Shown here: piece after piece, positions 1 to 64,000 of the stretch
Numbering within the stretch: the stretch's first letter is position 1
Layout of the letters: every line of letters starts with the position of its first letter
DNA from: Euprymna scolopes
Lineage: Eukaryota
Direction: 5' to 3' (one strand)
Assembly (NCBI GenBank): GCA_053919585.1
Contig: CM132789.1
Length of the DNA: 64,000 nucleotides
The notes under the pieces: generated by a model
Database searches by the model: none
Told to the model about the DNA's origin: nothing
Seen by the model: only the letters and a program-made list of their open reading frames with translations
Translations under genes and position numbers: made by a program

Positions 1-1650
1 TGGGGTTACCTCTGGTAAATGGTCGTTATACAACTTTGTTGAGTGTCTATGCACCCACTATGGATGCAACAGAAGATGAAAAGGTTGCTTTCTACCTTGC
101 TTTGTGCAGTGTAGTTAGACGCATTCCCTCTGTTGATAAGATATTCATTCTTGGAGATTTAAGTACTAGGGTGACAAGAGATTTTGAAACCTGGGACGTG
201 TTGGGTAAACATGGAGTGGGCAAGTGTAATAGCAATTGTCTGATGTTGTTTCAGTTTTGTTCGGAGATGGGTTTTAAAATCAGTAACACCGTGTTCTAGC
301 AGAAGGGCAAATACAAGACGACGTGGATGCATCCTGGTTCCAAAATGGTACTTGATAGACTATGTGTTAGTCAGAAGATGTGAGATGAGGGATATCTGCA
401 GTGTTCGTGTCATGCGGGGTGCAGAGTGCTGGACCGACCATCGGTTGGTCCGTGCAACGATTAAGTGTGTTGTGAAGCCCGAGATCAGGGGAGCTAGTGT
501 GGCTATCCCAAAGCGACTTAATGTTGCCCGTCTAAAGGACAATATTGTGAGAGATAAACTATTTAAGGAGATGGAAGAGATTAATTGTGAAAATACTTGG
601 CCTGCTTTTATGGAATCTGTCTATGAGGTATGTGAGAGAGTATTAGGTTGTGAGCGTGAACATCAGGATTGGTTCAATGAGAATGCAAATGAAATTCAGG
701 CTCTGCTTGATTCAAAAGCCAGTGAATTCCACGCATATCTCAGGGGTGGTTTGATGGATGATGTGCAAGATCGATTGAGGGACAAGTTTAAGGCAATCAA
801 GCACGAGGTGAAGAGGAGTTTGCGTAAAATGCAGGACGAATGGTGGAGACAGAAAGTTGAAGAAATACAGCTAGCCTCGGATTCGAACAAAACCAAAATC
901 TTATACAGCCTACTGTCCGCGTTTTACGGACCATCCAGATCACCTATCACTCCTCTGCGCTCGAAAGATGGTGGGGATCTTCTTCGAGACCCTACCGACA
1001 TTATTCATATTTGGAGGGAGCATTTCGATGACCTCCTGAACAGACCTTCTTACGTTGATCAGGAGTTCGTTAGGTCGATCCCTAGCAATCCGGTCAAGGA
1101 TATCTTGGCAAAGGTTCCTTCTCTCCAGGAGGTTGAAACAGCTGTCCATAAGCTGAACAATGGAAAGTCTCCTGACCCGAATCGTTTGCATGCAAAGATC
1201 TTTAAATGTTCTGGACCCAAGATGATGCAACGCTTAGCGGAATTGTTGCAGACAGCTTGGCGGGATGTATTCCGCAGGATTGGCGGGATGCATTGATGGT
1301 AGTCCTATACAAGGGGAAGGGTAGCAGAGATGAATGTGGGAACTATCGAGGCATCTCTTTCCTGTCAGTAGTATGTAGGTGCTCGATCATGCTAGACATA
1401 ATGCTGGAGCATATTGCTGATGATGGTTTGCCTGAGTCGCAGTGTGGTTTCAGAAGATGTCGAGGGACAGTGGATATGATTTTTACAGCCAGGCAACTGC
1501 AGGAGAAATGTACAGTACAGCAAAAGGGACTGTATCAGGGGTTCATCGATTTAACTAAGACCTTTTATACAGTCAATAGGGATGCTTTGTGGGAGATTTT
1601 GAAAAGGCCTGGCTGTCCTGACAAGTTTGTAACCATCTTAAAGCTTTTGC
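1..1650 (+). mobile_element. Decayed RTE-clade non-LTR retrotransposon (APE endonuclease plus N-terminal RT), cut off at ~1650 by a Penelope-like insertion
   Basis: ORFs 36-299, 352-1296 and 1206-1697 carry RTE motifs SVYAPT, ILGDL, IDYVL, GAECWTDH, YKGKG..CGNYRGIS, PESQCGFR, DMIFTARQLQEKC and FIDLTK, with stops and frameshifts. Confidence 0.93.
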
Positions 1651-3448
1651 CATCCGGCCTTCATCAGGTAGTTTGTATCGAACTGAGGAACTGTTAGTAA
1701 GGAGTCTCGAACCCAACCCTTTATTATTATTACGGACTCCAGCTAGGCTCTGGGACATAGTTGCTGATTCTCTGTTTTGAATGTTACTTTTCACTGCCGT
1801 CGTTCAGAATTGAACTCAGCACCTTTGGGTAACTGTAAACTTTAATACAACGTCTAGAACCACTCGGCCATATATAACTAGGACAATTCTTAGTTGGTTT
1901 TTGTTAATGCTGTTATTCGACGTTTTCTCTCTCTATCAGAGGTGTCCAAATTGCATTCAACGCTATGCTTGGTTTGCTCAGTAGGTTGTTATGTCCGAGC
2001 ATGTGAGCTGTTTCTTTAAGTTTTCTAACTTTCCAGTGGGTCTCTCTGTTTTTTTTAATTTTTACTTCATCCCATAGGGGGCGATGGTACCCCCTCTCCA
2101 TCCAGACATGGTTGGCTATACCCTATTTTTCCGTATCCCCTTTAGTTACCGCTTTTCAGTGTTATTCCACCTTTACTTTAAGGGGGCGGCATGTTTCACC
2201 CTTGTAAACCTTTCTGCAACTGCATGGGATGGAGTATACGCAGTTCTTTGTAATGTTCCCCTCCATGCGGGGCTTCACTCGTACCAGGTGTCATCTGAGT
2301 CTTAGCTCGCTCTTGAATACTGTCCTGATGTTGTAGGGGGCACGTTATCTCTGAATCTTTTCGGAGATGCCTCGTATTTATGGTAGGCAGAACGAAGGAG
2401 GTTTTTGGATTTCAGTATCCTCTCTTATACTATTAACACGTCTGATGGATAGTATGCTATCGGGGTAGTTGTTACAACGGAGGGTATTCTTCAAGCTGAC
2501 CATTTCTCGGTGGTATGTAATGGTGTCGCTACTTATTGTCTCTGCTCGATGTTGTAAGCAGCGTGCGATTCCATGTTTGATACTCTATGGGTGATGGGAG
2601 TTGAAGTTAAGGTATTGTCTGGTAAAGGTAGGGTTGCGATATACGAATGTCTTAAACTCATTATCAGTGCGTCATATGAGTATATCAAGGAAGGCCAGTT
2701 GGTTATCTTTTTCTTTCTCCATTGTGAACTGTATCGATAGTCTTGAGTTCACATGGTCTAGGGCAGCCTGGATGTCTTCCTGATGGGGTCAGAGTATGAA
2801 GGTGTCATCAACGTATCTTAGCCACATGGTTGGATTTAAGGGAGCTGAACCTAAGGCCATGTCTTCGAAGTATTCCATGTATATGTTGGCCATCACTGGT
2901 GATAATGACGAGCCCATAGCTAGCCCCATCCTCTTGTCGATATAGGTCAGTACCCATTCTTAATTAAATTGTTTCTATGCAGAATGTCAGCATTTCCATT
3001 AAGTTTGGCAATGTGCGCTCTTCTATGGAGAGGTCCGCAGCTAGTTTGTCTTGATTTACTGCTAGTGCCTCACTAGTTGGGACTTTAGTGAACAGGCTAA
3101 CCACATCTAGGCTTACCCTTTAGTTTGTACTGATGGGTGCTCCCTTGATCAGTTCCGTGAAGTGGGCAGAATTCTTTACATGTGTTGCTGACTTGCCTGC
3201 TAAGGAGTTTATTATATCCACAAGGTACCTGCTCAGTGGGTGGCATGCAGAGCCTCAGCAGCTCACTAGGGGTCTGAGTGGAATACCGTGTATCTTGGGG
3301 AGACCGTACACATGTGGTAGCTCACTGTAATGCTGGACCAGATGTCTATATCTCACCGGAGCGATGTGTTCCCGTAATAATAATAAAGGGTTGGGTTCGG
3401 GACCCCTAACAAACGGCTCCCCAGTTCGATACAAAACACCTGATGAAG
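1651..3448 (-). mobile_element. 5'-truncated Penelope-like retroelement (RT plus GIY-YIG endonuclease) with an inverted terminal segment
   Basis: Minus-strand translation gives GLAMGSSLSPVMANIYME (~2880-2930), LRYVDDTF (~2800-2822) and a GIY-YIG C-terminus (..RKLKETAHM.., ORF 1913-2101); ~77-bp inverted repeat at 1659-1735 and 3372-3448. Confidence 0.92.
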
Positions 3449-3729
3449 ATATATAACAACTAGTCTACTATACGTTTACTATAAACAATTTTACTGAACT
3501 ATTTACGTGATTTTAACTGTGATGAATTCGATTTTGTAATAGTTAATTTTCTAACGCTATTCAGCTTATGCAAGTACTAAGTCTGTAACATGCTGAATGT
3601 AGTATTCATAAGAATTTAAAACTTCATTTAATTTTACTATGTTTTCGTATGCAATGTCCAAACATTTTTTCTTATTTTCTATCCCTTTTTTCTCTCCTTA
3701 CAATAAAAAGATCAACAAGAAAAAAAAAG

Positions 3730-3731
<2 letters not shown>

Positions 3732-3797
<66 letters not shown>
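3732..3797. repeat. (TA)n(TG)n microsatellite
   Basis: Direct reading; it produces the spurious YI/CV-rich ORFs. Confidence 0.98.
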
Positions 3798-3798
<1 letters not shown>

Positions 3799-4626
3799 TG
3801 TTTCAATATTTGTGGTATAATGAAAATGGTAGCTGTCTATTTGTAAATATTCATACAAAACTCGAGGGGAGGGGTGCGGCCTTGCGCGTTCGTAAAGTAC
3901 GCATAAATATGATATATTCATTTGCCCAGATTTTGTATGTTATTATGGAGTCGTGGTTTGAAAAGTAAAAAAAAATAAATATATATAGGAGTCATTAGCA
4001 AGAATCGAAACCGTATGCAAAACTGTAACATTCATAGTTGATGACGCTTTCACTGTACCAACGTGACACGCATGTAGGCTGATTTCAAATTAAAAATAAA
4101 CTAAGATGTATGTACAAAATGTATAACGATCCTTTCAATTTTGACCAATTTTTTACCCCTTCAAAATTATTTTGACCGCTTAACGATCCATAAAAGAATG
4201 GTCCGTAAAAAGTCCAACCATCTGAGGCACATAGTGCAGCTCCGCCATTTTTAATTTCGGAAGATATAGAGTTTGAAAATAAGGAGACAAACATGTAGCC
4301 TGTTATATATTAAATAAATATATGCAAACGGCCAAAATGTGGGATGGGGTTTATGTTGATATATCTTACTTGCGTTTTAACTTAACTAGTTTCTTTCAGT
4401 ATAATATCAGAATCACTCTCTAAATTCCTTTATCAAAACAAGAAATCCCAATATATACCTAATGTTGGAATTTAGTGTATGTATGTGCTATCTACAAGGA
4501 AATGAATTATATTTATAAAGAAGTTAGTATAAGAAATCCTTAGTAGAAACTAGAGTAGACAAGCAGTTTTGTTAGTCAAAAACTGATGTAGGATCTCTGA
4601 TCGCTAACACTCCTAAATGTGGACCT

Positions 4627-7360
4627 AGTTAGTTAGTTATGGTAGTCTATCCATGTGGATGACGATGTCTTCTTCATCATTTTTTCTATCTTTTATTTAA
4701 CTCTGTTACTACGCTGATGACTGTGAAGCCCGATGCATGATATATACTGCAGGAAGACATGATTTCGTGTTTGATAAGGAGCGACCGCCGCTCGCCGACG
4801 CTTGTAGCTACTCGCTCATGCTCGTTTTTGAAGCATGCTCACCCGTCTACCGCATATGGGGCGTCAAATACCTCTGTCCGCTGCCAAAGTCTCCAAAATA
4901 TTGAAGGGAATATTGCAGCTCTTGAGGGTAAGCTTGATGCAGTCTATGTAGCGTTTCATCAGGCAGCCGACGTTTCGTCGGCCTAGAATGAGCTGTCAAA
5001 AGAGAACAAAAGAGAACTAGCCGGTTTAAGGGAATCCTGGTGACGTGGCCCAATCACCGCAGCTGACGACGGATAAGGTGTGACTCTAGATGGGCAACTC
5101 CAGCTCTCCAGCGAATCTCTGAATGGAACACTTTGTGCCACCAATGGAGGCCGAGGATCTGCTGTAGTCGTCTGATGTGAAATCACTCAGCAGCCCGATG
5201 TGATGGCGACGGAACACATGCCTCGAAACCGTACAGGATAGTGAGTATGACGACTGAGTTGTACACAGTAACCTTTGTATCGGTACTGAGTGGCCAAAAG
5301 CAAAAGAGGCGAGAGTAAGGCGGCTCTCAACTTCATTGCTAAGGTCGCAGGCGAATGAGCGATTGTAGCCAAGGTATGTGAAGTTACTATTTTTTAGAGG
5401 GATACTGTTCACAATGAATAAGGGAGTTGGAGACACATTTGGCAGGATTTCTGTGGTGTTGATAAGAAGGCCAGCTCATTGGTAAGTGTTGGAGATCACA
5501 TCAAGGTTGTGTATAAGTTCACTATGTGTATTACTAAGGAATGCAGCATACTGCAAGTCGAAGTGCTTTGTAGAGATTTTATTGTTGACCTGAAGACGTT
5601 ACATGTTAAAGAGACGTACATCAAGACAGTACTGGACAGCAATGCCATCATAAAGCTGAAGGCCACGGCACGAAACTAATACGACGGAAACCAGGAACAG
5701 GTTGACAATGATCGTAGCCAAGATGCATCAGCAGTTCACACTGACGTTCGTAGCGAAAGTTCCGATTCTGCACCTGACATAGTAACACGAGCATGCATGC
5801 CAGTATGAAACTGCTGGAGGACCGACAAGAAAGTAGGAGGGCAACCAAACTTCCGGAGAATTTTCCATAACAGCTCATCCTTCACGGTGTCCAAGGTCTT
5901 GGTTAGATATACGAAGGCCAAATTGAGCTCACGATACTATTAGCGACACTTATCCTGGAGGAGACGAGCAACAAAAATCATATAAGTAGCACAAAGCTCT
6001 CGGCAGAAGCTAAATTGTGATTCTGGGATGATAAGATTTATAAGAGTCTCCAGAAGTCAGGTGAGCTTGATCTTTGCCAATACTTTTCCGGCCACAGAGA
6101 GTAGAGAGAGGCCTCGGCTGTTGCGACAGTCAGTGCGGTTACACTTACGTTTGTAAATGAGGATGGTGTTAACATCCTTCCACTGCAGTGAGAGGCACTT
6201 TGCTGACCAGAAATCCAGGATGAACCGGTGGAGACACAGGAGGATGTCAGTTCCGCTACACTTAAGAAACTAAGCATGTATGCTGTATGTAAGTTATCTT
6301 GTTTTTTAGGCTTTAAATACCGTCCTTCACTTCGCTGATGAGTGGTGGGTTATCAAGCACGGAGATGGATGGTAGTGTGGAAATCACCGACAATGGAGGG
6401 ATCGGTGGAATTTATCTTATGAAGCAGCTTCCAAAAGTGTTCAGTCCATATTTCCAGGTTATCGCTCTTCTCTTTGATGAGATCACCATCCTTGCTACGC
6501 ACATAATGCATGGTGCGTTACATTGGATCATCTTTACTGCCTGGTAGAAACCGCTGGTGTCGTCAAGGTCCGCACTGCTTTGGATCTCTCTAGTCTTATT
6601 CATCCATCGTTCATTTTCCTCCCAACGCAATTATCGCTGCACTATGGCATAGAGGGAGCAGAAATACTCGTGGAGTGTGGGAGATGCTGGATTTCTAAGA
6701 AGGGCATCATGAGCGGCATATTTCTCACATATAAGAAAACCGATGTCCCCTGCACAATCGGTGACCCAGTCGTTGTGCCATCTCTCAGAGTAGCCAAGGA
6801 TTCATTCTGAGGCTCCATGAAGAGCGGTTGTGATTGATGACCATTCTGCCATGAGGGTAGTAGTGGTCACTGCTGAGAGCAGCAGAGGTAGAGAGGGACG
6901 GCGATGGCATCACGAAATTTGGCTGCAATTGCTGGATCCCGCAAGAAGACAGGTTGAGTTGTCGTTTTGGCTTTTGCCGACGATCAGAAGGACGTACCTT
7001 TAGTCGGAGACGAGCAAATCAGATAGTATTAGTGAAGCATTCAGCACCAGGCATGGAACGAGGCAGGAGCACGTTATGCACATCATAGTTTCGGCCGATG
7101 ACGAAATCGATAAGGTGCCGGTGTTTGAAACTTGGATGCATTCGGAATGTATTGTACATGTCACGCAGCTAAAAGATGGTGTTGGTAATAGTGAGACCCA
7201 GCTTCGCACTGAGGGACAGAAGTCGATGTCTTTTTACATTTCCAACTCCATGTCGTCCAATGTGTCCTTGTCATATCTCATGGGGTTTGCCAACTCTGGT
7301 GTTAACATCGCACAGAAGACTGATATTATCGCTGTATGGGGTGTTCCCGATGGTAGCCGT
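4627..7360 (-). mobile_element. Decayed RTE (BovB-like) LINE with a (TAAC)n tail
   Basis: Minus-strand fragments: MAFVYLTKTLDTV..LWKILRKFGCPPTFLSVLQQFHTGM, FTYLG, EIQSSAD..GFYQAVK, GHVTRIPLNRL; short tandem 3' tail (tagttagttagtta on the + strand at 4626-4639). Confidence 0.9.
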
Positions 7361-7819
7361 GACCGTTTCATTGAAACGTGTCTTCACGTCTTCCTACATC
7401 TATGGAAGAACAACACATCCATCGCTTAAAAAAGAACGGGAATAAAGATGATCTAACCAAAAATGGGAAAAATGGATGTGAGCATCAAGACAAAAACCCC
7501 TAAAAACAAGCTTTTGACGTCATGTATACTCTAGCTAAGTTAAAAATAAGAAAATAAAAACTATATTTCGCCTACGCTAAACTAAACAGCTCGATACACT
7601 GTAAACGTGCGTTCAGGTTAACCAGAAATTTTCACGTAAAATACGTCTAAATATCACTCAAATTTAACTCATCTTTCTCGATACACACACGAAAAATTCA
7701 CTCAATGTTCGTTAAAATTTGCCGAATAAATTGTAACTTTCTCCAGTTTAATATGCATTTTCAGGTTGTATGTAAAAATGAGAAAAAATTTAGAGAGCAC
7801 TAAATATCTTATTTTATTA

Positions 7820-8640
7820 ATCTTAATTTTGTTGCATCGATGAAATCACGTCTCTCATAACAACTAGAAAGCAATAAAAAACATAACGTTGCTCTTTCCT
7901 CTCGGTCGGTATCCAGGTGTACGAGGAAACCGAATCCAGAACAATGAACTGCATGTTCCACATACGAACCATGAAGCCTTCAACGAACTCACGCAATAAG
8001 CGCACGATCGCACAGTTGACAAAATCATGATCGATATCTCCTTCGCAGTCTTTGCATCGGGCATAACTAGATATCTCTGTAAAGCCTGCAGCGTAGAGAC
8101 TTTTGCACACCAGGACTGGATTTTATTGACAATCAGGTAAGTGATGCCTCGAAATTGTCGAAGCAGCTCATCCTAGGCGTTCAAGGCCATAATTAGCGGC
8201 GCTTGCATGGATTCAGGTTACAAAGCTCCCAGTTTCACATGGCTTGCTTTCGCGCCAGAGAACTTAAGAAAAAACACTAGAAATACTATTAAGGTTTGCG
8301 GGAGTAGAAGCACGGATTAACGGTAAAGGATAAGGGTATAACTGTACGAATTGCACACCTTCGCTCAACCCTTCAAGGTAAAGTTTGTCAAAGAGCATAA
8401 ATTGGCCTGAACCGTTTCTAATATTCCGCCCAATTTTTCTCCAGCGACAGATCATACTAAACCAGACGCCGAGTATCTTGCAAGGCACTTGCGCCCAGAA
8501 GTGGTATCTCCTTCCACGCACCAATGGACTTGTCGCAGTTCATTTTGACCCTTGTCACCTTTTTATACCTTCTTATTTCCATATCGACAATTCTCGTCTA
8601 GATACCGCTCGTCAAAAGAACGGGCATGGTGCCGACATAG
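7820..8640 (-). mobile_element. L1/Tx1-like LINE ORF2 remnant (end of RT plus CCHC zinc finger)
   Basis: KILGVWF followed by a frameshifted LEKNW; C-terminal RCKDCEGDIDHDFVNC resembles the zf-RVT Cys/His motif; many stops. Confidence 0.65.
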
Positions 8641-8989
8641 TCCGAGTATTTAATCGACGTTGACACAATACAATTTTATGAAAGAACTGGATTCACCCTA
8701 AGCCTATAAAGTAAAGTTTCACCGCTATCTCATAGAATATCCTTCAAAGCGAACACCCCTGACGAATAGATCTGGATAAATAGAAAGTCATCGTTTTCAC
8801 AGCATTCACCTCCACTAGCTTGCGAGTTTTGCATACAAGAAGCGAAGCCAGGAACAAAATAAAGGACCTAACCCTGTTAAGGAAAGAACAGCCTTTTGGT
8901 CACGATGATCGACCATATCAAGAGTTTGGGATTGGTTTAAATTAATCAGCCCATCTTCAGTGTCATCTTTGTTATGATCAAGCGTATCA

Positions 8990-10330
8990 TGTGCAAGTTA
9001 TCTTAGATAGCCCGGCTGTTAATAGAACAAATCGATAACTCTCTTGTCGATGACAAACATAACCGAAATCAGAATTATATTGCAAATAGCATCACAGTAT
9101 ATAATTTATATTCATCAAATGGACACAAAAAATACTTATGTAAATGCTTCGATAGACTGTGAAATATACCTTACTCCTATGGAGACATCAAAAGTAAAAA
9201 TGAAAACTGGGTGTGGAAGGTTACTAAATCACTGTATGGGTTAAACCATTGTAGTAAAAATCAGAGTCAAATATTTCATAATTATTTAATGAACAAAGAT
9301 TTTTAACAATTCCCAATTGATCTATGTTTGTACACTCGCCCTGTAAACAATGAATTACTGATTTTAGTCTCATGAATTGATGATATTTCAATCGTGGCAA
9401 ATTGTGACGTAATGGTAATTAGTAGAAAAATGGATTTACTTTAAAAAATACAAAAATAAACTAGCCGCCCTTGATAATATATCATGGTTTCTGAGCTTAC
9501 AATTTTCCTATGAAATAAGAACGATTAAAATTAATCAACCGAGATACATTGACAAAATCCAGTTTAAGTTTGGGGTGCAAGATAACAAGAAACTCACAAC
9601 GGCAGTTTAAAATAAGATAAATCAATAATATGGATCCAGAAAATCAATAATTGAGGATAGACTATATCGATAATTGAGTATAAACTAAATCATTAATTGA
9701 GGATAAACTATATCGATAGATCATAGACATTTAGTGGCGCCTTTACGCCCCCGTAAATATTATACGGAAAAATATCACAAGAAATTTCATTACATAAACT
9801 AAAAGATATAAAAACAACTAAACAAGTTCTTCGTTATCTAAAATAAACTAATAGCCTTTAGTATTTCGAAAATCTACATATTCTCTAAACTAAGATGGGT
9901 TATTATATTCATATTATGGAAGCGTTAAAGATAAAAAATATATATAAATGGATACAGTTTGAGACCCACTTTTTTCTTGAAACTCTAAAAAGCAGAAAAT
10001 TGTAGCGCTTTTTATTTATAAAGTCGAATTTGTAGCACCCTCATATTCTGCTTAAGAAGGTCTAATAATATAATAATTATATAGATGGTTTTGAAAATCA
10101 AAATTAACAAAAGGCCCCGCAGTAATTAATAATAACGAAGCAATCGCAGTCTTGGCACAGAACTTCTTCAAAGAAATAAACATATTAAATAGAACTTCAT
10201 AAGAAATGAAGTAGGGAATAGTAGCATTATTAGAAGCTTCATAGAATAGGAGAAACAGTAAAATATTATTTACGAAAACGGTGACAAAAATAAAACACAA
10301 AAGCTTCGTGCTTAAAGTTGTTGGAGTTTA
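8990..10330 (+). mobile_element. Highly decayed Ty1/Copia RT-RNase H remnant
   Basis: IHQMDTKNTYVNASIDCEIY (Copia HQMDVKTAFLN), DLCLY, IDDISIV (YVDD position) and SKKQKIVAL..EFVA (RNase H motif, ~9980-10040). Confidence 0.85.
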
Positions 10331-12189
10331 ATTTTAAAGAAATTAATTGGCAGAAATCCGAATAAAAATTCTAATTAAAATTAAATAGGTAAGAAAAATG
10401 GAACAAAGACATAAAACTGCACCCATTCTGTCTTCATTAATATTTTATTAATATTCAAAATATATAAAATTGTTTAAACATTTAATTCATAAAAAAATCA
10501 CATATTTGAAAATAGTTTTTCTTTTTTTTTTACAAATGCATAATGCATTTGAATCTGTATATATGTTTATCTCTTTTTTGAACAGAATGCATTTTAAAAA
10601 TAGCTAATTTAGTACATATTCATGTATTTTACGTAGAAATAAAAAGGCTTTACTCTTTAAATTTTATGCTCACACATTATTTGATATTTAAAAACAGACA
10701 TTACTTCCCCGTTTTTATTTTTATGTTGTTTGTTTTATCCGATAATTTGTTCTTACACATTTTAAAACTAATTTGAAACTGCAGAAACATTTTTATGATA
10801 GGTCTTGCAATACCTTTGGCATAATAATAACAAAGCATATATGATTATCAAAACCTAAAAGGTTCTATTTAAAGACAGGGGATATAGAAACTGACCGATC
10901 AAATGGATCCATGCTCTGCTATCGATTAATCTGAAAACGGATCCACTCCACAAACATCTTTTAGAATTATCGTACGTAATTTGGGGGGCATGTGAGAAGC
11001 AATTTGTTCTTCGTCTGTAAAGAGTTATGATTCAACATTATAGGAACCATTTTTTAAAATATTCTTTTTGCTTCGAAAACTAAAATGACTTACAACTGTA
11101 ATACATACGCAAAATATACATATATATACATATATATATGTATATATATATGTGTATATATACATATATATACATACAAATATATATATATATATATACA
11201 TATATATTGCGTATATATAAATTAGAAACAAGAAGAGGAAATGATTCTTCATTCGGGTTAAATTCTCTGAACTATATGTATAATTATGGAATAATTAGAA
11301 ACGCCCGTGATATCAAATGCTCAATGGGAAGAAATATTAAGAGAACCATAAAAATCTGGGTCGAAAAAAGTCATGATAAGAAAAAAACGAAAGAGTTTTC
11401 ATCGATTATATATGTTTCTACCACTAAACTTGCATTGTCATAAGAAATTAAGCAAAATGAACATCTTTTCAAGCAGTATTATTTTGTCTATGATTCATCT
11501 TACATGTTATGATTATGATATTCCATTTACTACATGCCTGCCAAAAATGTCAAGCAGAGCTTATNNNNNNNNNNNNNNNNNNNNNNNNNNNNNNNNNNNN
11601 NNNNNNNNNNNNNNNNNNNNNNNNNNNNNNNNNNNNNNNNNNNNNNNNNNNNNNNNNNNNNNNNNNNNNNNNNNNNNNNNNNNNNNNNNNNNNNTTTATT
11701 GACGTTGTATCCTGCCTATTAGAGACATTGACATCTATGACTCTGCATCTATCTCTTTTCCTCGAGATATTCATGAATGTATTTTTGCTCATCATCAAGA
11801 ACCCCATTCACGCTCTTCATCAAAAGTGTTTCATGTATTGCCGAAGACATTATGTATTGGCGTAGACAGTATAGTGCAGTTCTTTTCTGTCCGATCAGTG
11901 CCCTTACTTTGCGATTGCCCTGATCATTGTTTCAAAAGAAATCTTCTACTCATTGCAACGAGACACACTCCGCGGACATAATTTTTCCTGATACCTTCTT
12001 TATAACATCAATTGTCTGCTTTCCATGAAATCACGTTACTCTGATGTGTGAGACGGTGAAGTACGTTTTAAATCGTGCACAAGATCTCTCACAGACTAAC
12101 AGATGGAAGGGAGCATCTTACTTTTTATTTATTATATTGCGTATTATACAGGCAATACAAAAAACTAGCGTTTCATTTAGATACATGCT

Positions 12190-13918
12190 TTTGCAGACAT
12201 GACTGATTTCCATGACCTTTTGTTTCTTTAAACCTTCCAAAATGTCCCTTCCATATAATATACTTTCTAGAAAGTTTTTTTTTTCAGAAACAATTCTTTC
12301 TTAATGAGTGAGCATGACTCAGGATTGAAAAATAATTCGTGCTAATGTTCGCTCCACAAGACGGGTTTTTTAAGGTGGTCAGTGATAGAAGACGCGTATG
12401 TATTGGAAATTGCGTCTGTTTTTTTGTATACCCCATTTCTGATTTTGGTATGCACGTGTTATTAGATTCTTCAATCCACTCTTAATGTTGACCCACACAG
12501 TTGGCGCTGCAACTACATTCAAAATTGTAAATTGCATTATTATTATGATGGAGGGGGTTAAACATCTTTTCGAGAAGATGGCATTAACGTTCTCATAGAG
12601 ACCACAACGCGTACATTTGAAGCAAATAACAATGTTGCACTGTTGAGCTGATTTGCTTTGCAAATTTCTCACTGCTCCAAGTTGAGGTAAATGCAGATAT
12701 ATTTGGCATTTATCAACCGTTAGAATTATAGTTACAAAGGACTCTGCTATTTTCCTCTGCATAACTGACCTAATAACATCCAATGGGCACCCATTTTTGG
12801 AGAGGGTGTCAGTAATTATTTTTAATTCCTCATCAAATTTTGATTTTGAGCGGATCATAAAGGCACGATGTGTTAGGGTCCAAATTAAATTTATTTTACG
12901 TTTTCGGGGGCAAAATGAATCTCAACGTATGCAAAGTCCCATGAACGTAGGTTTCCGGTATATTGATGTAAGGTAACTGGATGGTGTTTCGTTACCCATA
13001 TATCAAGGAAAGCTATGGACAAATTAGACTGCCCTTCATATGTGTACTGTAATGTCGGGGTGCATCTTATTTAGTAAGGAGAAAAATCATTTGCCTCTGT
13101 TTGATTGTTGAAGATGAAAAATTGTTTAATAGGTCTAGAGAGCAATTTCTCTTCATAGAAACCCACGAAATATTCGCCATTAACGGGCCCAAAACTGAGC
13201 TCATCGGCACACTTTCTATTTGCCGATACATTACATCGTTGAAGCTGAATTAAATTGATGTAGTGGCAAATTTCATCAGCTCAACGAATATACTTTCAGA
13301 AATTGGAGGAGGCGATATCTGACTACGATATATAAAATCTGTACAGTTATCTATAGTCTCTGAAATCGGGACGCAAGTAAACAGGTTGCTTACGTCGTAA
13401 AAACAGTTATTAACAATCTTGGACCGTTGAATAAAGTCTGCAAAATGAAATTAATCTTTCAAACAGTATTTACTGTAATATTTTAATACCAGTTGCAAAA
13501 TATTTAAGATCCATTTTGCAACTTTATGCTGTGATGACACTACCATAGACAAAATGGGGCTTAATGAAATACCTACTATATGAGTTTTCGGTAAACCATA
13601 CAATCTAGGGCGGATCGACCCTGAAAGCCCTTATCTCATTAGCTATATCCGATGGAAGTCCAGCACTCTTAACCCACTTGATGAATTTTTTTCGAAATTT
13701 TGATTCTAAAGAGGCTGTAGGCTCATGAGTTTCGACAGGGTTCACTTTTATAAATTTATCCGTGTCATTAAATATGGTAGACAATTTGTCGACATAATCA
13801 TGATGATCTAGTATTACAACTCCTGAACTTTTATCTGGTCTAGTAATAACTAACGATTTATTTTTCCGCAGAGTTTTAATAAATGAATTATGCTCTTTGC
13901 GCCATTTAAACTCTGAAT

Positions 13919-13921
<3 letters not shown>
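12190..13921 (-). mobile_element. Decayed Penelope-like element (RT, linker, GIY-YIG), bounded at its 5' side by a (TA)n tract
   Basis: LVITRPDKSSGVVILD (ORF 13605-14033), FNDVMYRQI..MSSVLGPLMANI, FDEELKIITDTLSKNGCP (ORF 12379-12858). Confidence 0.9.

Positions 13922-13990
<69 letters not shown>
13922..13990. repeat. (TA)n microsatellite
   Basis: Direct reading. Confidence 0.98.
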
Positions 13991-13994
<4 letters not shown>

Positions 13995-14329
13995 AAAAGC
14001 CTTTAAAAGCAGTCGTGTGTTAGTAAGTGCCATCTTTAGGGAAGGTAGCAGGGCAAAACATCCTTAAAAATTAAAATTTTGATGAAGTTCAAATCATATG
14101 TTTCAATTTCCTCAAGTACATTAATGGGATTAGTCCAACAGCTCTTAATTACACTCTATATACTGACAATATACGAGCCCCACATCTTACTGGTCCATTT
14201 GAACATAACCCATAAAAACTGAAAATACAATATCGTATTCAAATAAAATGTAATTCCATTATAAGTAAGACTCTTATTCACAGTTTGTAATATGATAAGT
14301 TCTTTTCGTTGTATACTGTTGTTGATCCT

Positions 14330-17153
14330 CTAACCTAACTTCCAAAACTGAACCCCAAGATCACCATGGGCATGGAATATGTGCCTATATAAAAGATGGC
14401 TTTCCATGTGGTAGGGACATCTCCAGAGAAGATCCTAACTTGCCCTATATGTGCTTCCGAGTAGCACTAGCTCACACTACGGCATTTATATTTACTCTCT
14501 ATCGCCCCCATAACAGCGGAGTTACTATCTTTAAAAGCATATCTGAGAAAATTGACCAAGTTCTATCAGCATATCCTTCAGCTAACATTCACGTATGTGG
14601 AGACTTCAATGTTCACAACGTCGAATGGTTGACCCACTCAAACAAGACCGATGATGAGGGGAGATTCTGTCATGATTTCTCCATTGCTTATGACCTCACT
14701 CAGATTGTTCACGAACCCACCCGTGTTCCCGACAATGACTGCCAGTATGCAAGTCTCCTAGACTTCTTTCTCACAACTTGCCCTGAACTATGTTCAGTTT
14801 CCGTTCTGTCTCCTCTTGGATCTTCTGACCACTCAGTGGTATACCTTAAGATAAAAATGAAATGTAATAAGTCCTCTGACGTACCTCTCCATCGTACAGT
14901 ATACCGATACTCTATGGTTGACTGGGATAGTTTCCGTACATTTATATCGGATCTTCCTCTGCGTTCCATGTTTAAAAAGGATGTGTCGTCTATAGTATCA
15001 GACCTGACAGAATAGTTAATTGTAAGTATAGACAATTTCACACCCTCGAAAAAGTTCCAGCAAAAACCTAACAGTCAGCCATGGTTTTCTCCAGAATGTG
15101 CTGCTGCTATTGCGCACAGAAATCACTTTTTCCACTGCTTCCAACGTAATAGATGTATGGAAACTAAAGCCGCTTTCAGGACTGCCAGCAACCATTGTAA
15201 GAAAGTAATAAAGAACGCAAGAGAGGTGTATGCTCAGTCCGTCAAGTCCAAAGTAGCTGAGCAGCGGCTTGGTTCCCACCAGTTTTGGCAAATTGCAAAC
15301 AGAATCTTGAACAGAAGCGTGTGCTCCATCCCAACTATCATCAATGGCCTGAGTTACTCTCGTCAGCATCAGACAAAGCCAAACTCTTTGCCAAGAACTT
15401 TACAGCTAATTCGACCTTTTGCGACCAAGGCTGCCAACCCCCATTATTTCCTCCTGTATCAGAAAACACACTATGTGATATACAAATATCTGTATGTGAT
15501 GTTGCCAAGCTAATCAAAAACCTTGATTCCAGTAAAGCAACCGCCCCTGACGATATTCAAATTATAGTACTCAAAAAACTTCAACCAGAACTAGCACGCA
15601 TACTTACAAAACTGTTTAAACGTTGTCTTAAGGAGAATTGCTTCCCATCACCCTGGAAAATCTCATCAGTATGCCCTGTATTTAAGAATTCAGGTGATCG
15701 TTCATCCCCCTCTCAATACAGGACAATAAGTCTCCTGTGCGTCATGAGTAAGTTGCTGGAATCTGTGTTAAATAGAGAAGTAATCAACCATCTCAGTAAA
15801 AATAACCTTCTTAGTGACACACAATATGGTTTCCGTTCTGCTAGATCTACAGCAGATGTGCTTACAGTTATATCTCATAGGATTAGAGAATCTCTCGACA
15901 GAGGCAACCTTTCTAGGGCAATTGCTCTTGACATATCAAAGGTCTTTGATTGGGTATGGCATAAAGGTTTACTTCACAAGATCTCCAGCTATGGTATTGC
16001 TGGAAATGTCTTCTCAATTATTAAATCATTTCTCTCTGGTAGGTTCATAAGAGTAGTAGTTGATAGGCAAAAATCAGAAGCTCACAGTATAAATGCTGGA
16101 GTCCCTCAGGGATCCATCCTGGGCCCAAGTCTTTTCCTGATCTACATTAATGATCTTCCAAATCACATCCTTACATCATTCGTAGACATTTTTGCTGATG
16201 ACACTACCATCTATGGTAGCACATCTAAGACAGTAAACGACCACGTTCTCTCTGATTCTCTCTCCTCTGATCTTGATCACGTTGTACAATGGGGAAAGGA
16301 GTGGCTGGTTACTTTTAATGCATCTAAAACCAAGCTTCTCTCTTTACATCATCAACATTCTGATCCCCATCTGGCATCAATTGAAATGAATATCTCTCGT
16401 ATTGGGTAGGCCTCAAGTTTTGACAGGCTTCTGGGCTTGACCTTTACTCCTGATCTAAAATGGAATACGTATATCAAATCTGTTGCCAAGGTCGCTGGAA
16501 AAATGGTCGGATCCTTCTATCGATCCAGTAGATATCTCACTGCTGATGCAATTCTCTATCTATATAAGAGCCAGATACGTCCAGGGATGGAGTACTGTTG
16601 CCACATATGGGCAGGAGCTGGTAGAAAAGACTTGTCCTGCCTTGATAGAGTTCAAAATAGACTTCGGGGCCTGGTGGGAGATGTCTTTTTCTCTTCGCTG
16701 CAACCTCTGTCTCACAGAAGAGATTTTGCGAGTTTGTCTCTGCTTTATCGGTCTTTTCATGGAAAGTGTTCAACTGAGCTTCAATCTATGGTCCCCCCTC
16801 GCCAAACTTTCACAAGAAACACTAGACTAGCTGAAAACATTATCAATAATTTTCCCCACTCTTTATCTGTACCTAAACCTAAACATAGATTCCATGATCA
16901 AAGTTTCTTCCTTAGAACTGCACGCCTGTGGAATTGTATTCCGTTTTCCTGCTTTCCAGCTTTCTACAATATGGTTGTCTTCAAGTCCAACGTGAACCAG
17001 TTTCTGATGAGCCGTTCCACTTAAGTTAACAAATTTACCGAACTTCCATTACTATCGATTACTATATTGCCATTTTGACTAATCTACACTCTATAACCCT
17101 TATCCTTGAGCGGCCTATCGGCCTTGATAAGTGGTGACGTCTATGTAAAAAAA
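14330..17153 (+). mobile_element. Near-complete CR1-group LINE ORF2 (APE endonuclease plus RT) with 3' UTR stem-loop and A tail; broken by two stops and a frameshift
   Basis: LYRP, CGDFN, LLDFFL and GSSDH (endonuclease); YRTISLL, QYGFR, LDISKVFD, GVPQGSILGP and FADD (RT); YCCHIWAGA C-terminus; stops at 15013 and 16407, frameshift near 15350. Confidence 0.95.
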
Positions 17154-17382
17154 GGTATCTAGAACATTGGTACATGACATAAAAAGATTTTATTTTGATC
17201 ATAGTAAAATGTAGATACTAGAGATCCTTATTCAATCCCGTCTACTTTACTTGTTTGTTCACATAGGTAAATTATGATAAAATATTTTGCAGAAAAAAAA
17301 AATCGATGAAGGAAATTAAGATTTCATATATGAGATTTTATATACATGCATATATGTCCATTTATATATGAGTATTGATACA

Positions 17383-17698
17383 TGTGGGGAAACCCTTAAC
17401 TTACCTGAATAGCACGAGTTTCGTGTATTTTTAGCTGTAAGAAAAAAGTTAAAATGCCGATGTCGCATTTATATTATGACGGTCATGCAAATTTGCGTGT
17501 AAGATATGAAAATTCAAGGAAACAGAGTTTGTTGAACGGGTATAAAAGAGGAAGGGAAAAGAATCACCGGCGGGTGGAAAGACAGCGTGTTAGGAAAACG
17601 CGTGTCGAAACGAAACTATTTAACCAAATCAGAAAATACGGAACAAAAAAATTGACTCGGTTCAAATATTGTAGAAGCTATTACGGACTTTTATATCA
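17383..17698 (+). repeat. 5' LTR of the Gypsy element
   Basis: Begins TG, ends CA, aligns by eye with 19402-19710. Confidence 0.85.
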
Positions 17699-19401
17699 AA
17701 TTTCGGTGGTGAAAACCAAGATGTTTGATGCCCGGTTGATTCCGGAATTTAGTGGTTCTGCCGCCGATATGCCCATTATCGAGTGGATTGAAAATGTGGA
17801 GCTTTTGTGTGAGCTTTGCACCATGAAAATGTTGAGCATTGAGATTGCGAGGTGGAGCTCTGTCGATATACAGACCACTTAGTATAGAGTAGAAAGCAGA
17901 CACAGAAGAGATCAAGCAAACCCTTATAACCACGTATGCTACTGGTGCATTTAATACATATGACCAGTTTGTCACTCTAAAACTTTGCCCTAACGAGGTG
18001 GACGAGTTTTCTGCTGAGCTGAGACGCCTGTCCTGGTTAGTTGTGTGACCGTTGCCCGACAGGTGTGGTGGATCCAACCACTTCGCGACAGACTACTTAC
18101 AGAATCACCAAAAGTGGTTGAACAGTCGGGCGTGCAAAGTACGTCGTGAGAATTGTTGCTTCAGATGCAGTGGCCTTGGGCATATATCATCACGGTCAGG
18201 GAAACGCCGAAGGGGAGGAGGCAGTAGCATTAGTCTCCTCCCCGACAAACTTTACACTGACATTCTTCCCTCCATGAAAGTACGTGTAGATGGGCAAGAG
18301 TGTACGGCGTTAATTGATTCCGGGTGTTTACAACGTTGTGTGTCGCTTTTGGAAGCGGAAGACAGCAGGAGTACTGACAGCTGACAGAAGGAACAAAGCC
18401 GGTGCTTGGAAGTTGCGCAGCAGTAAGACAACTGGATGGGGACCAGCTGTCTGATATCCATCATAAAAGTGGACATCCAGGAGTAAAACGAACTCTATAT
18501 TTTGCCAGGATGGTGGACTTGCAAGTGTTCAAAGAAACTGCTAAATCTGTCGGGAAATCTGTGCGCTGGAAAATAATTTGTGTAAAGAAGAACTGGGACG
18601 GACTGGTAATGGACGTAACTCACCACAATGAACAGATACGACCACTGTAATCTGACAGTTGGAGAGTATATTCCTTGATCGAGGCCCATCGACGGAAATA
18701 CTGAGCGACAACGCTACTGCTTTCACCAGTTATTTGCAAAAAAACTTAGGACATACATCTGCGATTTCGATGTGCGTACTCACCAAGTAGAAATGGTATT
18801 ATAAAGCGAAGTCATATAACCATTAAGACCATCGCAGCCAGAAAGAACCTTTCAAAACTGGAGGCAGTCTACTGGCACAACGTCGTCCCAAAGGATGACG
18901 TTTCGTCTTCCACCGCACTAGAGGACGTGCTACATAAATAGCATGTACGAATCAAAAGTATCGAAGCTAACCCACAGCCCAAACCAGAAGTGACCGGAGG
19001 GAAGTATGAAAAAGGAGACATCGTTTGGGTTAAAGATCCACGTGTCAGGTGCACAACGAAATATAACACTGGTCGGGTTACTGAAGTGATCAGCCTGCAG
19101 TCTGTGAAAGTTGATGGGGTGACTATGCACGTTAAAGACCTTCGACCAGTAACCTGGAGGCACTTGTCAAGGGACAAAAGTGATTCTGAGGACAATGAGC
19201 GGCTAATCTATTTTAATTCAGATCCGCTTGAGAGTGATTCTGATTCTATCAACCTCCCAAATGATGAGGTGTCTACTAAAAGTCCACCCAAAGACGAGCG
19301 TACGAACGAAACTCAGGGGCACGTTATTCCTCTTCGAAGAAGTACCCGATAGTGACGGATACTAGCTCCCTGCATTCTTTCTGATCATGAGATCAGGGGG
19401 G

Positions 19402-19710
19402 TTTTGGGGAAATCCATAACTTATCTGAATAACACGAGTTTGGTTTTTTTTTTCGTAGAAGAAAAAAAAAGTTAAAAATGCCGACGTCACCTTCATATGT
19501 ATGACGGTCATGTAAATTTACGTGTGAGATATGAAAATTAGAGAAGACGGAGTTTGTTGAACGGGTATAAAGCAGGAACGGAAAAGAACCACCGGCGAGT
19601 GGAAATAAAGCGTGTTGGGGAAATGCGTGTCGATACGAAACTATCGAAACTAAATTAGAAAACACAGAACAACAAATTTGACTCGGCTCAAATACTGTAG
19701 AAAGTGATTA
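19402..19710 (+). repeat. 3' LTR of the Gypsy element (3' end lost next to a CA/TA microsatellite)
   Basis: Follows the PPT; shares blocks such as gagtttgttgaacgggtataaa and ttgactcgg.tcaaata.tgtagaa with the 5' LTR. Confidence 0.85.
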
Positions 19711-19736
19711 TGTATGTATATACATACACACCACAG

Positions 19737-19826
<90 letters not shown>

Positions 19827-20265
19827 AATAAATGGAAAAAAGGTATATTCCAAAATTCATGATCTTGAAAAGTACATAGATTTTATAAAGTATGTTGAGA
19901 AAGACTTTAGCAAGAGTTAAACATATTTACTATTTGGAAAAGAAACACAAATAGAAGTGAAAGTTCCTAAATAGGCGGAGTTTTGAAGAAATACTTCTTT
20001 CTTGTCAGAGGGGAGGAGTTTGCAAAATATCTCCCACAATTGTCTCTAAAGTATTTAAAGAAATAAAATATGAAAAGGATCATACTGGCTTTAAAATAGA
20101 ATGTAGGACAATGAAACAGATGAGTGGGGTCAAAAGACAAAATGGTTTTACGTGGGATGGTGTTTCCATGGTTATTGAGTCCAAAATCCGGTGAAATCAG
20201 GAAAGTGGATTCAAATAAATAGAAACATTAAAAAATCCCCTATACATATTTTTAAATACACCCAT

Positions 20266-20942
20266 CTAAGACTGAAATGAAAATGTTATCTTGTAAACAC
20301 AGTTGTTCGCTATTTCTCTTCTACAGTTTAATAGATGTGTGGGTTCTTTAAAGTACAGGATAGAAAATTTTTCATGAAGGCATAATCTACATGGTTCGTC
20401 GAGATCTCTACACGTGGTAGCTTGTCTTATTATTTTGCATTCGACTATCGGCGAATGTCCGTTTTCCTTGAGTTCCCAGTATTTATTTGCTAGCGTTGTT
20501 TTCATACGGTGTTTTTATTGTTGAATGTACTTTAGTGGTCATAATAGCGAGTTTTTAAATCTAAGGAAGTCATACCTACATAATATTTCTTGTCATAACT
20601 ACGTAATATTTCTTGTTATTCGGGTTTTCTTTAGCAAATATTGTGGCCTGGTAAACTACGCTTTTGGTTAGACATTTATTTTTAAGAGGGCAAAATATGT
20701 CAACAATAAAATACACCGTATGAAAACAACGCTAAAAATAAATACTGGGAACTCAAGGAAAGCGGGCATTCGCCGGTAGTCGTATGGAAAATAATAAGAC
20801 AAACTACTACGTGTAGAGACCTAGAAGACCCATGTAGATTATGCTTTCATGAAAAATTTACTATCCTGTACTTTAACGAACCCAACATCTATTAAACTGT
20901 AGAAGAGAAATAGCGAACAACTGTGTTCACAAGATAAAATTT
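20266..20942 (-). mobile_element. Penelope-like GIY-YIG fragment with a ~240-bp inverted duplication
   Basis: CPLKNKCLTKSVVYQATI..YVGMT..LKTRY..; CRLCLHEK (ORF 20266-20505); 20281-20524 recurs inverted at 20700-20942. Confidence 0.88.
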
Positions 20943-23900
20943 ACTCTAAGATAGCGATACAAAAATAACAAAAACAATAGAAAATAAAAAAAATTAATTC
21001 ATTAAATAAACATGAATATACATAAACTATCACACATATATGTATGCATTTATGTATGTGTGTATGTGCATATATGTATGTGCATATATATATTTATATA
21101 TAAACTAACATAGAAAACCCTAACCTAGATTTAAAACAGGTCAATAAACTAGATATCCAGGCTAAATAGAGCACACACAAAGGAACATTGTCACATTTTT
21201 ATAGTAGCACAATATAACACTCTAAAAACTAATATAAAAACTGAATATAATAGATTTTAATTATTTTTTCTATATTTTTGTGTTGTTTTGTATACAAATG
21301 ACTTATGTTGTTTTATATAGGAAACTTGAAAAAAATAAAAATCTATTTTATTACTGTGTAATAATTAATCACTATGACTAGAGTGACACTTATGGCTAGA
21401 TCTCCGATTTTATGCAAATTATACTTTGAGACATTTACTTTGTCTAAATGTTGAAATCTATGTCAATCGGCAAAACCTTAAATTATTTTAGCTGAAATAT
21501 AAAGAGTTGCCTTGAAAATAAAACGAATAGCACCCAAATAAAGTTATATATTTATAAAAATCGCTCCATATAAGGCACAAAGTAAGTTAACTTAAACAAC
21601 TAACCACTGACAGGTAAACTCCTGGTCGCTAATAAATATTATAATGACTAAGAATACAAGAATTATTCTTTGTTTTATGTTAGAAACATTGCTCATAAAA
21701 TATGGGAACCAAAGGACAAAATAATGAATGCGAGAGTTACCAGGTTGCGGAAGATAAACTCAAGGTTCATTTTCTTCTCTCCAATTATAGACATCCTTTT
21801 TAAATTGTTTGCAGCTATAAACGATGTTAGATGTTCCATAACATTGCCAGGATATAATTAGTTGTTATTTCATCTACTTACATGTTTGTTCTCGATCATC
21901 CTTACGTACAAACCATGTTTTTTTATTTCTCATATATCAAAATATTCTATTCACCATCAATCAAACTATTATTCTCTAAACCTATGTAAACCGCACCATA
22001 TTTTTTCTCGCCCAAAACCAGGCATATTAACATTTGATTAAAGAAGTTGATATTTCAGATCGTATCTAATCGGGATATTAACACTACTGCAGGTTAGTAT
22101 GGGCTGGGAAGCAGGAAATGGAAGGAACTATTTAATTATATTAGTCTCATTGAAGAAACTATATGAGTAGAAGGATTTTAGGCATCTCGAAATCATAACA
22201 GGGAAGGAGTGCTATTTTGCTACATACCGTGTTAGTCTGGAGTGTATACATCGTCGGGGCACAAGTACTATGAACAAATCAGTGTATATTCGATTCAGAT
22301 ACTTGTAAAACAGGTACAGGATTGCAACATTGTGGAGATGTGACAGAGGTTGGGGTTTAGTTGATAGTGTAAATGCTATTAGATAAATGACTCTTTGGGG
22401 ACCATTCTACTACTGAGGAATTAGTAGTTAATGCACAGACGCTGATTTGACTACAGCACTATGAATGATCGAATGGTAGCTATACAGGAAGTATACGTTA
22501 GACTCATGTGTGATATATTTTCTCGTAAGGCAAAGAGTGTCAACCTTGTTTGTTCTCAATGAATATGCTCAAATTAACGAGGTTAGCTGAACCAAATTTA
22601 TGTAATTTAACAATATTGTATGTATTAAAAAATCAAAGGTATGCGGAAAATATTGGGTTTTCTTGGGCAAACACGCGACAATTATAATTGAGGTGCTTAA
22701 TTTACAGTTGTTCCCGTATTCCTTTTTTTATGTAATTCATACATTCTGTAAGAAAATATTGCACATATTGTACAATATATACGTCGATAAAACTCTTTAT
22801 TCTTTGCTGGTAAAAATGTATTAAATAGAAAACAGGCCGTATGTAAGTGAAGTTATATTAATAATCGTTATGTTAATGTTGAATATATAGGTATACCATC
22901 TTTCATTTTCACAATTCCAAATGAATTAGGACTTTCTGCACATTTATACCTTCCTGGCTTCTTTACTGGATTTTTTTTCTGGATTATTTTATACTTTTTT
23001 CACCAAATAATTCATATATGCTGGCTGCCTTTTTCATTCAAAACAATAATTGCGAGGAACAGCTTTTAAAAATAGTCCTTTTTGTATTTGTGTTTTGTTT
23101 TACTTTAATCCATCGACAAACATATCCTCATATTGAGTGATAATTTTTTAAAAGCATTCCGTAGGCTGAAATCCTAATAAGTACTTTCTTTGACATCTTT
23201 GCCTCTTTAAATTATTATCGCTTAAGATACAATTTTAGAAAATAAAACCAAGTTCCGGTTAAGAATATAATGAATCACTAGCAATATATTGTTGCCAAGA
23301 GAATTTAAAATAGCGAAAATTATTTTGAGTGGATTTTAATTATTTAAGTTACTAAAGCTGAATGGCAAGTATTTTTTCCTGTTAAAATTCATACGTTTAT
23401 CCAAATTGACTTAAAAATCTACATTTTCCGGTCATCGTAAAAGGAAATTACGGCACTGAAATAGAAAAAAAAACGAATGCCATATGGTATTAAAACTCTT
23501 GAAAAAATAACCTTTTAGAATGAAATGATGATATATATTATACACGTGTTTAGGTGTACATTACCAATCGCCTATATTCAACTATCCACACACACACACA
23601 CACAAACACACATACATACACACACACGCACACACATATATATATAATATTTAATAAATATTGACAATTATTAAAGAATATCATAACCTACTAGAAATGT
23701 GATAAGAAGATGGTTGAAATTGAATGATGACCAACAAATATTTCATATTCCCGTATTTTTATTGCCACCTATTTTCAAGTCAAATCCATTGATTGCCTGC
23801 ACTTGTTGGGGACCCATCAGGGTGCACTAGGGAAAAGCTTACCCCCCCACAGTGACGTAGTCAACAATACATTATAGTCTACATTGCACTGTAGTAAACC

Positions 23901-23986
23901 TACTGTTGATTTAATAAAATTATTTCTATATAAGTTTGGATTTAATTTCAAATACAAAACTAAAGTATTATACTTCAGTTTTTTTG

Positions 23987-24050
23987 TTTTTTTTTTACAC
24001 AGTGATCACCACTTATCAAGGCCCGGAAGCCACTCAGGGATAAGGGTTAA
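23987..24050 (-). mobile_element. Isolated 3' end (stem-loop plus poly-A) of the CR1-group LINE
   Basis: Reverse complement taacccttatccctgagtggcttccgggccttgataagtggtgat..taaaaaa matches 17094-17153. Confidence 0.85.
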
Positions 24051-25759
24051 TGCTCTTTTCTTTCGTTGTGCTCTAAACAGAAACATTCATTTCGAACGTG
24101 CTCCTATCATATCAAGGTACTTACTGTTCATTATATATGTCGAGCCTTTCGGCTTGTGCCGCAATAAAACTTCTGAAATGCACCTGATGTTAGGTTGTGT
24201 AAGGTGTTAACTTCGTTTCAAATTGAATGTGCGCGCTTTTATCGGATTATTTCGATTATCGATTATAAACACTTATTGAAGACATTTTGATAGAAAACCT
24301 ATATAAGAATACTGCCAGGCACATAGCGTTCGCTCGACTGAAAATTCTTAAAAATAGGCACAGCCATTTTAGAGTCCATAGAGAAGGGACTCGCAGAGAC
24401 ACAGGTACACATAATTCCTTTTGTATAGAAGTATGGACAATAATATAACTCAATGAATATAGTATATAATAAAATACTGTAATAGATAAAGAAAACAAGC
24501 ACTACCCGCTAACCGGCGTGGCCCGAAGGAAGCGTGTTCTCCCTCGAAAAATATTACAGTTCGGCTGTTCCCATTGTTATTGTTTCGGAATAGACACCCC
24601 AATGGTTAGAACGGCTATCAGCAGTAGACAGCCTGGGTGGAGAGAGGCGCAAAACAGAAAACATCCATTTAGCCGCCGAAGCTGTGGTAATGGTGACGAG
24701 TTACTTCCCGACCTCCGCAACTGAAGTAAGTTCGTCTCCAATTTTTATTAACAAGCGGAAATTTATATGAGAACGAAAACATAGGACCATATCCTAAGGA
24801 AATAAAAGGAAACTTCTTTCGTTAGTTGTCATTTATTAATTTGTTTATTAATACAGCAGTACTTGGTTTTAAATATTTCACTTACGACCATAACCAACAA
24901 GAAATAAAAGCAAAATAAAAATAAACAAACAAAACAAATAATAGGACACATAAAAAAAAACAAATGAACCTTTATCGTGCCATTTCGTTAAAAAAACAAA
25001 TATAAAATGGAAACGAAGACAATGCAACTGATTTTGATAAAAAAAGCACGAAATGTTATACGTATTTATCTCAAGGCGTAGCCTTGTTTAAATATAAATA
25101 TTTCAACCCCTTATAATTATCCCTAACATAGGGGCGAACGTGAAACCCGGTCCTCTTTTTTACTGTTTCATCACAATGGCACCGAAATAACGTCGTGTTT
25201 TGTTCTCTTTGAACCAAATAAGGGAAACGGTAATGAAATTAGGTCAATTCCTTACGATTATTCTCTCTCTCTCTCCGCCGTTACGATGATTTTATATCTT
25301 TCTCTTTCTCTTTCTGTCTCTGTCTGTCTCTCTATCACACTGCCTCTCTTTGTCGCTTTCTCTCTTACTCCTGTTTCGCTAATCTGTGTGAATGTAAATA
25401 ACACAGAAATAACGCTTTCTCTGACTTTTCTGTCTACTTATCTGTCTCATTCTCTCTCCCTGTGAACACATTAAGAGAGACAGAGAGAGAGAGAAAGAGA
25501 GAGAAAGAGGGATGGCCAGAGTGAGAGAGGGAATGAAAAGCAAATACTTCGTGCTGTCCAATAATCGCTTTAGTTAATGTAAAACGCCGACCTCCTGTAT
25601 CTGTAGACACCATGTTGGATAACGGCATGCGCGTTCGTTTTGGTATACAGAATTGTAATTTGGAATAAGGGATTGGTCTGATTTAATGGAAGCTGTAAAA
25701 TTACTAAAAGAATTATTTAATCCGAATATATCTCTTTTCAGTGATTGCAGCAATTCGAA

Positions 25760-26130
25760 CAAACGTCGAAGTGAAAAATATGGCAGCAAAATCATTAAAG
25801 AACTACCGGTAACATAGTCGGACATTAAAAGAGAAACCGATAAAGATGAATATATAAATGATATAAAAGAAAAAATTATAAACGGCAAAAAGGTTCAGGA
25901 AATGTTTTCCATATGTAACGATGTGTTATTATATAGCGAGAGAGTAGTAATACCTAAAACGTTGCAGAAGGGGATTTTGAGAGACTTCCACACAGAACAT
26001 CCGGGGATAAATCGAATTAAGTCTCTAATGAGAAGCTACGTATACTGGCGTAACATAGACGTCGACATAGCTACAACAATAAATAGATGCGAAAGATGCC
26101 AGTTAGCGGCAAAATTATTTGTGATTAATT
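25760..26130 (+). mobile_element. Ty3/Gypsy integrase zinc-binding (H2C2) fragment
   Basis: LLYSERVVIPKTLQKGILRDFHTEHPGINRIKSLMRSYVYWRNID..CERCQ. Confidence 0.88.
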
Positions 26131-26645
26131 TACTCTTGTTCCCAAATCCTAACTTGTATCCTACTCATTCACTATTAATCTTGAACCCAATATTATTTGA
26201 TGGTTATTTACTATTTTCTCAACTTCATCTTATTTACTATAGATTTACTATTAATCTTAAACAAAAATTATTTGCTATTAATTCACAAACCCAAAGTTAG
26301 TTGACATTAATTCACTATTGTCCACACACCCAAACTTATCTATTAATTCACTATTAATCTCAAACCTTATATAATTTACTATTTACTTTTTATTTTCCCA
26401 ACTCTAAAAGCTTTTACTATTAATTCACTATAAACCTCAATCCCAATAATATTTGCTATTAATTAATTTTTTCTTAACTCCAAACTGATTTGCTTATAAT
26501 TTACTATTATTCTTGAATCCAAAATTATTTGCTACTTATTTACTATTACTCCAAACTCTAAACCTTATTGCTTTTTATTCACTATTAATCTCAAGCACAA
26601 AATTATTTTTGATTAATTTACTATTGCTCTAAAACCCAACTTTAC
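26110..26645. repeat. Degenerate ~38-bp AT-rich minisatellite
   Basis: Recurrent ttattaattcactattaatctc/aaacc motif. Confidence 0.75.
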
Positions 26646-26650
26646 TTTAC

Positions 26651-29600
26651 TACTTGAATTTCTGCCCGGCTGTTCTCGAGTCATTTGTGATGTTCATAAC
26701 TTGCCCTATATGTGAATATTCTTTTATGCAAAATTTCAAATGTTAAGGCCAAAAATTGTCTGAGTAATTTCGTAGAGATAGCAGAGGTAATTTTTTTTAA
26801 AACATTGACCCCAATTTTGACCGCTTAACATTTATTTTTTGGTTTTAAATCAAAATAAAATGTTTTACCCAGTTCCAAATTGCTTCCATTTAAAATTTCA
26901 AGTGTTTAGGCGCAAATTGACGGAGGAGTTTGGTAGAATCTGCAAACGTCAACTATTTAAAATTGACCTTTTGGCAGACAGATCCTTGCCGCCAAACATA
27001 TTAAAATGCTTGCCACATATCTGAATACCCGTTATATACGACTTCCAATCTTTAGACCCAAAATTTGCTGAGTAGTTTGCTGGACACCTAAAAGGTAAAA
27101 TCTCTTGAACTTTCACTCTTTTGTAGCTCATTTTTTTTCGACTCAAACAGATTGAAAAGCTTGTCATATCTCTGAATATCCTTTATGTAAAATTTCAAAT
27201 GTTTAGACCAGAAAATTGCTAAGTAATTTGGTAGACCCGCAAAAGTTATTTTTTAAACTTTGACCCCAATGTTTACCCTTTTACATTTATTTTTGGGGGC
27301 TCAAATAAATTATAAAGTTTGATCCATGTCCAAATAACCTACATTTTAAATCTCAAGTGTTTGGACCTAAAATTGACGGAGGAGTTTGGTAGAGATTCCA
27401 ACGGTACAAATCGTCGAACTTTGACCACTTGACGGTTAAATTTCTGGACGAAAACGGATTAAAACGATTTTCCCAAAACTCAATACCCTTTATGTCAAAT
27501 CTCGAGTCTGAAGACGGAAAATTGTCAGAGTTATTTGGTAGGGAAATGTACACAGACAGATATTTTCACGTTTATACTAGCAGTTTCGCCCGGCTTTGCT
27601 CTGGCTCTATGTACCGTTCATAACTTTATGTGCATATGTATATATTAAAAAGTGTGAATACGTACAGTAATACCTTTCTATATAATAGGCTTCCTTAACT
27701 ACCATAGATTAAAGTTAGTAGAGATTGCAGACGTTAAATTTGTTTAAACTTTGATCCCAGTTGTGACATCTTAACATTTATTGTTTTGGGCTCAAATTAA
27801 AATAAAACGTTTGATCTATGTCACAGAACCCTACATCTAAAATTTCAAGTGTGTAGACCCAAGATAAACGGAGGAGCTTGGTAGAGACTGCAAAAGTCAA
27901 CTCAGTAGAATTTGACCTCTTGCAAGCCAAATTTTTGCCCCAAAACCGATTACAAAGCCTGTATGTCTGAATACACTTTATATAAAATTCCAAATGCTTA
28001 GACCTTAAATTAGCTTAAAAATTGGCGAGAAATCGGAAAGGTAAAATATTTTTAATTTTACCCCTTGGCAGCAAACTTTTCGACCAAAAACCAAGTAAAA
28101 AGCTTGCCCTATCTCTGTATAACATTTATGTAAAATTTCAAATGTTTAGACCAAAAGTTGGCTGAGTAATTTGGTAGATACCGCAGAGGTCAATTTTTGT
28201 ACAACTTTGACCCCAATTATGACCAGTTAGCATTTATTGTTTTGGACTCAAACTAAAATATAAAGTAAGATACATGTCAAGGTAACCTATAATCTAAAAT
28301 TTCAAGTGTTTAGACCCAAAATTGGCGGACGAGTTTGCTAGACTTTTCAAAGGTCAAAACGTTGAACTTTTAACCCATAACCGCAAAATTTCTGGCCGAA
28401 CCCCGATTAAAAAATTTTCCCATATCTCAATACACAGTATGTCAAAGTTCAAGTCTGTAGAGTAAAAATTGGTAGGGAAATGTACACAGACAGACAGACA
28501 GACACACACATTTATACTTTTATAGATGATAGCATGGGTGTCCGGCGTTGTCCGGGTGTTTGGAGGTGTGTGTTGCGCAAAAAAAAAAACTGGTAGTAGA
28601 AAGGCGGGCTCGAACCCGTACCGCGGAGGAGGAAAAGAACAGGGGGAAAACGTGACTGTTCTGACTATTACGACAACAGTCAGACCAGAAGTGACGTAGG
28701 TTTAAATTAAGGCTAGACAATCGAAAAGAGGGAGTGTCTTTCAAAAATATCGGCGAAGAAATCAACTCCTCCCTTTAGAGAAATTCCCAGTTGAGGGTGA
28801 AGATACTAATGTTTTTAGCCAATTTGTCGTCTGAAGGGTCAAGCTTCAAAACGATACTGATCTTGTGAAAATCCGTCGCATCTGTCGAAAGTTTTAGGAA
28901 GACATGCAAATATACATACATAAATTTATACATTTTTAGCTAAAATTTTCGACCCAAACCGATTGAAAAGTTTGCCCTATCTCTGAATACCCTTTATGAA
29001 AATTTTCAAATGGGTAGACCAGAAATTTTCTGAGTAATTTGGTAGAGACCGCAGATCTCAATTTTTTTTTTTACTTTAGCCCCTATTATGACGCATTAAC
29101 ATTTATTGATTTGGGCTAAAATCAAGTTATTAAGTTAGATCCATGTCCAAGGGACTTATATCAAAAATTTCAATTTTTTATACGCAGAATTGGCGGAGGA
29201 ATTTGGTAGAGTTCTCAAACGTCAAATCCTTGAACCCTTACCCTTTAACAGCCAAAATTCAGGCTGAAAACGAATTACAAAGATTTTCCCAAGTCTCAGT
29301 ACCCTGTATATTAAATTTCGAGTCTGTAGACTGAAAAAAATGACAGAATTATTGTGTAGGGAAATGTACACAGACAGAAACACAGACACACACAGATAGA
29401 CAGACACTTTCACTTTTATATATATACCAGCATGGGTGCTCGGCGTTGCTCGGGTGTTTGGAGGTGTATGCTAAGCAAAAAAAAAAAAATTGGTCAACTG
29501 TTTAAACTTTGACCCCTATTATAACCCCTTAACATTTATAGTTTTGGGCTCGAATCAAGTTATTAAGTTAGGTCCATGTCCAAAGAACCTGTATCTGAAG

Positions 29601-29859
29601 TTTCAAGTGTTTAAACCCAAAATTGTGGGAGGAGTTTGGTAGAGTTCTTAAAGGTCATATCGTTGAACTTTGACCCCTTAACAGTCAAATTTCTGGCCGA
29701 AAACTAATCACATAGATTTTTCCCAAACCCAGTACCCTGTACATCAAATTCGAGTCTGTAAACTAAAAATTGACAGTTATTGCGTAGGGAAATGTAAACA
29801 GGCACAAAAACACACACACATACACTTTCACTTTTATAGATATATAGATAGATATAGAT
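26651..29859 (+). mobile_element. Head-to-tail array of about four non-autonomous Helitron/Helentron-like (HINE-type) units
   Basis: Unit starts at ~26651, 27575, 28528 and 29425 (tactag/taccag plus a cccgg..ccggg-type hairpin); each ends gggaaatgta(c)acagacaga..cacttttatata; shared internal aaaatttcaa.tgtttagacc..tttggtagaga repeats. Confidence 0.7.
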
Positions 29860-30849
29860 TTACTATTTTTTGTAGTTATAGCAAACAGCCGCGTAAATAG
29901 ATAATTTGCAAGAAACTGAATTTAGTATTAGTATTCATCAAATGGAGCTAACATTAAATGATATGATTTATATATTCATTAAAATATCGCAAATGAAAGT
30001 CCGAGGATTATATTAACTATCATCATCGGTGGGCGGGACTATAGTTTTGGAAGAAATATGACTGAAGAAAACTGTTTAATCGACAAGAAGGCAGCGATGC
30101 GATGATGATATGAGATGGAGTTATTGGTTATGAGCTCCTGGGTCGACTTAAGGTTTAAGTGATTTCCAAAGTTACTCATATCTGATTATTTTTTAACAAC
30201 TTTATCAATTGTGCCATGTGTAAAGTATTTATTTCCAAGTATATGAACGGATAATACATCGGCAAAAACTTCCCGAGCATAATATCTAAGATTAGAATAG
30301 TTGTACAAATAGTTCAAATAATCCGAATTAACTATTGATTTATAAAGAATCTTTCGTAACACTTGTTTTAAATAAAAATACAAAAACCACACTCAATATT
30401 TTATTTGTATATCAAATGTAACAACGATTCAAGCATATTTTTTTATCTTATTTGGTCTTACCATAATTTTTGGATTCAATGAATTATGAGGGGCGCTCCA
30501 AAAATAACGTTTCGCTAAGAAAGTAACCCGTGTCATCGACGTACGTCAGAAGCAGAGTCGCCATCCACTTCCTCTATGCAGAACAAATTGATTCACAGGC
30601 GCTGTTCAACGTCGAGGATACGGATGCAGCTGATGTCAGTACAATTAGGAGATAAAATCGACGATTTCAATGTGGCAACAACGATATGAGTTACGAAGTG
30701 CGCTCTGCACTTTTACTATAGAAGCAACATAAGGTGCTGGCAAAAGTGCAGTAAGAATTGTGGCGACCATTACGTTTCTGAATTTCTAAATGAATATTGG
30801 TTATTTGAATGCATTTTCCTCCAGATATATTAAGCCAAGATGGGATCGT

Positions 30850-31240
30850 CAAGGACCCATAGTTAGAGTAATTGTAAAAATAAACTGTAAAAATCATATT
30901 CCCTTGAAGATTGAAGGTTGAAGGTTCAATTCTCAGTGTGGATGACTGAAAAATAAAACTGCGTATCACATAGGACTTCGATCGAGTTATGGCTGATAGA
31001 ACGAGGGCATGCGACCCCCTTGAAGTAAATAAAGCATCCCATTTGAAATTCCTTCCAAATTCCAGAGTTTGACAGAAACAATCCGAATTCGTCAGAAACA
31101 TCAGCGAGTTCGACAAATTATACCTGAAGAAGGTCGAGGGTTACATCGACCAAAACATAGTGAAAATGACACACAAGATTAGAAGAGTCGCCTACATAAC
31201 TATAACGGTGACTATATGGATAAATAAATTCTGGAATACA
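30850..31240 (+). mobile_element. Decayed SINE-like element with a B box and a minimal-hammerhead remnant
   Basis: GGTTCAATTC at 30923-30932; tac-CTGAAGA-a-ggtcga(gggttaca)tcgacc-AAAA-ca-TA-gtg at ~31121-31162; similar to 34160-34530. Confidence 0.6.
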
Positions 31241-33699
31241 AGATTTCGCTCATTTTAATAGCATCTATTCTGTTTTCACAGCCCTTTAACCTTTTAGTTT
31301 GTTTGTTTTTTAGTTAAAAAATAGGAGGCCTTATTTTTGGAAAAAATCTACATAAAATCTATTTATGATGATAAACCAATTTGTTCTAAACGTGTTTTAT
31401 TGATATAGAAAAATCTGATTGTGTTGTAGATTAATTCATTTAATCGGTATTGAAACTACATGACAAGATATTTTAGAAATAGAGTGTTGTGTAGTTAGAA
31501 ATACAATCACTTTTTAAGTCACAATTAAATCACTGAAAAATATTTTCTAAATTCACGTAGGTAAACCTATACATACCGATCTAAATATCATTTAGATTCT
31601 TTTATAAGTTTTATATTGATTAAGTTTATTTGGTATATCTTTCAATTTTCATATTATATTATTCCCGTGACTTAGTCATTTAATATTATCTTCTCTTCTA
31701 TATATATATTATATCTATCTTCGTTCTATCTATCTATCTTCTTCTTATTATATCTATCTATCTATCTTCTATCTATCCTCTATTCTTCTTCTTCTTCTTC
31801 TATCTATCTTCTTCTCATACATATTATATATATTATTTTATTATATATATATTATATATATATATATATATATAAAATTAACTCATTTTTCCCAGCAAGT
31901 TTTACCTTAATAAGATTGAAAATCAAGGCATTTCATGCAAATGTAACGTGCGCGCACTGCAGCACATTACCTTCAGTGTGTTATAGGCCTATCACCTATC
32001 CACTTACTCGATAAACTTAGATCCCTATATTTTTTCTGATGACAGTCCACGGCCAAATTCGGTTACAATAAATGGAAGTGTAAAAATCTTTTCCCTCTAT
32101 TACATTCATACTCTTCCCGCGCCCACTTATCACCGGTGGGGATACGTCCACAAGGGACACTACGAGGAAGCATTGGTTTGAGTTCGTAGTTGCTTTAGAA
32201 AAACGGATTGTCATTTTTCCGTCGGTTGAACCGCAACTTTCGATTACATCCAATCCAATGTTTACTTATGCCATTTCTTCCTTTTCTTTTTATATTGGGG
32301 GGACTGATTGATCGGTTACTGATGACATCTTTTGTTTTTTTACTTTTTGCTTATTTCATTTACATTGGAGAGTGTTAACGGACCGAAGGGTTACTGATGC
32401 CGTATTTTTCTTTATTATTTTTACTTTTTTTATCAAACATTCTTAGCCCACGTTCAATTTAACCTTGCTTAATTTAATAGCACTCTATCACAAAGCTCTC
32501 TTACTGAAATCCGTTCTCCTCCGCATTAAAAATGCAGTTTACACAGAGAAAATCGCGTTTATTACATACATAAATAAACAAACGAAACCAACTACCATTG
32601 GATTCTCAACTGTATTTATGCCACATTCCTTTCTTTTTCGACGTAGCCTCATCAATTAACACTCCACAGTCAACATTCAGGTGAATACAATTCAGTTCTC
32701 TTACAGAATTCCGTTCTCCGCCGCATTTTACAGTTTACACAGAAAAAATCGCGTTTATTAAATACGCAAAAACATGATATGAACTAAAATTGGATTCCAG
32801 ATTTTACATCTAACTCTATCCGTCTGCAACTATTAATTGAGTATCCAACTGTATTTATGTCACGTTCATTCCTTTATCGACCTTGCCTCATCGATTAACA
32901 ATTCCCAGCCAACATTCAGGTAAATACAGTTTTATATGCAACCGATTTCCAAGTATATGGACTTCTTCCTTTTATTTGCTTTTTTTATTCCCTCGATTTA
33001 CCGTGATTTCCATTCAAGCTTGGATCACGCGACACCGGCAATCATCGCTGTAAGCCGCGACCGTTCTTCAATTTTTCAACCGATTACTCGCCTATTTATT
33101 CCTTTTATTATGTTTTTTTTTCTTATGTTATGTTGACTGTACTTTTAATAAGGTTATATTACGGGGGAGAGGTGACTTCTTCTTTTCATTATTTATTTTT
33201 ATACATTGAATTTCTCGAAGTTTCATTAGCCCAGTTAAAAAAACACTATGCAAATTGAGATCAGACAACATTGGATTTGGAAGAAAGCGACAATGACACG
33301 AGGCATACACACATGTTTAATAAACAACAACCAATAAAAAACCGGAATACTTACACCTAACATTTATATGGTTAAAAATTAATTATTGCAGACAAAAAAT
33401 TACTTTATGTGGATAAATCTTTTGCATAAACAAAACAAAAGACAAATAAATGAGTACATTAAATACTAGCATAAGATAAACATATTTTCATTCCAGACAC
33501 TATCTTTCTTTCTGTTTTCTTTTTTTCTTCTTCTTCTTTCCTTTTATTCCCTTCTTTTTATTTCCTTCTTCTCTTTCTTCTTCTCTTTCTTCTTTAGTCT
33601 TCTTTTTTTCTTCTTTTTCCTTCTTTATTTCTTCTTTTTGTTCTTTTGTTTTTTTTTTTCGTTTTTTTTCTTCTTTTCTCTTCTTTTTTGGCCAATTGC

Positions 33700-33830
33700 A
33701 TTTTTTAAAACTCCCCCCAACCCGGAAACAAACGCCCAGACAACAATTTTTTCTTATTGTTTTGTTTTGATTTACCAAAAACCACACATACCTCGAAACA
33801 CCCGAGCAACGCCGGACACTCCCGCTAGTA
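33700..33830 (-). mobile_element. 5' end of another HINE-type unit
   Basis: Reverse complement tactagcgggagtgtccggcgttgctcgggtgtttcgaggtatgtgtg matches the unit heads at 28528 and 29425. Confidence 0.75.
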
Positions 33831-34159
33831 TTAAACATTTTGCTCGAATATCAACTATCAATACTCAAATTTCTTATTTAACGGTTCGCAGTATACCATT
33901 ATTATAACGACTGTATATGAAAAGAGTGAGTGCTAAACACGATAGTCTCAATAATTTAAGTGTGAAATTGAGAAATAAAACACGAATTTACAAAATTAAA
34001 ACGTTGATTCAAGCCCTATTTTAATTAAAATAAAATAAATGACATTTCGGACGAATTAGCATTGCACAATCTTTAGAGTCGTTCCGTCGAAATCAGAAAT
34101 CTTTCTGTCGAATTATGGAATCCGCGGGGAATTTAGAATGGAAATCTTTATTTAATCCT

Positions 34160-34530
34160 TGCCGACCTGTGACGGAGTGGTTAAAGTATTTCATGACATT
34201 CACTTGTAAGTTACATTATTCTGGGGGTTGAGGATACAAATCTCAGTACAAGCGACACTCTGAAGGAGAAGAACAAATTATTAAGGGCTTCCACCCAGTA
34301 ATAACTGGCAGAACGGGAGCATACCAACTCAGTGGATTAAATTAAGAGTTATATTCGAAATTCCGAGCAGATTTTAAAGATCGACAGACAGATTCCCGTA
34401 TTGGACAGAAAGTTGGAGGTTACATCGATGGAAACATTGAGCGAATAATGTTAAAAATGAGAACAGTAGTTCGAATAATCCAAATAATAGGAATTATCAA
34501 TCAGTATCTAAAAATTCCGAAACAGTAAAA
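34160..34530 (+). mobile_element. Second decayed copy of the SINE-like hammerhead family
   Basis: A-box-like TGACGGAGTGG at 34170-34180, degenerate B box at 34230-34244, hammerhead stem II and GAAA remnant gttgg-aggttaca-tcgat-g-GAAA-ca-TT-g at ~34412-34439. Confidence 0.55.
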
Positions 34531-34539
34531 TAATATATT

Positions 34540-35700
34540 TGGATATATTTGGAAACTATTAATATGTGCGCTGATCTTTTCTATCGTAGTCAGTTATCAC
34601 TCCCCCCCTCATTCCTGAAACAGTATTTGTTGAGTTAATGAAATTTGCCCATTACATCTGTTGAATTTAACTTTAACGATTTTATTTATAGGCAAATTGA
34701 TGGTGTAGCAATGAGTTCAGTCCTGGCTCCAATAATGGCGAACATTATTTTGGGTTTCCATAAGAAACAGTTATTATCTGAATCCATAAAACCGTTAGTC
34801 TTCTTTAGACATGTAGACGACACATTTTGCCTATTTAATAATGGAATGGAGACAATTCATTTTTCTTTTTATTTAATAGCATGCATACCACGTAAAAGTA
34901 TACGTGTGAAGGAGAGTTTAACTCGTATTTAGCTTACCTTGATGTATTAGTAGCAGAAACTTCCTCAAATTACCTTTTATCGATATACCGTAAATTCACG
35001 TTTACAGGATTGTATACACGCTGGGATTTTTATTTTTCCTTACCAAACGAAGGGTTAATTTAATTTGCACCCTAACGCATTGAGCCCTTATTATTTTTCT
35101 AAAACAAAATTGGATGAAGAATTGAAAATTATAACTTACATATTATCCAATAATGGTTACCGCCTTGATGTGATTAGGTCCGTCAGCTAAAAGAAAAATA
35201 ACTATTTTTCCCCAAATAAAATTCAGTACGGTGACTAAATGTCCGATTTATATTAATTTACTGTAGTTGGCATTGGTAAGTGGGAAGATTGCCAACCAAA
35301 TCAGCTCAACGGTGAAAAGATTCTATTTTGCTTCAATGTACGTGTTGTGTTCTTTACGAAACCCTTTATCGTATATTGTCACAAAGACGTTCTAACCCCT
35401 CACCAGAAAAATAATGTAATTTATAAATTTAAATGCAATTGCAGTACTGACACCGAGGCTCAAACGTCGTTAAGACCTGATAATGGACTTACCTACCAAC
35501 AGACGTTATTATTAAGACATCCGGGTCTTCTATAGCTGAACAATTTCTTAAAAACCCGACATATGCCTCGTTCTTTACCACTGACACATATAATACGTTT
35601 CGTTATTTTAGCCATAAAGTGTATACCGAACTTTCTTTTTTTCTTCTAATACACTATATCGCTATTTTAACACGTACCGTCTCCCATTTAATTTTAAACG
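34540..35700 (+). mobile_element. Decayed Penelope-like RT fragment, same family as 12190-13921
   Basis: FNDFIYRQIDGVAMSSVLAPIMANI, FRHVDDTF, LDEELKII..LSNNGY, NNVIYKFKCNC. Confidence 0.9.
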
Positions 35701-35951
35701 TATCGTCTCTCATTTTACTCGATTTTATTAGAAAAAAAGGAAATCTCTCGATCAACCTCATGAAAAGTTTTTAGGGGGTTGGGACTCGGTTACCTTGTTC
35801 TCCCATTAATTTTCATTGTTTTTTTTATATTTCGTTTCCCACTTTTAATCATGAACATAAAAGCGGGTGTCCTGTCATGATTGCAATAATGAAATTTTGT
35901 ATCTCGCATAAAATTATAATATATATATATATATATAATAATTTATATATA

Positions 35952-36001
<50 letters not shown>

Positions 36002-37668
36002 GGGGGTGTAAAATACGATTTTGAGTGCGGTTGCATGTTCTATGACAATAAAGTTTGCAGTGATAGCTTCGTAACTTTAGAAATGGATTTTTCGTGTTTT
36101 CAAATCGAATTTTTCATATCCTCCTATAAACAAAGGATTTAATAATAAAGCAGACAACACCCTCAAACCATAGTTTTGCAGATAGACTATTTCAAACTTA
36201 TTAATACTGGCATACTGTTTCCAGTCGGTCTGGATTCAAACCATCTCTAGATTTAACCAAGAGATACGCGGTTGGACATTTGCACAACGTTGGTTCAGTA
36301 GAGACTCGCAACCCTGGCCTTCTAAAAGGTGGTAACCATTATTTCTAGATACTAAAATGGGACTTTTTTTAAATATTTTACGAATAACTGGGAATGGTGA
36401 ACTAATCTGCACAATAGTTGACTATTAAACACTTTAAGCTCGGGTGTCTATAAGTGTGTTTACTCAGTCTGTTATCAGCACTTTCAAATCATTTAGTAAA
36501 AGGAGACGTAATGTCGCAACGGAAAGTTTTCGAAAACAGATTAGTTCTTGTTGAGTCATTTAAATCTCTATTCATCCATTCATTTTAATTATTCCTAGAA
36601 TTGATTACCCAATCCATCAATTAAGCCATTAATTAGCCTCCCCGTATCATTAGTCATACCATTTGAACGATCGTCCTTATCGAACGGAATCACATGTTCT
36701 GTCTGTTTAACGAAACGAACTACTTGAAGAAAACTCTTTCTTGATGAATACGTTAGACATTGTAAGGATTCAACAACCTTCTATAGTTNNNNNNNNNNNN
36801 NNNNNNNNNNNNNNNNNNNNNNNNNNNNNNNNNNNNNNNNNNNNNNNNNNNNNNNNNNNNNNNNNNNNNNNNNNNNNNNNNNNNNNNNNNNNNNNNNNNN
36901 NNNNNNNNNNNNNNNNNNNNNNNNNNNNNNNNNNNNNNNNNNNNNNNNNNNNNNNNNNNNNNNNNNNNNNNNNNNNGTTGTAAAGACATTTACTAAGGCT
37001 CAAAATGTTTTGCTAACATGAAAATGTAGTATCAGTTCCTATCCAAAATGTTCATTTTGGGGAATCTGGATTTTCTCTCAATTAAAAAATGATCATTTGT
37101 CTATGTACGCCTTCGTGTATAAGAAAATCAAAGAATATTTAGATAGTAAAATTATTTACATCTTCAAAATTACAAGTTTAAAATATCAGCAGGAGTAGAT
37201 GCGAACATAGTCTAAAGAATTCATGAAAAAGATAAATCAAGAAAAACTCTTAAATTGTATCCTGCATCATAACAGTTTCTTCTACGAATTATTCTCTTCC
37301 AGATTTCTGTGTATTGCAAACATAATTGAAATTTTAGGATTATTTGGCAAACAATTTGTATAAAAATTCTGCTTAACTGCAGTGAAAATATATGCCGGTT
37401 CGATTGCCTTTGAAGCGTTAGAGACCGATATTTTCCAAATAAAAATATTGTGACTGTATTATATTTATAGTTATTAGAATAAAAAATTAAACATTAAGTC
37501 AGAGTATATTTATTTTCCATATGAGTTATTGATTCCAATATGATGTTTGATCACAATAATTTTTTACACCCGTTTCCGATTACAAAACAATTTAACATTA
37601 CTTTTCCTCAGACTCTGCTCAAGGCAAAATATAACTGGTCATGTTTAACACAAGGTTATTTACATAGG

Positions 37669-38015
37669 TCAAGTCTAACGTAAATAAGTTCTTGATGAGC
37701 CGTTCCATATAAGCTATCAAATTTAACAAATTTTCATTACTAATGATTGTTATATTGTCCAATTTCTACTGTACACTCTTTAACCCTTATCCTTGAGTGG
37801 CCTCTTGGCCTTGATAATGAGTTGATACCTATGAAAAAAACAGAAAAAGTCCAATGTGAACAAGTTCTAATTGAATCGTCCCCCTAAGTAATCCAAGTTT
37901 CAAAATTCCCACTGTTTACTATGCTAAAATCACAATGACTAATGTATACCTATTAACTCTTATCCTCGAGTGGCCTCTGGGCCTTGATAAGTGGTGACAC
38001 CCTTGTAAAAAAAAA
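37669..38015 (+). mobile_element. Two tandem 3'-end fragments of the CR1-group LINE
   Basis: 37669-37840 and ~37853-38015 each end in cttatcct.gagtggcc....ggccttgataa..poly-A, matching 17094-17153. Confidence 0.85.
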
Positions 38016-38951
38016 TTAATTTGCGTACTTTGATTGAAAAGCAGGCGTTAATTTTATAAGTGTGTAAATAACAGTACTTATATCAATTTGCTATAAAACA
38101 TATTGAACAGTTTTCAATTGATATTCGTGACATGGGACAATAAAAGGCAATATAATAAGGTTTAATGGCAGGAAACACGAGGCCAGTTGACAGGTCCATT
38201 TAAAAAATATTCGTTTATTAAATGTTTCACTCGGTAAATTGACCGTATCACGTCCTGTATTGCATGTGGCAATATCCTGCTAAAAGCACATATCGAATCG
38301 CAAAATGAAGCTGAATTCACAATTACCGATAGGTGCGAAAACTGTAATTCGGAAAATAGATATAAAACAAAACATTATATAATTGACATTCAGACTCTTA
38401 TTCTTACTATGTTTATTTAAAAGTACGACTCAGCAATAACTCATTTATATTGGACTTGAAAACGACCAAGTTGTGATAAGCTCAGAAGCGGATATGTGTT
38501 CTTATTGAGCAGACTGGTAGATCTACGAAAAAAAAATCTGTGTAAATGAATGTTTCGTCTAGTTTTTGACAAAGAGCACTTAACGGAACTTATTACAGTT
38601 CTAAAGTTCCGAAATAAAAATATTTGTTCTCATTATTTGTATTAATTCAAATACTGTTATAATTGTGAGTCTTATTTGCACACCGTTTCGGTGGATGTGA
38701 CTGCTAATATTCTTTAAGTATGTAATGCGCAATGTTTCTTATCGTAAAAGACTTAACTGTATACTGCTGTGGTTTCGTATTTATAATCTTGTTACAAGTA
38801 AAAAGAAAAAATATTAAAAATTATAAGCAAAACACTAGGAGATATGATTTCTGACATACATAAAAGTGAATTTTTAAATAAAACGCGTATGGTATACATT
38901 GGAAGCCAAATTACAACACGAAATTATTAAAATAAACAAGTTTTAATTTTT

Positions 38952-38990
38952 AAGATATATATTTCGAAGTAACACTCCCTCGTCTGTCTT
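38952..38990 (-). ncRNA. Minimal hammerhead ribozyme with a mutated core (CAGACGA)
   Basis: aaga-CAGACGA-g-ggagt(gtt)acttc-GAAA-tata-TA-tctt. Confidence 0.6.
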
Positions 38991-39274
38991 TTATATATTT
39001 TTTTCTCTTTTTCATCGCCAAGGGGTTCAGTTGGAGAAAAGTTGAATGAAGGGTCCGCGTGATGTAAACTGCGGAGTAGTTTTTGAAATGCTGGAAGGAT
39101 GCACTTGGCAGCGCGATTCAAAATCAGGTTAGTTTTGTTTTTCTTTTTATATCCATGTTTACTGGAATTTAAACTTTAAAATAAAATACATAAACATCAA
39201 ATAAAATACGTACGGAATGCGTTTGAAGCCAAATTATAACAGGAAATTATGAAAATTAATACGTATTTATTTTT

Positions 39275-39313
39275 ATGATATATATTTCGGAGTAAAACCC
39301 CTTCGTCAGTCAT
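39275..39313 (-). ncRNA. Minimal type I hammerhead ribozyme with an intact core
   Basis: atga-CTGACGA-a-ggggt(ttt)actcc-GAAA-tata-TA-tcat: 4-bp stem I, 5-bp stem II, minimal stem III with palindromic tata. Confidence 0.72.
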
Positions 39314-39663
39314 TTACATTTTTCTCTTTTTCCTCACCATAGTTTTAAGTTGAAAAAATATACATGCATGTGTGTGTGTGTGTGTGCGTGTGTGTGCACG
39401 CGCGTGCGTATGTGTGTGTATACGCCCTTGTCAGTCTTTTATATTTTTTCGTCCTCGCCGTGATATTAAGTTGAAAGAAAAGTTTAATAAAGAATCTACG
39501 TTATATTAACTGCAGTGTTGCAACTGCAGCGCAATTTACATATCGGGGTGGTTTTAACTTTTTGTATTATCCGTGTTAGAATCGTCGATTGAAATTTGAA
39601 TTTACCAAAAAATACGTCACGTGGAATTTTTTATCTATCTTGTGCAAAATAATTAAATAATAT

Positions 39664-39705
39664 AAGACTGACGAAGGGGGGGTGTTACTCCGAAATATAT
39701 ATCAT
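39664..39705 (+). ncRNA. Minimal hammerhead ribozyme (inverted copy), intact core, weak stem I
   Basis: aaga-CTGACGA-aggg-ggggt(gtt)actcc-GAAA-tata-TA-tcat. Confidence 0.62.
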
Positions 39706-39844
39706 TCAAATAAACATTTGTTCATTTGAATGATTTCGCGTTGTAATTTGGCTGCAGACGTAATCTATACGTATTTTATTATAAAATTCAAATTTCAGTC
39801 AAAGCTTCTAACACGGATAAAAAAAGACAATAAAAACTACCCTG

Positions 39845-39916
<72 letters not shown>

Positions 39917-40514
39917 TTTATATATTACAAAAACAGGTGGGCTAAAGTTTAATTAGATCAATTAACAAATCGTAAGTTCTTAAAACATAATGTATGAAAA
40001 TAAGAGACTACCGATAAACTATAAATATTAAAACACGTGGTATCCTCATAAATAGATGCCTATAATTTCCATTAATGAGATGCTACTTTAAAGTTTATTA
40101 CCATTTAAAATATATTTATTGTTTAAGTAGCTAGTATAATCTATTAAAAAAAGAATATATTAATTCAAATTTAAATTTCAAAATTAACACACGCTAAGTC
40201 AAAACGACAGTACACGGGAAATAATCAAGATAGAAATAGGTGTTATCTCCTGAATGTTTAAATTTTGTCATTGACAATTCTCTTACAAGAATAAGAAATC
40301 TTCTAATGTATAAAATCATTGTTTTCATGATTTCTCTCCTTAAAATCTACTAAATTAAAATTTCATATATTTAGTCTAATTATTATAATAAATACCTAGC
40401 ATATGCAGTTTACGTTTTATTAGTGCAGAGTCTAGTTACTTTGGAATATTGTCCTGATGACCTATGGGTTGCATATATGTTTCGGACGAATCCTTGGCTT
40501 TCTTGGACTGATGT

Positions 40515-41035
40515 CACGATGTTGCCACATATTGACAGGAGCTACTCTGCGCGCCTTTTCGTGCCTTGATAAAGTTGAAAACAGCTTCAAAACCTAGTAG
40601 GCGATGCTCTTTTCTCTTGCCTCTAACGTTTTTTCCAAAGTACAGATTTGCAAGCCTGTTATTTTTTATGACAAGTGCTCGTCTGAGCTCCAATCTATCG
40701 TCCTCGTGCTAGAAAACCTCCACAAAAGCACTTTACTAGGTACAACAACTACCACTCACTATTCGTGCCGAATTCGAAAATCAGATTCCATGAACAAAGT
40801 TTGTTTGCTAGCATTGCCCGCGTGTTGAACACTGTTCCATTGGCTTGTTCCCAGCCGATTATAATATGATAGCGTTCAAGTCTCATGTACACAAGTTCTT
40901 GATAGCCGTCCCCTTAAATAATCCAAATGCTACACAATCTGCATGATTGACTATTACTCAACTATCACCTTACATTCATTAACCCTTCTCGACTGGACTT
41001 CCGGCCTTGAAAAATGGTGAATACCTTGTAAAAAA
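40515..41035 (+). mobile_element. Decayed 3' portion of the CR1-group LINE
   Basis: CCHILTGA..CLDKVEN, KCSSELQSIV; 3' stem-loop and A tail like 17094-17153. Confidence 0.85.
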
Positions 41036-42476
41036 TGTTCTCTTTTCATCGTTAGTTTCTCTTAAATTGTCTATCTGTTTTTAATACGTATTGCTGTTTC
41101 TACGTACTCTTTGTATTCAGTGTTATTGGCAAATGCCGCTGCGTTTTTTTATAAAGTAGTGATAGTGGGATTTGAAGTTTAGATATTGCCCAGTAAAAAT
41201 TGGCTTTGGATAAACGATGGCACAAAGCTCTGAACATTAAGAGTTATTAACACATCTATAAACAATAATGTTAGGTTACATCACTAAGTATGTAATTTCT
41301 ACACAGAAACACACCAGCTCCATTGTGTTGCCCAATTTGGGTGCAAGTGTGTTTCTTCGGGAGAGTCAGTCAGTTGGCAGTCAGTGGTCAGCTGCCGTTT
41401 TGGAAGCGGAGGTTAGAACATTAAGAGACACAGAACGAGCGAGAAGACCACGGAAACAGCAGTGGGGAAGCAATTGTCGTTGAGAGTAAGCATGCGGTAG
41501 TACAACGGATAAAAAGTGTGTTTTGCATTCGTTTCATTTAACATAGCTGATTTTGATGTTGGAACCTGAAGCTCTTCGACAACATTATTTGTACCTTGGA
41601 ATACGCCGCCAAAAAGACAGTTTCCTTCGTTTGGAACAGGTCAACTAGTGTTTCAATATTTAATAGCAGTAAATTTTCAACAAGAAAATTGAGTGAAATT
41701 TAAAATCCAATAGGTTAGTCGGTCACTACAATAATCAATCAAGATAGCCACTTAATCTGAGGGTCAGCAGGCCATTATGACAATCAGTTCGTCAATAAAT
41801 CAGTAAAATTCATCTTATCTCGATCAATGAGCCAAATAATGCACTCAGATTTGAGAGACTTGAAACGATTATCGATAATGCAATATATGGACCAATCGGT
41901 CCCATTGATTGGAGTCGTTATTTTTAGCGAGACGTCTGCGTTCGTGATTTTTTCCTGATAATTATTTAAAAAAAAAAGATAAATCACAAGATATTCAAAA
42001 AGAAAAGTAATCAAAGAAAGATGATTTATTAAACATCACTAAAAAATAGGTATTTAAAATTAATTACAATAAATATATTTTAACATAATCGACATGATCG
42101 AAGAGTAGGATATGTGTCATATTTAAGAATAAAAATATCATGTAAAAGAGAAAACATTTTATTTTGTACATTTATAACAGCTCATAAAATGCAGACACGT
42201 ATGTATATATTATGCATATATAAGCATTTATGTGAACACATAAATCTATGTATATAAACATTGGTACATACATATTTATATATTTATGAATATGAAAAAG
42301 GACGAACATCCTACATGGATGGTATTAACACCTCTTAATATATATACCCCTAATTAACAAACCTTCTCATCAACGAACACCTTTTACTATTAAAAATGCC
42401 CAGACTGAACAGGCGAAACGTTTTCGATTCTTTTACGCCTCTCCAGATCTGCTTTTAATATTATATATATATATAT

Positions 42477-42557
42477 CAGCTGCCAATAGCGTAATGGTTA
42501 GAAGCCTTGACTGCCGTATAAACGGTCGGGTTTCAATCCTGGCTTGAGGTAGTTGCC
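42477..42557 (+). promoter_or_regulatory. tRNA-derived head with internal Pol III promoter, repeated at +286 and +572
   Basis: A box TAGCGTAATGG at 42487-42497; B-box-like GGTTTCAATCC at 42529-42539 in a T-arm tcggg/cctgg; cagctgcc pairs with ggtagttg as an acceptor-like stem; ctgccgt loop hints at tRNA-Gly(GCC) ancestry. Confidence 0.8.
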
Positions 42558-42558
42558 T

Positions 42559-42613
42559 GTCTAGCTGCACTGATGAGCTGTGAAACAGCGAAACAGTACT
42601 GTATGTGGTTGAC
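42559..42613 (+). ncRNA. Type I hammerhead ribozyme, copy 1 (predicted cleavage after GUA, 42603)
   Basis: gtc(t)agctgca-CTGATGA-gctgt(gaa)acagc-GAAA-cag(ta)ctg-TA-tgtggttgac; all core nucleotides present. Confidence 0.93.
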
Positions 42614-42844
42614 TATAGTGCTCCTCACCTGAGTTGAGCATATTGAGAAGTGAAAAACGAATTACCATTAGCATATAAGCGACGCTCTTTGTGTAAACAA
42701 ATCGAGCGGAGGTATTTCGGACGATATCTAAAACATCGTTAAAAACTCACTACTCGTTCAAGCAGCCGCCAATAGCGTAATGGTTAGAAGCCTTGACTGC
42801 CGTATAAACGGTCGGGTTTCAATCCTGGCTTGAGGTAGTTGCCT

Positions 42845-42899
42845 GTCTAGCTGCACTGATGAGCTGTGAAACAGCGAAACAGTACTGTATGTGGTTGAC
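42845..42899 (+). ncRNA. Type I hammerhead ribozyme, copy 2 (predicted cleavage after 42889)
   Basis: Identical to copy 1. Confidence 0.93.
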
Positions 42900-43130
42900 T
42901 ATAGTGCTCCTCACCTGAGTTGAGCATATTGAGAAGTGAAAAACGAATTACCATTAGCATATAAGCGACGCTCTTTGTGTAAACAAATCGAGCGGAGGTA
43001 TTTCGGACGATATCTAAAACATCGTTAAAAACTCACTACTCGTTCAAGCAGCCGCCAATAGCGTAATGGTTAGAAGCCTTGACTGCCGTATAAACGGTCG
43101 GGTTTCAATCCTGGCTTGAGGTAGTTGCCT

Positions 43131-43182
43131 GTCTAGCTGCACTGATGAGCTGTGAAACAGCGAAACAGTACTGTATGTGGTT

Positions 43183-43185
<3 letters not shown>
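43131..43185 (+). ncRNA. Type I hammerhead ribozyme, copy 3 (predicted cleavage after 43175)
   Basis: Identical to copy 1; the array ends 4 nt after stem I. Confidence 0.93.
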
Positions 43186-43236
<51 letters not shown>

Positions 43237-43332
43237 AGATAGAGAGGCAGACAGACAGAAAACAGACAGATAGACAGGAATAGAGAGAGATAGAGGGGGA
43301 GAGAGAGCAGGGACAGACAGAGAGAATATGAA

Positions 43333-43449
43333 ATATACGGTATATTCAGGTTGACATCCAGGTTCTTGTCAGATCAATGAAGTTAAGCAATGTTGAGTCT
43401 AACTAGTACCAGATGGATGACCATAAAGGCTAATTGAAGGCGCTGTATG
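43333..43449 (+). pseudogene. 5S rRNA-derived copy (pseudogene or SINE3 head)
   Basis: tacgg.ata..gttcttgtcagatcaatgaagttaagcaa..tagtac..gatggatgacc..ggcgctgta follows the eukaryotic 5S rRNA consensus over ~117 nt; TTTT at 43458-43461. Confidence 0.85.
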
Positions 43450-44199
43450 GGCTCCCCTTTTATCTTATCATGGTTCCCAGTCGTCGTGAACTTCACTTGT
43501 CACTGGTATTTAAGAACATTGACTCAGGAGACGAGTAGTTGGTTATTGCGCAACTACTGGCATAAAACATTCAATGTACAGGTACCCTTAAGTGGGAGTT
43601 CATAGTCTGNNNNNNNNNNNNNNNNNNNNNNNNNNNNNNNNNNNNNNNNNNNNNNNNNNNNNNNNNNNNNNNNNNNNNNNNNNNNNNNNNNNNNNNNNNN
43701 NNNNNNNNNNNNNNNNNNNNNNNNNNNNNNNNNNNNNNNNNNNNNNNNNNNNNNNNNNNNNNNNNNNNNNNNNNNNNNNNNNNNNTATATATTTCTCTGG
43801 TGGTAGAATTATCTAACATGAACACTCAAAACTCGTTATANNNNNNNNNNNNNNNNNNNNNNNNNNNNNNNNNNNNNNNNNNNNNNNNNNNNNNNNNNNN
43901 NNNNNNNNNNNNNNNNNNNNNNNNNNNNNNNNNNNNNNNNNNNNNNNNNNNNNNNNNNNNNNNNNNNNNNNNGATAGAAATGAGTGAGTTGGGAATAATA
44001 AGATTATTTAAAGATTTTTTTAAAAAATGCGAAATTTAAGAGAAAAATATCTAATTCTGTGCTATTCCGGGGAAAAAATGCAAGTTTCTGGAATTTTCGT
44101 CAAAGTATTTTTACCTGAGGCACACAGTTCGTCCAGCTGTGGAATATGTCTCCGTTCCCATCGTTCACATCGCAATTTTAAAAGGTTGCATTTCTCTTC

Positions 44200-46950
44200 C
44201 CTCAGAAGAATTTCTCTTTTTTTCTTTCTCTCTTTTTCTTTTTCCGAAAACTTTAAAATTCGGCATTTTTTTTTTCATCATTTTGGTCTTGTTATTTTTT
44301 TAGCTAATGAATTTTTTATTTATTTATTTGTGATTCATTCTTATTTCTTCCTCTTATTTTTCTTAAAATTATAGTTGTTGTTTGGTTGACATTTCTTCTT
44401 CGTGTTTTTTTTTTCTTTAATTGATTAGGTCTGTTTTTATTTGCATTTCGTTTTCTCATATCCTTTACTGCTATTTTTAGTACTCCTTTTATTCTTCGGA
44501 TTCATATTATTATAATAATCACTAGTAGTCGCAGCAGTGCTGTTAGTATTATTATTAGTATGTTGCGATATAACTATTTACTATCGTGTTATATTTCCTG
44601 TTTCTTCTTATCTTTATTCTTTTTCTTGTTCTCCTCTTCCTTTTTCTATTTCTCTTCGCCATTTTAATTTCGTTATATATTGACTTTTATTATTCCTATT
44701 CTCTCGTTTCTTTATCTTTATTTTCTTCCCTTTATTTTCATTGTATGTTTTCTTCTTTTAGGTCTGCTTTCTTAATGTTTTTTCTGTCTGCTCTGCCTAT
44801 AAGTACTTTCGCCTCTTCTAATTCTTCCCATTCTTTCACTTCTTCTCCTGCTTTTGCTTTATGTCTACATCTTTTTTATTTGTTTTCGTCTCCTCTTTCT
44901 ATGACTCTTCTTATTCTTCCTATTTTTATTCATCGATTTGCATTCTTTTTCTTCTAATGTTATTTCCTTTTATTGTTGTCATTCTCTTTTCTTTTATTTT
45001 TATCTAAATATATATATTTTCGCATTCTTTTTTCCTTTCTATATCTCCTTTTTCTTTTTTTACATTTTTTACTTTCGACACATTTTTATTCTAAACCTTC
45101 TTCTACTTCACTTCCGTTTTTTTCTCCTTCATTAATTATGCTTTAGTTCAATTACTTCCTTTTCGTACTTGCCTGTCGTTCTTTTGTCAAAGTGTTATTC
45201 TTTCCCTTCATTTCTTTTATAAATTTTCAACTCTGTTCTTCATAGACTTCTCGTTTTGTTTTCGTTTTTTTTCCTCTTATTCACTTGTTCCTAAACTTTC
45301 ACTTCATCATCCTCCACATTGTTATTTCGATCTTTTTAATATTTTCTGGCCGTTCTCTTCTTTCTCATAACCTTTTCGTTTTCTCATTTTCTTTCTCCTT
45401 TTTCTTCTTAATATACCCATCTTTATTATTTTTTCGTTCTCACCCTTTTTCTTCTATTCACTTATAGCTCATACCTCTTCTCCAGTGACTAATTTTTTTC
45501 TTCATACCTTTGTTTCCAATGTTACAACATGACAAGAAAGAAGAAGAGAAAAAAGAAACAAAACAACATCCTGAGGATTAAATTGCGCTCCGAAATATAT
45601 TTAAAAGATACATTTTCAAAAAGTAAAATATGTTTTATTATTTTCCTAATATTACGTTGTGATTTGGCTTTCAAGCGCACTTGATGCGTATTTTATTTTA
45701 TTCAAATATATTTTTTCTATTTTATTCGCTCACTATGTTTTTCATTTACTACATAAATTTATCGTAAACGCCCCTATACTCTTCTCTCTCTCTATCTCTT
45801 TTATTTCTCTACATCTTTCTACATTTTATGCTTTGATTTATTCTCTTCTTTTCTTTTTTGCTTTTTCATTTTTACCCTTCGTTTGTTTTTACGTATAATC
45901 TTACTTTTTTTCTTCTTTCGTTTCTTTTTTCTTCTTTCTTTATCTTTTTCTCATACTACTACTATTACTTCTTCTTTTTGTAGTTTATGTTTCTTCTACT
46001 TGCTCACCTTTTCCCAACCTTTTACGCCCTTTGCTGGCTCCTTTTTTCTATCATTTATTTTACTGATTCTCGTTCTTCTTTTGCTTCATAGACGTCTTTT
46101 ACTTCGTGTTCTTCTCAATTCTACATAACTTTTCTTCTTTTTCTCTTCTTTAATTGCTTATTCTTCTCCGTCGCTATCTAATTTTACTTTTTGTCGTTTT
46201 CTGTTTTTTTTTTCTTGTTAGTCTTCTTCTTCTACATTGTTTTTGCCTCTAAATTATTCTCCATTTCTTCGTGGTTTCCCATGGTTATCATTTGTGTTTT
46301 TTGTCCGTATACTTTCTTCTGTCCTTTTTTATCTTCTCTTCTGTTGAATTTCTTTTTTTTATCTTTTATGTTTTTTTATTAATTTATATTTTCATGCGTG
46401 CCCTATTTTGTTTTATATTCTCTTTATTGTCTTAGACTTCTCTCTCTAATTTTTCAGTTTCTTTTGAATTCATTTCTCAGCCTTTTATTAACTTTCCCTC
46501 TACCTTGTTTTCTTAACTTAACTGAAATCTCGTTCTTTATTTTCCTGCCCGTCAAACTTTTTTAATTCAATCGTCTACTATTATTTTCCATCTTAAAACC
46601 TACAAAATTAATCTTTAATTATTTATTTACCATTTACTCCTTCTGCTACTCCTGTCACACAACATGGCAAACATAGCTATACTCACCCTTACTCTTTCCT
46701 TTAATTCCATTCTCTATCTCTTTTATTATCACCTTTTCGTATTAACTATCTTTCTTAATTCCCTTAAACCTTTCCATCTTTCCACTCGCCCCCTTCTGAT
46801 CTTCTCTCTGTGCTTATTTGTCTCTGTCATTTTCTTGATCTCATTTTTTGTTTATTTCCATAACCAGCATATTTATATTTATTTTTCTTTCTTCTCTTCG
46901 CAACCCTTTCTATTTTCCAACTAGCCCTTTTCGTACTTCTCCCTTCCCCC
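44200..46950. repeat. ~2.7-kb T/C-rich low-complexity tract
   Basis: Strong pyrimidine skew; produces spurious F/L/S-rich ORFs. Confidence 0.9.
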
Positions 46951-47299
46951 TCCTTTTCCAAATCGCATAATGTCGTCCTCATGTCTACGCTTCGAGGGAG
47001 TGGTTTTTGAATTCCTCTCCATGCGTTTTGTTCTCATAGCTAAACAAAGAATTGAATTTTTAACCTTTGCTAGCAGTTGTTAGCGTCATGTGCACTTTTC
47101 TCGCTAACGAGGTTCACCTCATTTTCCAACGGCTAATGGCACGTCATCAGCAACAAAACTCTTGACGATCAATTCACTTCCTTCATAGACAAATGCTCCG
47201 TCATTTTCCCCTCGGGACAAAACGTCAGGCCTTAAGATCACACTCTGAACTGACAATGATACTTGCACGATATTTTTTCATATCAATTACAAAACATTC

Positions 47300-47372
<73 letters not shown>
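47300..47372. repeat. (AAT)n microsatellite
   Basis: Direct reading. Confidence 0.98.
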
Positions 47373-47403
47373 CTTTCACTCCGTATAAATGCACCATGCA
47401 TTC

Positions 47404-47470
<67 letters not shown>

Positions 47471-49689
47471 TTTTTTATTACAATTTTATATATCTACATA
47501 AAATTTCATGTGAATATTTGAAGTATTTACTTCGGCAATGCTCGATGCGTAAATAGAGCTAGGTAATTTTGAAAATATATATGACAACTAAAGCTATGCA
47601 TAATTGTCCTGGTTTCATCCTCGTGAGGATAGATCAGACTGACGTATCCTCAAAAGGATGAAAATGCGGAACATCATCGGTAGCTTAATTGCCATATACA
47701 TTTTCAAAACTTATATAATAATATATAAACCCCCGTCTCGTTACAAAAAAGTGAGCGAGGATAAAACGTATAGGAGGCCAATAGCTTAACAGTGTGTTGG
47801 AAACGAAAAAGCAAACAGCATTCAAGACTTATCACGTAGCTGTAAAAAACACCACTCGAAGTGAAATGTTACCAGTGAGGGTCCTATTTTTAGTTTCTTG
47901 GAAATAAAAATGACTTTATATGACTATATAAAATTACTGACGAAATTCCATATTATATGAAAATGAATGGTAACACTGTTGAAGTACACTATTTCTGTTA
48001 GTTTTCATGCAGTGTTCTGAATAATATATATCAATATGAAATTCTGCTTGTTCTTTCTTTATTTAGTCAGTATGTTTCGTTTTGAAAAGAGCCATCCACA
48101 ATTTTTGAAGGCCAAACTGCGTATAAAATGGCAAAGATAACATTTGAAAGTTAAATCTGGTAACCTTTGACATGAATATGAGAGTGACTTGCATTTGATT
48201 AAGACTAGATTTCAAATATAATTAAAATAATAGAATCATTGTTGTAAGGATGTGTGAAATAAAGAAATAGTAAATTTTACCTGCAGCGAGGAAAGAAGTC
48301 GGCGAAACCTTACGTAAAAGGGAACATTTGAAAGAAACAGTGCGACAAAGAACATTATCTGTCAAAAATGAATGAGTAAATTATAGACTGTCTGTTGTAA
48401 TTTGATTTTATAATTTGTATTTATATTGTATAGTGAGGTGGGATTATATATTATAAAACCTGCCATATGTTATATATTGGGTGATAGTTTAAAGCATTTA
48501 TCTTGCATAGTGAAGTTGGACATTGTTTTGTTCATATAACGGGATTTGATAGAGACGTATAAACTGTATGCATTGTTGTTTAGCCAGAGTTAGAGATATC
48601 GATGTATAAACTGAGTCATGTTGTATCAGAGAGCTATCACACGGGTATATATTACAGTTTATATATAATAAGAATAAGCTTCATACGTTTCTTTCATCAA
48701 AAGTTCTTCTTCAGCGTGATGAAACGTGAAGCAACCACACCATAACCAATTGAGACCTCTGTTCTTTCTCCTTTGTGAAAACCACAGAACAACATTTTTA
48801 TTTTTAAAATGTAAATTTATTTCAGTTGTCTCAAATGGTCTTCACAAAGAGTCTACTTTTCTTGTCTACACCTTTGTTCTATCCAGGCACGCTTCCTGGC
48901 CGTCTGTTCACTCTCGTGACTAACTTTGGACCCTCCCGTCTGTTCACTCTCCGGATCACACTCCAACCCCTTCGTCTGTTTATTCTCCTGACTTAACTTC
49001 CCGACCTCCTGACCTAAGTTCCATTACGCCATCATTCCAAAACCACACGTATCCCTTACGCGTCTGCTTGACCCAGGTTATGTTGTTTATATTTTATCAT
49101 AGCTAATTTATGAAAATATCTTCCTAAAACACATTGCTACACGTTTATCTATAAACAATCAATAATTCACAATATAAAATATTTAAGAATATTATTGGAT
49201 AGATATATAAATAGATAGGTAGAAAGATAGATCGATAATAACTAATTAACTTTTAACAATTTTAATAATTCAACATTACATATGTGCCACAGTATTTATT
49301 ATTATTTTTTAATTTATCTCGTTTTGATCAGTATTATATTTAAAATACAATGAACAGTATTTTACTAGAAATATTAATAAACTCATTTTACTGCGTCTTA
49401 TTCGTTTTTTTGTCCGAAAACTGATATTTACACTATACCGGAAATAGTAGCAGATTTATCCAAACATATTTGTTTGTTCATTGTATTTCTCACTGTGCGG
49501 GATCGTATAAGACAATGAGAAAATTTTGAACATACCTGTTATTCTTAGAATAGAGTAAGTTTTTATGTCTATGTATCATTTGGCGTCTTGAGTAAAATAA
49601 TATTTTACCTACCGAGGATGGGTAATACACAACATATGTGTGGAATAATTGTACCTTCCCTAGAGCAGGAAATTTACAGTACGTTTGTG

Positions 49690-50590
49690 GAAAACATCCT
49701 TACTTATTCCTATTTATTTTTATTTTATTTCGTATTTAAATAATTTTCTGTTGTGCTAAATATTTTGTATGTCACAGGTAAGAGTTTCTTTTATGTTTTA
49801 CACATGAGCGCTATGGTGAAGAAGCACAGGATTTTTTTTATAAATGTAATCCTACTCGAATATATTACATGATTTTCGATTTTGATAACTTATGCACGTC
49901 TAATTGCTTTGTTTTTAATATCGGTACTTCACTGTGTAAGTACTTTATTTCCTGGATACGATAATGCAGAATCACCTTTTTTTCTAATTTAAAAATGAAA
50001 GAACTCGATACTTTTAAGTAATTTTCTGTTGTGCTAAATTTTATGTGCGTCTAGAATAAGATTTTTTTGTTTTTCATAGGTGAGAATTTGTTTGTTTTCC
50101 TAGGTGAGAATTTGTTTGTTTTCCTAGGTGAGAGTTTTGTTTTTATATTATAAAGGGCTATATTAAAGAAACACCTTATTACTTATATAAATGTCACACT
50201 ACTCGAATATAATACATCATTTGCGGTTGGGATGACTTTTATGTACGTCACAGGCAAGATTTTCTTTTGTTTTTCATGTGGGTATTATACTTTACAAGTA
50301 CCTTATTTATCAGGTAGGATACTGTACAATTAAGTTTTTTTCTTATTTAAAAATGAAAGAACTCGATACGTTTATGTAATTTTCTGTTGTGCTAAATTTT
50401 CTGTACGTCATGGGTAAGATTTTTTTTTATCTCGGTGCTATAGTGAAGAAGCACCTTATTTCTCATATGTAAGTCATGCTACTCGAGTATTAAACGTGGT
50501 TTTCGGTCTTAATAAATTTTATGTATATTAAAAGTAATATTTTCTTTTTTATATAGGGTACTATACTACACAAGTACATTATTACTTTGA
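49690..50590. repeat. Degenerate ~280-360-bp tandem repeat with an internal 24-bp triplication
   Basis: taattttctgttgtgctaaat at 49741, 50019 and 50377. Confidence 0.8.
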
Positions 50591-51283
50591 TAGAATTTCT
50601 TGTACACATAAATACATTAAAAAGTAAGTGGTCATTGTATGTGATTTTTGGAATATGATATCATAAAAATATACATATATGTATAATACATTAAAATACA
50701 ATTATCAGTTAATTAGTATAGGAGTGAATCCAATACATAAAAATATATAATCATATGCACATACTAATCATTTATAATGATCGGTTTATTAGTTTAGGAG
50801 TGAATCCAATACATAAACATATAGAAACATATACACATCATAAAAATCCATAATGATCGGTTAACTAGTTTAGGAATGGATCAAATACATACAAATATAT
50901 AATCATATAAACATATCTCAAATTCGTAATGACCCGTCAATTACAAGGTATTTTCGAATGCTAACAATGCAGGAATGTTACAGTCGTTATGAGCTTCAAT
51001 AATCATGTAAAGGTTATAGCTTTAATAATCATGTAAACGGTTAATGGAGGTGATTTTTTTCACTTATCTATAGATATAAGATCAGGGGAAAAGTAATTCT
51101 AAATTGTTTAAATATGGTAATCAAAGGGAACATATTATACCTATCTATTTCTCCGCTAGTTTGTTTAGATTAAATAGTTGTTAAGATGAGTATTTTATTT
51201 TTTGCTGTATGAATTATGACTGGGAATGTATATAGAAAAATTGTCTGTTTGTGTCTTTATTAAAAATATGTTAGATTTTTTTT

Positions 51284-51450
51284 CTATTTTACTATTTTTG
51301 ATTTTAGTTTTTCAATCATTATTGGTTCTTTTAATCTGAGGTTTCCCTGATTCCTATCATTTGCTAAAATTTTCATGTTTATGTTTTTGTCTGGATTATG
51401 TTCTATGGACGCATGTTTGAAGAATGACGATGTTTTAGTTGTACTGTCTA
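51284..51450 (-). mobile_element. Penelope-like GIY-YIG C-terminal fragment
   Basis: SSFFKHASIEHNPDKNINMKILANDRNQGNLRLKEPIMIEKLK. Confidence 0.7.
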
Positions 51451-53899
51451 TATTCCTACAAACACATTTAAACAACAACGGCCAGTTATAACCATATTAA
51501 AGAGAAATTTGAAATTTAATTTTACAAAATCATTTAAAGAACGGCCATTTATTAGCATTTAAACAAAGTATGAATTACTTAACCTAGATTAGAAAACCAG
51601 CGGACAAGTAAAAATAGAATTATTTCCCTTGAACATAATTAATTAATTAATCTTTGAGCGTTTGGATCAAAAATCCACCTCCCCAAAACACACACACGCT
51701 TATATAAAAACATTTAAACAATAACGGCCAATTATAACCATATAAAACATAATTTTAATTACGTCCCCTTGATCAGAAACCCCAGAGACAAGGAAAAAAA
51801 AGAATGATTTCCCATGAACATGAAACTGAATTAATTAATCTTTGAGCGTTTGGATTTTAAATCTAAACATAATATCCACTTTACAATTTACAGGCTAGAG
51901 AGAGGAGTTGTTTTTCCACTGATGATGGCTCATTACCTGAAAGGACGTTTGAAATAAGTACCATCTACAGTTTAAAAAAATCAGATAAATAAAAATAAAT
52001 ATAAAAAATAATATAAACAAAAATGTTGAATTATTTATCATTCATTCAGTTATTTATTTATCTGCTCCTCACGGCTGTACATTCCTGCATTGTAAGTCTT
52101 CAAAAATATATTTTATTACTTAACACCACCTGAAGCAAACAAAGCTATAGTTCCGTCAATTAGTTTAGGAGTGAATCCAAACATAAAATATACAAACATA
52201 TACACATAATAGCTATTCATAATGATCGGTTTGTTAGTTTAGGAGTAAATCCAATACAGCATCCGTTACTTGATCTATTGACGTAATTTTTTGAATGCAA
52301 CAAATAAGTCGATATATCATATATATTTTGAATATGACATTTTCGTTACGTAAATCAAAAGCATTCTTCTGTATTGTTTAAATAAAAGTGTTCTTGTGTA
52401 TTTATTACATGACATTTAAAAATCAAGAATATCGACATGTGTAAAAAAAAAGAAATTATGGAGTTAGAGACCGCAGCACCCTTGCCACTATCGATCACGA
52501 TATCCAGTGCACCATAGGAACACACGTTTTAAGAACGTTGTGAATTATCTAAATAAATAAATAACTTTCTCTTTTACTCGATTTACGCATGCGCAGAATG
52601 ACACCATTATGTTACGCTTGTCAAGGTGTCATTGCTTTCAAGTTTTAACCCTTTTTGAAGTCCTTAGATATTATTTTAATCGTTTAAATACCGCTAATAA
52701 AATTCTGCACCAAAATGCAATCCTCTCAGCTATTGAACGCCGTCCAACGATCTTCCGTTTAAGTGGAGATACATTTTGAAAAACGGATACAGACAGACAC
52801 ACACGCACACAAATCATAATGAGATTTATATATTAGATTACGTCGAGTTGTCATGGGTATTGTTAGCAATTATAATAACGTATTTATGACCTGGAGTGAT
52901 GGTGATTATGTGATTAGCGACACGGACTGAGAACGTGAATGTGCCAGTTTTGATTCCAGGTTGTTTTATAGAAACGCTTTCATCAAACCAACGCTAGACC
53001 TTGTGTCTTACTTCATAAAGAGATAAATAAAATAACGTATCCTCGATCAATGTATTTTATTATACTTCGGTATTTTCTGGATGCTTTATATGTACAAGAG
53101 GATTATTCAAAGAGCAATATACATACACTTTTTTATACCAAATATTTACTATTGACAAATTATCTATTATATGCGCTTATCGGGACTAAAATGGGCTTGA
53201 CAAATTTTCAATACTAATGAATTACATTAACAAGATATACGTCATAGCACGTTTTTATGTGGCTATGCTGTCTGAAATATTGTTACATTAATGCAGCGTG
53301 TTATTTTCGCAATTATTCCTTTGCTGACTCCAAATCGATGTTTGTTTAAATATTTTCTACTTACTTTGCTTTACAAAGAGCTCGTGTTTTCGAAGATGAA
53401 AATAGAGGTCATTTCCCTGACATATTTTCCATTAAGACATCCAAATAAAATTTCAATATTTTATCTGATAAAAAAGAACAAAGTCAACTCACTTACACAA
53501 AAGAACCTGTTATCTATGCGCTACCCTGTATACGACCATTTTATTTTAACTCTGCTTCATAAGTTCTCGAGTTAGCTAAGATCAGATTTCATACAGACAA
53601 AAACATCCTATGAAAAACAGTTATTATTTAACGAATGCAATGTCAGCCGAACAAACTAATTGTCGGCATAGGCAGCAGCGTACTCTCCGAGCAAGTTACA
53701 GGAATAGCGACCATGGTACACCCCTAAATGTGATGCCGCCATTGTTCATAGAGATCACTACATCAATTGCTTTAAATGTAGTAGATTTTTTTTAAAAATC
53801 ATATTGATTTTAAAACGGTAAGCAATTACTACAAAAGGATTACAGAAAACGTCAGAGAACTATACGCCCGATTCATTAAGTCAAAACAAGAACGTATGC

Positions 53900-55060
53900 C
53901 TAGTTCCCATGAGTTTAAAAGATAACAAAATGACCATGAACATACGTGAGTCTTCAATCCGACTATCATTCACGGGCCTGATGTGATTTCCTTGCCAAAG
54001 ATGTTGCATCAAACTCAACCCTAATCGATCAAAGCCACATTCCTTTCAAATTTTCTCCTGAATATACTCTGAGCGACATCCACATATCGGTTAGTGATTT
54101 TGCCATATTCATCAAGGACATTAATACGAACAAAGCAACTACTACTGACTAAATTCCAGACATAGTAGTCAAAAAGCTGAAACTGTAACAAGCACTCTGA
54201 TTATCCGATATTTAAAAGAGGGATGCTTTCAAATACGTTGGAAGACCTTTTTAGTCTGCCAAGTATTTGAAATACTGGAGATCATTTTCTGTATTACGAT
54301 GCAGACAACTTAATCTTCTGTGTTATAATTAAGTTGCTTGAATCCGTATTAAATAAAGAAATTGTCAACCACCTTTGAAAATACAACATACTCAGTGACA
54401 AGCTATGGTTTCCTAATGTGAGATCTACAACTAATGTACTGATTGTAATTTCATATATCAACTACTATCAAAGCTTTCTCTCTAATATAGTAGTTGATGA
54501 CATATGGAAATTATTTGATACATTTTTGCATAAAGATCTATTTAAAAGATTGTATATCATGAAACATCTAGAAATTCACGCAGACAAAACTACAACATAT
54601 GGCAACGCTACAGCCAATATATCTCTGAGTCTCTCTCGTTCGGCTTTGAGCACATAATACAATAGTGCAAACGGTACCTGGTTAATTCTAACACATCTAA
54701 AACCCAATGCCATCTTTTCACTATCGATGCTTTGACCACCAATTTGCATGAGTTGATATAAATGGCTCGTTTTCAAGAGGATCCTTGCTTCGAAAAACTT
54801 CTGGGTTTGACCATAACCCATGATTAGTTTTCAATGATGGCTAAATGGTTTCGTAATTCTATCATTCCAGAAAGTAGCTTACACTCGACGCAATGTTCTA
54901 CCTGTATGAGAACGGAATTCAACCTGAAATCAAGTACTATGGCTACATTTGGGTAAGAGCTGCTCAAAGTATCCTATGATGCTTTGACAGCACTCAAAAC
55001 TGATATCACTGACCACGGTTCACTCATTAACCCTCATGATTGGATGGCCTTTGGGTAGGT
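53900..55060 (+). mobile_element. Heavily decayed, internally deleted copy of the CR1-group LINE
   Basis: Blocks matching 15500-16700, e.g. aagttgcttgaatccgtattaaataaagaa, agtgaca..tatggtttcc, cttctgggtttgacc. Confidence 0.8.
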
Positions 55061-57091
55061 GGGGCCTCCTTTGTAAACACTCCGACTTATCTCATGTAGG
55101 AGTCACCAAGTTCGAATCATTCATTGCAAGTTACGCTTTATGGCGTACGAACTAAAAGTTAAGACACAGAGAAAACTTAGCCCAACACTTCTAGTGTCTA
55201 AATTTAACCAAGAATTCAATATTGGTAATAATTTTATTATAGGCTTTTACAATTATATCTTGGTGTCTGTGTCATGCTGGTGACCCATAAACAGCAAAAA
55301 ACGATACTTTATTTTGTTTTGATTAAAAGTAAAAAATAAATCTAATTATAGGGCTGATAAGAATGAGTAGATATAGATATCCTACTGACTGAGTAGCTTC
55401 GCATATGGCTTTAATTATATATTCATCTAAAATTACAAAAGTGATTTTCCTGTAAAGAAACCAGTTATTTTTAGTCGTTACCCATTCTTTCCTGATGGCA
55501 GTTTTGTCTTACATTTATCTACTCGCTAACTTTTCTGTGATAGAATCAAGCACTGCCAAAGTAACTGCTTTTTTCCATCTTTCTACCGTTTAAATCATTG
55601 AATGATACAAATATATATTATTAAGGATTATTGTAAATAATATTTCTGCATTTTTTTAGATGAGGATTGATTATTTGGATTATTTGGATTCCATAGACTG
55701 TTCTTAACATATTGTCTTCTATTGTCACTTTTAGGTTAATGTGACCTCAAATATTTACCAGGTATGCCTTGTCAATTTTGGGAATCTTTCTGTCAAACTC
55801 GAGAATCTGCACCAAAATACGAACAGAAGCACGGGATAGCATACCTGGTTCTGTTAGTCATGACTGGGTAAAAGTTCTAAGTAATTCACATACATTTTTG
55901 ACTAGATGCACCCAACGAAGATCGGAAGTTACATAGACCGAAACATTTGGAAAACAATGGTCAAAATGCGACTGGAGGTCACAAGTAGCCACGAATAATT
56001 CCAACAATGATGTACACATTTAAAAGAAAATATTTGAAGCTGGATACATCGGTAAGGGATAAATATTATTGAATTCTGGCGCCTCTTGTTGCTCACTCCG
56101 CACTCTGTGTTCTCTTCCGAGCTGATATCCAGCAAAATAAATATATAAAATAAAATGAAATAAGAGGGTTGTTATACTAAAGGGAATCGTGAAATTATTA
56201 GTGGCCAGTTCGCCGCTCTTAATCTTAACGTTAACGCTGCAAGCATGCAACCGATCGGTGTAAGAGTGTACGGAATCCCATTGCAGACATAAAAATCGGT
56301 GGTCGCGTTCGCCGATTGGTTGACGTTTATTGTCCGGATCCATTAAATCAAGCCGGCTACTTGAATAACAGACGACAGCGTATTATCACCTCGAATTGAT
56401 TTTCACGCTTTTTCGACGTCTCTTCGATTTAATGGGGACATTAACAGATGCTGACACGGAAAAATATGAAATGTAAGGCGTGAGACTTTGTTAGCGACTG
56501 TGACAGTGATGGGCCTAGAAGATTATGGTGGTTTCGTGGTGAGAGGAGTAGGAAAGGATGGAAAGGGGGAGCTAAATAATGATGCTAAAATCGGCAAGAA
56601 TAATGGTGTGTTAAAATGTGTCGTTTGACCAATCTTCAACGAAGATGTGGCAGTGCTGTGGTGGTTACTGGTGCACAATGTAAACTGGATGACTGGTGTT
56701 CGAGTTCTATTGAAGTAATTGTAAATTTATCTAGATTTCCTGTCAGAATTCCTATAATATTTCCTGTGAGTACTGATTATAATAAAATGAGAGTAAATGT
56801 TCTCACCTGAGTAAACCATTTAGAATATGTTAACTTATCCAAAAAATTACAATTACATATTTTTAGTCGCTGTGTTTACGGGTTAAATCCTTANNNNNNN
56901 NNNNNNNNNNNNNNNNNNNNNNNNNNNNNNNNNNNNNNNNNNNNNNNNNNNNNNNNNNNNNNNNNNNNNNNNNNNNNNNNNNNNNNNNNNNNNNNNNNNN
57001 NNNNNNNNNNNNNNNNNNNNNNNNNNNNNNNNNNNNNNNNNNNNNNNNNTGCTTGAAGCATTGTGTGGGATAGGTATGTAAAAGAGATTTA

Positions 57092-59023
57092 GAAGGCTGT
57101 CACAATGCGAGGAATGAATTATAGTCGCTGTTGGTAAGAGGAGACGAGAACAAGTGGCGATTTACAAATCAATAAGTACATATATATATATATGTTTTTT
57201 ATTATTATTTTTTTATATATATATTTATTCAGTTGTATGGTAAAATGTCTTACTTGTTTTCATGTGACGTGTTCCATTATTAATTTCGGAAAATTTTTCC
57301 CTTTTCAAATGGTGTGCGTAACAAGTCGATTCAAAGCATGCTGGATGAAGGGCCGGAAGTTGTGTAGCTATGTGAGGCCTCTACACATAAGAATAAAAAA
57401 ACACATACAAACACAAGTATCATCATTCCAAAAACACCTCAACACCTGCAGAAACACTAGCAAATCTATTAAAGTCGATATTTTAGCCACATAACGCAAT
57501 ATCGGGAATCTTCGCATAAAAGAATCGCTACTAATATCCAAATTAAGGCCAGAACTCAATAACCGACTGGAGCTCGGATCTTCATTCATCATATAACTCT
57601 ACACACGGCTCCCACCCAACAGCTACCACTACAACCATAACCCATTAGAACAGATACACCACTGCACATAGCTCACATCCCACCCCACATTCCAAACAGG
57701 ACATCACAACAACCTCCTCCCATATAAATAAAAAGAAAAAAAAAGAAAAATAATAATAATATTAATAATAAATAAATAAATAAATAAAATAGCAATAACA
57801 TACTATAAGAAACTTGATAAATAAAACAGCAGAATACATTTAAAAACAAAATAAAAATAAGTAATAATAATAATAATAATTAATTAACATTAAAAGTTAC
57901 TGAAGTAATACAAACCAACTAAAACTAAAATATATAACTCTACGTACGGCTCCCACCTAACACTTACCATTACAACCATAACCCATTAGAACAGATACAC
58001 CACTGCACACAGCTCACACCCGCCTCACATTCCAAACAGGACATTACCACAACCTCCTCCCATATAAATAATACAAAAAATAAATAAATTAAATAAAATA
58101 ACAATAATATAACAAAGGAAACTTAATAAATAAAACAGCAGTATGCACTTAATTAAAAAAAAATGTAATTAAAATTAAAGGTGACTGAAGTAATACAAAC
58201 CAACTAAAATCAAAAGTTAATACACACCAACTAAAATTAAAAGTTAGCCGAAGTAATACAAACCAATTAGAATAAAAAAATAAATAAATATAAAAATCTA
58301 CTACCACTAACGAATATAAACAAATTAACAACTCCCAAAGAATGTCACCCCTATTCCCCTTCCCTCCCCCTCGCATATCTTCCCACCCCCAGCAACACTA
58401 ACCTAAACATCCAGCTACCGACCCCAACCCCACTCCGCTTTCACAGCCTGCCCCTACAGTAGCCGACCGGACACCGCCCAGCAGCGGCTTAAGTGACCCA
58501 GAAAAGCAGAGATATCCACACATCAGCAGAAAAAAAATAAATAATAGTAATAATGATAAAGACAACATAAGAGAGAACAAGAAAAAAAAGCTCACGCTAA
58601 AACAAGTTAAAACCAAACAAACAAAAAAAAAATAAAATAAAAATAAAGACAAATAAAAATAGCAAATTTATAAACATGTTAATCACCTAATCATACCATA
58701 CATACATCCCCTACTCACATTTGGCCCGAGGCCTCACATAGCTACACAACTTCCGGCCCTTCATCCAGCATGCTTTGAATCGACCTGTTACGCACACCAT
58801 TTGAAAAGGGAAAATTTTTCCGAAATTAATAATGGAACACGTCGCATGAAAACAAGTAAGACATTTTACCATACAACTGAATAAACATATATATATATAT
58901 ATAAAAAAATAATAAAAAAACATATATATATATATGTACTTATTGATTTGTAAATCGCCACTTGTTCTCGTCTCCTCTTACCAACAGCGACTATAATTCA
59001 TTCCTCGCATTGTGACAGCCTTC
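57092..59023 (+). mobile_element. 5'-truncated Penelope-like element: GIY-YIG end and 3' region enclosed by ~290-bp near-identical inverted repeats
   Basis: PLHIRIKKHIQTQVSSFQKHL..ILAT*RNIGNLRIKESLLISKLRPELN (57378-57570); inverted repeats at 57092-57381 and 58728-59023; internal ~341-bp direct repeat (57591 and 57932). Confidence 0.85.
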
Positions 59024-59939
59024 NNNNNNNNNNNNNNNNNNNNNNNNNNNNNNNNNNNNNNNNNNNNNNNNNNNNNNNNNNNNNNNNNNNNNNNNNNNNN
59101 NNNNNNNNNNNNNNNNNNNNNNNNNNNNNNNNNNNNNNNNNNNNNNNNNNNNNNNNNNNNNNNNNNNNNNNNNNNNNNNNNNNNNNNNNNNNNNNNNNNN
59201 NNNTGTCTTTACATGCTTTCGGGACTTGAAGAAGATAAATAGTGTATGTACAGAATTAAATTACACTATTAAAGTAAAACTCAAGTAGAACAACCTATTT
59301 ATATATAAACTAATCAAGATAGAAGTTGCATAAACCGCACTTGTTACAGCAGTCTTATCGCAGGTGCAGGAAACCACTAATTAAACGTGGCACATGAGTA
59401 AAGAAAGTCCTAACACTTGGGGAGATTTTAGTTTATTGAGAGATAATGAATAGTGAATGTAGGAGTTCTATTCAATATGTGTATGCATATATGCTATGCA
59501 ATTTGTAAAACCGATATGAATATATCGATTGTCCGGCATACATAATATTTATTAAGGTTGTTATTAAGAGAAAAAAAAAACAACGAAATACAACCAGAAA
59601 ATGAATAAACCGGTTTTTGCTTCGCAACGGCAGCTACTGAAAGCCGACCAGATAATAATGTGCGCAGACTGGATGCTCTTCAGGTTTTGAATGACACGTT
59701 ATGTAGATTACAGAAATAGATAACCAGGGTCAAAAATGTTTATATCAAGCACAAAATTAACTTTTTTATATTGGGATATTCTGATAAAAATAGGAGTGAT
59801 GAAATGGTCTACAGCTCATGACAATTAGGTTGTTTCCGTAAACAATTTACAGATTTGCAAATCATATGCAAAGGACAAAAATGTGTGAAAAGCTGATAAG
59901 CGAAAACCAATGAACAAAACTCTCAAGAGTTTGTCTTAT

Positions 59940-60330
59940 TGCACTTTCCATCCTAGACAAAGCACAGTGCCACTGTGATGTAGGGGTAACTATTTGGGAC
60001 ATAGTTGCAGGAATACACTGTAGGGAGTTCAGCAGCAAGATGTTTGTTTATATTAGACTTGAACTTCTACATGTCAGTACAGTCGGGGAAGCAGGAACCC
60101 GGAAGATAATTCTAAAATCTAGCAGTTCTGGAGATGAAACTATTAGAGTAGAAGGCTTTCTGGCATCTGGGGATCTCTACTGTATATATTCGCAGTTGAA
60201 CATCGCACAATAGTAAACACTCACTTATCTTTTTTATTTCTTCCGTTTGTTTTATAGCTGCTCGACTGTGATTCGATAGCTTGTAAAACATTCGCAGTAA
60301 ACGCACATCTTTAATTTCTTTCTTCTGTGA
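59940..60330 (-). mobile_element. 3' end of a CR1-type LINE (different 3' UTR from the 14330-17153 family)
   Basis: FYSNSFISRTARF*NYLPGSCFPDCTDM*KFKSNINKHL. Confidence 0.75.
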
Positions 60331-62030
60331 ACGTTAAACTAAATGGAACTTCAAAGTTTTTTTTTTTCTCTAAGACATTCTATATCACGACTGTAACCCT
60401 GAGAACCTAGTTCCCTCTTGAGTGTAGCATACCTATCTTTAAGATAATTGTTAACAATTACTGGATTAGATGTCCTTTCAAATAATTTAATACTGCTAAT
60501 TATGTACATGTTTTTAATAATATAATGTTGTTGCTTAACTCATAACTGAAAATCCCGTGTACTATTATTCTAGAGTGCCGCATTAGTATAAAACACGTAA
60601 GTTGCCGCAGAAAATCTTATTTTCACTGTATTCCTATTCTACTGCTCTTTTTTTTTACATGTTTTTGCATACGGAAATGCGAATCTTTGCATAAGGAATG
60701 GCATCTAATGTTTTAATAGTTACAAATATTTCAAAATCTTATTGGATATTCCTCAATTTAAATTTTAGGTCTAGCATAAGCATAAGATAACAATCTACCA
60801 AGTATGCATATCAATAATATCATAAGATTCTTCTATGATTAGGATTCTTCCCGATAAAATAATGTTTAACGAAATGTCTTAGTTCGAATTTTTTACCGTT
60901 TTTTTTTTTGCAAAAAAAAAATAACCTACTTGGACCACAATCGTATTACGACGAGCAATGTACGCGTTGACTTCGATTTGTAAAACACCTTTCAACACTT
61001 TTTTTTATTAAAGTTGATTGTTTCGTTATGTTTTTAGACAAAAGCAGACTTGAGCTTATTGCTTCTTAATTTGCTTCATTGGAACCAAATTGTTGGCCAA
61101 CATATTAATTATCACGAAGAATCTAAACTACGTTGAATTTCTGAACTAAATGAAAAATGAAATGGAAGAATACTGTAAGCATTGAAAATAAGGATGATGG
61201 CGAAAGTCGTACCAAAATGACGGTAAAAATAGGTCAAATCTGAAAAATGTGGACGTATACGTTAAATAGTTAAAGAAAGAAAAAGAATTTTCCGGAGGAA
61301 ATGGATAGATATAATGCAATACTTTATCAATACTATAGATACCGTAAACACTGATTATACATATAAAAATATAGAGGAAAAATAAATGTTCTATTTGGAA
61401 GTAATTATTCAATAATGTAAAACAATGGTGTTTTATCAAATGTCTTTTTGACCATTGAGAGCATTCGTGTAGAACAATGTAGTGAGGGAAACAAGGTTGC
61501 TGTAGAAGGCGTCAAACAATGACGAAGGAGATTGGACGCAGGCAGTAAAATCTAATAAAAAAGTTAATAAGTAGGAGGAATTTTAAGTGCATTCAGGAAA
61601 AAAATATGAAACATTTCTTAATGTAAATCATTTAAATGTAAAGTGCAATTGTACGATGTAGGGGTGAATAATCTAAACCACACACAGTCCCTAACTTCAC
61701 ACTGACTTTTACTCTAATGGCGGCTAAACGAAAATAAATGGGTAATTTCCTTGTGAATATCTAGGAAATTTATAGTGACTCACCGTTTGACTGTATTTTT
61801 AAAACTTTCATTCACTCCAAACAAGGCATATTAACACTCTGATATAATGAAAAATACATCTTAAAATGAGGCATTAAACCTATTACTGGCTTAACCGGCT
61901 TTCTAAGAATGAGGGAGGTTTAATAGAAGTATAGTAATCATGAGCGATGCCCAGTCGCATGTCTAGCCCCGTTTCTGGCATCCGAGGATGCCTGCTTTTG
62001 CAACCCGTGCTAGAGGTGTCGCCGTCTTCT

Positions 62031-62145
62031 ATATAATGCACCTGGTATTAACAAATTTGTCAACCATCTAGAAGTGACCAGACTCAACGGTGCTTAACTT
62101 CGATGATCGAGTAGGGACCGATTTGCCAGCGTGATAATACCGTAT
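62031..62145 (-). pseudogene. 5S rRNA-derived copy (pseudogene or SINE3 head)
   Basis: Reverse complement tacggtattatcacgctg..cgatcatcgaagttaagc..tagatggttgac..aataccaggtgc follows the 5S consensus. Confidence 0.85.
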
Positions 62146-64000
62146 AATAATTTCAAATGTAATGAACTAGTGTGATTTTAAGTTCACGGGACCATCAGGC
62201 ATGTGAAAAGTGAGCAATTATGCATCAAATTCTTTTTATCATATTACATTTAAATTAAATCATATATGTGTAGTAAAAGAAACAGATATCACCGAAAGAA
62301 TTAAAAAAGGATAGTAGACCCAGATAAGAAGCCAGAAGACTAGATAGTTTACTGACAACTGTGAGATAGAATAAAGATATTAAATGTTGCTACTCATCGT
62401 GTAGGTCGAGTGTATTTACGTTACAGGGGGACAAATGTACTAAGTTCGTCGGAGCACATTCTGTAGAATTACTTGTAAAATTTACCCGAAGATGCAACAT
62501 CCCGACAGTAGGACACGGATTGGAGCTTGATAGAGAGTCTAGCCAAAATACAACATGCATAAATTCATCTAGATTTCCGGTCAGCATTTCTATAACATTT
62601 CCTGTGTGTACTGATTATAATAAAATGAGCCTTAACGTTCTCACTTGAGTAAACCATTTCTAATATGTTAACTTTGTACAGAATTAAATTAGGGGGGATT
62701 GAAGGAGAAAACGCCAACAATAAAAAAGAATATGCCGAAGCAAACGAAATGAACAGGAAAATAGAAAATAACAATGTTCTCGATGTGACTGCGCATTTCT
62801 TCGAATATAAACTGAAAATATTCACTTTTACGAATAGTATTTAGGAAATAAAACCCCAACATGAAACAAATAATATGTTGACGTATTTTCCTTATTCGAA
62901 AGTTGATTTAACATTTTTATGTGCTTACTAATACGCCTTCTGCCGAACATGGTTGAATAAAATAGTATGCGTCGCCAGTCGTAACATTAATATTCATAGA
63001 AAATCAGAGAATTACGTCAATAATTTCAATATTTATTCATAAAGTATCATTGTTTCTGATGACTGGAAAAATACAATAATTGCGAATCAAATTAATTAAC
63101 AGGTGGCAAATTGTACCTCATTTGATACATGCTGTTTCCCTTCTAATGAAAACATTAAACGCTTTAATCCGAGGTCTAGANNNNNNNNNNNNNNNNNNNN
63201 NNNNNNNNNNNNNNNNNNNNNNNNNNNNNNNNNNNNNNNNNNNNNNNNNNNNNNNNNNNNNNNNNNNNNNNNNNNNNNNNNNNNNNNNNNNNNNNNNNNN
63301 NNNNNNNNNNNNNNNNNNNNNNNNNNNNNNNNNNNNNNNNNNNNNNNNNNNNNNNNNNNNNNNNNNNNNNNNNNNNNNNNNNNNNNNNNNNNNNNNNNNN
63401 NNNNNNNNNNNNNNNNNCTGAGGACTAACACATCGGCGATAAGATTTCCTCTCTTGTCACTTCTAATTTCGGTACCATATCCCTGCAAATTGCTTTTTCT
63501 ACAGAGTGCGTCTTTCCCTTTTTTCGCAAGGACGTCTTGCCTATCTCGCAGTTAGCGTCTTCAGGTTAGCATCGCCCAGCTTGTGCCTCGTTTCATCCGG
63601 GATCATCAGCCTATTTCCAGGGGTACTCAATTAGTAGAACCAGCTATTTGGCAACGCTTAGTAGATAAAAAGGACTGTGGTTCTACATTTTCTCCAGAGT
63701 CTTTTTCTGTTTGGCACAGAGGGCACACTAAATTCAACCTGTCTATCTACTAGGCGCTTGTCATCAGTTTTAGCCCCCCTACTTTGTGCAAGAAGAGAGA
63801 AACCTTCGGTTACAGTTGAAACTATTTGGGGGGGCACATTATATTTAGTTTTTTTTTTCGTCGTTATCCCTTTCGTATTTCTACAGGAAAAAATACATTC
63901 GGACAAATATCCTTCAAAGGTCTGTCTGACGAAAAGCGCTTCGAGTTCCATTACAATTCGTGATATTTTTAATCGACTTTTTAATTGACTTATTTATTTA

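What the first reader, a model, noticed from the sequence alone, without database searches (positions are those of the whole stretch)
42477..43189. Top candidate: self-transcribing, self-cleaving tandem element (tRNA-type Pol III promoter plus hammerhead ribozyme in a 286-bp unit)
Seen: about 2.5 head-to-tail copies with an exact 286-bp period, identical except for one base. Each has an A box (42487), a B-box-like motif (42529) and, ~20 nt later, a complete type I hammerhead (CUGAUGA, GAAA, GUA site). There is no ORF. Established: non-LTR retrozymes are tandem hammerhead repeats of a few hundred bp that give monomeric circular RNAs; Schistosoma Sm-alpha and newt satellite 2 are comparable hammerhead repeats, with Sm-alpha being SINE-like. 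Inference: a young, probably active non-coding replicon that carries its own promoter, is cut into 286-nt monomers (42604-42889, 42890-43175), circularises, and is copied back by a borrowed RT. The design has precedent, but I do not recognise this family and cannot confirm it is new without a search.
Basis: partly seen in the sequence, partly recalled or inferred. Interest (0 to 1): 0.92.

Follow-up and report, generated by a model that had tools for sequence, protein, structure and literature searches.

The report
tRNA-headed hammerhead retrozyme, high-copy family
This is one of several thousand insertions of a small non-coding mobile element, in which each 286-bp unit joins a tRNA-like promoter region to a self-cutting hammerhead RNA; it is a known kind of element, and its insertion pattern matches that of a Penelope-like retrotransposon in the same genome.

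Summary
Window 42477-43189 holds 2.49 head-to-tail copies of a 286-bp unit with one mismatch and no ORF. Each unit carries A- and B-box-like motifs and, 19 nt later, a complete type I hammerhead.

It is not a one-off. The hammerhead 32-mer occurs 15,938 times in this 5.9-Gb genome. In 28 of 29 arrays the 3' end is the same unit position, 14 nt past the ribozyme cut, followed by (TA)n. The 5' ends vary. This is a retrotransposition signature.

An abundant Penelope-like element (RT plus GIY-YIG) in the same genome ends the same way, at an internal ..CATA followed by (TA)n. A second family, with Rfam-confirmed tRNA and Hammerhead_1 hits 10 nt apart, has the same layout.

Best reading: a young non-LTR retrozyme, SINE-like as Schistosoma Sm-alpha, probably copied by a Penelope-like reverse transcriptase primed on TA repeats.

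Still unproven:
- Pol III transcription.
- Cleavage. The short palindromic helix III predicts a dimeric ribozyme.
- Circular RNA.

The hammerhead is below Rfam's threshold, and the tRNA model does not see the head. First-stage readers of this scan noted the same architecture in other windows of this genome. I class it as a new member of a known kind.

The parts
42462..42476 (.). (TA)n directly 5' of the array (15 nt)
   Evidence: 19 of 29 arrays of the family abut (TA)n at their 5' side
42477..43189 (+). Array of 2.49 units of 286 bp: 42477-42762, 42763-43048 and partial 43049-43189 (unit positions 1-141)
42487..42539 (+). tRNA-like head of unit 1: A-box-like 42487-42497, B-box-like / T-arm 42529-42539. 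Repeats at 42773-42825 and 43059-43111
   Evidence: the pair is found only here; 0.12 expected. The T-arm is 16/17 identical to that of family B, whose head passes the Rfam tRNA cutoff. The Rfam tRNA model and ARAGORN are negative on this head itself
42559..42613 (+). Type I hammerhead 1, cut between 42603 and 42604
42845..42899 (+). Type I hammerhead 2, cut between 42889 and 42890
43131..43185 (+). Type I hammerhead 3, cut between 43175 and 43176. It is complete because the array runs 14 nt past the cut
42604..42889 (+). Predicted 286-nt monomer RNA between two cuts (the second is 42890-43175). MFE -86.3 kcal/mol, z -3.0
43186..43189 (+). Family-wide fixed 3' end (unit positions 138-141, TATA), the proposed priming site on TA-repeat target DNA
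   Evidence: 28 of 29 arrays end here
43190..43233 (.). (TA)22 following the array (a tail, or the target microsatellite)
   Evidence: the family median is 37 nt

Best explanation
The array is one insertion of a young, very abundant, non-autonomous retroelement. It belongs to the non-LTR retrozyme / Sm-alpha-like SINE kind.

Shown:
- Each 286-nt unit has a tRNA-derived head with box A/B-like motifs, a type I hammerhead, and a 145-nt spacer.
- Copies are dispersed over all chromosomes in arrays of 1 to at least 16 units.
- Within an array the units are nearly identical.
- Arrays end at one fixed unit position 14 nt 3' of the ribozyme cut, followed by (TA)n.
- Arrays begin at variable unit positions, mostly next to (TA)n.

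Inferred mechanism:
- The RNA is made either from the head as a Pol III promoter or by read-through.
- It is cut by the hammerhead, which probably acts as a dimer through the 10-nt palindrome ACAGUACUGU.
- The monomers are probably ligated to circles, as in other retrozymes.
- A reverse transcriptase nicks a TA microsatellite and uses the TA 3' end, annealed to the UAUA just downstream of the hammerhead, as primer.
- It then copies more than one unit length. This could happen on a circle, on a multimer, or by end-to-end template jumps. It stops at a variable point.

The most likely enzyme is a Penelope-like element, because an abundant one in this genome shows the same end structure.
For: - Copy number and dispersion: at least 117 matches out of 636 candidates at 97-100% identity on many chromosomes. 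The 32-mer hammerhead segment with at most 1 mismatch occurs 15,938 times, against 0 for the reversed control.
- Ends: 28 of 29 arrays end at unit position 141 followed by (TA)n (median 37 nt). Their 5' positions range from 1 to 264, and 19 of 29 have (TA)n at the 5' side. There is no target-site duplication beyond TA.
- Divergence: 0.12% within arrays against 1.1% between arrays.
- Ribozyme: the type I fold costs -12.1 kcal/mol. The dimer cofold at -40.2 kcal/mol reproduces a double hammerhead with a 10-bp intermolecular helix III.
- An older copy at L064:1630-1969 keeps the helices through changes: G120A with C123U in helix III, and C85U and G91A in helix I.
- Head: the A+B box pair is present against a chance expectation of 0.12 per window.
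- Sister family B has Rfam Hammerhead_1 at 53.1 bits and tRNA at 33.5 bits, both over cutoff and 10 nt apart. Its ends also carry (TA)n.
- Penelope-like element: an 806-aa ORF with RVT_1 plus a C-terminal GIY-YIG. All 10 terminal copies end at ..CAACAATCATA followed by (TA)n, while internal copies read on into the ORF.
- RNA-type runs hold thousands of contigs of the family at depths of 10^3 to 5x10^5, against about 0 on the unique flanks.
- Literature: metazoan retrozymes (PMC7229834); Sm-alpha as a tRNA-like SINE with a hammerhead (PMC2770079); PLE clades that insert in (TA)n (PMC8557442).
Against: - The hammerhead scores below Rfam's gathering scores.
- The head is not recognised by the Rfam tRNA model or by ARAGORN, nor is that of a diverged relative.
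- Only 1 of 29 arrays starts near the predicted Pol III start.
- The absence of TTTT in the unit is not significant (P 0.36-0.56).
- The RNA evidence comes from assembled contigs only. With about 16,000 genomic copies, DNA carry-over or passive intronic transcription could give much of the depth. Some contigs run from the array into (TA)n and unique flanks.
- No RT-encoding element with this family's own hammerhead or tail was found. The PLE's hammerhead-like motif lacks CUGAUGA and is not seen by Rfam.
- The locus sample consists of the best BLAST hits, so divergence is underestimated and the 5'-end statistics are biased.
Confidence: 0.72

Rival explanations
1. An ordinary tRNA-derived SINE. 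It is transcribed by Pol III and copied by a LINE that tolerates or makes (TA)n tails. The hammerhead is a passenger, and the tandem form arises from read-through of master arrays.
For: Fixed 3' end with a simple-repeat tail and 5' truncation are classic LINE/SINE features. A box A/B pair is present. The review PMC7761336 itself calls metazoan retrozymes a kind of SINE.
Against: - The 3' end lies at an internal point of the repeating unit, not at a transcript end.
- Arrays are 1 to at least 16 units with near-identical units.
- Only 1 of 29 5' ends lies at the predicted Pol III start.
- The same end signature is seen on a PLE in this genome.
- Head-to-head inverted truncated copies occur (L068; family B on C3), as described for PLEs (PMC8557442).
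- No LINE was examined here, so this rival is not excluded.
Confidence: 0.17
2. Plain satellite DNA that spreads by unequal crossing-over or segmental duplication. The hammerhead and box motifs are relics with no role in spread.
For: Tandem head-to-tail structure with very high identity inside arrays.
Against: - Roughly 13,000 separate short arrays lie on all chromosomes.
- They share one 3' end and have unrelated flanks.
- Helix-preserving changes occur in an older copy.
Confidence: 0.04
3. Cargo of a DNA transposon that targets AT/TA sites, such as a Helitron or MITE carrying tandem repeats.
For: Insertion between TA repeats. Helitrons insert at A|T, and in molluscs they carry tandem repeats (my own knowledge, not tested here).
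Against: - The 5' ends vary from copy to copy.
- There are no terminal inverted repeats.
- The 3' end ..GACTATA is not a CTRR end with a preceding hairpin.
- Nothing but the repeat lies between the (TA)n runs.
Confidence: 0.03
4. Assembly artefact: a single unit expanded by the assembler.
For: Near-perfect repeats are error-prone. L068 holds a perfect 155-nt-arm palindrome that might be artefactual.
Against: Periods of 279-286 bp with 2-16 units recur at many independent loci.
Confidence: 0.01

Closest known systems
Schistosoma Sm-alpha / Sj-alpha SINE-like elements (Ferbeyre 1998 and Laha 2000 as cited in PMC2770079)
   Same: A tRNA-derived head (tRNAscan calls Sm-alpha copies tRNA-Gln pseudogenes) joined to a type I hammerhead. 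Non-coding, a few hundred bp, above 10,000 copies.
   Different: - Host phylum. This genome looks like a decapodiform cephalopod (46 chromosome-size contigs, 5.9 Gb); that is an inference.
- Sequence similarity to Sm-alpha could not be tested.
- The head here is too decayed for tRNA models.
- The (TA)n-linked fixed 3' end is shown here; I do not know it for Sm-alpha.
Metazoan non-LTR retrozymes of Acropora, Mytilus and Ambystoma (PMC7229834, PMC7761336)
   Same: Tandem units of 170-400 nt with a type I hammerhead. No LTR, PBS, PPT or ORF. GC below 50%. Abundant in transcriptome data. The monomer is predicted to be well folded (z -3.0).
   Different: - No Pol III head is described for those.
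- Circular RNA is shown for them and not tested here.
- The paper says most invertebrate retrozyme hammerheads have a stable helix III, whereas this one has the weak palindromic helix III typical of amphibian and PLE ribozymes.
Penelope-like elements with hammerheads in pseudo-LTRs; clades inserting in (TA)n (PMC8557442)
   Same: Partial tandem copies, inverted truncated copies, insertion at (TA)n, and a hammerhead(-like) motif shortly before the 3' end. The PLE of this genome ends at an internal ..CATA followed by (TA)n, just as the arrays end at ..CTATA followed by (TA)n.
   Different: - No ORF here.
- There is no sequence similarity between the array and the 806-aa PLE beyond the end motif.
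- The clade of that PLE is undetermined. Its EN appears to hold a CxxC..H..HH pattern and its linker has no Cys, which does not fit the description of Hydra.
Family B of the same genome (about 410-bp unit, e.g. L035-L043)
   Same: Same order of parts: tRNA-like head, about 10-20 nt, type I hammerhead, then an end at an ATA motif followed by (TA)n. The T-arm is 16/17 identical.
   Different: Otherwise unrelated in sequence. Its hammerhead and head pass the Rfam cutoffs. It has two alternative 3' stops.

Membership tests
Hammerhead ribozyme, type I (Rfam RF00163) | Conserved core CUGANGA ... GAAA and an NUH cleavage triplet | tested here: met
   CUGAUGA, GAAA and GUA are read directly in all three units
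Hammerhead ribozyme, type I (Rfam RF00163) | Three helices, with helix I open and helices II and III closed | tested here: met
   Helix I is 10 bp with a bulged U. Helix II is 5 bp with a GAA loop. Helix III is 3-4 bp. The structure costs -12.1 kcal/mol, and helices I and II appear in the MFE. The type III reading has no helix I
Hammerhead ribozyme, type I (Rfam RF00163) | Score at or above the curated gathering score | tested here: not met
   No hit at gathering. The best clan hit is RF00008 at 22.7 bits against 48.5. Family B in the same genome reaches 53.1 against 34
Hammerhead ribozyme, type I (Rfam RF00163) | Self-cleavage | not testable with these tools
   Needs in vitro transcription of monomeric and dimeric constructs
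Non-LTR retrozyme (Cervera and de la Pena 2020) | Short tandem non-coding repeats, each with a type I hammerhead, lacking LTR, PBS and PPT | tested here: met
Non-LTR retrozyme (Cervera and de la Pena 2020) | Dispersed multi-copy family with signs of retrotransposition | tested here: met
   15,938 hammerhead copies. Fixed 3' end and variable 5' ends
Non-LTR retrozyme (Cervera and de la Pena 2020) | Expressed as unit-length linear and circular RNA | tested here: inconclusive
   The family is abundant in contigs of RNA-type runs. Contigs give no ends, no direction and no test of circularity
tRNA-derived SINE (Sm-alpha-like) | Head derived from a tRNA with internal Pol III boxes A and B | tested here: inconclusive
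   The box pair is present and non-random, and the T-arm is shared with the tRNA-positive family B. The Rfam tRNA model and ARAGORN are negative on this head
tRNA-derived SINE (Sm-alpha-like) | Copies begin at the Pol III start and end in a tail shared with the partner element | tested here: not met
   5' ends are scattered and only the window's array starts at unit position 1. The 3' end plus (TA)n is constant, but no partner with the same 3' sequence was found
PLE-dependent non-autonomous element | Same target and end structure as an autonomous Penelope-like element of the genome | tested here: met
   PLE terminal copies end at an internal ..CATA followed by (TA)n in 10 of 10 cases. Arrays end at ..CTATA followed by (TA)n in 28 of 29
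PLE-dependent non-autonomous element | Shared 3' recognition sequence or hammerhead with the autonomous element | tested here: not met
   No similarity to the 806-aa PLE beyond the ATA end. Its hammerhead-like motif is non-canonical.

The most novel reading that the evidence does not exclude
Decapodiform-type cephalopod genomes, reported to have almost no SINEs (PMC13218726), in fact carry a multi-family system of Pol III-headed hammerhead elements with tens of thousands of copies.

Their RNAs would be cut by dimeric hammerheads. A Penelope-like RT would copy them after initiating internally, at a UAUA-type site just downstream of the ribozyme, on nicked TA microsatellites. The hammerhead region would itself be the module the RT recognises, and tandem arrays would be the direct product of copying a circular or end-joined template.
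Probability: 0.33. Interest if true: 0.65.

Novelty: new member of a known kind. Interest (0 to 1): 0.45.

Why it matters
Which enzyme spreads the animal hammerhead repeats (retrozymes), and what the ribozyme is for, are open questions. The literature only suggests LINEs or Penelope-like elements.

Here a very young family of about 16,000 copies sits beside an intact, abundant Penelope-like element. They share the same target (TA repeats) and the same odd feature, a 3' end at an internal ATA site shortly after the ribozyme. That makes the partnership testable, both by a genome-wide census and in a retrotransposition assay.

It also shows that repeat annotation of such genomes may be missing a whole class of tRNA-headed short elements.

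Tried and rejected
- Rfam at gathering score over the whole window gave nothing.
- The Rfam tRNA model on the head and on a diverged relative gave nothing. ARAGORN on the window and on 11 loci also gave nothing.
- Rfam over 40 kb of PLE loci returned only microsatellite-driven miRNA noise.
- Rfam on the PLE's hammerhead-like motif gave no hammerhead, so I do not call that motif a ribozyme.
- The type III reading suggested by Rfam's best hit is rejected. Its helix I would be 8 nt with no pairing.
- Absence of TTTT as a Pol III signature is not significant for this family, although it is for family B.
- 5' ends at the ribozyme cut (position 128) or at the Pol III start showed no enrichment. The apparent excess of 5' ends in positions 1-119 is largely a sampling bias of the BLAST-ranked loci. 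Only a cluster at 82-108 remains (P about 0.009).
- No target-site duplications were found beyond (TA)n.
- Read laying gave only assembled contigs, so it yielded no read ends, strand or circle evidence.
- The sigma-70 promoter and terminator scan is irrelevant for a eukaryote and sits at chance level.
- Reading Ferbeyre 1998 failed because the paper is not held.

Full report
**1. The observation**

- Window 42477-43189 holds 2.49 head-to-tail copies of a 286-bp unit. TRF reports 99% matches and no indels.
- A base-by-base comparison finds one difference, 42481 T against C.
- The array is bounded by (TA)n on both sides: 42462-42476 and 43190-43233.
- No ORF longer than 45 aa overlaps it.

**2. 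The head**

- Each unit has TAGCGTAATGG, one mismatch to the box A consensus.
- 31 nt later it has GGTTTCAATCC, two mismatches to box B. This second motif sits in a 5-bp stem with a 7-nt loop, like a T-arm.
- With these tolerances and 24-45 nt spacing, the pair occurs in the 64-kb window only at the three units. Shuffles give 0.12.
- The Rfam tRNA model and ARAGORN do not recognise the head.
- 'tRNA-derived' therefore rests on the box pair and on the comparison with family B in section 5.

**3. The ribozyme**

In unit numbering:
- The core CUGAUGA is at 94-100.
- Helix II pairs 101-105 with 109-113.
- GAAA is at 114-117.
- Helix III is ACAG/CUGU at 117-126.
- The cut follows GUA at A127|U128.
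- Helix I pairs 128-137 with 83-93, giving 10 bp with U86 bulged.
- In the window the cuts fall at 42603|42604, 42889|42890 and 43175|43176.

Rfam results:
- There is no hit at gathering score.
- The best sub-threshold hit is the type III model at 22.7 bits against 48.5.
- That hit aligns only the core, helix II and part of helix III, and leaves helix I empty. I reject the type III topology.

Folding:
- The type I structure is energetically reasonable at -12.1 kcal/mol, against an MFE of -15.5 kcal/mol that shares helices I and II.
- Helix III is a 10-nt palindrome, ACAGUACUGU.
- Co-folding two copies gives the classical double hammerhead with a 10-bp intermolecular helix III, at -40.2 kcal/mol.
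- This is the arrangement described for newt and axolotl hammerheads and for Penelope-like hammerheads (PMC7229834, PMC7761336).

Older copy:
- An 82%-identical copy at L064:1630-1969 has helix III CAAUAUUG, changed on both sides.
- Its two helix I changes also keep pairing.

**4. The family**

- The genome is 5.9 Gb with 46 chromosome-size contigs.
- The unit matches at 97-100% on many chromosomes.
- A 32-mer of the hammerhead with at most one mismatch occurs 15,938 times. The reversed control occurs 0 times.
- On the first 74 Mb of contig 1, 100 hits fall in about 82 loci. This suggests roughly 13,000 loci genome-wide.

For 29 arrays both ends could be read:
- 28 end at unit position 141, ..GACTATA. 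This is 14 nt 3' of the ribozyme cut.
- Each of these is followed by (TA)n, with a median of 37 nt.
- The 5' ends lie at unit positions 1 to 264.
- 19 arrays abut (TA)n on the 5' side.
- No target-site duplication is visible beyond TA.

Other measurements:
- Units differ by 0.12% within arrays and by 1.1% between arrays.
- The loci were the best BLAST hits, so the true family divergence is higher.
- The window's copy differs from the sampled consensus at two helix I positions, 90 and 133.

A fixed 3' end, a simple-repeat tail or target, and variable 5' ends are the signature of target-primed reverse transcription.

**5. Context in the genome**

Canonical hammerheads:
- The Rfam Hammerhead_1 model finds many canonical type I ribozymes (73 of 74 scored candidates pass).

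Family B:
- Family B has a unit of about 410 bp.
- On one strand and 10 nt apart it has a tRNA hit at 33.5 bits (cutoff 29) and a Hammerhead_1 hit at 53.1 bits (cutoff 34).
- It shares with the 286-bp family only the T-arm (16/17) and the ribozyme core. The layout of head then hammerhead is the same in both.
- Family B ends at either of two internal ATA motifs followed by (TA)n.
- It avoids TTTT (P about 0.005-0.01). For the 286-bp family this is not significant.

Earlier notes:
- First-stage notes of this scan describe further families of the same layout in other windows of this genome. They are unchecked, and I use them only as agreement.

**6. A candidate helper**

- The GIY-YIG Pfam model finds 14,709 candidates in the genome.
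[quoted passage not shown] This is a Penelope-like element.
- Copies are about 99% identical. They form partial tandems with about 720-bp pseudo-LTRs, and inverted pairs.
- In 10 of 10 terminal copies the element ends at ..CAACAATCATA followed by (TA)n. In internal copies the same point reads on into the ORF.
- Like the arrays, it therefore ends at an internal ATA site of its repeating unit, about 63 nt after a conserved hammerhead-like motif.
- That motif lacks CUGAUGA and is not seen by Rfam.
- Craig et al. (PMC8557442) report (TA)n insertion for the Hydra and Naiad clades of PLEs. I could not assign this element's clade.
- No RT-encoding element with this family's own hammerhead or tail was found. 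Further loci could not be fetched.

**7. RNA**

- Four RNA-type runs, one of them a recorded poly-A RNA-seq library, hold 80 to 12,308 contigs of the family.
- Summed depths reach 10^3 to 5x10^5 on the array and about 0 on the unique flanks.
- With about 16,000 genomic copies this could come from real expression, from passive transcription of intronic copies, or from some DNA carry-over.
- Some contigs run from the array end into (TA)n and other flanks.
- Contigs give no ends, strand or circles. Transcription is likely; its source, cleavage and circularisation remain untested.

**8. Mechanism**

Shown:
- The anatomy.
- The copy number.
- The end structure.
- The shared signature with the PLE.

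Inferred:
- The RNA is cut by a dimeric hammerhead into 286-nt monomers, 42604-42889 and 42890-43175. The monomer fold has z -3.0.
- An RT nicks a TA microsatellite and primes on the UAUA at unit positions 138-141.
- It copies more than one unit length, from a circle, a multimer or by template jumps.
- It ends at a variable point.

Unexplained:
- All arrays use position 141 and never the other TATA-like sites of the unit.
- 5' ends cluster at positions 82-108 (P about 0.009 after allowing for sampling bias).

**9. Comparison and novelty**

- The kind is known: Sm-alpha/Sj-alpha of schistosomes (a tRNA-like SINE with a hammerhead, PMC2770079) and metazoan non-LTR retrozymes (PMC7229834).
- This is a new family in a new host group.
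- It adds a clear (TA)n-linked insertion signature shared with a resident PLE.
- A cuttlefish genome paper states that decapodiform genomes contain almost no SINEs (PMC13218726). If this genome is of that group, which I infer only from its size and 46 large contigs, such elements are being overlooked.
- Verdict: a real, ordinary-in-kind but informative element, and a new member of a known kind.

Noticed in passing
window 43333-43451 (+): Full-length but sub-threshold 5S rRNA-like sequence (RF00001 23.4 bits against 38, E 0.014). It lies 100 nt after the array's (TA)n and has high depth in RNA-run contigs. Probably the head of a 5S-derived SINE.
   Followed up: partly
L035-L043 (G000:C8:10.432-10.436 Mb) and L031-L050: Family B: tandem unit of about 410 bp with Rfam-positive tRNA-like head (anticodon loop reads UGC) and Hammerhead_1, 10 nt apart. 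No TTTT in the unit (P about 0.005-0.01). Two alternative 3' stops, each followed by (TA)n.
   Followed up: partly
L063-L067 (e.g. L064:4790-7207): Very abundant young Penelope-like element: 806-aa RVT_1 plus GIY-YIG ORF, about 720-bp pseudo-LTRs, inverted pairs. Terminal copies end at ..CAACAATCATA followed by (TA)n. It has a conserved non-canonical hammerhead-like motif just upstream of the ORF and again about 490 nt after it.
   Followed up: partly
L068:2447-2756: Perfect palindrome with 155-nt arms and no spacer, made of two 58-nt truncated copies of a deleted variant lying head to head within (TA)n. Either a PLE-style inverted insertion or an assembly artefact.
   Followed up: no
L076:1560-1790: Decayed relative of the 286-bp family (core CCGAUAAG, canonical box B GGTTCGATCC). 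It is joined through (TA)6 to the 3' part of family B, starting 2 nt before B's ribozyme cut. Either a nested insertion or a template-switch chimera.
   Followed up: no
G000:C11:1.68-2.16 Mb: Dense cluster of more than 60 high-scoring tRNA genes (64-80 bits), nearly all on one strand.
   Followed up: no
window 43610-43785 and 43841 onward: Runs of N (masked or gaps) shortly after the array. Left as they are.
   Followed up: no
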